From contig JASVEC010000027.1 of NCBI GenBank assembly GCA_030770535.1, positions 62,001-126,000 of the forward strand: 64,000 nt of DNA, written 5' to 3'. Under the pieces are notes generated by a model. That model was given only the letters and a program-made list of their open reading frames with translations, made no database searches and had not been told where the DNA came from. This stretch comes from Batkoa obscura. Lineage: Eukaryota. The translations under genes were made by a program, and so were the position numbers. This document shows positions 1 to 64,000 of the stretch, piece after piece; positions within the stretch are counted from its first letter, which is position 1, and each line of letters starts with the position of its first letter.

Positions 1-444
1 CATCAAAAATATCATTATTATAAATTTTTTTGTAGTTCTAATACTATTATTGTATCATTAAGATTAGTTGCAAATTCAATAAAGCTATGATAGTTTTTGT
101 CTAAAATATATAGCAAAGTCCATATAAAATGTTTATGGTAGTAAATTTTAACAACTTTGTTAAAACATTATAAGTTTTTGTAAAGCTTTTATAGAAAAAG
201 GATAATACTGAAGATAAGTAGAATGAATAATTAAAGGACATATTATAAAAACAATGCAAAGAAAGTTACCTTAATATTCAGTATAAATAAACCATATATG
301 TGAAATTATTTATAATATTGGGATAGATTATTACTTTATGATATAAATGTAAAAAATAAAAACATAAAAATTATTATAGTCTAACTTTATTCTATTTTCC
401 ATAGCTATTAAAATGATAAACATTATAAATTGATCATTAAATCT

Positions 445-1707
445 TTATAGTTCTATTAAATTTAATTTTCGGATGCCCTTTAGCCTTCTATAGGCGCCTA
501 AAGAGGTTTCAGGATCAATACGAGTAATAAGCAGTATTAGGGTAGTAGGTAGATATTCAATTTCTGACAATGCATGTTGAAGAGTAAGACAGTTAACATT
601 AATCAATTCAAGGTTTGGAAATAACTTGACAAAAGTTAATAGCTTGCCAATTGTAGTGTTGAAATTATTGATTGAAATTTTTTTTACATATTTGCATTTA
701 TAAAAATCCAAATTCAAATAATTAAGATTAACTTCATTTAAAGCTATTTTATTAATATGAAGCATTTGGATATTTGGCAATTCTTGAATTCCTTTCAAGA
801 CTTCTTTCTTGAATTTTTTAACGTGTATCTCTTTTAACGCTGAAGACTTAAAAAAGTCATAACTAAGTAGATATCCAGAATTAGAGTACCCAAGTGAAGT
901 AATATTACTTCTTTCAATAAATTTTATATTATCATTGTCATTGAAAAAATTACGTGACAAGTCCCTTAATTTTATACTTTTGAGCTTTTTTAGGTCTCCA
1001 AAACTTTGAATACCTACTCCATTCTCGAACTTTCCACTAATTGATAGTTCCAGATTTGAATTGAAATTCAAATCTGGATTTAGTTCAGCGGTTGTAAAAA
1101 AGCTCTTTGAAGCTAATAGCTCTAATTTTTCTAATTTATTAAACTTTGATTTGATAATATCTAATCCGTCAAGATTAAAAAAAAGTTCTCTACAAACAAC
1201 CTCGAGTGATTTTAATTTGTTTGGATTTAAATACTTAATAACATCTTTAATACTTTCACTATTTACACCAAGTGTAATTATTTCCATCTGGCTTAAATAA
1301 TTACTAAAACACTCTAAAATATTTGCAACTTCACAGAAATCTATACATAATTTTGTCAACTTTGGTAGTTCAATATTAATATTAGATGGGATTGTATCAT
1401 AACTTTGGTAAAATGCTATAATATTAATACATTTTAAATTGATGCAATTCTTTATAAATCCAATATTTTGATCATCTAAAAGTAGTTCTTTCATCAACTC
1501 TCCATTTTCTCGAATAAACTTTACTTGTAACTCATCAAATCTTCCATCGCTATATAGAGAATAAGCTAAATTGGATCTGATGACCCGTTTTATTATACTG
1601 AATAAATATTTACTCAAAAAACTGATATCAATTAATTCCTCTGGTCTAATTAGTTGAAATACTCTTTCTAATATGATGTCTGGTAAATAGTCGAACTGTA
1701 TTTTCAT
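445..1707 (-). CDS. F-box / leucine-rich-repeat-like protein (420 aa, intronless)
   Basis: N-terminal F-box-like motif DYLPDIILERVFQLIRPEELIDISFLSKYL, followed by LxxLxL repeats (LPKLTKLCID, KLEKLEL, LKKLKSIKL, FPNLELINV). Confidence 0.7.
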   Translation of the reverse strand: MKIQFDYLPDIILERVFQLIRPEELIDISFLSKYLFSIIKRVIRSNLAYSLYSDGRFDELQVKFIRENGELMKELLLDDQNIGFIKNCINLKCINIIAFYQSYDTIPSNINIELPKLTKLCIDFCEVANILECFSNYLSQMEIITLGVNSESIKDVIKYLNPNKLKSLEVVCRELFFNLDGLDIIKSKFNKLEKLELLASKSFFTTAELNPDLNFNSNLELSISGKFENGVGIQSFGDLKKLKSIKLRDLSRNFFNDNDNIKFIERSNITSLGYSNSGYLLSYDFFKSSALKEIHVKKFKKEVLKGIQELPNIQMLHINKIALNEVNLNYLNLDFYKCKYVKKISINNFNTTIGKLLTFVKLFPNLELINVNCLTLQHALSEIEYLPTTLILLITRIDPETSLGAYRRLKGIRKLNLIEL

Positions 1708-2117
1708 TTAAATATAAATTTGATAAAATGTTTAGTTGGCTTTTGGACTTAGAAATTATTTGATAAATAGTAGAATAACTACTTTTTAACCAATGAAATG
1801 TGAAATTAGTTTAAAATTGGATCAAACTAGGAAGTCAAGGCGTTAGACTTAGAAGATTGAAAACCTGTGTAAACTAGTTATAAAAATAATATATTTATAC
1901 AACTTTTACTTTTACTTTTACTTTTACTTTACTTTTTTCTTTATCGTTCTTTAGCTTCTCTATCATTAAGAACAGATGGTATAACCTAAAGTTAAGTTAA
2001 ACTTATTTAAAGTTATCTCTTCAACTAAATGGCATCACTTTTTTAAAAATAAATGAATCTAAAAGCTAAATTGCAAACTAAAAGCTAAATTACAAAAAAA
2101 GTACAGATATTCCAAAA

Positions 2118-4121
2118 TTGAGTCTTAAAAAAATACGTGATCAAGAAATTAATCAAAGAACAATTATAAATTTCCAAAGCTATTTTTTTGTAAAAAAAAT
2201 TCAAGAGATGCAGCTCAAAATATTAGAATATGAAGCTACAGCAGCTGGGATATGCAAGAGGAAGGCAAAAATAAAGAAAAGAGCCTTAATAGAGGATATG
2301 AATGCTAGAATGACCGAATTGGATGCTACATTTGATCATTTGGTTCTTTATTTTAACCAGATCAGCTCGATTTCAATACAAAACAGTTCAATTGAATATA
2401 ATGCGCAAGATCTGTTAACCTTAATTAAATTAAAGAGTTATTTACAATGGATAACTAATCAATTGAGGCAGATACAACATGCTAAACCAACTTCAAAACT
2501 TCACCTTTTAAATCAAAAATGTATAGCGTTGACGGAATCCAAAATACAAAGCTTCGATATATTACTAAGCGATTATTTTAAATTCAATGGAAGGTATATC
2601 TATGATTTAAGGAATCGAGCAGGCCGTGGGGCTGAGCATGTAGGTATAGTATTGAACAGTATGGATTTTGGAACTTTGTTACAGAGTGGCTTAAACGCAC
2701 TTGAGTGTCGATTGTATGACACTGGGCTCTATTTTAGTAGAGAAGAGGTACTCACTATATTATCAACCAAAGAACCAAACTTTCAATCTCACGTGATGGT
2801 AGCTTCCTTTTGTGTATTTTATTTATCTCTTAATGACGCTGGGTTCCTGACCATGTTTAAAAAGAGTTATTATGAAGCGTGTAAGTCCATTTATCAAGTT
2901 TATAATGAAGTTAGTTTTGTAAATTTGAAAAGCTTAATGGTGTTGACATCATTGACATTTTATGAATCAGATACTGCGTTGTTAAAAAAGATTTCAATGC
3001 CCTTATTGAATATGGCGTATTCATTAGGGCTGAATAAAAGGATTGAAAATAGGTTATTGATGGATCAAAGTGAGGATGTAGAACTTTATCTACATAAAAG
3101 GATAACATGGAATTGTATAAGAGCATTTTTTGTCACAAACAATATGTTGTTGTCGTCTCTACCTTCGGTTGGGGATTTTGAAGTCAAAGGATTGGAGTTT
3201 GAGCAGTTGCGAGTTTTGATTCAAAGTCACTCGATGGATACTTGGTTGCTAAAATTTTTGGATTGCTTTCGTATTCAGTTACACGAAATTGTTATTGTAC
3301 TGTCAAACCATATGAAGAACATTAAAAGAAATTATAATCAATTGGAGGCTATAACCTACTATCAGGCTAGACTACCAATAGAAGTTTATAGTAAGATGCA
3401 AAGCACAATAAAAGTATATTTCATGCCTTCCGTCCGATTCTTAAGAAAAGAGCTTAATGAGATGAATCAAGGAAGTATTAGCATCACTAAATATTTTTGT
3501 CAGTTTAAAAATCAAGGTTGCAAAGTTCATCCTACTTTTCATCAGTTTAAAGAAAGCGTTTTAATTTATTATTTACAAATCATTTTAATTTATCCATTAA
3601 TTAATTATCATCCACAGCCTATTGATTTGGCAGCAGAGGAACTACTCATATTATTAGAGGCTGCTATTCGAATGTTTCATTTACTTCAAGCAAATACGTT
3701 TATTTATTTAAATCAAGTTTATCTCAATTCTCCTCAAAACCATAATGAAAGGTCGTTTCGACAACTTAAAGAATATCTAACCACCTGTCTCCCACCAATT
3801 GCAACTGAAGAATTCGAGGCTATGATTTATTTAAATGTAGCTTCATTACAGTTTGATTGTTATCTGTATCCATTATTTACTTTTCTATTAGTTTTATCTT
3901 CAAATCAACTACATTTATTATCACAGATAAGCAAAAAATATAAACAAAATATCAAACATAAAATTGTTCAAATCCTTAAAGTCTTAAAAATTATTAACCA
4001 TATTAAAAAACCCAAGATGCAATTTGACATTACTCATGTGATTGATAAGGCTCTAAGGTTCAGCAGGCACTTTCCATTGCAGCAAGAGGATGAGGTTGAG
4101 TGGGAGGAGTATCTAAACTAA
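2118..4121 (+). CDS. Fungal transcription-factor middle-homology-region (MHR/Fungal_trans)-like protein; start uncertain (TTG 2118, first ATG 2208)
   Basis: 667-codon ORF; LLNMAYSLGLNK...ELYLHKRITWNCI resembles the MHR motif AxxMAxxLGLH...E.RRRxWW; paralogous to 4060-5970. Confidence 0.55.
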   Translation: MSLKKIRDQEINQRTIINFQSYFFVKKIQEMQLKILEYEATAAGICKRKAKIKKRALIEDMNARMTELDATFDHLVLYFNQISSISIQNSSIEYNAQDLLTLIKLKSYLQWITNQLRQIQHAKPTSKLHLLNQKCIALTESKIQSFDILLSDYFKFNGRYIYDLRNRAGRGAEHVGIVLNSMDFGTLLQSGLNALECRLYDTGLYFSREEVLTILSTKEPNFQSHVMVASFCVFYLSLNDAGFLTMFKKSYYEACKSIYQVYNEVSFVNLKSLMVLTSLTFYESDTALLKKISMPLLNMAYSLGLNKRIENRLLMDQSEDVELYLHKRITWNCIRAFFVTNNMLLSSLPSVGDFEVKGLEFEQLRVLIQSHSMDTWLLKFLDCFRIQLHEIVIVLSNHMKNIKRNYNQLEAITYYQARLPIEVYSKMQSTIKVYFMPSVRFLRKELNEMNQGSISITKYFCQFKNQGCKVHPTFHQFKESVLIYYLQIILIYPLINYHPQPIDLAAEELLILLEAAIRMFHLLQANTFIYLNQVYLNSPQNHNERSFRQLKEYLTTCLPPIATEEFEAMIYLNVASLQFDCYLYPLFTFLLVLSSNQLHLLSQISKKYKQNIKHKIVQILKVLKIINHIKKPKMQFDITHVIDKALRFSRHFPLQQEDEVEWEEYLN

Positions 4122-5970
4122 ATTTATATTGAATTTCCTTAGTAAACTCATCGGACAATTTAAACTTAGCAATCGAGTTTTTAATGGTAACGTAAATTGG
4201 AGACATATTAAAGGTACTTTGAGCATCTTGTAAATCAACTAAAAGTTGGATGATGGATATAATTTCAAGTATACAATGTTGAAAATACTGAATTTTTTCC
4301 AAAGAGAAGAGAGAGTTTAATTGGTACTCTTTGACCGAAATGGCTATTAGAAAGATGTGAAACGCATGTAAAAGAGAATCCAATTGAATTGTCTTAAAGA
4401 TGAGTTGAGTTAAATGGACAGATAGTCGAGTGTAAATTGAATTCTGTTGGCGGTTTAAATAAAGTTGAATATTATGAATTAGACTGTTAGTTTTTGAATG
4501 TGAATTTAGTCGATTTACTACTTGTTGAAAATAATTGTAAGTTATTATTGAATAAATGGTGTGTATCTTGATAGCTACTTCGATCAATATAAGTACGTTT
4601 TTATTAGTAACAAAATCAGGGGTAGGTGCTGTGATGATTCCAGGAGCAATGATATAAATTTGAATCGTGTATATTAAAAGGCTATTCTTAATACTATGGT
4701 AATAAATTAATGAATCAGTAGCAGTGTCTTTAAAATAACATAAATAATCATTTAAGCTTTTAACTTTACATTTTAACTTCAATTGGTGATCTAAATAATT
4801 AAGTGATGGTATAAAGTAATTTAATAATATCACTTGTATTCTTTCAATACTATATCTCTTTTGATTTAAATTATATTGAGCCGTTAACTCATGATTAATA
4901 TTACTACAAATGATTAATAACATCTCTTGAATATGCAATCGAATCAAAGAAGCAGTATAGTTCAAATCGTTATTATATCGATCATTTAGCTGATATAAAC
5001 TATTCAATTTCAAATTATGCTCATTTAACTGTACCTTTAAACATTTATCCATCAAAAACTCTTGGTTCGTAAAATAGAATATAGCTATACTGTTCCACAC
5101 TTTCCATCTTTTAATAACCAGTTCGCTTTCACTCTTTGAGCTCGTTTCCAATTGTGATAAGTGAACTTGGTCTAACTGCAAAGCAGAAGCCATCCTAACA
5201 GCAATTGGAAATAATTTCCGAATTGTTTTAATATCTCCTTCGTTACATGCCATCTCATTACATAACATCAACATCCTCAACGTATCAAATCCGACCTGAT
5301 TAAAACTCTGATACATAAGCTTACACGCTCGTCCATAAACCATTTTAAATATAGTTTGAAACTGTACATTATCATAATGATATTGATTATAGCATCCAAA
5401 TACTGCCAAAGTAGTATAGTTCGCGAAAGTAGCTTTCTTTTGATGTAAATTGGTTAATAACTCATCAGGCTCAAACTGAAGCCCTGAGCCTTGAAATAGG
5501 AAGCGATAATGATGTAGGCCAGATTCGAGATAAGCCCCGTAATCAAAGCAGCCATCCTTGACATCTATGTGCTCTCCGCTTCTTCCGCTACGTGTTCTTA
5601 ATGCCATTATACTATCTGTATTTTCAGTTGTATATGCTGTTAGTAAGTTATCTATATTAGTTATATACTTCTGTTGTTCTGAAGTAATCTCACTATTGGT
5701 ATGAGCATTTAGCTGATTTATTATCCATAGTAAATAGTCTTTGATCTGCTTTAAGTGAGAGAAATTGGATTGAATTGTAGCTTGAGAGGTAGAAGTGGTA
5801 GCTATTATAGTTTGATATTGAGCTAACTTTTGTAGTGTCTGCTTTAATTCGGTTTCTAAGGCAGTTAGGCGGTGTTCAAGGGATTTAATATCAACTTTGT
5901 TAGTTGTTATAGATTTTAGTTTATCTTTTTGGATATCATGGATATACCTTTTGATCTTTAAAGGTTTCAT
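4060..5970 (-). CDS. Fungal TF MHR-like protein, paralog of 2118-4121
   Basis: 636-aa ORF with N-terminal coiled coil (KSLEHRLTALETELKQ) and IAVRMASALQL...ELVIKRWKVWNSI; LRTRSGRSGEH..FDYGAYLESGL matches LRNRAGRGAEH..MDFGTLLQSGL in the paralog. Confidence 0.6.
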   Translation of the reverse strand: MKPLKIKRYIHDIQKDKLKSITTNKVDIKSLEHRLTALETELKQTLQKLAQYQTIIATTSTSQATIQSNFSHLKQIKDYLLWIINQLNAHTNSEITSEQQKYITNIDNLLTAYTTENTDSIMALRTRSGRSGEHIDVKDGCFDYGAYLESGLHHYRFLFQGSGLQFEPDELLTNLHQKKATFANYTTLAVFGCYNQYHYDNVQFQTIFKMVYGRACKLMYQSFNQVGFDTLRMLMLCNEMACNEGDIKTIRKLFPIAVRMASALQLDQVHLSQLETSSKSESELVIKRWKVWNSIAIFYFTNQEFLMDKCLKVQLNEHNLKLNSLYQLNDRYNNDLNYTASLIRLHIQEMLLIICSNINHELTAQYNLNQKRYSIERIQVILLNYFIPSLNYLDHQLKLKCKVKSLNDYLCYFKDTATDSLIYYHSIKNSLLIYTIQIYIIAPGIITAPTPDFVTNKNVLILIEVAIKIHTIYSIITYNYFQQVVNRLNSHSKTNSLIHNIQLYLNRQQNSIYTRLSVHLTQLIFKTIQLDSLLHAFHIFLIAISVKEYQLNSLFSLEKIQYFQHCILEIISIIQLLVDLQDAQSTFNMSPIYVTIKNSIAKFKLSDEFTKEIQYKFSLDTPPTQPHPLAAMESAC

Positions 5971-6318
5971 TATAATAGCTTATGATGGTAGTTAGGTTTT
6001 GAAAAAGAATGAATGAAAGTTCTAATTTTATTGATATTTAGCATTTTCGGATAAATAGGATTTAACTAAAATTGAGCTAATAAACTCACTTTGAATTTTA
6101 ACTATTTCATATTGATAGTATTTATTCAGTTCCATAAAACCTATCCATAAACTCAATAAAGGTCTTATAAATGTATTCTATTTAGAACTCACATAATACA
6201 AATGCAAATTAAAAAATAAAATCTTTGAAGCTGGGGCCTATTTCCGGGCTAAATTTTCACCAAAAGTGATGACATAAAATTAAAAACTCAAAAATATCTT
6301 TTTGACTAAAAAGAAGCT

Positions 6319-7595
6319 ATGAGTTTAAAAGGGAAGACAATTTTTATATCTGGAGCATCAAGGTAACTCGATAGAACATAAAAAAGAGCAAAGGTTAATC
6401 AATCTGATCTTATAGAGGTATTGGCAAAGCAATAGCTTTAAGAGCAGCTAGAGATGGAGCGAATATAGCAATAGCAGCAAAGACAACCACCGCGCATCCA
6501 AAGGTAAGCGAATAAAATAAAAAAGAAACAAAAATCTCATTAATGCCATTGTTCAAGCTGCCAGGAACAATCTATACAGCAGCTGAAGAAGTAGAAAAAG
6601 CAGGAGGAAAAGCATTACCTATAGTTTGTGATATCCGAAGTGAAGAACAGATTGCTGACGCCATTAGTCAAACAGTGAAACAGTTTGGTGGGCTTGATAT
6701 TTTAGTTAATAATGGTAAAGCTAATCTGTTTTTTATTTAACAATAGATATTAATAATAAAAGCCTCCGCTATCAGTTTAACGAATACTGAAGAAACTACT
6801 TTGAAAAAGTTTGATTTGATGCATCAGATCAATACCCGTGGTACTTGGTTGGTGTCTAAGGTTTGTTGTTAGCTCCTTTATAAAATATCAATTTTATTCA
6901 TTTTTTAATTGCTCTTAGCATTCTATTCCTCACTTAAGAAAGAGCAGTAACCCACATATTTTAAACCTTGCCCCACCACTATACATGCATCAAAAATGGT
7001 TTCAAAACCATAGTGCTTATACTATGGCAAAGTATGATATTTTTTGTTTTTATGTGAGCTATATTTAATGTGTTTTAGATATGGTATGTCAATGTGTGTA
7101 CTTGGTATGTCAGGCGAACTTAAAAAAGATGGTATTGCAGTCAATGCATTATGGCCACTCACTGCGATCATGACGGCAGCTTTACAGATGATTGGTAGGT
7201 GAATTGTTTTTTGTTAATATTATACTAAATTGGTTATTTAGAATCAATGAATAAACCAGAGCTTTGTCGGTAAGTAGATTGGATTTATTATAGGCTGATT
7301 AAGTTGATATTTTTTAGTACCCCGGAGATCATTGCTGATTCTGCATATATGGTATTTAATAAGGATAGTAAGAAATTTACGTAAGAATATTATCCAACTC
7401 TTTATCATATGATATTAACTGGTGGTATTTTAATTTAGTGGTAATTTTTTAGTGGATGAATTATTTTTACGTGAGAATGGAGTTACCAATATTGATCAAT
7501 ATTCCGTCGTTAAGGGAGCAACTGAATTTGTAGAAGATTTTTTCATTCCTGAAGAAGTTAAAGAAAAAATTCAAAAGCTAAGAGAAAGTAGTTGA
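6319..7595 (+). CDS. HSDL2-like short-chain dehydrogenase/reductase (multi-exon), copy 1
   Basis: Spliced reading MSLKGKTIFISGASRGIGKAIALRAARDGANIAIAAKTTTAHPKLPGTIYTAAEEVEKAGGKALPIVCDIR...YTMAKYGMS...NALWP; GxxxGIG and YxxxK SDR motifs; about 8 short GT-AG introns; no SCP2 domain visible. Confidence 0.9.
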
Positions 7596-8261
7596 AAATA
7601 GGGTGGGTTAAACCTGAGTTTTATTAATATAGTTGATAAACAATAATAGCTTAAAAGTTTTTTAAACATTTTTTATTTATCACTAATCCTAGTGAATTAT
7701 TTGAAGTAGCTAATTTTTGTATATAAAACATTGTATCTATAATTACTTTAACGTATATTAAAATTAATACATTTAAAAAAATGTCAATTTATGTTTAAGT
7801 ATGAAATATTATAATGCACTAATTGTTTTAATTTATTCAAATTATGCTTGAAATTGATTTGGAATTGCATTGCTAATTGATCATGTATCTAATCCTTATA
7901 GTTTTATTGCTCCAAAGCATCAAGTAACGTTGTTAGTAATTATGACCTAGTGCTGGAAAAAACTCATCAATATACCAGCTCCTTTTTCTACATGGATAAA
8001 ATTTTTATTACTTTTCCTACTCATTTGAATAATTCGGATTTTCTGTTGACAATATTCTAAATGATCTTTAACAACAAAGCAGGTTTGTCTTAACTCAAAT
8101 CGGTGCTCCAACTGAAAACCATTTTTGATGATATAAGTTTTTTTTTCCTCTTTGAGACTTAGTCGTCCCAAACTGGAAAATAAACAGTTATTGAAAGCCT
8201 TCTTTAATGATTTCGCTGCCATATCAAAATTTACATTGTCCTTTACATGATTTTTAATATT

Positions 8262-8355
8262 TGGGGATGTATTTGTTTAAGAATTTTACTAACAGTCTTT
8301 TTGCTGAAATAGCGCTTAAAAATGGAAAAAATAATGAAACCAAAAAACACCCTCA
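8262..8355 (+). mobile_element. MITE family A copy (~95 bp)
   Basis: TGGGGATGTATTT...TTTAAGAATTTTACTAACA...AAATAGCGCTTAAAAATGGAAAAA...AAAAAACACCCTCA; six copies in the window, with terminal inverted repeats. Confidence 0.75.
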
Positions 8356-8530
8356 TTCGTTGAAATTTTTATTAAAATAAACCTAGTTTAAATTCCATAT
8401 TTTCAAATATCAAAATTTTCACCATCAGTATTGTTTTCCAATACGTCATTTTTTGCAAACAAAAACTTGCTTTTCTTTAGCACAAAAAATTCTTTGGCAC
8501 CTTTCAACTTTTATTTGATTTCATTTTTAC

Positions 8531-9208
8531 ATGCTTGTACGCTTACTTAAACACTTTCCTAGAGTATCTTTTTTAACTAAATTTCAACCCATTACCTTAT
8601 TATCAATTCGAAAAATGAGTGATGATAATTATATGAAGATGTTAAATAATAGCAATAATTTTGAGTTTAAAAAAACAGCCGATTCAACTAGTGATAAAAA
8701 TGATAAGTTTGGTGATATTAAAGAAGCCAAATGGTTAAATGGAATATTAAAAAAAGAAAAAGAGATTTCTGTTTCTAATGAAGACGATTTGGGCTTGGAA
8801 AATATCCTAGGATATTTAACTAAAGTATCTAATGGAATAACCTATTATTCAGAAGCGGACTTTGAATTTGAAAAATTTAGTTTATTAAATTTGAGATTAA
8901 ATCAACTTCCAACAGAAATCGAGTTTTTGAAATTGGTTAAAGAGAAAGCTGGTAATGAAACTGAAAATTTGGAGCAATTTGACGTAAAAAAACAAAGTTT
9001 ACAACAGTTTATTGATAAGTCTACAGAGGATGAAGAATTGACTGAATTGTTTGATAAATTAAAAGAGATGAGTAGTGAGGAAAATTTGGAAATCGCTGTT
9101 TATACATTAAATGATAAACAATCTGTTTATAGTTATCATTTTATCTCAATGTTGATTAAAGAAGAAGAAGCTATTGTTGGTTTAGTTACTTTAGAGGTAC
9201 AGAGCTAG
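8531..9208 (+). CDS. NuiA (nuclease A inhibitor)-like protein with predicted mitochondrial presequence
   Basis: Intronless 225 aa. Residues 1-28 are R/K-rich with no acidic residues. ILGYLTKVSNGITYYSEADFEFEKF and terminal IVGLVTLEVQS align with recalled NuiA ILEQLKQASDGLLFMSESEYPFEVF and terminal LAGISTKVVET. Confidence 0.7.
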   Translation: MLVRLLKHFPRVSFLTKFQPITLLSIRKMSDDNYMKMLNNSNNFEFKKTADSTSDKNDKFGDIKEAKWLNGILKKEKEISVSNEDDLGLENILGYLTKVSNGITYYSEADFEFEKFSLLNLRLNQLPTEIEFLKLVKEKAGNETENLEQFDVKKQSLQQFIDKSTEDEELTELFDKLKEMSSEENLEIAVYTLNDKQSVYSYHFISMLIKEEEAIVGLVTLEVQS

Positions 9209-9298
9209 ATCATTATTAAACAAAATCTATTTAAATTAAGTGTATTTTTTATAAATTAACTTTATTCATTTAATTTTCTATTTAATAATTTTATAATA

Positions 9299-9391
9299 TG
9301 AGGATGTTTTTTTTTCACTTTTTCCATTTTTAAGCACTATTTGAGTGGAAAGATTATTAGTGAAATTTTTAAACAGAAAAATGCATCCCCG
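9299..9391 (-). mobile_element. MITE family A copy (reverse orientation)
   Basis: Reverse complement of the 8262 element: TGAGGATGTTTT...TTTTTAAGCACTATTTGAGTGGAAA...ATGCATCCCCG, flanked by TA on both sides. Confidence 0.75.
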
Positions 9392-9471
9392 TATGTTTAT
9401 TACTTTTAACTATAATCAAATAACAAATATATATAATACTATAAATTAAGCATTTATTTATAATAATTAAC

Positions 9472-10119
9472 CTAATTTTGTTTACGGAAGAGATAAGCAG
9501 CGCCTACACCAATAGCAGCTACTAAACCACCCACCATAAATAAGCCCATTAAACCTTCTACAAAAAGCATTATTAAAATCTATTAATTTCAACAATCATT
9601 AAATAAAATTTTACCTCTAGATACTCTTTTTTCAATTAAATTTTTTAATGCTAAAGCTTGAATATTATGAGGTTCTTGATCCAAAATATAGGAATTCATC
9701 ACTCTAGCTTCTGTATAATTGCCCAATTTATAATTTCCTAAAGCTATATAATATTGGCACTCACGACGTCTGTCTGGGTATTCAACAATGATACCTAGTT
9801 TTTTGATTAAAGTTATAAGACTGAATTACAAAAACAAAAGATAATTATAATAAAAACTTACTATTTAATATCTGAATACCTTCTTGTACAAATTGTCTTT
9901 CACGACATTTAATAAGTCCCCAAGCTAAATTAAATTTGGTTTGTACATTGGCATCTTTACCTTCACTAGCGTATTGAGTGCGAAGGACCTAAAAGTTTAA
10001 AGTTTTAATTAAATATTATATCAAATAGAAATTATTCTTTTTTGACTTACATTTAATTCTGCTTCAGTAAGTGGATCTTCAGCTTCAGCTACAAAGGGCA
10101 AACGATCTCCAAGGGTCAT
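9472..10119 (-). CDS. FIS1: Mitochondrial fission protein Fis1 (4 exons)
   Basis: Spliced [50 protein letters not shown].../...[25 protein letters not shown]...[51 protein letters not shown] motifs plus C-terminal tail anchor. Confidence 0.93.
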
Positions 10120-10746
10120 ATTTCTTGTATTGATAGATTTTTTTATAAAAGTAATTCAACAACTAATTTAAGCTAATTTCTTTTTTATAACCCTACTCAA
10201 TCATGACGTAGGTATTTTTCAAGAAATCTATAAGCATTAGGTTTGGTTTGCAGATTAGTGAAAATAATGAGCAAATGGTTGGATTTGTTGAAATTACCAA
10301 AATTTTCTGGCTCTAGGCTCCCTTTTTTGGTCAAGGCTCCAAATGAAAAGAACTAAATCAATTTTAATAAAAACTGTAGTAATAGAAAAATTATGCTTTA
10401 TTTCAACTAGTAAGATTCATAAAAATTCATAAAAATAGATTTAGATTTTTCGATTGAAATTGTACAAAACGTGGGCTAAAAAGGTTGTAGGAGATAATAC
10501 ACCAGAAGTGACCACAATCAGAAAAATATGATAAGTGGGGGCTTAATTAATGTTCAATTTTAGCAACTTATTAAGTTGCTAAAGTTAAAGAGTATTTGCT
10601 ATTTTTGATAAAAATTAAGTTTTAAATGAATAGGGTTTAGAATTAACTCGTCATGACTCAACATTAATATTGAGAAAATGAGATGTGTCTATAACTCATC
10701 AACTGTACACTAAATGTATAAACAATTGAGACATATTTTAGTTTAT

Positions 10747-10848
10747 TGGGAGTGTATTTTTGTGTTTAAGAATTTTACTAACAATTTTTCCACTTAAATA
10801 GCGCTTAAAAGATAGAAAAAAGTGATGAAGCCAAAAAAAACACCCACA
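10747..10848 (+). mobile_element. MITE family A copy
   Basis: TGGGAGTGTATTTTTG...AAGAATTTTACTAACAATTTTTCCACTTAAATAGCGCTTAAAA...AAAAAAACACCCACA. Confidence 0.75.
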
Positions 10849-11401
10849 TATGAAAATCAAAATCAAAATCATTTTTATAAAATAATAATAGTTATTGAAT
10901 AATAACTCCTTTTATCAATATCTAAATAATAGTATTTTTCTATCTTAATTGTATACAAAATGATCTAAATAATTCAAATAGACAATGTTTATTCATCTTA
11001 TCTTTTTTTAAAATAAAGAACTTAGCTAAGGTTTTCGTTCAACTTTAAAAAAATAAAGATTTAATTATAGAACATAAAAAACGTTCAAGTTATTATATTA
11101 GTTTCAATATCGAACAATATTACTTAGTTTAATAAGATTTATTTCATATTTAATATTATCGATTACTTGTAGATATTTATTTTTTCAAAACTAATTATCA
11201 ATTAAATTTAAGAAAACAAATGTTGTAAATTTAAGAAATAAATAAGTTTTATTTTATATACAGTTTATTAAATTTGAATAGAATAAGATTAAGTTAATAG
11301 TAAGTGACTATAGATATAAATAAGTATTTAAATATAATTGGGATAATTACAAAAAATACTAGTTAAAAAAAATTGAAAAAAAGAAGAGGAAATGATAGAT
11401 A

Positions 11402-11613
11402 TTAGTCATTTCTATTGATAGGCCTTGGTGGTTGAAAATTGGAACTGTCTTTAGAAATGGAGGTGGGATCATGTGGAACTAATAAATAGTTATTTAGTAC
11501 AAAAAGCTCAATATTATTATATAAATAACTTTACCTTGATTTGAATTTAGAATATAACTCATACAATTGAGTGTTAATAAAGATAATAATAAAGTTAATA
11601 CTGATTGATGCAT
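11402..11613 (-). CDS. Small secreted peptide (51 aa, 2 exons; intron 11479-11534)
   Basis: AAAAAACAATG start; exon 1 MHQSVLTLLLSLLTLNCMSYILNSNQ; GTAAAG...TACTAAA...TAG intron; exon 2 continues in frame VPHDPTSISKDSSNFQPPRPINRND*. Confidence 0.6.
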
Positions 11614-12262
11614 TGTTTTTTATATTGTAATAAAATTGTATTTTAAAATGAATTATTATTTTGTAATAGTACTTGGAATGGAATTCGATAAGTATTTATA
11701 ATGCTTTAAAATCTTCAAAGCTGGTCGTTTTAAGATGAAATTGTCTAATGTTGAATCATTTGGTAAGAGATCAACAAGATTAATTTTTTAGATTATTAAA
11801 GTGAAATTGCTGAAATATTAATTTGAAGTTTGTTTTATATAGCTTATTTGCTTATTTTGATATTAATGATTCTATTTTATAGTTCTAGGTTTTATTGTTT
11901 TATCATTTTTTATTAATTTTTATTTTCACATATTATTTAATTCTATTATACACCTTTTTGATAAATGTTTAAAACGCCGAAATTGAACATTTGTAAACAA
12001 AAATTTAACAAATTGCTAAAATTTTTAGTATTTTGATAAGCTTTTGATAAGCTTTTGCTTCCAATTAGCTAACTATCTGAGTTTTATACATTTTTCAAAA
12101 GGGTGTAATTTTAATTTTAAATAGGAAAAAATCGGATATTAAATTTTTTAAATATATCATAATGAATAAAAGAATAAAATAAAATAAGAAAATAAAATAT
12201 AAAAATTTATTAAAAATTGAGATAATGAAAAATTGAAAAATATTATTGTATAATTACTTGTG

Positions 12263-15200
12263 TTACCCCTGATTTTGTAATACTTTTTCAATACATCTAT
12301 TAATCACTTCTTTGTAAGGTTGCATATCTCTATTTAATTTATTTGCCACTTGATCTCTTACTTGTTTTTTAGTAATTGCCATTAAATCCGCATTTTCCAA
12401 AATGATAGCTACTTCATCCATAATTTCAATTTCTAATTGTGTAGCAACAATTGGACTATTAGATGTAGTATCATTTGGTGTATCATAACCTAATAGCGGT
12501 TTTGGAGATTCGGTGCCTGGAACATAATGATGGCCTAAATACCCTTGTTGATTTGTATTATCAAACATACCACTACCAGATCGATTATTAACATTTCTTT
12601 GATAAGGATTCGTTATATTAGGATTATTATTATTGCTGTTATTAGCTGGTATTGGCATCATCTGATAAGATTCATTTTGTATATTATTATTATTATTATA
12701 TTGACTCATTGTATTTTTATTTGTTGTATTATTATTATTATAAAATTCAGTACTTGGATTGTTTATATTTAATCTTGATCCTGGACGAGAAGCAATATTA
12801 TTTGGTAACATATTACCAATAATCATATTAGAAGATCTTGGACCTGAATTCATATTTTGATAAACAGATTGGGTTGGGTTTTGTAACTGATTAGGTTGAT
12901 ATAGCATTGAATTTGTATTATTAATCGGTGGATAAAAACCAGATTGTGTTTTATTTTGTAAATTCGATTTTTTACTTTCGTTAGAATATTCCGTTCCTGC
13001 TTCCCAGATCTCTTCTTCATATTCCGTCCATTTCTTAGTTGGTATTGTTTTAATATCAAATTTACCTTCATCTGCTCCAGATGCAACTATTACTTTTTTA
13101 CGTTTCCCATTTTCACCAACTACAATTCTAGTTGATCCCCATGAAAAATCATCAAAATGCCAAAAAGAATAAATTGGTATAAAAAAGGCAAAGATTGGCA
13201 ATGCTAATAAATAAACAATCATCCAACCAATGTGTTGCCATTGCCTTCTTAATATAAATACGGTCATTTGTAATACATAAGGTGCTAATATAAATACCAA
13301 AGATATAATAGGTATATTACTTGAATCAGTAATTAAGCGATATAATAAATAACCCAAATAACCTAATGTAGCTGGCATTATAATTGTTGATAATAAATCC
13401 ATAAATACAACAAATCTCATTGAAAAACAACAAAATCCACATAACCTTGGTAAAAATACTAATTCTAATAAATTATGAACAGTTGAGTTAATCCATCTTC
13501 TTCTTTGAGATAACAAAACATCCCAAGTATCTGGTGCATTAGTTAAACACATAGCATCTGGTGTAAATGTCATTTTTTGAAATGGAAAATGTTTTAACAT
13601 TAAAGTAGTTAAATAACGGTCTTCTCCTAAATGTAATAAATTCTTTTTGTGTAATGTATCTACTCGATTTTCGGAATAATCTGTAATTAATACATTATGT
13701 ACTAATAAAGGTTGACCTGCTGGTGTTCTTAATCGATACATACAAAAACAACCTGGTAAGCAAGTAACAGAACCAAATAAAGATTCAAATGCTTTAGCTA
13801 AATGATGGGATATATAATATTCATAAACTTGGATCATGGTGGCCCAAGTATCTTTTTCATTAGCTAACGCTGTTTCTCCACATAATCCCATAATCTTAGT
13901 GTCATGTAACATGGCAGATACTAATCGATTTAATGAATCTGGCATAACTACAGTATCAGCATCCACCATTAATACATATTCATAAAAATGAGGATCTACA
14001 CCAATCACATTTTTAATTTGATGATACATTTCTAACTCTAAGGGTACCATTGGATGATCATAATGAACTTTATTAAAGAACTTCATTAAGATTAATTGTG
14101 AATCTCTTTTTCCTCTGTTTCCTGGTTTAGCTCTTTCTGTAGGTCTACCTACTTTAACAACAACTAAATAAGGTACTACATGACCATAACATTCATATAA
14201 ACCAGTATAAGCTTTAGCCATATTATGTTGTTTTGAACCTTCTCCTAAAGAATGAAAAGATAAAGCTTCAGGTTCGTTATTGGGATCAGATCCTAATATA
14301 TCTAACACAATTCTTGGTGTAGGTTTATCATTACCACCTCCCATTACCATACCATCAGCTACAATAAATAATAATTTACGTTTATCATCATATTTTAATA
14401 CGGCTAGTGAATCAATTGTTTTCCTTAAAGATTCTTCACCTTCAGTATAACAAGGTACATTAATAATAACAAATCGGTCATGATCTTCAGGCTCTGGACG
14501 AGAACCTAACTGTAGAGATGCTAAAAATTTAACAAATAAAATAGCAAATAAGAAGATAGATAAAGCTAATAAAATATATTGTGCAAATACACAACGAAAA
14601 GATTGTCGATCATCTAAAACTCCTGAATAAAATACATTATTTAAACATTGCATTGTTAATGCTTTAGTTTGTGCATCATTTTGATATAACTTATTAAATG
14701 CTAAAGTAATATCTTTTCCAGACCCAACACGAACCAAATCAATAAAATTAGGGTCCATAAAATCATAACCTGAAGATGAAGGAGATTGACCAGGTGGTGT
14801 TAAAGTATATAAATTGCCAGTAACATAAGAATTTAAATCATATATTCTTTGATTTAATTCTACCCAAAAATAACCGGTTGCTGCTTTTTTAGATAATGTA
14901 GTTGGATCTACAGCTAAATCACCTGCTTTCATCGTTAATCTCATTCTTTGCATGGCATTTTGATACCAGTCTGGTTGATAGTAATCCGATCCTCGATAAT
15001 ATCGATGATCATGATATTGAGCATTTTTATCTTGAGCACCTAAAGTTGTATTTTGTAAAGAAACTGTTTCATCAATAGAACTACCATCATATCGATTACA
15101 TAAGGAACTTAACTGCTGTGGAAATAAATAAGATACATCATTACCAGCATAAACTTTAATTAATTGAGTTTGTTGAGTACCATAATGAGTAGATAAACCC

Positions 15201-18016
15201 TGTAAATTAAAGACTTGTCCATAAATAGATACTAATGGTTTACTTGCCGTGTTAAAGGAATTCACTTCATAACTTGAAAAGATTTGACGAGTTGGACAAA
15301 TTAGAGGATTAATACCAACAATAAATAAAACTACTAAGGCACATAAAAAGAAAATAATTAAACATAAACTAACTTTTTCACGCCAAGCCATACGAACTTC
15401 TTTTAATTTCATTCTTCCACAACAGGATAAAAAGGAAGTAGGCACCCACCAAGTCATTGCCCAAGTAAAACAAATCCAAGATTTTCTCACTTTTGTTTTT
15501 GGTATATCTTCATCTTCTTCTTCTTCTTCATCAATTGTATTTAAATTTAATTGATTTTCTGCTTTAGTTAAATGAATTTCTCCATCTTGAGATTGAGAAA
15601 ATTTACTACCTTTTTCATAAAAAGATAATTGATCTTCATTTAAATTATCATCATCTGAATAATAAGATTGATTATCATTTAAAAACCCAGTAGGAGAATC
15701 TTTATTTAAAGCATTAACTCCCTGTGTTTCTATTACTTTTAAATTATCTTCTAAATCTCTCCAAATACCATCACAAAGATAAGTAAATTTATGTCCAATT
15801 GCCATATGTTCCGTACCCCAACCAAAACTTTCTCTTGAATTAACTAAAACTGATAAGGGATCATTTTCATCCACTTCAATTCCCATAGCTATTAAAATTG
15901 AAGAATATCTTGTAACAAATTCATTATGTTGATAACAAACAGTATATTCAATTTCTTTACGTTCGGTCATATAAACTAATCGATATCTTTCAATTTGTTG
16001 TAATATAGTTTTACTATCAATATTATCAAACATTCGATTTTGATTGGAATTAAAACATAATACAAACCAAGCTTCAGTATTATCAAAAGTATCAAATAAT
16101 TCATCTAATCCAGTTTTAAATTGAGCTAATGAACCTTGAGGTTTATCTTTACTATTTTCTTTTAAATTTGCTTCTTTTTTCTTTTTCATACTTGGTTTAC
16201 GTAAAGGTACACTTGGTTGTTGAGCAGCTACAATAGCATTCCCATTTTTGGGATTCACTTCAGTATAAACTGCATCCGAAGTAAATAATCCAGCTACAAA
16301 TGGATTACCAACTAAAGTATCTGGACCACCACGAAACGTTTGAACAAAATCAGCACCAATAGATGCTCGATTTTGTTCCATAAAACCAGATACTGAATAA
16401 GTTATTGGTTGAGTAAAATGATGGACACAAAATTGATTATTGCTACGATCTAATTGAAATAAATCTTGATGAGAATAATTTTTTGCTAAAGAAGTCATCA
16501 AGGAGGCATCAGTAGCTGGTCCCTTAACTTTATTGGCTAATTTATCCATAATAGCAACAATACCTGAACTTGGCTTACCAAGTAATTGAATTAATGTATG
16601 ATTATCAGGATATTCTACAATTGGAATAGTAATACCATCTTCTTGATAGGAAGTATTAGAAGCTTCAAATACTTGAAAACAACAATAATTAAATAATCTT
16701 TCATTAGCATAATTAACACAAAATTGTTCAAAATTACAAGAAGAATCGGAATAATAAAAACCAGGTAAATCTAATAAACCAATAAAATTAGCTTGTATAT
16801 CTTGACAATATTTAGTATTGATATGCTCAATCATCCAAGAAAATAATAAAGAATATAAACATTTAACTAAATCATCTCGTTGAATTTTGGCATCTTTAGC
16901 ATCTAAAAATATAGTACACATTTCTTTTTTGATCATTTGTGTTTTATATGTTAATAAAGCTTCTAATGTATTGGGTAATAAACCTAAAAAATCAGCACAA
17001 ATATCTAAAATATCGATATTTTTTATCAAGGCAGGTTCATTATTATTATTTCCATGATTAACAAAATTCAAATTTCCTAAATGTAATATTGAGGCTAATA
17101 ATTGAAAGATTTGACTTTGTGAACGTTGATGAAAACCTAATATTTTTAAAGATTTTTTAAGTTCACTAAAACTTTGTCTCAATTCTTCTTGATTGAAATC
17201 ATTATTGGTATGAGCCAAATAATTAAAACTCATAGCATCACCAAGTTTAAAATGTTCTTTTTCTTGAAGATCAACACCAGCTAACAACATATAAAACACT
17301 TTAAAATTACTTTCGTTTCTAGGTACATTAGCTACTCGGTTTTTAGCTAATAAATAATTTAAAAATTTTAAACCATAAACTCGTCCTTTCTTATCTAATT
17401 GTAATTCTAAATATTTGCCAACTTTGGAAGCATTTGGATTTTGAAATGTTTTACAACTACCAAACGCTTGAAAAACAGCATCCGCTTCTTGAGATGCTTC
17501 TAATAATCGTGCTTCTTTACGATGTGTTTTTCGTAATTCAAAATAACAACGTAAAAATTGTTGAAATAAATGCGATTTACCAGAGCCAGAATCACCGCTA
17601 TTAGAAAGAAAAAGAATTAGTTTTAGTTACTAACAATAAAATATAAGAGTTTACTTAAAAATTAAGGTTTGATCAATACCTGATCGTTTTAAATGAAAAT
17701 AAATTACTTTACATAATTGAAAGATATGGGGTTCTAATTCTTGTTGATGATTGACATTATTATTGTTTTTTAAATAATAGCCCATCACATCTTCATGAAA
17801 ACAAGATAAATCATTGTATGGATTAATATATAGTAATAAACGTGCTCCTACTTTAGTGAAATATTGTCGATCTTTGAAGCGTAAGTTAAGTGCTTGGTTT
17901 AAGTATACATCCGTCTTGGGACTCAGAAAGGTTAAGTCTTGAATTTTACCTAAATCATCAATTGAGGACTTATCATCTTCGGTAGGGTTTGGGAAGTTAG
18001 ATAAGTGCTTAGCCAT
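12263..18016 (-). CDS. Class V chitin synthase with N-terminal myosin motor domain (intron 17598-17654)
   Basis: Myosin motifs (LYINPY, PHIF, spliced P-loop GDSGSGKS, FEQFCVNYANERL), cytochrome-b5-like region, chitin synthase motifs (GKRDSQ, MVDADT, LGEDRYLT, QRRRW) and a C-terminal DEK_C-like end (ADLMAITKKQVR). Confidence 0.95.
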
Positions 18017-19400
18017 CTAAAATTGGAGAATTGACACTTTTTTATGAAATATGAGAATGAGATGCTTTCAATATGAGTCAAAGTATTTTTATGAAAGAAT
18101 ATGAATAAAAAAAGTATTATAAAATCTAAAGAAAAGATAGAATACTTTTTTTAATCAAAAAAATTAAATAAAGGAAAATTAAAAGATAGTTATAAAAAAA
18201 ATAACTACTTATTTAACAAAAAGTAAAATTAAATAAAAGGAAATTTATTTTTTATTGATAACTTATTTATAATTCATCTTAACTGCCCCACAGCTTCCTA
18301 CATTTGGCCTTTTGATTGTAACGAACTGTTTTCATTTTAATTTTTTAATTTTTGGCTAAAAAATATATAAAAAATGCCTGTTAGCTTTCTTATTTTGGTA
18401 GGTTTCAATTTCCATTTCAAAAAATTTTGGCTTTAAGGAGATTATTAAAACGTGGGTGGGGTTTGAAAACAGAGAATTTATAAAAGATAAAATGAATAAA
18501 AAATAGATTATAATTAAAAAATAGTGGAAAAAATCAGGATAAATTAATTAAAAGCACACTTTACTATTTTATTATATACTTATTATATTGTACATTATCC
18601 ATTAATACAGTCCTAGTAGTCCTATTGTATTTTTTTTTAAAATAATATTGACTCATTTTCAATTGAATGCTAAGCTTTTCGATCTGTCTTGGCAAGTTTC
18701 TATTTATAAAATATCATTAGCAATAGTTTTATTTTTATTAAAACATAAATAGATTCTTATCTACTTTTATAAAATACCATAAAATTAAATAGGAACTCAC
18801 ATAAATTAAGTTAGGTTCTTATTAATAAGTATAATATATCGGAGTTTTATGGCCATTTTGTTATAGAAAAAGCTGGCTAAGTATTAACATTTTTGATGTA
18901 AAGGAATAGAGTGAGCTTACATCTGTTAAACTTCAGTTATGCAATGATTAGCGATAGTATTTATAATTAATAATTTGTTTAGTTATACTAATTTGGGGCT
19001 CATTTATCAGTTTTTTTATTTTAAAATGAGCAGCTGCTTATTTCACAATTGAAATTTAAAAGCTGTATTTTTATAAGATCAATAATTATGATCTGAATTT
19101 GTATAGAAAATAAAATATAGTTTTACCAATAGTAAAGTATTTAAATTTGAATTAGTATATAAGAAGATAGTACATGGTATATTGATTCTTGTTTTTATTT
19201 TTAAAATATCAAAAATAAAATTCAAATTCATTTGTTTTCAAAAGCCAAAAAAAGTTGAAATTTAAAATTGGCCATCTTTTAACGGCTATTTTTTAATTTA
19301 AAGATCGGCATTTTTGGTTGAAAATTGGAGTTAGAAATTTGAGGTATTGTTTTTTTTATCTAGAATTTTAAGCGAGTTAAAAAGTGAGCAAAATATTACA

Positions 19401-19498
19401 TGAGGATGTATTTTTTTAAGAATTTTACTAACAATTATTCTACCCAAATAGTGCTTAAAAAATGGAAAAAGTGATGAAACAAAAAAAACGCTTCCACA
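19401..19498 (+). mobile_element. MITE family A copy
   Basis: TGAGGATGTATTTTTTTAAGAATTTTACTAACA...AAATAGTGCTTAAAAAATGGAAAAAGTGATGAAAC... Confidence 0.75.
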
Positions 19499-19526
19499 AA
19501 TTAACATTTCTGTCACTCTAGTATTT

Positions 19527-19623
19527 TATAACCAACCACGAGAAAGTAGAGGGATATTTGACCATTCGAATTCTCTCAATTGAATGAGTCAAATATCCCC
19601 CTGTTTTTTTGTAATTGGTTATA
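19527..19623. repeat. ~97-bp imperfect palindrome (foldback/MITE-like element B)
   Basis: TATAACCAA...GGGATATTTGACCATTC / GAATGAGTCAAATATCCC...TTGGTTATA arms. Confidence 0.7.
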
Positions 19624-20274
19624 TGAGTTCAAGTTGAATTTTGTTGAAGATTTTATTTTAGATTTCTTTAATTGAATATTTTATAAGGATTAAAAACATT
19701 AGCTTATAAATGGTTTGCTTTTAAATACTATCAAAAAAGGGCATAATATATAAGTGAGAGCTATAAGGGAATAGTTAATATCATATTAAATTTAGGGTAA
19801 AAGCTAGAACATTTCATGACTTGCTTCAAAAGAAGACAATTACTTTAACCATTTTAATAAAGTTAAACCTAGTAATATTTAATTTAAAAAGTTGTGATAT
19901 TTTACTAAATCTTTATGAATACTAATTAAATTGATTTTACTTTGGAAATACAAAAGCCATTATAATTAATAATAGGTTATTTATAAATTTGCACCTGGCG
20001 GGTTGTAAGGTTACAAATGATTATAAGTTAATATTTAAAAATACTTTATAATGATTTTGTATTAAACTAAAATATATAAAGAAATAATAGTTAAAAGATA
20101 GTTTTGAAATAAATCATAGTTGTAAATCAATTAATTATTTAAAAAAAAGAATGAAGATAATAAAAGTATAGGTTTGAGTCTGTTTAATATTGAGTAAGTA
20201 ACAGGAACCAATTAATAGGGTATTGACCAAAGAGTCTGCAAAATTAAATAATAATTTTGTAGGAAGGGGTTATA

Positions 20275-20374
20275 TGGGGGTGTATTTTTTTGTTTAAGAA
20301 TTTTACTAACAATTTTTCCACTCAAATAGCGCTTAAAAATGTAGAAAGTAATGAAACCAAAAAAAACATCCTCA
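20275..20374 (+). mobile_element. MITE family A copy (best preserved; TA flanks)
   Basis: TA|TGGGGGTGTATTTTTT...AAAAAAACATCCTCA|TA. Confidence 0.8.
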
Positions 20375-20816
20375 TATAAATGTTAAAATTTGTTAAAAAA
20401 TATTGATATAATTTTTAAAAAAGTGACTTATTAATAAAACAAATGCTTAAATAAATAGGTATGATATAAATATAAAGTAGAGATAATAAATAAATTGTAT
20501 ATAATATATATATTGTATCTTATACATAAAATTTATTTTTATCAGATAAAACTTAATAAGAAAAAACACTACTGCAAACTTATTAATTTAGTTACTTATT
20601 AAGCACTCACTTTTGATTTTTAAAGTCTTAGTCTATTTTTTTAAATGTAACAAGCAATTATATTCATCAAAAAAAGTAAGCATAGAAAGCTTTATAAAAA
20701 ACTACTAACTTTAAGTAATTAATTCGAGTTAATGATAGAATAAAAAGTGAAAAACTTTTAAGTTACAATTGTTTATCAACTATATTAATAAAACTCAGGT
20801 TTAATCTACCCTATTT

Positions 20817-22098
20817 TCAACTACTTTCCTTAAGTTTTTGAATTTTTTCCTTAATTTCTTTTGAAATAAATAAATCATCTAAAAATTTAGTGGACCCTTT
20901 AACAGCAGAATATTGATCAATATCGGTAACTCCATTCTCACGTAAAAATAATTCATCCACTAAAAAATTACCACTAAATTAAAATACCACCAGTTAATAT
21001 CATATGATAAAGAGTTGGATAATATTCTTACGTAAATTTCTTACTATCCTTATTAAATACCATATATGCTGAGTCCGCCATAATCTCTGGGGTACTAGAA
21101 ATGTCAATTTAATCAATTCACAATAGATTTAATTTACTTACCGACAAAGCTCTGGTTTATTCATTGGTCCTAAATAATCGATTTAATACAACACATAAAC
21201 TGAGATCAACCTACTTACCAAGCGCTTGTAAAGCTGCAGTCATGATAACAGTAAAAGGCCACAATGCATTGACTGCAATACCATCTTTTTTAAGCTCACT
21301 GGACATACCAAGTACGCACATTGACATACTATATCTAAAAAGTAATAAGAGCAACAGTTTTAAACCTGAAAAAAACATATCTTACTTTGCCATAGTGTAA
21401 GGACCATAACTCTGGAACCATTTTTTGTCCATGGTTAGTGGCGGGGCAAGATTTAAAATATGTGGATTACTACTCTTTCTTAAGTGAGGAATGGAATGCT
21501 GAGAGTAGTTAAAAATTTAATAAAATTAATGTTTTATAAGTGAGCTAACAACAAACCTTAGATACCAGCCAAGTACCGCGGGTGTTAATCTGATGCATCA
21601 AATCATACTTTTCTATCGTAGTTTTCTCAGTGTTTGTTAAATTAATGACAGAGGCTTAAAGTAATTAATAAATTTAATAAATAAGATCATAGATTAAATT
21701 TACCATTATTAACTAGAATATCAAGACCGCCAAATTGCTTCACTGTTTGACTAATGGCGTCAGCAATCTGTTCTTCACTTCGAATATCGCAAGCCATAGG
21801 TAATGCTTTTCCTCCCGCCTCTTCTACTTCTTCAGCTGTGGCGTAGATTGTCCCTGGCGCCTTTAAAGAAACAATTAATAAGCTCTTGTTTCTTTTTTAT
21901 TTTATTCACTTACTTTTGGATTTGTGGTGGTTGTCCTTGCTGCTATTGCTACATTTGCTCCATCTCTGGCTGCTCTTAAAGCTATTGCTTTACCAATACC
22001 TCTATAAAGTTGGTATTGTTATTTACTGTTGTCTCGTATACTTTATTGAGTTACCTTGATGCTCCAGTTACAAAAATTGTCTTTCCTTTCAAACTCAT
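20817..22098 (-). CDS. HSDL2-like SDR, copy 2 (inverted duplicate of 6319-7595)
   Basis: Reverse complement gives MSLKGKTIFVTGASRGIGKAIALRAARDGANVAIAARTTTNPKAPGTIYATAEEVEEAGGKALPMACDIR... with the same intron positions; UTR/promoter similarity extends beyond the CDS. Confidence 0.88.
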
Positions 22099-22207
22099 TA
22101 TACTTTAATAAAAAAGAATTTTTTGATTTTTGATTTTTGATTTTATTGATGTCGTCACTCTTGTGAAAATTTGGCACGTGATTAGGCCCTAGCCTAAAGT
22201 GGTTTTG

Positions 22208-22426
22208 TATAATAAGGGCTAAAAGTGATCCCACAGTGTGTTTTTCGATTTTTTCAAATAACATAAATGTTAGAAAGTGAAAAAATCGGGAAAAAATATG
22301 TAGTAATTAGAAGTAATACAACACGCTTAATCTATCAAGAAAATTTCGATTTTTTTACTTTCCAATATTTTATATTATTTGAAAAAATCGAAAATACATT
22401 GTAGAGTACTTTTCGCTCTTACTATA
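22208..22426. mobile_element. ~220-bp element with ~80-bp terminal inverted repeats (MITE-like element C)
   Basis: Left arm TATAATAAGGGCTAAAAGTGATCCCACAGTGTGTTTTTCGATTTTTTCAAATAAC...AAAAAATCG; the right arm reverse-complements to TATAGTAAGAGCGAAAAGTACTCTACAATGTATTTTCGATTTTTTCAAATAAT...AAAAAATCG. Confidence 0.75.
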
Positions 22427-23324
22427 TTACTATGACTTATAAGTAGAGTAAGTCTATAAAAATTCTATTGAATTATGATCAAATTTATAAGATTGATATA
22501 TATATTACTATCAGTTATTTGTTTTTAATACCTATTACTTGATTAAAAGACACTTAAAATGCACAGTGAAGGTTGAAATTCTTCTATTATAAAATTTAAT
22601 TATTGATATCCAACAACGAGAATTAGGCCATTAGAAATCAAATGCTATATCCAAACATCCCAAAAAAATAAACTGAAATACATAGTGATTAATAAAAATG
22701 ATATCAAGTCTTTTGAACTTAGACTGTTCTAGTGATTGAGTTAAAATAGGCATTGTAAATGCCAGCACCATTTCAAATTATGATCTTCACTACTTCCACA
22801 TTATATCCGCTTTCATTTCATTTAAATAAAATAAAAGAATAAAGGAATAAAACAAAACAACGGACTTATTATTCATTTTATATCTTTAAATATAATTTAA
22901 CTTTGTGTTTTCATACTACAGTGTTTTATCAGTTTCAATCAATTGTTAAAGTATGGAGAATTCAGCTGAAACAGCACTCTCAGTTTAGCTATACATTAAG
23001 TTGCGAACTAAACATAACATACCCGAGGAGTAAAAATCTAGTTTGTTATAGCACAAGCCTTGACCACTATGATGGTTTCCTTAATCTAATTAAAGTATCC
23101 GTGGATTAGCTAATGAAACACTTGTTAAATGAAATGTCACAACAAACTGAAATATATATCCAACTAGGAAAAAGTGTTTTTATACCCGAACCCCCTCATA
23201 AGCAATAAAATTGATGACTATGGAAATTACTATATTTGTTTTATTTTATTTTATTTATTTTATTTTTGGTAATCTAAAATAATGGAAATTACTAAATTTT
23301 GAATTTTATCAGTAAAAAAATAAA

Positions 23325-23421
23325 TGGAATATTTTTTTGTTTAAGAATTTTACTAACAATTATTCTACCAAATAGTGCTTAAAAAATGGAAAAAGTGATG
23401 AAACTAAAAAAAGCACTCTCA
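23325..23421 (+). mobile_element. MITE family A copy (degenerate left end)
   Basis: TTTGTTTAAGAATTTTACTAACAATTATTCTACCAAATAGTGCTTAAAAAATGGAAAAAGTGATGAAAC...CACTCTCA. Confidence 0.72.
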
Positions 23422-24817
23422 AATGGTCTGATTAAAATCATGGTTTAAAAATATTTTATAACTTAGCGCTAATATTAATATTTTATTAAGAACCAATTAT
23501 TGAATAAAGAGTCTGAAGTAGAAGGAAAGATAGATTATTAGACAATTAGTTGAATGCACAAAGGAAAAAAATAAGTAGAGACTTATGAGTTGAGTCTACT
23601 CAATATTTGGTGAGTATCTGAAGACAGAAATAAGTCATCAACGAAGGAAATGGAGGACCAATATAATAAGTTTACAAAGCAATAGGAATAGAAGTATTAG
23701 AACGTGATAAAGATCTGGATATGGTTCAATAGAAGCTCAAGAAGCGAAGGGAACAACAAGTTTAAGTAATTCAAAGATAGTGAAAAATATAGAAACAATA
23801 ACAGTAATGAAATAGATATCATAGGCAGCGTTATAATTTAGAAAATAAACTTTATTATATTTTTGTAGAATTATTATTAATACAATCGCAGCTTGTAAGT
23901 TTATGTTCAATTTTTGACTATTATTTACTCAGAACTCGTTTTAAAAAACTTAGCAACCATCATCCAAATACTGTAGAAAACCCTTTATAAACCAAACGCT
24001 ACATCAGCGATAATTAAACGTAAACTAGAATCTATAGTAATTAACAAAAAAATATTTACTTCTTTAAACATTAGCTGTTTTCGAATCTTATCTACAACGA
24101 ACACACTAAAAGAATAATCCAATCCATTATTCTCATTGGTTCTCCCATTTTTATTTATTTGAACATATTAAGAATGATTTTCTATAGATAATAAATCAGT
24201 TGAATATTTATATCAACACGACGAGGCTACATCCGAATAACAAAAATATATAACTAATATAATAGTTCAATAAGAGCCTATATAGACGAAATTACAGATG
24301 CTACAATAATACTAAGAATACTCAGCGGAAAAGCAGAGAATCCCTAGTTGTTAGGTGCAGCTGCCTTGACTTTTATGCTTATTTCTAGTCTGATCTGAGC
24401 CACTATTACCTTCTTTTTCAAGACTATCTCAAGGTCCATTAAGCCACTTTCTTAGTTTCTAGTTAAAGCTATAAAATACAAAATCAAATGAATTAAAAGT
24501 AGTTTCATATTAATAGTAAAACATTAGCGATAATGATATTAAAATATGAAATATCTTAACCTATCAACTTTTATTCTCATAGCGCCTAAAATGCGGATAA
24601 AAAAGTCATTTTGGCCCAAATTATCTCAATCGCGCCAATAGAATTTAAGCTTTGAGTTCAATTGAGGTGGAATAAAAAAATTATTCTAGCTAGGAGATGC
24701 AAAATGAGAGGGGGGAACTGCAAATTAAAGTGACATCAATCAGGTCATCTGAAAAAATAAATTATAAAAAGGAAAACGCAAGCGTTGAAAAAGTTATTTT
24801 TCTTTATATATTTTAAA

Positions 24818-25344
24818 ATGTCACCAGCAGAAAACCACTATTTAAACCGTATGCTACGCCATCAACACGGAGACCTTAAAGGTACCTATGGTACTGGAAA
24901 AAATTTGATAAAAGATCAGATGCTGATGGACTTAAGTTATCACCCTTGTTTAGGAAAAAATGAAGGGAAGCAGAACAAAGTGTATCACCAAGATTTTGTA
25001 ACACATATTACAGAAGATAAGGAAGAGACAAAGGTAACTGAAAAAAGTGAAAATAAAACAATTGAGAAGCTTAGTATTAAGGATGAGAAGGTTAAGTTGC
25101 CAGTTTATAGTAGCTATGGTTCGATCAATGAGAAGACGGAACCTACTTTAATCGAACAGGGCATGGGTAAGTATACTAGTTATATATTAGTCTGGTTTAT
25201 TTTTTAAACCTTTAACTTTTAGTTACCAGCCCAACTAAACCAAGCAGTGGCACCAAAAAGTTAGTATTTTTAGTTTTGGCAGGTTTGTTCTTCTTGAGCT
25301 CATTCTTTTATCTTTATTACTATTATAATTATTGTATGAAATGA
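24818..25344 (+). CDS. Small hypothetical tail-anchored membrane protein (intron 25167-25222)
   Basis: ATG 24818; G|GTAAGT...TTTAG| splice gives in-frame C-terminus VTSPTKPSSGTKKLVFLVLAGLFFLSSFFYLYYYYNYCMK*. Confidence 0.6.
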
Positions 25345-25387
25345 ATAAAGTGTTTTAAATACACTTATTTTGTTTATTTATTTTATT

Positions 25388-26623
25388 TTAACATTTTGGC
25401 GCAAAATCCAATTTATCAAACCTTGAGTGTAACTTACGATCTAGATCAGGAATAGTAGCTAGAGAGCATGAAGGATCTTCCATAGCGAATATAGTATTGA
25501 TATTATTACATACTTTAATTTCGAACCTATCATTGACAATATTGGATTGGAACAATTCCAACGAGTGATGGAAATACCCAAACAACCTTGGAGGTGCATG
25601 GGGAACTGGATCATTATAATTAACCATTCTGTAATAGGTTAAACCCAACTGATTCACATAGCTAGCATATTCCTTATTCCCTAGCCTTGGTTGACCAAAT
25701 GTGAATACTTTGATTCTTTCTTTTGGTAAATTCAATTTATAATAAGCTTTTACCGCACTCAAACCAGCGATTGCACCGCCCAAACTATGACCTGTAAAAA
25801 TCAAAGTATATCCTTGATCTTGTCTCAACAACTCCTGTAAACTTTGTACCATCGATTCGAACAAAGAGTTGGTCATAGTAAGGAAACCGTTGTGAACTTT
25901 TAAATTTCTCACTTTAAATAAATTATTATCAAAATCTAAAAAGTCATTCAAAACAATATTAATATCTTGAATCAAATTGATTTCCGTTTCTGTGCCTCGA
26001 AAACTTATTATAATTTCTTTTCTACCTTCATGGACCACAATTACACCTTTAGTTTGTAAGTCTGAATTACTTAAGACTTTATGAACCCTGTTTCCACTAC
26101 CTAGAGACTGACAGTATCGACATTGCCAATTGAATAATAGGTCGTCGTTACATTTTGCTATGCCTGCGTATTGTCCATAGTAGTTTATATTGTTCAGTAG
26201 GTCAGGTGCTACTAATTCATTAGCCACTTGTTCCTCTTTTGGTTGATTTGGATGTTCTATCATCTCAGTAAGAAATGGGGGTAGGTTTATTGTGTTGTTT
26301 GCTAACAACTCCTTCAGTACATTCATATCCAAGGTTTTAGTTTGATTTAATTTTTCTATGATATTGCTGTCAATAAGCTGCTTTATGAAATCATTTTCTT
26401 TGAGTTTGTCGACTATTTCAGTGTTTTTGATTTCTTCAACTATCCCACTATCTTTAATGTCTTTGATTATTTCACTGTTTTTGATGTCTTCTATAAACTT
26501 GTTGTGCTGAAGCCGGTCAATTATTTTTTCAGGATCGAATGAGTCACTGCTATTCACTACTCCATTGTTAAGGAAGAATGAAATGGTAATTAATAGAAAA
26601 AATAACATAGAGTTCAATAGCAT
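25388..26623 (-). CDS. Secreted class 3 lipase (alpha/beta hydrolase)
   Basis: Signal peptide; IIISFRGT, VHNGF, FTGHSLGGAIA nucleophile elbow, TFGQPRLGN, DPVPHAPP and a C-terminal His. Confidence 0.92.
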   Translation of the reverse strand: MLLNSMLFFLLITISFFLNNGVVNSSDSFDPEKIIDRLQHNKFIEDIKNSEIIKDIKDSGIVEEIKNTEIVDKLKENDFIKQLIDSNIIEKLNQTKTLDMNVLKELLANNTINLPPFLTEMIEHPNQPKEEQVANELVAPDLLNNINYYGQYAGIAKCNDDLLFNWQCRYCQSLGSGNRVHKVLSNSDLQTKGVIVVHEGRKEIIISFRGTETEINLIQDINIVLNDFLDFDNNLFKVRNLKVHNGFLTMTNSLFESMVQSLQELLRQDQGYTLIFTGHSLGGAIAGLSAVKAYYKLNLPKERIKVFTFGQPRLGNKEYASYVNQLGLTYYRMVNYNDPVPHAPPRLFGYFHHSLELFQSNIVNDRFEIKVCNNINTIFAMEDPSCSLATIPDLDRKLHSRFDKLDFAPKC

Positions 26624-27037
26624 TATTTATATTTATGTCAATATATTATATGTATATGATATATAAGAATAATAGAAAGTATTAATTGAAAGTTCAATAT
26701 TAAACCCTATTTACATAAATAATAGATTTTCAGTTATTTTATTTTACTAGCGAATATTGCTACTCTTTTTACTCATTTGTTTAATACCCATATGTTCTTT
26801 GTTTACAAGTTGATTTCATATAATAATAAAACTATCAGCATTTTCTTTTATAACGTTTTACTTTTTATTATGGACTCAAAAATAAACAGCAATTTAAAAT
26901 TAACCGTTAATTTATAACTTTAATTTAATGATTAAATGGACTAAATTTAAATTTAAATTTATTAAGTATTAGTAGTTAATTAATTAATGATATTTGCTAT
27001 ACAGGAGATTGAATTAAAATGGCTGTAGGATAGTAAA

Positions 27038-27271
27038 TTAAACTTCTTTAGCAATGAGAGGGGTTATAGACAATCTTAAAGTTTCCACTTTTTGGCCATC
27101 TTTTAGTATGAAGCCCTCCTCAATCATCCTATCAAACTCTTCCTTTTTAATTCCTTCAAGTTTACCACTTACTTCGACCCCAAGCTCCTCCTCAACTAAC
27201 TTTGTATTTCTTCCCATCAACTTGGCGCTCAGTCTCCGACATTTTTTTATATTATCAATTAGCATAGACAT
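27038..27271 (-). CDS. Small hypothetical protein (77 aa)
   Basis: GC-richer ORF in an AT-rich context with an ATG start; C-terminal EEFDRMIEEG...ETLRLSITP. Confidence 0.5.
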   Translation of the reverse strand: MSMLIDNIKKCRRLSAKLMGRNTKLVEEELGVEVSGKLEGIKKEEFDRMIEEGFILKDGQKVETLRLSITPLIAKEV

Positions 27272-27957
27272 TATTAAAATAAATTAGTATTTTTTTTATG
27301 ATTTAAAAGTGGATGTATGCTTTTTATATTCGTTTTTAAGGATTTAATTTAATTTTTGAAGGTGAAGGGAGTTCCCTATTTAAATTTTAATAGATGTCTT
27401 TTATTCTTATTTTTGATCATTTTCACCATTATTTAGTTTAATTATAGCTGCTAAAAATCTCAATGCAGCTTGTTACCCTTTTCATTTACTTAAATAAATT
27501 AGTAATCATTGTTTAACTATTGTTATTGAGTATTATAAACAACATAATTGATTTTATTCCATATAATCGGATACTTTTGTTTTTACTTTTTTACAAAACT
27601 CTCTAATAAGATCAAAATTAATTAATTCCATTTAATTTATTAACTCATAATAAAACTCATAGGAATCAAATATCAATAAAGTCAAAATAGTGAATTTACT
27701 TTTCTATTTATTGACTTGCATTACTAATAAAATTAAAATTAAAATATTAATGTTTATATGAAAAATGGGTGAAATAAATATTAACAGAATACTTTGTTTA
27801 TTTTGACTTAATAGCTAAATTATATTAAATTTAAAACCTTTTAATTTTTGGATGGTTCGAATTTAATTTGGTTTTACATTAGTTATAATTTAAAATAAAC
27901 CCCATTTTTTGTGCTTTATTTCTTATAATTTTAGCTATTATTTCATACTAATAAAAA

Positions 27958-28024
27958 CATCTCATTTAGTCCATTTTACATAAAAGCATCTCATTTAGTC
28001 CATTTTACATAAAAGCATCTCATT
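27958..28024. repeat. 29-bp tandem repeat x2.3
   Basis: CATCTCATTTAGTCCATTTTACATAAAAG repeated. Confidence 0.9.
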
Positions 28025-28067
28025 ATTTCACTTTTTTTAATATATAAAAATGTCTTGTTTATTTTTG

Positions 28068-29828
28068 TTAAAAATTTAACTTAATAGTAGGGGATTCTGG
28101 TAACGAATTATCTAAAGGAAGGGGAGGTTGATCATGATTGAGATGAAAAGAGTGAACAATAGTAGGTTTACTTTTACCTAAAAATAATACCCTTTTGACA
28201 CTGTTTTTAACTTCTTTTTCATCAAAACTATCTATTGAATCGTTGAGTTCTGCTTCATTGTTAGTATGATTGTTGTGGTTGTAATTATTATTAATATTCT
28301 CTATCTTATTTTGTGTTATTTGGAATACTGTTTTTGGTTGACTTTCTTCGTAGTACTTTAAATAGTGCTCATACACTTTTTTGCCAAAATAGTCTCTTAC
28401 TTTTAAATTGAATATTAAACTTATGATGCATACAGTAAGTGTTACGCTAACTATTAAAATATTTAAAGAGATTATTAGTAGAATAAAAATCAACTTACGT
28501 AAATAAATGGTAGGAAATAAATAACTACGATACAATGGCGGTAAACTTCCAGTAATATTTAATTTGATATTTAACCCATTTAACTCTTTTTTGATATTTA
28601 TAATACTTGTTAATGGATTTAAAAATGGGTTGATATAGCTTTGTTCAGATAGTGGGACAGGCAACGGCTCAAAATCCTTATTTAGAATAGGAGTTACATT
28701 TAAAGAAAAAGATTGAAACATTAGGATCAATGACAACAATATAAATGTCATTAGATATAAGATATACCCTACTATCATCTTTTTGTTTTCATTATAAATC
28801 TAGATGAAAAGGTAATTAATATGTTGCTATTATACTAATATTGGTACTATTATTACCGAATAGAACCCAATTAAAGTAAATGCCAAACATAAATCAATGC
28901 TGATGGCTAATATAGCAATGACATCTGGTAATGAACGATACCAAAATAAAGTAGATATTTGAAAGCAAGTGATTAAAATTAATCCTGCACTCAATTTGTG
29001 TAACAATATTGTACAATCATACCATTTTATCATGACTAAAGTAATTAATTTTATAGTCAAAACATATAACAATATTAAGTTTACTATTCGTTTTAAAATC
29101 ATTCATAGATAAGTTGTGATTATTATACCATCTTGGATCTATATTGGCCAAAAATAACAGTGTCAATAGACAGGGGACGTAACATACATTTAAGATCAAA
29201 AATAAAATATCAATATAAATAAACAGTCGATAACATGTTATATTCATATTGGTTAAATGCTAATTGAAATTAAGATTAGTTCAATAATGTAACAACAAAG
29301 ATTATTCTTGAGTTACTTCATATCCTCTATTCAGTTTTAATATAATATAACCATTGATAACAAAATCAAGGATTAGACTACTAAAAAGTTGTAAGTTTAA
29401 TTTTTTTATACACTAAATAAATAAAACACTAAATAAGTAATTTGAATAAAATACAATAGTAAGTTTACCCCATCCCAGATCAAAAACAGCTGAAACGAGA
29501 ACAAAAAAAATAATTGTAAGTGAAAAAAATATTGAAAGTTATAATTTGCAATATTTGTATCATAATTGTTATCATTAATGTAGAGATAAATGCCTAGTAT
29601 CAAGTTAGTTAATCCTAATAGTACATATCGTATTATATTCAAGATCAATATCCTTTGTCCTTGTTTATTATTTGGTATCTATAATCAATTTATTAAATAA
29701 AAATATTATAGCATATGTTGTCTTACCATCCAATAAAACCTAGGCCTTGATTCATCTAGGATAAAGTTGGACATTAAAGTGGCTGTGGAATTGGAATCCA
29801 GAGCATGTAGATAAGGATGTTGCAGCAT
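28068..29828 (-). CDS. Multi-exon, multi-pass membrane protein of unknown family
   Basis: Series of hydrophobic ORF pieces (29406-29648, 29017-29247, 28830-29102, 28068-28778), and a first exon MLQHPYLHALDSNSTATLMSNFILDESRPRFYWM|GTAAG; exact splicing not resolved. Confidence 0.5.
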
Positions 29829-31037
29829 TAAAACTAAGATTTATACACTATTTTAAAAAAATGAAATTAAAGAGAACTTTGATTGCTTTTATGTCAAATT
29901 TACTTCTTTTTTATGGTTGGATTTAGCTGCTTTTTTCACATTGCTTTTTAACTTTGTTATAACGGTTTATTTATATTTTCATTTTGACTTTCGACTATTT
30001 TTTCTCACCTAAGTTGTATTTCAAATTTCACCATTATCAGATAAAAAAATAGTATAAATAAACTTCTGACATAAAGAATAAACTATGATGAAATAATAAC
30101 ATATGAAATAACACTAATGTTATCAAATAAATACTAATATGGTATCTTTTGTCTAAACATAAAAATAATATTGATTTGTAACTAAACTTTATGTTGCCTT
30201 AAAGTGCCATTTTTCAACGGCCTTTTAAAAGTTTGTAAAGTTTTCAACTATACTAAATTTATTATTGATGAAGTAAATAGATATAGTATTATAATAATCT
30301 TTATTTAACAATATCTTTAAATTAGCATTTCTTTTTTAACGGAAATTATATGTACTCTGACATGCCTGAAGTATAGGCTTCGTATATTTTATTTATTTTC
30401 TTAAATGGGGAGAGTTTTGGCACTTAAATTTGTGATAGAATGGCTTGTAGGCCTTTTTTGATAAGTGAAAAAAACCCAAAAGGATTTTATTTATATTGCT
30501 TGAGACAAATAAACAGTTATATTGATATTTATGTAAATACTAAACAATCACTTATAATGATAATAAACTTAAATTATCCTAAATTTCTTAAAGATAGTTG
30601 TTCAACTTTAACCTAAATTCTTAATTCAACACTATAATATGAGGCAGCTTTTTTTTGACCCGAAAGTAAAAAAACCTAGGTACTTAAAATTGTAGTGGCT
30701 TTTTAAAAGACGGATCAAAATTTGAGTTTTAATCTAAACTTAAAAAAATACAAATCCCAGCATAGAGCTGCTATAGCTTTATTGTGAACTTATTAAGAGT
30801 TCATTCAAAAATAATTATCTGCTAAAATTAGGATAAAAGCTTTTTAATAGGCTTATGAGAGAAAAGCAAATAGCTAGCTCTAAAAATTGCCGCAAATTAT
30901 ATTACAATAGAGCTACAATACTAAAATAAGTTCTTATAATTTTCTAAAAAAAAGGAATTAAACCAAGAACCCATAATAATTCATAAACCAAAATTTAATA
31001 ATCATGAAGAGAATCAGCGACTTTTTAAACTTACAAA

Positions 31038-33302
31038 ATGCCAAGTTTATTTAATAAGGATAGCTTACCAGCTAGTGAGAACGAAATAGATTTTAGTGAT
31101 TTGGAAAGGGAATATGCCTTAGAATTTGAGAACAACTTTGACAACTTGATCGTAGTGGATGGATTACCAAAAGTAGACGAAAGCAAATATGACAAACTTA
31201 TAACAGTTGTTCAAAAGATCTTTAAAAAATATGGCACTTTGGTTCAAGATAATATTGTTATGCCAATGTCCGAAAAAGATGGTAAAAACACCTCTGAAGG
31301 GTAAACATATTTTATGTTTTTTAGTTGTTATATTAAACCATTTTTTAGCTTCCTTTTCTTAGAGTTTGAAAACGCTGAACAAGCAGCACTTGCCATCAAA
31401 CATGTTAACGGTTACCCTTTTGATAAAAAACATACCCTAACTGTAAATAAATTCACCGATGTAGAAACCTATAGCGCTTTAAGTAATGACTACACTGAGC
31501 CAGAACTTGAAGAATATGTTGAAAAAGAACATTTATTAAGCCATCTTTCAGATAGTCTTGCAAGAGATCAATTTGTTACCTTAATTGGTGACAGCACATC
31601 TATTGTATGGAACAATCGTACAGAAGCTCCAGAATCTTTATTCAGTCGTAAATTATGGACTGAAACTTATACTCAATGGTCCCCACAAGGTACCTATTTA
31701 TGTAGTCTGCATCCTCAAGGTGTAGCTCTTTGGGGAGGTGCTAGTTGGAACAAAATTGTACGCTTCGTACATCCAGGTGTCAAATTAATTGATTTTTCAC
31801 CAAGTGAACGCTATATTGTTACTTGGTCCAATGACCCTATAGTGGCTGGTTCAGGCGCTGCTCCAGGTGCTACTTCTCCTTTTGGTGAAGAAAATGAAGG
31901 CCATCAAATCTGTATATGGGATGTTAAGACTGGTGTGCTTCTAAGATCTTTCCCTAACACCCAACAAACTGTCCCTGATAGCGACTCCCCTACCAAGATT
32001 ACTTGGCCTGTATTCAAATGGTCTCCTAATGATGTTTACTTTGCACGTGTTGTACCTGGTCAAATGCTCTCAATTTATTCTGCTCCAGATATGGGCTTAG
32101 TAGATAAAAAATCCCTTAAAGTTGAAGGTATTGTTGATTTTGAGTGGGCACCAGCACATAAAAAGATAGACAAGAGAGGAGAAAGTAAGACTAAGGAAGG
32201 AGATGATATGCTTGCCTATTGGACCCCAGAGTTGGCCAACACACCAGCAAGAGTAACGTTAATCTCTGTACCATCTAAAGAGATTTTAAGAACTAAGAAT
32301 CTTTTCAATGTAAGCGACTGTAAACTCCACTGGCATAAGAATGGTGAGCTTTTAGCAGTAAGAGTAAACCGATTTACTAAGTCTAAGAAATCAACCTTTT
32401 CAAATGTTGAAATCTTCAGAGTTAGAGAAAAGGATATCCCAGTTGAAGTTATTGAGATTAAAGACACTATCTTACAATTCGCTTGGGAGCCATCTAATAA
32501 CCAACGTTTCGGTTTCATTGCCACTGCCGATGCACCACCAACTGCTCCTACCGCTGCTGGTATGGCTCCACCTACTCCAAAAACAAATGTCAGCTTTTAT
32601 GGCCGTGAAATTAAAAAGGGAAGCAAAAATACAGTATCAAAGGATGAGTTTAAATTGATTACTACCCTTGATAAAAAGACTGTAAACAGTTTAGTATGGT
32701 CACCAAAAGGACGTCATTTCGTCCTTGCTACCCTTCGTTCCAAGACAATGAGTAGTATTGAGTTCTGGGATATTGACTTTGAACTTGAAAGCAAAAAGGA
32801 CAGTAGCTCCAACTTGCATATGATCGGTTCCCCTGAACATTATGGACTTACCGATATCGAATGGGATCCTACTGGTCGTTATGTTATTACCAGTTCTTCA
32901 ATCTGGCATCATGAAATAGAGAATGGTTTCTGCATCTGGGACTTTAAGGGCACTCCATTATATAAGAAACCAATCGAAAACTTCAAACAGATTTTATGGC
33001 GCCCAAGACCTAAGTCTTTGTTATCTATGGAACAAAAGCGTAAGGTACGTAAGAACCTCAACACCTACTCCAAACAATTTGATGAAGAGGATGCTATGTC
33101 CCGCAACGCTATTTCAGCTGCCGAACTTGCTCATCGCAAACGTCTTAATGATGAATGGAAGGCATGGCGTAGTATCATCGAAAAACAACTTGCCGATAAG
33201 AGGATGGATAGCTCTCCAACTCAACTTGATGATAAAGAAGAAGAGATTGAGGAATGGGTTGAAGAGGTTGTTGAAGAATTTGAAGAGGTTGTTGAGGAAT
33301 AG
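31038..33302 (+). CDS. PRT1: Eukaryotic translation initiation factor 3 subunit B (intron 31301-31348)
   Basis: RRM (IVVDGLPKV...FLFLEF...GYPFDKKH), WTETYTQWSPQGTYL, WD-propeller motifs, WDPTGRYV, WRPRP and an acidic tail. Confidence 0.95.
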
Positions 33303-33913
33303 AGGCTTTGAAAATCATATTGACTTATTAATAAAAGACAGTAATTATTTTCATTCAAAATATATTATCTTTTAAAATTGTTGCCAACTTTTATTGATTC
33401 TAGTTTTTTTGTTGTAATTAACCTACACAAAAATTTTATTTCTAAAAATATAAAGCTTTATAAAGTATAAAAATTAAAAAGATGTGCTTATAAGTTAAAT
33501 TAAAATTAAAATCGATATTATGAATATTAATTTGTACATAAAAATTATTTAAAAAAAATTCTCCAATAAATATAATTTTCATGATAAAGTGTTAAATTTT
33601 GTGTGCGATTGAGTTAGTGCATTCAATGCTCTATTTCATGACTTAGTGACTTTATACTATTTACTGATTTGAACTAAATTTAATAATACAAGAAAGACGA
33701 AATTTAAATAACTTATTTTTTAAAAAATAATATAAATAAATTTAATTCCTAATACTCTAATAATAATCTCTACGACTTTTTTCTTACATAACACTCAGTT
33801 TAAGCCAATAAACTATCAACCATTACCACTTGTGTAAAAAAGGAAAGTGAGCTTTCAAAAATCTGGCTAGCAATTTCAAAAACTTATCTTTTGATAAAAT
33901 TCAAGTTATCAGG

Positions 33914-36900
33914 ATGGAAAGTAAAAGAGACAAAGGGGACAAAAGGAATAAGGAGAACATATCGAGTACAAATTCACCTATAAATGGAGCCCAAATTGAT
34001 CTAACAAATGTTGAATATATAGGAGGAACCAATGAAGTAGAAAAGGGAAATAATAATATATATCTAAAATATAGCAATTATATGAAAAATTATGTATCCA
34101 AAGATAGGCCTGAGTTTGAGCAAGTCACTGAGGATCAGCTACAAGAAATATTTAATAAGGTTTATACGGAGGTAAGTATAGAAAATTGATTATTTTACAA
34201 AACGTTCTTATTTTAAATTTTAGATTTTGGAACAAAAAAAAGAGTTTTGGGAAATAATTTTAAAATTGACAGATGAAGAAATTTTTATTGCAAGTGACTT
34301 CGAGGTTTCTGCTAAAAAAGACATTAGAGAATCATATCAACAAAGCACACCTACTTTGGTAAATAATGAATCTATGATATCCCCTTCGACAAATTTGGAT
34401 GGAACAAATAATAAAAATAGGTACAAGGACCAAGCCAATACTGACGAAACACAAAATGATAGTAAAATTTATTCAAACAGAAAGGTTTTTAAGTTTATTT
34501 TTAGATCAAGCAATTGACCTTTCACAAATAACGGTAATTAATTTATTTCAATCCCATTCTACTATCAATTTGAATTTCATATAATAAACTAACTATAAAT
34601 AGCCCAAAAAAAAGCAGACCGCAGGAAATCTATCAAGAACAGCGTTGATAAATCTACAAGAAGCAGAGATCGATACTTATTCTCAATCTGCGATACGTGC
34701 TATGGTATATTTTTATTCATATTCGTTTGATTTGCTAAAAATATAGCTTGATAAAATTGATTACTTATTCTATTTTAGCTTTCCGCTGCATTAACCCACC
34801 TTTCTACTGTTGAAACTGAAGCAAAGCTTGATCGAGCTACATTTAATAAAGAGGTAGTTAACAAGTTCTGGATTAGACAAACATGCATACTAATTTATTT
34901 TTTATAGAAAGTCATAAAAGATAATATCATTGAAGATCTTAAAGCTGAAGTTGCGGGCTGTAAGCTTCTGTTACGATCAGTAAGAAATTTTAATCATTGT
35001 GTCTACATTTTAATAGTTTTAGTACCAAGAAGGTATTGAACTTAGAAATATTGAAGAAAAACTAAGGATGAAAGAAGTAGAAGTGCTTCAAAGGAAATAT
35101 ACTGAATGTTTATATGAACTTAATAATTATAAGCTTTTAAATCAGAATTTCTCTCCTATAGTTAATACAAATTTACAGAATAATCAATCAGATCAAGCTC
35201 CCCAAGAACCACAGTCTACTCAGTTTCATAAAGGAGTCCATGCTGAATCCCATAACGAAAGATATGAACCTGTAGAATCAGTACCACAATATCAAAATCA
35301 AGATGAAGTAGACAACAATTTTAATCCGAACCAAACCTTTCCTGGATTGGTAAATTAGTTTATTTGTGACGTTGATAATTTATTTAACTAATTTCAAGAA
35401 TGAAAATAAGTCTATAAATATGGACGAAACCTTTACTTCAACAAGGAGCGTTCAGTTTAATATACCTCCAAGGCAAATAAGCTCGATTTCTAATACACAC
35501 ACTACACCATTAGATAGTAAGACGAAGAGTAAAAACAAAGGATGTGTTCAACTACAACCAACGTCATCGACACGCGTTCAAAAAAGCCCGCCAAATCGTT
35601 TAAAGACTAGGTCTCGACGTAAAACAAACGACCTTGATTTAAGCTTAAGCGAAATTGAAGATTTTGTTGAGGAAAATCCACCCATTCGTATAAGTGGTTT
35701 CCATAGTGTAGGATTTATAAACCGTTTAAATTCTTTTGCTAATTTTTTTAGGGCAATAGCCATAAGGAGACACCAGCATCCCACAAAGAAGTTATTAATC
35801 CTACTAGGCATATTTCACTCTTGAAAAGTTATGGACAAAAAGAAAGTCAAACTTCAACTCATAATCAAAGGCGACTTCAATCTCAAATCAAAAATCAAAA
35901 TCATCCTCAGCCTCGTTCCCAATTTAATAGAAATGACCATGAAATAGAGGGTCAGGATTTACGTTATAATCACAGATCCATAAACAATGATTATGAGCTT
36001 ATGGTTAATAAAACAAATCAACAAAGGGATTATGCTCATTCATTAACAAGACATAAGACAGTAAATTATACAACAACCTCAAACAATATTCAAGCTGGAA
36101 TGGCACTAACTCAACACTCAGCTACAGTCAGTCAGTACGATCCTGGTATGCATAAACATGTAGAAGATAATTCACATACTGAGCAGCAAATGTATATGGA
36201 TCTACATACGGAACATTCACAAAATCGATTTAGAGCCTTGAAGCCGAAACCTTATTATAGTAGCGCAAAAGCAGTCAGAATGGATGTTAGGCGCCCTGAA
36301 TTAACTCACCATCGTCCTCCTTACTTAGACTGTATTATTTTTTATTTTATTATTCAATTTCATGCCCTAATATTTAATATAGTAGCTGAGCCAGTAATAC
36401 CACAAACACAAAAGAGAAGTCAAAATGCTTCAGTTGGTGCCTATTTCGATCCTAATAAAAGGGTGGCGATGGTTCATCCAGGGGTAGAGCTAGGGACAGC
36501 CTATAGATCAGAAAAAGATATACAAGGAGATCCGAAATTTACTAACTTTCAAGGGCCTGTAACCCATCAGAACCACATAGGTTACGGTTCAAATTCAGAA
36601 GTGATAATTACTCGCCCGAATCATCAGCCAGTAGCTATGAATCCAAGTCATCAACTAACGAATATACGTCTAAGTCACCAGCCGATACCTACAAATTCAA
36701 ACCAACAACCAATGAATACTCGCCCTAACCACCAGCCACTGCCCCCGAGTCAAAATAACGAGGCAACTAGAAATCAGGCTCCAGCTGCTGAAATAGAGTC
36801 AAAAGATACTTTTGTTCCAGAAGAAGCAAGTGCAGGTAAACAGAAGCAAAAGGAGGGATCCAATGAGGGTAAAAAAGCTAAAAAGAATAGGGTGATATCA

Positions 36901-36999
36901 TTCAAGAAACAACGCGAGAAACAAAACGGTAAGGAAAAAGAGAATGAAAGAATTAATGACACGTTGTTTGCCTCGGGGAAAAAAGGCATTAAGAAATAA
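33914..36999 (+). CDS. Multi-exon hypothetical protein, coiled-coil plus low-complexity N/Q/P-rich region
   Basis: Consecutive + strand ORF segments joined by GT-AG introns (e.g. 34172-34222); HQP-containing repeats near the C-terminus; exon boundaries and 3' end uncertain. Confidence 0.5.
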
Positions 37000-38159
37000 G
37001 AAATTGTAAGAAGAATGTTTGATCTAATGGTTATAAATAGTTAATGGTAGAATGGAAGCCCTGTATGTTTATTGTACGTTGAGAAGTGAAATACTGTGGC
37101 TGAAAAAGGAATAAAGTGGCATACTTTATGCTCTTAAATTAAAAATGGCCTTTACTTATTTTACTGTTGAAAAGATGTTATTGTTTGATATCATATGTAT
37201 ATTAATTCCTACTTCGTTAATTTATATAGAAAATTCTGAGTACAAAATCGTACATAAATTAAAATTATAAAATAAAAATAAGTGATAAGAAACTTATAAA
37301 ATATGGAGAAAAGCTGCTATTTTATTTTTTTTAAACTTGATACTCCTATAAAAAAATACCAGTAATTAATATAGTTAAACTGCAGTCTAAATCCATTAAA
37401 TAATTTTTTAATAATAATAAAAGCAATAAATAAAGATAGAATAATAATAATGTTTTCAAAATAATAGTATAAACTTTAACTACAATAACTAATTTTAAGC
37501 TATATTTTTGACTTTGTTCTTAAGTTTAAATGTTTAGACGTAATATTTATATTTTAACTCAGTGTTAAATATTGTATATTTGATAACAGAGCTAAGCTGT
37601 TAACATTTATAAATAAAAATTATAAATACGAATAATACAAAATATTCAAATGTTCAAAAATTCGAAAAAATGAATAAAAATTCAGTCATATCAAAAAGGA
37701 CAATTCGAATTAAGCAAAGTCTGCAAAGAAGGATCAAATTAGGTGGGAATTCAAAATAAGTCTAAGAATTGAGAATAGTAGTTATCGTAAGTGATACTAT
37801 CCTCTTTTTAACTCTGATTGCATAAGGTAGGTGACATGCATCCATTTTAAAATTAGAATAAGAAGAATAAGAGGAGAAGACTTGATGGGTTAAAGAGAGG
37901 AAATCAGGAGAAGGAAAAGGATCGAAAAAGAGTTATTTTAATATACCAAAGCTGTGGGCGGCAGAAGTTAAATGTTAAAAGACAAAAGAAAACGAAGAAA
38001 AAATAGGAAACAACACATCCAAAAGTTACAATCCAAAAATATTAACCAGTCACATCAAATTGAGTCTATCTTATTCATCTTATTCGAAATTAGCTATAGT
38101 TAATCAACAAATTTATAAACAATAAAACTGACATATTAATTAAAGGAGTCTTATTATCA

Positions 38160-38865
38160 ATGGCTGTATATTCTGCTATCCCTGCCAACCCAGAAAAATG
38201 TAATTTTTAATTTAAATCTTAATCATCAAATTTTAATTCAAATTTCAGCTGCCCGTGCCAGAGGCTCCGACCTTCGTGTTCACTACAAGGTAAAAAAAAC
38301 TTTATAATTTTGAAGATTTTAATTAATTCAAATCAAAGAATACTCATGAAGCTGCCGTCGTACTCAAGGGTATGAAAGTACAAAAAGCTCTTGCTTACCT
38401 TGAAGCTGTTAAAGAACACAAGCGTTGCGTACCATTCCGTCGTTATAACGGTGGAGTTGGTCGTACCGCTCAAGCTAAAGAGTTCAATACCACTCAAGGT
38501 CGTTGGCCCGTAAAGAGTGTTAAGTATCTTTCCGATCTTTTAAAGAATTTAGTTTCCAACGCTGAACTTAAAGGTCTTGATGCTGAAGCTTTAGTTATTA
38601 AACATATTCAAGTTAACCAAGCCCGTCACCAACGTAGACGTACTTACCGTGCTCATGGTCGTGTTAACCGTAATTATTTCTATTATTTTTGCAAGTTTTT
38701 ATATATTTATTATTTTGATTAATAGCATACATGTCTTCCCCATGTCATATTGAAATTATTGCTACTGAAGCAGGAAAAATCGTAGCTAAAGCTAAGGAAC
38801 CAAAAGTACTTCGTAAGTTATCCGTACGTCAACTCGGAAACAAAGCTGCACGTTTCCAAAATTAG
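38160..38865 (+). CDS. RPL17: 60S ribosomal protein L17 (uL22), 4 exons
   Basis: [33 protein letters not shown]...[18 protein letters not shown]...QGRWPVKS...[21 protein letters not shown]. Confidence 0.96.
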
Positions 38866-40091
38866 AAACGCTAAAAAATAAAATTCACTGACATAATTTA
38901 AGCTTTAAGACATTAAGTAAATAATAAATTTGTTTAAATAGTTTTTAGGAAGGTTTAAAATTGTATTTGTAAGGTTTTATTGTTATTATTAGTGTCTAAA
39001 GGGCGATAAACCAATAATAGTATGTGCATCAGGATTACAGTATGATCGTATTAATGGATATATATTAACGATAGATGGATTTTATATAAAGTAAATGAAA
39101 TGATTAAAAGAGGTTTTTCAATAAAAAAAACACGACTTTATTTATAGTATAAATAGAATTTATTTGAATCAACATATCGGGGCATCTATTAAGAGATAAA
39201 GCTATGTCCACTTTTTAGGCATATAAATTGGATAGTATATTAGTTACTTTAAGTAGAAAAACACATTCATAGAAACTAAAATAAAATGAAACAATAGATA
39301 GCTGAAGTAATTTCTCTCTTTGTTCCAAAATAAATATCTAATTTCAGAAAATGTATAGGTTTGTAAACCAAAAATAAAAGTATCCTTTCTTAGAATATAA
39401 TTAATTTTCTGTGATCTTTTCTAATATTATAAAAAATTATTATACAGTTACATATTATAATATGGACCTTCAAGTTGTACAAAACCATCTCATTTTTTAA
39501 AACTCTGAGTTGCTTAACAAATCTTTATGTCCCAATTTCGATCATTAAACTAGGAAAGTAAGACGTTCAACCTTCTCTTATAGTTAATGTTAAGTTTATA
39601 TGCTGATGTTTTTTTATAATAATAAATTACTTTAAAGCTTAAAGAGTATGGCTTTTCATTTAAAAATTTAAATAACTTAAAAAAGGGACAGAATTTAATA
39701 AAAAAATATCTTTAATTTAGTTAATTTGAATAGTCCTTTTTAGAACAACTCAAAAATGTGCAATTGAATGTTTGTTTTGGAACAGAAGTAGCATTATGTA
39801 CGTGATAATTATAAAATAAAATCTTATTTTTGATGCCCTCTAAATTTATTAAAAGCCATATTTCTATAAATAAATAAGAGAAATGTCTCTCATTAATTTA
39901 ATAAAATAAAAGTAGTTACTAAAAATAAATTAAAATTAAAATTCAAGAAATTTTAAATATAAATAAAATAAAATATTCTAATAACTAAAACTATTATTTT
40001 AAACAACCTTATTCTTGGTTTTTAATAAATTTATAAAAAGACGTTATTCTATAAATAAAGAAATAAAGAGATAAAATTTTTTTATATTAAA

Positions 40092-40796
40092 TTAATTAAA
40101 ATAAAAAATGGCTACTAAAAATAAACTAAAGTTGAAACTAGTCCGATTTTTAAACACATGCCTATGGTCTGAAGTAACAGTAGCTGTAATAGCAGTGTAA
40201 GTAGGCACACTAGGGGAATTATCTCCGCCACTCTTAGTATTATCCCCCATCAGATCTTTAACTAGGACTTTTTTAATGGTCCCACAGATCAACCTTCTTT
40301 TATCAGTAGGATAGTGAATAACTATAGACTTATTAATCACGGATAATTTCCCTTTAATTTTAATCTGATCATCAATAATAGTAAAACGGGAGTTATTACG
40401 GCCTTTTAATTTACCATGTTTACCAGAAAGATCCCCGTGCTGACATGCTTCTATTTTAGCTGAAGTACATTTATAATTTTCATTTTTATCATTTGGGTTC
40501 TTATTTGTTGGATCCCAATGTCCACCTGCACTGTCACAATCATCGTTTTTGATCGGTAATTGATGGATATGATAAGGGTATTCTTGGCTTTTATCCGAGT
40601 CAACGAAATGACTTACAATGAAATCTAGTTTGACACTGCCGTTTTTAAATTCGCTCATTAATATAGAAGCACTTATTGGGTTTTTATAAAATTCTACGTA
40701 CCCTAAATAGTCTTCATTTTCTTGATTTTCAGCGGATTGAGATAATGTATATTGGATATATATAAAAAGCAGTAAAGCTAATTTTATTGGGTTCAT
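40092..40796 (-). CDS. Secreted/GPI-type Cu-only superoxide dismutase (SOD5-like, Cu/Zn SOD fold)
   Basis: Signal peptide; YHIH, CDSAGGHWDP, GDLSGKHG, SIVIH...RLICGTI; S/T-rich linker and hydrophobic C-terminus. Confidence 0.85.
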   Translation of the reverse strand: MNPIKLALLLFIYIQYTLSQSAENQENEDYLGYVEFYKNPISASILMSEFKNGSVKLDFIVSHFVDSDKSQEYPYHIHQLPIKNDDCDSAGGHWDPTNKNPNDKNENYKCTSAKIEACQHGDLSGKHGKLKGRNNSRFTIIDDQIKIKGKLSVINKSIVIHYPTDKRRLICGTIKKVLVKDLMGDNTKSGGDNSPSVPTYTAITATVTSDHRHVFKNRTSFNFSLFLVAIFYFN

Positions 40797-41163
40797 TTGT
40801 CTTATTACTAATTAAAAAATAAATATGCTATTATTTCTATTAAATTTAAATTTCGACTATTTTATATCTTTTTGTATTCTTTATTAAATGAGATTGAACC
40901 GCATAATAATTATTGGTTAGTATGGTTATGAAATAACACAATTTAAATTTATTAAAGCTTAAAATTTCAAAAAAATTCAAATTTCCATTTAAATCTAAGA
41001 TTAATTCTCTGAGATGTGTTTATTTCATATGATAATATGACTTAAGTATATTATTATTTAAATAAAGTCTATAAAATTTTGGTATTAGAGCTAATACGAC
41101 TAGCGAGACAGGGAAATTCTTCATTACAAGTACTTGGCCATTTAAAGTATAACTGATTTATTG

Positions 41164-43145
41164 TCAAGGTATCAAATCATTATTAGCCTGCTGGAAATAA
41201 TCACTTTTTACAGTATTAAAACTTTTACTTTTTATATCATAATTTAACATAACATCGTCCATAAAATCAAAATTTAGCTTACTAATCATTTTCTTTTCGT
41301 TATTTTTCAACTCTTTCTGTTCACTCACTTCCATGTTTTTACTCATTTGGTTTAATAAATGGCAATATAAATAATGATATTCTTCTAAATAAATAAACTC
41401 CTTTTTTTCTATTATCTCTCTTGTTAATACATTATCCTCATCTGCAATTAAATTGGCTACTAACTTTTGGTATATCTTACTCATTATTACTAAATTGCAT
41501 ATCAGCTCGTCCTTATTATTATCGTTTAATATGTTATGATTGTTTTTTATTATTTCTGATTCAAAGTCTTTAACTAATTGTTCCCTAGTTTGACTAAACT
41601 TATTTTGTTGTAATTTAATTTTATAATTAGCATGAAGATTTTCTATCCTTTTATACAATACAAAGGAGCCTAGTTCGGTACCTATAGATATCAAATAGGT
41701 TGCTGCTACTAACCCTAAGAGTGCATACACAATAAATACAATTTTCCCCTGCAAAGTCTTGGGTGTTATATTACCATATCCGATCGTTGTAAACGAGACA
41801 AAGCAAAAATTAAAAGATTCAAAATAGGTCCAATTTTCTGAGTACATAAAAATTACTCCACCTAAAAACCTAGATAAAAAAGTTTAATATTGTACTACTA
41901 TATATTATTAAATTTATTATTATTTACCAAAATAATAGTAAATAAATAATTGCAAAGATAAATTGTCGTTTTATAATTATCAATTTTTCCTTATTTACTA
42001 GTTTACGCTTTTTTCTCCGAATAAAACTGGCATTTTTATAATCCAATTTAGAATTCAATAAGGTGATAATTTGACATTGGTTGCTATTGTATTGGTCATT
42101 ATTGATTTGACCACTATTATTTATATTTTCACTTTCGTTGTTCTCATTTTCTTCAATGTCCTTTATCTTGTTTTTTTTTCTATTATCTTCGATCTCTTTC
42201 AATTTTAATAAAAACTTTGTTTCTATTTTTTCAAGTAATGCAATTCTTATTGCATTAACAAATAAACCCATGAATACGATACCAACAAGTGCGTAAAAAA
42301 ATAAGAATATTTGCGAACTTTGATTATTGGGAAATACGTCTCCAAATCCAATAGTTGTATTTGTTACTATATAGCAATAATAATATTAGTACATATATCA
42401 ATTTCTTATTGTTGCATGGGTTACCCAAAATAAAATAAAGTCCGTCAACAAAGCCCCAATCTTCAAGGATACAAAATATTAGAGTGCCAATTTTACCCCA
42501 AACTGTATTTAAAATTAGATAAATTATAAACATTCTTTGTTTGTTTACTATTCCACTATTCTTATTTATTAAACGATTATTCTTGAAATAATCAATCATC
42601 AAAAATAATATTGATATTGTTGATATTGCTATACCAATTAAATTAAGTATAAGATTATAATAATATTTTTGCCATCTCTCATAATATATTATTATTGAAA
42701 TTATTATACATATTACTATAAATTTTAATTAACATATTATCATATGGTGCTCTATATTAAACTTGCCATGTAAAGATAAGAATACTACTGTTAGCAAGGT
42801 ATTACTTCGAATCTTTCTTTCCCAAAACCTAAATAGTAGCGTAATAGTACCGACTATTTGAAACATGATAGCTAATGATAAGCAAGCGATGTTGGCTAAC
42901 AAAAAAATGAATAAAGTTTACTATATCTACTTCAATAACTTGCCATTATAGATCTGATATTGCTCCTCACTCAAACTTTCTAAGCTGATCCAGTTGCCTT
43001 CCAATGGCGGTATTGTGAGTATAAGAGAAAGTGGTGTGACTATACCAACGAGCGTAGGCAAAATTCTTAGTTCTGGGTGCTTTACCTTATAGTTGTCTTT
43101 ATTATTGTCATTATCATTATTATTTTTGAAGTCGTAAAATAGCAT
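41164..43145 (-). CDS. TOK1: TOK-type two-pore outward-rectifier K+ channel, copy 1 (5 exons)
   Basis: Pore loops TTIGFGD and FTTIGYGNITP, with four extra N-terminal TM segments. Confidence 0.85.
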
Positions 43146-44146
43146 TTAAATAATTAAAAGGAAAACCTTTCATTCTTTATAATGATTTTTATTACCAATC
43201 TCCCATTTATATACCTAAAACATTGTTTCGGTTAATAAAAAATAGGCAATTTATGATCTAAACTGAATATGTAATTTTAGTAATGAAATTAGTTAAGTAT
43301 GCTACAAACAACAAGTTGACTTTAAAGTATTAATATTCTAACCTCTTATATCTACTTCTAAATTTTTATATAATATATTTATTAACGTGCCGTATATAGA
43401 CATCCGTGTATTAGTTTTGCCAAGAATAGTTAAAGCGCTTAAATTTTAAACCATATGGGAATGCCTTATCTGGTTTCATCTGTTTGTTTACTTTTTGTTC
43501 TACATGAATTTGAGAAATAATTATTAGTAAATACTGAAACGAAAAAGATGTTCTAATTAAAAACAATGACTTTTGATTAAAGTGTAGTCTATTTTGGCTC
43601 ATTTTTATTTTGGTTAGTTTTGAATTAGTAAATACTTCAATTTAACTAAATTTATACCATTTTTAACTTTTCATGGCTATAGCAAGGAGAATTTTGAACA
43701 AACTTGCAAATTTTTTTAAATAACGGATTCAAAACAAAAGTAAATAAAAATAAATTTTTTTAGCATAAATTAGTAAATTATTGTCAAAGCTATGAAAATT
43801 CCCGCTACAAATATTCATTTTTTCAATTTTAATTGTATCATTATTGGAATTTTTTACTTTTAAGATAATGTGATGGGTTAAAAACTATATTGGAATAAAA
43901 CATAGGTTAAAAAAACTTTGGTAAAATTGGATAAAATAAAATTTTGTGTTTTTTAAACTACTCATTAAGAATGTTTAGTAATCTCTATTTAATTTTTTAT
44001 TTATGTGCGTAATATTTAACTTTTTAATAGTATTGAAAATTAATTCTCAATTCTTGATGAATAATAAGAGAACAATAAAGAAAAAAGTCAACAAAATGAT
44101 ATAGTTGATAGGTTTAATTTGGCATTTGAACTAACTTTTAAGTTTT

Positions 44147-46141
44147 TCAAGCTAAAGAGGAATTAATAGCTTGTTGAAAATAATAACTTCTTTCAGAATA
44201 ACAGCTCATTCTTTCTGTATCATAATTTAACAAAACGTCATCCATAAAATCAAAATTTAACTTATTGATCATCTTCTCTTCGCTATTTTTTAACTCTTTC
44301 CGTTCTTTTAATTCCATTTTCTTACTTGTTTGACTTAATAAATGGCAATATAAATAATGATACTCTTCTAAATAAGCAAATTCTTTTTTATCTGTTATTT
44401 CTTTTGTCAGCACGCTATCATAGTCTACAATTAAATTAGCTACTAATTTTTGATATATCTTACTCATCACTACTAAGTTTAATACCAACTCGTCTTTATT
44501 ATCATGGTTCAATATGTTATCATTATTTTTTAATATTTCTCTTTCAAATTCTTTAACCAACTGCTCTCTCGTTTGGCCAAATTTATTTTGTTGTAATTTA
44601 ATTTTATAATTAGCATGAAGATTTTCTATCCTTTTATACAATACAAAGGAGCCTAGTTCGGTACCTATAGATATCAAATAGGTTGCTGCTACTAACCCTA
44701 GTATTACATACACAATAAACATAACCTTTCCGTATGGTGTTTTGGGTGTTATATTACCATATCCGATCGTTGTAAACGAGACAAAGCAAAAATTAAAAGA
44801 TTCAAAATAGGTCCAATTTTCTGAGTACATAAAAATTACTCCACCTAAAAACCTAGATAAAAAAGTTTAATATTGTACTACTATATATTATTAAATTTAT
44901 TATTATTTACCAAAATAATAGTAAATAAATAATTGCAAAGATAAATTGTCGTTTTATAATTATCAATTTTTCCTTACTTACTAATCTATGTTGGTTTTTT
45001 CTGATATAAGTGGCATTTTTATAATCCCAATTTGAACTCAATAAAGCAATAATAGGATTTTGATCACTATCATTTAGGATATTACTATTTTGATCGCTAT
45101 AATCTACACTTCCATTTTCAATGCTTTTCCCTCCGTTGTTTTTTGTCTTGTTTTTTTTTCTATTATCTTTTATCTCCTTTAATTTTAATAAAAACTTTGT
45201 TTCTATTTTTTCAAGTATAACTACTCTTATTGAGTTTATAAATAAACCCATAAATATGATACCAATGATCGCATAAAAAAACAAAAATATTTGGGAACTA
45301 AGATTACTAGGAAACATATCCCCAAATCCAATAGTTGTATTCGTTGCTATATAAGATAATATTAATACAAACATTGTTTTGATTGTTATATAGCTTACCT
45401 AAAATAAAATAAAGTCCATCTACAAAATTCCAATTTTCAATGGTACAGAACACGATGGTACCAATTTTACCCCAAACTGTATTTAAAATTAAATAAATGA
45501 TTAACATTCTTTGTTTATTTATTATTCCACTGTTTTTATTCAATAAATAGTTGTTTCTGAAAAAATCAACTGTTAAAAAAATTATTGATATAGCTGAAAC
45601 CGATACGCCAATTAAATTGAATACAAGTCGGTTATTATATTTCTGCCAACTTTCATAGTAGATTATTATTGATACTGAGATAAATGAAACTACATAAGGC
45701 TAATTAGCGTTATATTAAGTGGTATATTATCTTGAGCTTACCATGCAAAAATAAGAATACTACTGTTAGTAAAGTATTGATCCTAACTTTCTTCTCCCAA
45801 AATCTAAGTAGCAGTGTGACCGTGCCAATTATTTGGAATATGATAGCTAAAGATAAACAAGCGATATTAACTAATATACAAAGTAAAATAAGGCTATTAT
45901 ATTATTCTTATTATTCTTATTATTCTAATTTACTTTTATAGTTATAGTGTTGGTCTGCGTTCAAATTTTCCTTAACTAACCAGTTACCCTCCAATGGAGG
46001 TATTGTGAGTATAAGAGAAAGCGGTGTAATTATACCAACAAACATAGGCAAATATCTTAGCTCCGGATGTTTTATTTTATAGATATTTTCATCTTTATCT
46101 TTATGATTGTTGTTCTTATTTTTAAATTTACCAAATATCAT
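44147..46141 (-). CDS. TOK1: TOK-type K+ channel, copy 2
   Basis: TTIGFGD and FTTIGYGNITP; same exon layout as copy 1. Confidence 0.85.
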
Positions 46142-47294
46142 TCTATCAATTAAATATTACTTTCTTGTTTTTGAGCATCTTTTATAATGTTTATTATTAT
46201 TCACGTTCTTATTTATATGCACCCCATCATTTTTTGGGTTAATAAAATAGTCGATTGTGATCTAAACTATAGATGTAAATTTAGTAAAAAAATTACTTTG
46301 AGCACATTAAAAATAAACAATAGTTGATAGTTATAAATAGAACATTAAATTTATTTTAACTTTAGCTATTTTTATGCTTTTAAATAGTATAGCTTCCTCA
46401 TTACAAATATGATATACTTACGGCTATTTCAACTCTTTTTTGAGCTAATTAGCTATGGTTTATATATTTAAATATTTTTTTAACTGATTTTTTTAAAGCC
46501 TAACTCCCATGTTTTGTTAGAACTAGCATAAATTTTACCCTTGAATAAACAATTAATAAATTCGTAAAAGAATTGAAATACCTTTAGCTGTTCGTTTAAA
46601 GATAGGATTTAGACTAAATTTTAGCTAAAACCTAAGGGGTTGCTTTGAAAAATTAGTGATACTACCTGTCAAGCTAAACATCGTCAGACTTTATGATTTG
46701 CCACCTTATTATTTTGAGATTTTAATTATAGAGGTATTGCCAACTTATTAAAAGTTCAAGTGAAAACAATAGTGTTTTAAAGATTTTGGCTACGATTATA
46801 CTGAATCAATCATACTAATAGAAAATAAAGGTTGTTCAAACCGAAAATCTAAACAAGTATTTTATAGTAAATTTCTATCATTTATTAAAATTTAACTTAT
46901 TACAATACTATCAAGTAGTATTATTTATTTGTGCTTTAAAAGTATTTTAATTAAAATCACAACTTATCATGGTAAAGCTTTTAAAGTGTAAATCTTTTTA
47001 AAAATCTTTAAATTAGAGCATTTGTTTATTTAAGCTTTTAAATTAATATCACTAATAAGTCTACAAAAGATAGTATTGTTTTATCCATATAAAACACAAA
47101 AGGATATAAATAAACTCCACTTTCAATTTAATAGCCTTTTTATCTTGATAAAACTGTTAGCCAAATAATCTGAATTGTATCTGATATGAATAACAAAATG
47201 AAAATCTTTTAAAAATAAAGTCAGTTTATTTTTAAAATTATCATTATTATTTAATTTTTACAAAGATATAAATATGAAGCAAATGTGAGTATGT

Positions 47295-48722
47295 TCAAAG
47301 CCCTCTAAGGAAGTGATCCAATGTAATACCTGAATCAGATTCATGGAAAATCTCAGATTCATCATTTTTTACCATGTCTGTGTCTTCTTCACTGTGAATA
47401 CTCGGTTGAGTATTAGATTCATGTTCGCAACTGTCATCTGCCAGAGGGGTGAATGAGGTGATGGTATTAGGTGTCATAGGAATAGCTGTGGATTGAAAGC
47501 TATTATCAGATGTTGATGGATATTTTATTTCTCCCAAACTAATATCGACTTCTGGAATACTACATGCCAATGATCTGGTTACTTGATTTTCTTGACTAAT
47601 ATCACTTATATGGTCGTCCTTTTCTGGAACAGGAGGGGGAAGCGGATCATTTGTAACATTTAAGTAAACCGAAGACTTGTGCATTTTTAACTCAATGGGC
47701 GGGTTTTCTTCTTTCAATGTTGTGCTTGAATGTGTTGAATGCATGTTTCTTATCGATTTTATAGCAGCAAACAAAGAAGGATCTAGCAAAAATGCAAAAA
47801 GATTCAATAGTCCTGGAGAATCTAATTTGATAATTGTTAATATAAAATACAGTATATATTATTTTTATAATTACCAGTTCCAACAAAAGACCACCATACT
47901 AAAACTTCATGTGGGCTGGTTGGATTATGATAACTGTAAATTTGAGAGGCAATATATCCAATCTGGGTCAAAACAGGGATAAGGCAGTATAATGATCTAT
48001 ATATCTTATTAGTATGTTGTAAATTAAAAATTGATTTAATATTACATTCTTCTTATTAACCTTTTTAAACTTTTTTGCACTTTTTCATTGATATTAACTC
48101 TTTTTCCTTTTTCATCAGTATAGTATTCTGGTTCACATATACGATTTATAATTGTAACTTTGCGATTCAAATTAAAAATCACTATAATAACAATCAATGT
48201 GCAATAAAAACATCCAGCTAATACCCAACTATGATATGTAGCCCATATAAATATTTGTGTGTTAGGAGAAAGAGAATCTTTGTAAGTACAGTATAGGGTA
48301 TCTTCATCAAAACCTAATTGATCCATAGCTAACGGTACCGCCATTATACCAAATGCACTGACTATAGAAACACACCAATACCACTTTTCCCATTTACTAT
48401 TGAACCTTAAACCATTGACAAATGTAAGTTGTAAATTTAATGCTATACATATTGTCAAGAACATATATAATAATGTAAACACAGGTATCAAATAAGCCAA
48501 TATCACACATTCAACTCCAGGGGTATCAACAAATATATATAATAATATTGATACTGCTTTTAGGAAATCAACAATTGAAATAGCTAAAGTAAATCTCAAA
48601 GAGACACGATCCATTAAACGGCGGTCGATTACATATACAAATACCATCATTGTAATTACTATTATACTAGCAACTGCAGATATCACATTTAGGGCAATAC
48701 TCAATCCCCCACCAAAATCCAT
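47295..48722 (-). CDS. 7-TM GPCR-like receptor (cAMP-receptor/Git3-like), 3 exons
   Basis: TM series with DRVSLRF, C in ECL1, CIALNLQL, LYC in ECL2, exon 2 IIILPYPCFDP...GLLLEL and exon 3 SPGLLNLFAFLLDP, followed by a S/T-rich tail. Confidence 0.75.
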
Positions 48723-49865
48723 TTCTGTATTTTATTATATTTTAGAATAAAAATAAAATTCATTTTATGTTCATATGTATATTTATATATATTACTCAAA
48801 ATAAATTTAAAAAGGTCTAAAGAACGGAACTAAATCATATTAAAAGGTACTAGAACTATTAGCTCATTGCATATATTTTATTTTATTATTTAATGGGTAG
48901 CAATTGTTGAATAACTTGGAACCTCTTTTTAATTTAAGATTTGAAACTAAATTAACTTAGATTATAAGTACTTTGATATAAAAATAATATCAATAGATTT
49001 TATTCTAATAAATTTAGGTTTAATGAAAGTATTTATAACTACTTATAGGAACTGGCATATTTATATTACTATTTATCAATCGTAGTATACACCTTTTTTA
49101 TAAATTAACTACCCCAAAGTAAAATCCCGATTAGATAATTACAAAGAAAGGTTTGGAAGAGTGAATCTAATACTTCTAGGCAAATTTTCGAATTTTTCAA
49201 TAAAAAGCAAACTTATTTGAACAAAAAACTAAATATTGACACCTTTTACTATTTTTTAATTGTTTTTTGTAACTTTTATTGATTTACTTGATCTGCTTTG
49301 ATGTTTTTCGTTCTAATAACGAAGTATTTTTTAGAGCTATTAGAAGGTTGATATTTAGTTTTCATTTCTAAGTGTTCAATTAAGTTATCACTTCAGGAGA
49401 GTTACTTTCTAAAAAAAGTGTAGATTATAATTTTTTTGAAATTTATATCCCTGAATAGGGATAAATTATAGCATAAAAAAGACATACGAACTATATTCCC
49501 AACATTATTTATAAGAATTTAGTAGTTCGATTTCAAATAGAAATACTAGTATGAGGGAAACCTTGTCAAGAATGCTTTTTAACTTTTTTACCATATATTT
49601 ATTAAATCATTTTAGATTATAAAGTAATCATTTTAATTTATTATTGATAAACTTGCCACATTAACTTAAACTAACCTAAAATATGATTTTTTATGATCAG
49701 GTTAAGTATTTTTGAAAATAACTTGGTAATTATGATTGCTTAAAAATGAATAAGACATTGATAAAATATAGGGATAGTGATCAAATTAATTTAAATAGAT
49801 ATCAAATCAAAATCAAAATCAAAATCAAAATTAAAGACACATTCTTTTTATTAAATAAGCATTCC

Positions 49866-51873
49866 TTAAGGGACCAAATCGTTATCCGCCTGATCCATAT
49901 AACCACTTTCTGGATTATTATCATCGGAATGTAAAGTATCGTACATGAAATCAAAATCTAACTTACTAATAATTTTGCTTTCGCTTTTTTTCAACCTTCT
50001 CTTTTTATTCAATTCCATTTTTTTACTCGATTGATTCAATAAATGACAATATAAATAGTGATATTCTTCTAAATATACAAACTCTTCCTTATCCATTATT
50101 TCTTTTGTTAACACACTATCATGATCTGCTATCAAATTGGCTACTAGTTTTTGATATATTTTGCTCATTGCTAATAAGTTATATATTAACTCGTCCTTAT
50201 TATCATTTGTTATACTATTATAATCAGTCACAATTTCTCTTTCAAACTCTTTTATTAATTGTTTTCTTTTGTGATTAAACCTATTATGATGTAATTCCAT
50301 TTTATAATCAGCGTGTACATTTTCTATCTTCCTATGCATGGTAAAGGCTCCCAATTGAGTACCGACGGATATTAAATAGGTTGCTGCTACTAGGCCCAAT
50401 ATAGCATAGCCAATAAATATGATTTTACCGTGGAATGTCGTAGGTGTAATATTCCCATACCCAATTGTCGTAAATGAAATAAAACAAAAGTTAATGGCAT
50501 CAAAGTAAGGCCAATCTTCTGAATACATAAAAATAACCCCACCCAAAAACCTATAAATTCAAATCAATTAGTTTTAGTTTATAACACTATAGTTTTTACC
50601 AAAACAACAATAAATAAATAACAGCAAAAAAAAACTGGCGCCTTATAATGGTTGACCTTTCTTTATGAGCTAACTCATGTTGTTTTTTTCGAATAAAACT
50701 GGCATTTTTATAATCGAAATTAAAATTTAACAGATTGACAACACCGCTGTCTGTTTGATTCTTCATTCTTATATTTGTGTTATTCTTTTGACTGCTACCT
50801 ATTGTATTATCGCTCCTATTTTGATTACTGTTTATCGCATTTTCACTTTCATCGCTTTCACCTTCACTTTCATCACTTTCACTTTCGCTTTCATTGATAC
50901 GTTCTTTAGCACTCTTTTCAACCTCTTTCAATTTTTTCAAAAATTTATTTTCTATTTCTCCAAGCAGTACTATTCTTATTGAATTAATAAAAAGACCCAT
51001 AAACACAATTCCAATAAATGCATAAAAAAACAAGAATAGCTGTGAACTTTGATTGTTAGGTGTAATATCTCCAAACCCTATGGTTGCATTCGTTACTATA
51101 CGAAATAGAAAAGAATAAGTACAGATTTAAATTCATGTCATTCTGTAACTTACACAACACGAAATAAAGCCCATCCACAAACTCCCAGTCTTCAAGGATA
51201 CAAAATATGATGGTACCAATTTTACCCCAAACCGTGTTTAATATAAAATAAATTATTAACATTCTTTGTTTATTTATTATTCCACTATTCTTATTTATTA
51301 AATAATTACTTTTAAAATAATCTATTATCAAAAGTAATATCGATATCGCTGATATTGATATGCCAATTAAATTAAGTATTAATTTATAATAATACATTTG
51401 CCATCTTTCATAATATATTACTATTGAAGCTATTATAAATAAGACTAAATCAATTTGGTTAGTGGTATTTACTATATGAAATACATCACATTTACCATGT
51501 AAAGCTAAGAATACTATTGTTAATAATGTATTGATTCGAATTTTTTTCTCCCAAAATCGAAATAATAGTGCGATTGTGCCTATTACTTGAAATATAAAAG
51601 CTAATGATAAGCAAGCAACATCAGCTAATAAAATAAATAAAGTAATTGATATCAATATCATTATTATAATTTACCTTTGAAATCATGATAGTAATCGACG
51701 CTTAAGTTTTCCGTATTTACCCAGTTACCCCTTAATGGTGGTATTGTAAGTATGAGTGAAAGCGGAGTTATTATGCCTACTAAAGTTGGTAGATACCTCA
51801 GTTCTGGATACTTTATTTTTTGATTTTCTTTATTATTATCATGGTCTTTTTTATTCTTGAATTTGTTTAACAT
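49866..51873 (-). CDS. TOK1: TOK-type K+ channel, copy 3
   Basis: ATIGFGD and FTTIGYGNITP; more diverged paralog with an ESESD acidic insert. Confidence 0.85.
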
Positions 51874-52858
51874 TTATTTTGAATCTTATTTTATTTTTTG
51901 TTACTATCTTCTCATTTAAATACCCCATATATTCACCATCTTTCAAGATAAAAAAGTGGTCATTATGATATAACTTTAATAAAATTTAAGGTTAAAGTTT
52001 AAGGTTTGTTCTTACAAGTTAAAGATCAGTTGGTCATTGTAGCGTAATCAGAGTTTATTTTCCAATGTTTTATCCTAATTTACTATATTTGTTCATAATA
52101 TGAATTTAAGAACGTATACTGTTTTTTATAGAGTTAATAAAGCACTTAAGTAAAAAATAAATTGTAATATACTATTTTAATACCATTTTTTAGCTTATTA
52201 TGATTAGTACTAGTTTTAAAATAGTCGAACATTTTTTTAGAATGATGGTTTTTTTGTAAAGCTTCTGTTACTACTTTGTTCTACCTCAATTTTAAAATCA
52301 AATATCTTTAGCACAATATTATTGTATTAATAATACAACAAATTATATCCATATATATAGGAAGGCTTAAGGTATATTGTAAAAAAATAAAATTGCATAT
52401 TTATTTTTCTAATCCTTACATTGACAAATACTTTTATTTAATGGGTAAATTAATAAATTAAAATTCAGTTTGTCAATGCAACATTATTTCATTGATTAAA
52501 CTACCAAATAACAATAAAAACTATTTTTGTACCTTTAGTACAAAATAGTGCATACTTTTTAAACTATAAATAAGGCTGAAGAATTACTAACATAATATAA
52601 CATTAGTAATGAGAAATAGTTTAAAATAATTTAACGGTAATATTTTGTATAAAAATATCCAGTCGCCTTCTGTTGAATATTGAATTGAAATTTACCGCAG
52701 TTTCAAACTCCTTAAATAGGTAATTCATCATAAACCTTAATTGAACTGTGGTCATGTCATGCTTTAAGCTTTTGAAAGAGTATATAAAGGAAACAGCATT
52801 GATTTTTATTTTTTATTTTTATGTAAAATATTCAAATTTAAAGAACGTTACGATTAAA

Positions 52859-54020
52859 ATGATTATGATTACCAAACTTATTATTTATCCTATTAAATCC
52901 TGTGCTGGACTTGAAATAGATGAGATTGAATTAGACAAGCGTAAGGATTGAATAAGAATTGTTAAATATAAAAGTATATTAACAATAACTAATTAGATGG
53001 TCTTAAGTTTGATAGACTATATACAATAATTGATGAGAATAATACCATAATTAGAGCTACCGAATATCCGAAAGTAAAAATAATGCAACTTTAATATCCA
53101 ATCCATTAATAATTTAAGTTATACAGCATAAAATCCAAATTAGTTAAAGATGATCATAATAATACTTTAATTAGAGTATATATGAAAGATGATGACAGCA
53201 ATAGTATCATTTTAAACCCAAACACGAAGTAAGTAAATTATGATATAAAAGCTAAAAATTAATAATATATAATACCTATTTAAATAGCGAATATGGTGAC
53301 GAGATTTATTTAGATTTTTATGAGGCTAAAAACATTCATGGGTATAAATTAAATGATAGAATCGATGACTGGTTTTCAAAAAATTTAGATATGAAAGTTA
53401 AACTAATTATTAAGGGAGACAAGGCCCGTCCAGTTGATTATGTCAACTTTGATAAGCAAGAATTTAAGGATACTCCTACAGAGGTAAGTATATCGTTATA
53501 TTTATGATAAAATTATAACATAAATGTAAATTATTAATCTATTCAGATTGCTTTTTCTAACAGATACCCAATATTAATGTTAAGTGAAGAATCTGTAAAA
53601 GAATTACAGAATAAATTACATGAAGAGAATAAAGATGTGAATGTAGATTATCGAAATTTTCGACCAAATATAGTGATTAAAGGAGTTGATGAACCGCATA
53701 AAGAGGATGATTTCTTAGTAGCAAATATTGATAATGATATAAAATTATATTTTGATCTTCCATGTGCCCGTTGTCCATTCCCTAATGTTAATCCAGATAC
53801 TGGTATTAAGCATACATTGGAACCCTCAAAGACATTGTCCACATATCGTCGAGCTTTTAAAAATATCAACAAATATAGATCCTTCTTTGGGATTAATGCT
53901 ATCCCATTGTCCTATGGTAAATAATAAATGATTGAAATTGTATATATCTGATTAATTTTTATAGGTAATATTAAAATTGGGCAGGGTATTGATGTTGAAT
54001 CTTGGTCAAAAAAGGACTGA
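52859..54020 (+). CDS. MOSC-domain (mARC/YcbX-like) molybdoenzyme, copy A (multi-exon)
   Basis: IYPIKSC (MOSC_N), DRLY, RNFRPNIVI, PCARCPFPNVNPDTG, FFGIN. Confidence 0.88.
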
Positions 54021-54433
54021 TTTGGGTTTTATAAAATAGTATCTTGAAGCTTCAAATAATTAGCTTTAAATATTGGTAACTTCTTTTAATAAATATTATG
54101 TACGGAAACATTGATATATTGTATAAATAATAAAAACTAAAATAGCAAAGGTAAACATAAAAGAAAGGGACTATGAATAAATTTATTGATTTTGATGGTT
54201 TAAAAAGATTACATTGGAAATTAATTTCACTTTTCTTTTACTTTTTACTTTTGAAAATACTTATATTATTTAATTTGGTCAATATACTTAGATAAATGAC
54301 AAGGACAAAAGGATACATTATGTTCAAAATCTATAAGTGATTGATTGATTATTTATACACTCGTATTACACTAATATATTGAGCTGATGAAGTCGTATTC
54401 AAATATAAAATTTATTATAATAAGTAAAGTTTA

Positions 54434-55980
54434 TTAAAGTCTTGGTTTAAAAGCTATATCTACACCAGCTTGTCCAAAAAACCACTAGAATTAAACTTAG
54501 GGGCTTCCCAATGTTTACAATTAGGACCTAGATGGATAGTATATTTTTGCAATAACACTGAGAGTATGACTCTCTGTTCAATTAAAGAAAAGCTTAATCC
54601 AATGCCTAAAAACCCAATTAATATTTATATTTATAGTAACATTTAAAATCATACATGTTCTTGTTCCCATGTCAAATGGTATCCACATAGTTGATTTAAT
54701 GCTGCGAGGGTCTTTAAATCTATCCGGATTAAATTCTTTGGGCTCTGGGAGATTTCAGGGTTTTGAGGATGAAGGTATATAGGCAATGTAACTATGTACC
54801 CCTTTTTAACTTGTGTATCATTACTTAAAGCTATACTTTTAGTAGCACATTCCCTTACTAAAGTTACATTTGGAGGTATACGCATACTCTCTCTAATGAC
54901 ACAGCTAATATACTTTAACTCTTTTTGTTGATCATTAATTGGAGCTTTAATTTCACTTGAATCTCCTAAAACGTTTAAGACTTCTTGGTGAGCTTTGTTT
55001 TAAATATCCTAAAAAAATCAAATATCTATATAATTTAGAACAAACATTATTTACTTGATGTTTAGCTAAATAATATAGTGTTGAGGTAAGTGTACTGGCA
55101 GTAGTACCTGATCAGAAACAAAAAAAACAGTCAGGTCATTTAAAGTTTCTTCATTAGTTAGACCATCTACATCATTTTCTATAGAATCACGAATCACCAA
55201 AGAAACAATATCATCTTTTACTAGACCTAATTTGATTTTCTTTCGTTTACCATTGATAATCCCTTCTAAGAAAACTTTAAAACGTTGCCCTTGCTGATGA
55301 GCATGCTTATACGAATCTATAAACTTGGGCGCAAAGGAGCCAAAGAAAGGGAATGTAAAGAAAACGGGATTAAAAGCACCAGAAATAGTTTCTTTATAAT
55401 AGAGTAGATTTTCATCTTTATAACTATTCTTTAGAGCAAAAGAGTTACAGCTAAATAACTCACGGCCTAAAACATCTAGAGCCAGTTGCTGCAGCATATT
55501 ATTTATATCTGTAAGCACCCCATTTTAAGATTCGATTTTATCAATAAGTTCATACCCACTTTTAGTAAAAACCTTTGTATCCCAAGACTTTTTAAAAGTT
55601 AGGGTTAACTGATTTACGATGGTATCTCCATTTTGCTTTATTTGATAAAACAACATTTGATTTACCAAAGAGTTTGTATCTTAATTGCCCAAAACCAACT
55701 TAGTTTACTAGATTTTTATGAAAAACAAAAGCATCTATCACAACTTCTTTAATCATTTTATAATGAGTTATTACCAAATGGTAATATTTTATATCTTTAT
55801 ATATCGTCTACTATTTCTATTAGTTTTATGAGCTAATGAATTTTTAAGTTGAAATGACTTTATCCGAAAAACACATATATATTTGTATAAAGCTGATAAG
55901 ATCAAAGCGAAAGCTTTTCAATATAAATTCTGGACTGGAAGCCAATATCATTATTTTTTAAAATTCAATAGCTAAGTCAT
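54434..55980 (-). pseudogene. Cytochrome P450 pseudogene
   Basis: LALDVLG, ExxR (IRESMRIPP), PKEFNPDRF and heme motif PFDMGTRTC, but in-frame stops (e.g. TAA near 55527, ATG-ACT-TAG at the start), frameshifts and a corrupted I-helix. Confidence 0.8.
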
Positions 55981-57021
55981 TGTGGTTTATTAGTAAAATA
56001 GAAAATTCAATTTAATCTGAGGAAAAAGAATAATAGCATTAATTAAAAGCCTAGCTAAAACAAATTGTTTTTTCCAGTTTGAATTCGATTTAAAGTTGTA
56101 ATTTTTGGGTCAACCTGAGTTTGGGTTAAAGCTAAATAAGTCAACTTATAACAAAGCTATACAAACATGAGCAAGGTAATGAAATGGAAAAGCTTCTATT
56201 AATCTATTCTTTGGTATGTCTTTGCTTAATACTCAAACTAATCTAAGGTGTAAGAAAAAAGATAGGATTTTTTTAAAGATTTGTGTTAAAGACTCTCTTT
56301 TATAATATAATAAGACCTTGAAAGTAACCCAAATTCAAGTCAAAGTATTTCATATAGGAACGTCTTTTTGTGTAGTGCTATTTTATCCTTTTTTCTGCAG
56401 CATAAACTTTCGAAAAATTAATAACGATTGAAAAAGCATTCACATTCAACTTTTTATAACGCTTTTGCTAAGCTATTAAGCAATGGGGGTTTTTATATTT
56501 TACATTTTAGTATGACATAAAACCTATTATATTAAATTATAAATTATACAAAAGTACTAGTAATTCAATATTATATTAAATATATATTTAAATTTATTAT
56601 AAGCTTAATAAAATATGAGTTTGAAGAAATGGATTAATTTCAATTCAAGGTTTAACTACTCTCCAGTTTTAATTGATTGCAAAGTTCAAATTTGAGTGTA
56701 GATGCTAAGGAAATTCTCATTTTTTTGATAAAGTTGAAATTGGGAATAGAATAGTGGAGTTTTCAAACTAAATTGAGTTGTAGGTTTTAGTTGTTATTTT
56801 GATTATTTATAATTTTTATAAATATTTGTCCAGATTTTGATATTCGAAAAAAACTGTTTCTAGTTTCAAAATGCTTGGTAATATAGATTTGGATTAATCT
56901 TTATTATAAAATGATAATGTTGTGCTTTAAGCCTTATAAAAGAAGTATTTAGGGGAAGTTATAATCACCATTTGTTTTATTAAAATAATCTACATCATAC
57001 TGAAATTGTGTTTCAATTTAA

Positions 57022-58041
57022 ATGATTAAAAGTTCGAAACTCAGTATTTATCCCATCAAATTTTGTGTTGGTGAAGTAGATGAGACTGAAGTACAAAAAA
57101 GTAAGGATTAAACAAGTGCCTTTCTATGTGAGCGTATAATAACTATTACTTAAAATTATTGTAGACGGCGTTAGGCATGATAAGTTATATAACTTAATTA
57201 ATGAGAATAAAAATATTATATTAGTTATTAATTATCTAAAAGTAATCACACTATTTTAGACCCAAACATAACATAACATAAACATTGCATAGTGCAATAA
57301 TATGATAATAATATATTCTATATAGTGAATATGGTGAAGAGATTTATATAGATCTCTATGCATCTTTAAACATATATTTATATAAAATAAATAATGAAGC
57401 TAATAATTGGTTTTCAAAATACTTAGGGATGAAGGGGAGTTTAGTTATGAAAGGAGAAAAATCTTGTCTAATTAAATGTATTAACTTTGATAAACAGATA
57501 TATAAAATGTTTTTATTTGATAAAACACATTTTTATTATTAATATCATTATACTAATAGATTCGGATTGCTTTTTCTAACAAATGCCCAATATTGATGTT
57601 AAATGAAGAATATGTAAAGGATTTACAAAATAAATTGCATGAAGAAAACAAAGACGTAGATACAGATTATTATAATTTTCAACCAAACATAGTGATTAAG
57701 GGAGTTGATAAACCACATAAACAAGACAATTTTTAGTAGCATGTATTAGTAATAATATAAAATCATGTATTGATATTTCATGTGCCCATTGTCCTTATCT
57801 TAATGTTAACCTAGATACCGGTATTATGCATGAACAAGAACCTACCAAAATTATGTCCAAATATTGTCAAGGTTTTCAAAATAGTGGTAAATATAGATCT
57901 TTGTTTGGAGTTAGTATTATCCCTTTTCTTATGGCAAATAATATTGATTTAAATTTTGTTATATACTTTAGTTGTTTTTATATAATTAACCTTAAAATTG
58001 GACAAAACATTAGTATTGAGTCTTGTTCAAAAAAGAACTAG
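57022..58041 (+). pseudogene. MOSC pseudogene (copy B, most similar to copy A)
   Basis: MIKSSKLSIYPIKFC..., YNFQPNIVIKGVDKPH, SCAHCPYLNVNLDTG; frameshift near 57730 and an apparently missing internal exon. Confidence 0.8.
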
Positions 58042-58479
58042 TCTAAATTTTATATAAAATAAACTTTTGAAATTTCAAATAAATTATTACTAAACATTAG
58101 TAATCTTTATTTTTTAAGATGTTATATATGGAATACATTCGCTTTTTTTATTGATAAAAAATAAAAGTGTAAGATATAAATGAAACAGATAATTAAAGAA
58201 GAGAAAAACATCAATTTAAGTGATATAAAATACCGGTTTATTATGTAATTTATTAATAATATTTGGTATGATTTAATTAAAAATTTGTTAATAAACAACT
58301 TTAAAGTGATTTGGTGCTAAGGAAATAAACAAATATATATTATTAACTTTTTAAATAACGTCAAATAAATTGAATTTCATACTTTATGAACAAAATGAAA
58401 GATAACAAAATGCATTTATTCTCTAAAAGTATATATAAATAATAAAAAAGGACTAAAAACAAGATATCTTAAATTTAAA

Positions 58480-59616
58480 ATGATAACTATCACCAAACTA
58501 ATTATTTATCCCATCAAATCCTGTGCTGGTATTGAAGTAGAAGAAGCTAATTTAATAAAAAGTAACAATATATAAATAAAAATTAGAGTAAAACGTAATT
58601 CATTTTATAATTAGGTGGTTTACAATATGACCGTTTATTTACTATAGTTGATAATGAAGATAAAATTATTACTGCAAGAACACATCCAAAAGTAAATATT
58701 GTTAAGTATCAGTAATAAAATTAACTCAATATTGTTAGTTAGTTACTATCCATCCCTCCTTTATTAGAAAAGATAATAAACAATATCTTAAAGTAGTAAC
58801 ATTAGAAAATAAAGATAATGAGCTGTTGATTGACCTTGATGACTAGTAATTGATATAAAAATGATAAATGATATGTATTAAATGTATTAAAAGTGACCCA
58901 AAAGGTAGTGATGAAGTAAGTTTAGATTTGTGGGAAAGTAAAGGTATTCAAGGGTACAAATTGAATGAAAAAACAAACACTTGGTTTTCAACTTATTTAA
59001 ATGAACCTGTTTCTTTAGTTAGAAAAGGAAGTAAATCACGTCCAGTAATTGATTTTTATTTACAAAAATCAGGCTTATCAGATGTAAATAGTGAGGTAAC
59101 TATAAAACACTTAATTGAAAATTATTGATTTAATATATAACTTTCTAAGACTTCTTTTGTGGATTGTTTTCCATTATTAATTATAAGTGAAGAATCAGTT
59201 TTTAAATTAAAAGATCAGTTGCCTAAAGATAGCGGCATAAATGTAGATTATCGTAATTTCAGACCAAATATATTAATTAAAGGGGTAACTTCAGCAAATA
59301 AAGAAGATGAGTTCTCATTAATTAGTATTAATGATAATATCAAAATACATTGTGACATTCCATGTGAACGTTGTTCATTACCTAATGTCAATCCAGATAC
59401 TGGTATTAAACATTCATTAGAGCCTTCAAAGACATTATCAAAATATCGCAGAACTTTCAAAGATATTAATAAATATAAAAGCTTTTTTGGAATCAGTGGT
59501 ATTCCACTTTCTCATGGTAAATAATAATAATATTTAATATTTAATATTTAATACTTTACTTAGGCAATCTTAAAATTGGTCAAGATATTATTGTTGAATC
59601 TTGGTTATTAAAATAA
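58480..59616 (+). CDS. MOSC-domain protein, copy C
   Basis: IYPIKSC, QYDRLF, RNFRPNILI, PCERCSLPNVNPDTG. Confidence 0.88.
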
Positions 59617-62251
59617 TAATCAAATAGTTTTTAAAGTGTAGCTTTGAATTTTTAATAGGACTATTATTTATTAATAATCTCTATTTTATTTTTAAATATT
59701 ATCATATAAAAATATGTTCGCTTTTTTATTAATAATAAAATTAAAAGCAAGAATTATTAATAAAATTCAAGGAGAATTAAGGAGAGAAAAACACCACTTT
59801 AAATGATATAAAGTATAGGCATATTATATAATTTATCGATAGTACTTAATATACTTTAATTAAAATTTAAAATTTAATTAAGTTTAATAGTGTCTTAATT
59901 CCAATATAATATATCAATTGGAATTTATATAAAGTTTACAAAAATCACAAAACAACTCAAACTTCATATTTTAATATTAAATTTAGTGAATGACGAAATG
60001 TATTTATTCTTTTTTTGAAAAGTATAAAAGCTTAAAAAACATCTTAAAGTTTTATTCTTTAATTTAAAATGATAACCATCTCTAAATTAATTATTTATCC
60101 CATCAAATCCTGTGCTGGTATTGAAGTAGAAGAAGCTAATTTAATAAAAAGTAATAAGAAACTAATTTAACTTTTATTTCATATTTATTTCGTCCTTTGT
60201 TTAGATGGTTTACAATATGACCGTTTATTTACTATAGTTGATAATGAAGATAAAATTATTACTGCAAGAACACATCCAAAAGTAAATATTGTTAAGTATC
60301 AGTAATAAAATTAACTCAATATTGTTAGTTAGTTACTATCCATCCCTCCTTTATTAGAAAAGATAATAAACAATATCTTAAAGTAGTAACATTAGAAAAT
60401 AAAGATAATGAGCTGTTGATTGACCTTGATGACTAGTAATTGATATAAAAATGATAAATGATATGTATTAAATGTATTAAAAGTGACCCAAAAGGTAGTG
60501 ATGAAGTAAGTTTAGATTTGTGGGAAAGTAAAGGTATTCAAGGGTACAAATTGAATGAAAAAACAAACACTTGGTTTTCAACTTATTTAAATGAACCTGT
60601 TTCTTTAGTTAGAAAAGGAAGTAAATCACGTCCAGTAATTGATTTTTATTTACAAAAATCAGGCTTATCAGATGTAAATAGTGAGGTAACTATAAAACAC
60701 TTAATTGAAAATTATTGATTTAATATATAACTTTCTAAGACTTCTTTTGTGGATTGTTTTCCATTATTAATTATAAGTGAAGAATCAGTTTTTAAATTAA
60801 AAGATCAGTTGCCTAAAGATAGCGGCATAAATGTAGATTATCGTAATTTCAGACCAAATATATTAATTAAAGGGGTAACTTCAGCAAATAAAGAAGATGA
60901 GTTCTCATTAATTAGTATTAATGATAATATCAAAATACATTGTGACATTCCATGTGAACGTTGTTCATTACCTAATGTCAATCCAGATACTGGTATTAAA
61001 CATTCATTAGAGCCTTCAAAGACATTATCAAAATATCGCAGAACTTTCAAAGATATTAATAAATATAAAAGCTTTTTTGGAATCAGTGGTATTCCACTTT
61101 CTCATGGTAAATAATAATAATATTTAATATTTAATATTTAATACTTTACTTAGGCAATCTTAAAATTGGTCAAGATATTATTGTTGAATCTTGGTTATTA
61201 AAATAATAATCAAATAGTTTTTAAAGTGTAGCTTTGAATTTTTAATAGGACTATTATTTATTAATAATCTCTATTTTATTTTTAAATATTATCATATAAA
61301 AATATGTTCGCTTTTTTATTAATAATAAAATTAAAAGCAAGAATTATTAATAAAATTCAAGGAGAATTAAGGAGAGAAAAACACCACTTTAAATGATATA
61401 AAGTATAGGCATATTATATAATTTATCGATAGTACTTAATATACTTTAATTAAAATTTAAAATTTAATTAAGTTTAATAGTGTCTTAATTCCAATATAAT
61501 ATATCAATTGGAATTTATATAAAGTTTACAAAAATCACAAAACAACTCAAACTTCATATTTTAATATTAAATTTAGTGAATGACGAAATGTATTTATTCT
61601 TTTTTTGAAAAGTATAAAAGCTTAAAAAACATCTTAAAGTTTTATTCTTTAATTTAAAATGATAACCATCTCTAAATTAATTATTTATCCCATCAAATCC
61701 TGTGCTGGTATTGAAGTAGAAGAAGCTAATTTAATAAAAAGTAATAAGAAACTAATTTAACTTTTATTTCATATTTATTTCGTCCTTTGTTTAGATGGTT
61801 TACAATATGACCGTTTATTTACTATAGTTGATAATGAAGATAAAATTATTACTGCAAGAACACATCCAAAAGTAAATATTGTTAAGTATCAGTAATAAAA
61901 TTAACTCAATATTGTTAGTTAGTTACTATCCATCCCTCCTTTATTAGAAAAGATAATAAACAATATCTTAAAGTAGTAACATTAGAAAATAAAGATAATG
62001 AGCTGTTGATTGACCTTGATGACTAGTAATTGATATAAAAATGATAAATGATATGTATTAAATGTATTAAAAGTGACCCAAAAGGTAGTGATGAAGTAAG
62101 TTTAGATTTGTGGGAAAGTAAAGGTATTCAAGGGTACAAATTGAATGAAAAAACAAACACTTGGTTTTCAACTTATTTAAATGAACCTGTTTCTTTAGTT
62201 AGAAAAGGAAGTAAATCACGTCCAGTAATTGATTTTTATTTACAAAAATCA
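58616..62251 (+). repeat. Tandem duplication, period 1590 bp (~2.3 units), apparently identical
   Basis: 58616-60661 matches 60206-62251, including introns and intergenic DNA. Confidence 0.9.
60069..61206 (+). CDS. MOSC-domain protein, copy D (chimera of E 5' end and C 3' end)
   Basis: Exon 1 and intron 1 match copy E; the remainder matches copy C. Confidence 0.85.
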
Positions 62252-62805
62252 AACTTATCAGATGTAAATAGTGAGGTAAATTAGTAATAATAGTAGTACT
62301 TAATATTAATGTTAATACTTTATTTTCCAAGACTTCCTTTGCAGATGGTTTTCCATTATTAATTATAAGTGAAGAATCAGTTTTTGAACTAAAAGATCAG
62401 TTGCCTAAAGATAGCGGCATAAATGTAGATTATCGTAATTTCAGACCAAATATATTAATTAAAGGGGTAACTTCAGCAAATAAAGAAGATGAGTTCTCAT
62501 TAATTAGTATTAATGATAATATCAAAATACATTGTGACATTCCATGCGCACGTTGTTCATTACCTAATGTCAATCCAGATACTGGCATTAAACATTCATT
62601 AGAGCCTTCAAAGACATTATCAAAATATCGCAGAACTTTCAAAGATATTAATAAATATAAAAGCTTTTTTGGAATCAATGCTATTCCACTTTCTCATGGT
62701 AAATAATAATAATATTTAATATTTAATATTTGATATTTAATACTTTACTTAGGTAATCTTAAAATTGGTCAAACAATCCATGTTGACTCATTATTAATCA
62801 AATAA
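61659..62805 (+). CDS. MOSC-domain protein, copy E
   Basis: IYPIKSC, FADGFP, RNFRPNILI, PCARCSLPNVNPDTG. Confidence 0.88.
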
Positions 62806-62823
62806 ATATAATAAAAATAAAAT

Positions 62824-64000
62824 TTATTTTTGTATTAACAAATCTTTTGATTCAATTTGCTCTACAATTAAGGTATCTGGTGAACTAGCTTCCGAGTTAA
62901 TATTTAAAGGTATATTACTATGAGCCATATGGTCATTAGTATTATGTTTGTTAGATAACTTAATATAACCAAAGAACAATAAACCAATCAAAGTGATTAC
63001 AGATAACCAAATGGGTACCCAATAAACATCTGGGAAGATCTTTAAACCAAAGATAAAATTGATCATTGCTAAAGTGTAAGTAAAACGACCTAAATACCAA
63101 TGTAATTTATCATACCAGGGTATTTCACTACGATTATTATCATATAATTTATCAATAACAAAACCTAAAGTTAATTGTATAAAGAACAATAATGTAACTA
63201 AATAACCTAAAAACTAAAAAAAATAGATGTTAGTTTTACTTTCTTATTATAATTAAATTAAATCAACTTACTGAATGTGGATCATTAATAACAAATCCAG
63301 TATGCATATTCATTAATACAATAGCTAAAATTGAAAACAATAAAGTAAATGAAAAGCACATTATATGACAACGGAACCACCACACACCCAATTGACTTTT
63401 ATAAAATTTAGCAATTGCTATAGCTATTGGTGGTAATACAATCCAGGCAATAAACATAAAGAAACCATGTAATAAAATTAAAGTTGGCATTGAGTTGTCT
63501 TCTTCTTCTTCTTCTTCTTCTGAAAGATGAGTATGATCTAATTCTTCCCCTTCTTTTTCCAATTCAGAAGATAAGATAAGATCAAACGTTCCCTTCTCTT
63601 GTTTTGAATTATTGTTATCTTTTAGATTATATTTATACTCTAAAGTTAAAGGAGCTGCTTCTCTTTCAACTTTTCCTTCTAAATCTTGGGTTTGATTTGA
63701 TTGTAAATCATTTAATAATAATTGGTAATAGTAAGTATGATTTTTAAATAGTTGGATAACATTATCTAATCTTAATTTTTGAGAAGTTGGATTAGATTGT
63801 AAATAAATGGTATGATTTGTAGAAGGAGAGAGCTTAGGTTCAATAAACTACAAAAAGAAGGTGAGGTTAATATTTGTTATTTAATATTTAAGACAAAATT
63901 TTACTATCTTTTGAGTTTCAAGCTGACATTCGAAGTAACTAAAAGAAGAAGCATTATTAACATATTGTTGTACTATATAAATATTGATATCAACTTACCT
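62824..64000 (-). CDS. Cytochrome b561-domain membrane protein (5' part outside the window)
   Basis: LHGFFMFIAW, WWFRCH, DPHS, IQLTLG, DKLHWYLGR: four conserved His of the fungal b561 (DOMON-associated type) domain. Confidence 0.8.

Follow-up and report, generated by a model that had tools for sequence, protein, structure and literature searches.

Does a fungus carry an inhibitor of its own mitochondrial nuclease and, if so, in which compartments would it act? This question is raised by an open reading frame (ORF) of Batkoa obscura at positions 8531–9208 (+) of a contig stretch of 64,000 nucleotides (the window), which an initial annotation had read as a mitochondria-targeted relative of NuiA, the nuclease inhibitor of Anabaena. 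NuiA acts by competitive inhibition (PMC5758888), and constitutive cytosolic NuiA has been described as insurance against the nuclease NucA (PMC13522737). In yeast, release of Nuc1 to the cytosol during sporulation is programmed and pro-survival, and Nuc1 attenuates dsRNA viruses (PMC6697816); survival with an active non-specific nuclease is therefore a real question. In the literature searched, from which subscription papers were mostly absent, we found no described fungal NuiA or Nuc1 inhibitor, and whether organisms other than Drosophila have EndoG inhibitors was a question that the EndoG structure paper did not settle (PMC2790893).

Here, we describe a fungal protein with a predicted NuiA fold and two predicted start codons, and we propose that it is a putative safety inhibitor of Nuc1/EndoG made in cytosolic and matrix forms, a proposal that we consider evenly balanced.

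The ORF and its genomic setting

As the initial annotation had claimed, the ORF is intronless and encodes 225 residues, the translation of 8531–9208 (+) being free of stop codons. It is flanked by a spliced short-chain dehydrogenase gene on one side and a spliced FIS1 gene on the other; a myosin-chitin synthase gene and an eIF3b-like gene also lie near it, and its GC content of approximately 27% is similar to that of the surrounding window. Two further features of the window were recorded in passing. The first is a convergent pair of intronless ORFs with overlapping 3' ends, at 2208–4121 (+, 637 residues) and 4060–5970 (−, 636 residues), which by eye resemble distant paralogues and have no Pfam match at E ≤ 0.001. 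The second is a set of three near-tandem two-pore potassium-channel-like genes at about 41164–51661 (−), with an Ion_trans_2 domain in the copy tested.

Family membership and relatives

The protein matches the Pfam family PF23151 (NuiA_2, 'NuiA-like') at 40.9 bits against a cut-off of 27, with residues 29–223 covering positions 1–154 of the 154-position model, but with the bacterial NuiA family PF07924 it scores 18.8 bits, under the gathering threshold of 22.1. Pairwise BLAST between NuiA and the 225-residue protein gave nothing significant (E = 42), so that homology to NuiA is visible with profiles only. A profile of 91 bacterial NuiA rows (55 mostly cyanobacterial proteins and 36 rows from Bacteroidota searches), from which the query was left out, scored it at 13.9 bits, a value matched by 0 of 1972 scored shuffles; the profile of the 55 mostly cyanobacterial rows was marginal at 6.6 bits, equalled by 19 of 1960 scored shuffles. 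With a profile of 80 fungal rows, drawn from metagenome loci among the matches listed, the score was 29.6 bits and none of 1918 shuffles equalled it. The NuiA-like identity put forward initially is thus upheld by the Pfam family, the shuffle-controlled profiles and the predicted fold described below, but finds no counterpart in pairwise BLAST similarity.

Only one close relative emerged: in Neoconidiobolus thromboides FSU 785, an Entomophthorales fungus, a hypothetical protein is identical at 215 of 225 residues (96%). Word-based homologue searches confirmed this protein alone, once among 289 candidates and once among 490, and three proteins at E ≤ 0.001 came out of a search through 1.84 billion representatives, namely this orthologue and two others, P0126 (32%) and P0127 (30%). 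The latter two exceed the PF07924 cut-off (28.3 and 25.1 against 22.1 bits); therefore, their branch, together with the Batkoa protein, bridges PF23151 and PF07924. Atlas placement put the protein nearest to PF23151-carrying clusters, which are commonest in Ascomycota, with a value of 0.89 that the tool itself grades as a lead only.

Additional fungal loci were gathered from metagenomes with a degenerate N-terminal motif, which misses the Batkoa protein itself. At least 116 metagenome loci matched; among the matches listed, the motif is preceded by a Met at a distance of one or two codons in 86, and 81 of these carry the family core motif, the other five ending or breaking off before it. The 81 listed loci correspond to 57 distinct ones, from which four with less than 150 nt upstream were left out to give 53 distinct loci. 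Two full-length proteins among the fungal loci listed score 195 and 188 bits with PF23151, and the metagenome relatives appear to be ascomycete-like. Scanning metagenomes with an alignment pattern confirmed none of 458 stretches, and a scan of viral contigs for homologues confirmed 0 of 6. From its sequence, we assign the Batkoa protein to PF23151 as a divergent member of this catalogued but unstudied fungal family.

A phylogeny, proposed at the outset, does group the fungal proteins: in a 34-row tree, five fungal rows lie on one side of a branch and 29 bacterial rows on the other, although support is modest (80/85) and the branches are long. This split, together with the shared N-terminal helix, fits a single old fungal lineage, without proving it or naming the donor. 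Contamination or a recent bacterial transfer was rejected on the window-like GC content, the spliced fungal neighbours and the fungal grouping in the tree; the Batkoa protein is a member of a fungal family and no recent bacterial import.

Predicted fold and contact residues

An AlphaFold2 model of residues 29–225, computed with a 103-row alignment, reached a pLDDT of 84 and a pTM of 0.77; from the single sequence, AlphaFold gave a pLDDT of 39.9. The model mixes sheet and helix and has five strands; its first helix is confident, its linker is loose and its core is confident from approximately residue 89 onward. The helix carries the motif M-S-D-D-x-Y-x-x-x-L-x-x-x-N of the fungal family (8615–8656, +), seen in both the alignment and the model, and precedes the low-confidence linker. 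The domain at residues 85–225 (8783–9205, +), for which Pfam, the profiles and the predicted structure indicate a NuiA fold, is acidic as previously described, with 30 D/E against 13 K/R. Structure comparison, which the initial annotation had recommended, ranks NuiA first with two programs, a match that is not fully independent because the 103-row alignment held bacterial NuiA rows: the first Foldseek match is 2O3B_B, NuiA in its NucA complex (E = 5.9e-6, TM 0.67 on target), the single match out of 500 to reach E ≤ 0.001, with free NuiA ranked second, and VIA-align over 48,161 chains places NuiA 1J57 first (Z 5.7, rmsd 4.5, 124 residues aligned). Maf1 comes next after NuiA in this fold matching, its VIA Z of 5.0 lying within 1 of the NuiA value. 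The Batkoa protein is predicted by this modelling to adopt the NuiA alpha/beta/alpha fold. A PDB sequence search gave three weak matches (I-CreI derivatives and a ribosomal protein), with NuiA absent from its matches; the fold lends these three no support and they were set aside.

The NuiA segments quoted in the initial annotation agree with the real NuiA of Nostoc PCC 7120 (135 residues, encoded by a gene on plasmid pCC7120alpha), and both residue correspondences claimed with them stand. NuiA Glu24, which we take to be a contact site with the nuclease, aligns with E108 (8852–8854, +), and this column is Glu in 90 of 91 bacterial NuiA rows. At the other end, the protein terminates in VQS, with Ser225 and the stop codon at 9203–9208 (+), and Ser225 is in register with NuiA Thr135. 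The C-terminal Thr of NuiA is described as binding the nuclease Mg2+, as a metal-bridging residue (PMC5587815, PMC2790893).

Readable C-termini are available for 25 of the 57 distinct fungal loci among the matches listed; 24 read VES and one VET, with a search pattern that favoured family-like ends and left the last residue free. A terminal ES, found in 24 of these 25 listed ends, occurs in only one of the 55 mostly cyanobacterial rows. P0127 ends in VQT and P0126 in VQTS, and Gln precedes the terminal Thr in four of the 36 Bacteroidota-search rows. As a separate observation, some NuiA proteins from the Bacteroidota loci L059–L095 end in QT or ETE. The second nuclease contact site of NuiA, presumably Asp75-Trp76, is represented by Asp/Glu-Trp in 86 of 91 bacterial rows; of the 25 readable fungal ends among the matches listed, 23 have an aromatic residue at a comparable position. 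In the alignment, no Trp stands at this column in the Batkoa protein, P0126 or P0127.

Leader and start codons

Residues 1–28 (8531–8614, +) had been interpreted as a mitochondrial presequence ending in an R-2-type cleavage site (R27-K28/M29). Their composition is as described, with 6 K/R and 0 D/E, and the best 11-residue helical hydrophobic moment is 0.89 per residue. Among 200,000 base shuffles of the 84 nt of the leader, 19% remained open; the charge pattern recurred in 1.1% of those open shuffles, and charge pattern and moment together in 0.008%. Among 262 further short stretches of 28 open codons that begin with ATG elsewhere in the window, seven share the charge pattern and none combines it with the moment. 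The leader contains no hydrophobic stop-transfer stretch, and no secretion signal was seen in residues 1–40, where the best 11-residue hydropathy is only 1.0. It is the same in the N. thromboides orthologue, with 0 of 28 positions changed against 10 of 197 elsewhere, a difference that is not significant alone. An intron within the leader was considered and rejected by eye, as the candidates were too short or yielded an immediate stop.

M29 (8615–8617, +) is better explained as a second start codon than as the residue behind such a site, since the PF23151 model begins at M29 and the records of the two next relatives, P0126 and P0127, start at its equivalent, without a leader. M1 (8531–8533, +) has a weak context (TTTTAC ATG, with T at −3), and four codons upstream of it lies an in-frame stop; M29 has a strong one (GAAAA ATG, with A at −3), and no other ATG lies between them in any frame. 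The matrix-presequence-like leader itself stands by its composition and by an arrangement that recurs across the family, but it would belong to an optional isoform, the main product being likely M29-started and cytosolic.

This arrangement was followed through the 53 distinct loci among the matches listed. Since related loci cannot be treated as independent, the numbers that follow exceed those of separate events: the in-frame sequence upstream of the conserved Met stays open for 50 codons or more in 49 of the 53, where shuffles predict 9.7, against 20 and 11 in the other two frames, and the 150 nt upstream are free of out-of-frame ATG in 50, against 19.5 expected. An in-frame upstream ATG is present in 27 of these listed loci, with 25 of the 27 leaders beginning net positive, and A at −3 is found at four of the 27 upstream ATGs versus 45 of the 53 internal ones. 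An Arg-x-aromatic-Ser-Thr-Thr-like motif, which we take to be a processing motif consensus and which was set after the data had been inspected, occurs upstream in frame in 16 of the 53 listed loci and in the other frames in 0 and 0. The remaining 26 listed loci have no upstream ATG. Fourteen of them offer at least 450 nt upstream, and nine of these 14 have ATT, ATA or ACG in frame within a context resembling GCMAYC (also set after inspection of the data), against two and five in the other frames; the candidate non-AUG starts mostly head Arg-rich peptides (L103, L105, L109, L113, L124, L128, L131, L138 and L170). In fungi, a weak AUG, often with U at −3, followed by a presequence and a strong downstream AUG is documented for dual-located proteins, among which near-cognate AUU or ACG starts interchange with the weak upstream AUG (PMC7049704). 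The open upstream frame and the weak and strong ATGs of the relatives make cytosolic and mitochondrial isoforms from two starts likely, and the occurrence of the same design in an Entomophthorales-type fungus suggests that it is old.

Nuclease genes near nuiA-like loci

In agreement with the earlier remark that no cognate nuclease is visible, tblastn with NucA found none at E ≤ 1 in the 64 kb window, and no nuclease gene lies in the 81 fungal loci listed, for which flanks of up to 1.5 kb were covered. With an EndoG-like viral-contig sequence as seed, the 120 of 465 matches listed were chlamydial-type, vertebrate or nameless proteins, none of them named as fungal, and scanning viral contigs by motif turned up 0 closer EndoG seeds. 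One viral contig (L306:1–636, −) encodes an EndoG-like nuclease scoring 191 bits for mitochondrial EndoG versus 76 for NucA, with chlamydial proteins as its nearest named relatives.

NucA lies within 3 kb at 53 of 57 cyanobacterial nuiA loci. In one Bacteroidota family, NuiA is present in 97 of 151 genomes, and a NucA-like gene lies within approximately 1.5 kb at 0 of the 37 Bacteroidota NuiA loci L059–L095. Since many bacterial NuiA genes have no NucA alongside, a NuiA fold need not have a partner from its own cell. Two further Bacteroidota loci, L065:1489–2412 (−) and L064:1060–1917 (+), encode a HIT hydrolase domain fused in frame to a NuiA domain, the L065 fusion scoring 65.9 bits with PF01230 and 117 bits with PF07924.

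Proposed function and alternatives

In the mechanism that we propose, most ribosomes would scan past M1 and produce a 197-residue cytosolic form from M29, and a minority would start at M1 to give a 225-residue precursor that would be imported into the mitochondrial matrix and lose its leader. As in NuiA, Ser225 would bind the Mg2+ at the catalytic centre of a beta-beta-alpha-metal nuclease, with E108 in the role of a substrate phosphate mimic. EndoG sits in the intermembrane space (PMC13522737), and while it is kept there the two inhibitor forms could guard the compartments on either side, where cytosolic RNA and mtDNA/mtRNA would be shielded from enzyme that leaks out or is mis-sorted, in a possible parallel to cytosolic NuiA guarding Anabaena against exported NucA. 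Given the predicted matrix and cytosol targeting, the target would lie inside the cell. Nevertheless, Nuc1 as that target is made less secure by the lack of a nuclease gene in the window and the fungal flanks, by the missing Asp/Glu-Trp second site in the Batkoa protein, P0126 and P0127, and by the matrix-type leader, which would not reach the intermembrane space where EndoG resides.

The same fold and the same two locations could instead serve another partner, either a different endogenous nuclease or a protein that is no nuclease and would dock on the NuiA/Maf1-like surface and on the N-terminal helix specific to the fungal proteins. This helix is strongly conserved in the fungal proteins and absent from bacterial NuiA, the second NucA-binding site is missing in the Batkoa protein, and the next fold match, Maf1, is a polymerase-binding protein. 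However, all 25 readable fungal ends among the matches listed keep a free terminal Ser/Thr in exact register with the metal-bridging Thr of NuiA, and the acid at the NuiA E24 position is kept, so we regard a partner other than Nuc1 as unlikely. A separate question is that of location. The M29 form alone might be made in Batkoa, with the leader untranslated or vestigial and the protein cytosol-only, which would be compatible with Nuc1 inhibition in the cytosol; the weak context of M1 and the recorded starts of P0126 and P0127 agree with this, but a charge and moment rare in the controls, a leader identical in the 96%-identical orthologue and an open upstream frame conserved across the family render it rather improbable. 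Least convincing is an orphan immunity protein that blocks foreign beta-beta-alpha-metal nucleases from bacteria, endosymbionts or competitors, or secreted ones of the fungus itself, for even though NuiA without linked NucA is common in Bacteroidota and no nuclease is linked in the window or in the fungal loci listed, the lack of a secretion signal in residues 1–40 and the difficulty of squaring an outside enzyme with a conserved mitochondrial-type leader make it very unlikely.

The two-compartment inhibition of Nuc1/EndoG may also extend beyond Batkoa. More tentatively, with somewhat less confidence than an even judgement, we suggest that an ancient nuclease-immunity protein of bacterial type has been retained in fungi from Entomophthorales to ascomycetes as a general Nuc1/EndoG inhibitor, which one gene would supply to the cytosol and the matrix by leaky scanning (from AUG or AUU/AUA/ACG according to lineage) and which would set the threshold of the cell-death, mtDNA-degrading and antiviral actions of Nuc1.

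Comparison with known systems

The Batkoa protein shares its N-terminal motif, its core motif and its V-x-S terminus with the proteins of PF23151, which are mostly ascomycete and uncharacterised. Relative to the full-length fungal members, it is 24–25% identical, with a longer linker, a VQS end and no second-site Trp, and the PF23151 model omits the leader. The family itself is already catalogued; what is new is a member that diverged early, the numbers on the two-start design and the candidate starts other than AUG. With its two contact residues and two starts, all of them predicted, the family offers a small, expressible candidate that is testable in few experiments.

NuiA of Nostoc/Anabaena PCC 7120 (PF07924; 2O3B chain B, 1J57) resembles the Batkoa protein in the predicted fold, the Glu24 equivalent, the terminal hydroxyl and the acidic domain. 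There are also clear differences. In PCC 7120, nucA and nuiA adjoin, whereas the Batkoa gene has no adjacent nuclease gene; the Batkoa protein adds an N-terminal helix and an optional leader and is without the Asp-Trp site, and its inhibitory activity is one that we infer.

Fungal dual-AUG genes, such as those of the Cryptococcus aminoacyl-tRNA synthetases, likewise combine a weak upstream AUG, a presequence and a strong downstream AUG (PMC7049704). Their dual starts were shown by ribosome profiling (PMC7049704), whereas the use of both starts in Batkoa is predicted from the sequence.

Lastly, Drosophila EndoGI (PDB 3ISM), which the EndoG structure paper reports only from Drosophila, has a helical HEAT-repeat fold unrelated to that of NuiA (PMC2790893), whereas the Batkoa model is a mixed sheet-and-helix domain. 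The two proteins are alike in their proposed role, that of an EndoG inhibitor kept in another compartment as a safeguard.
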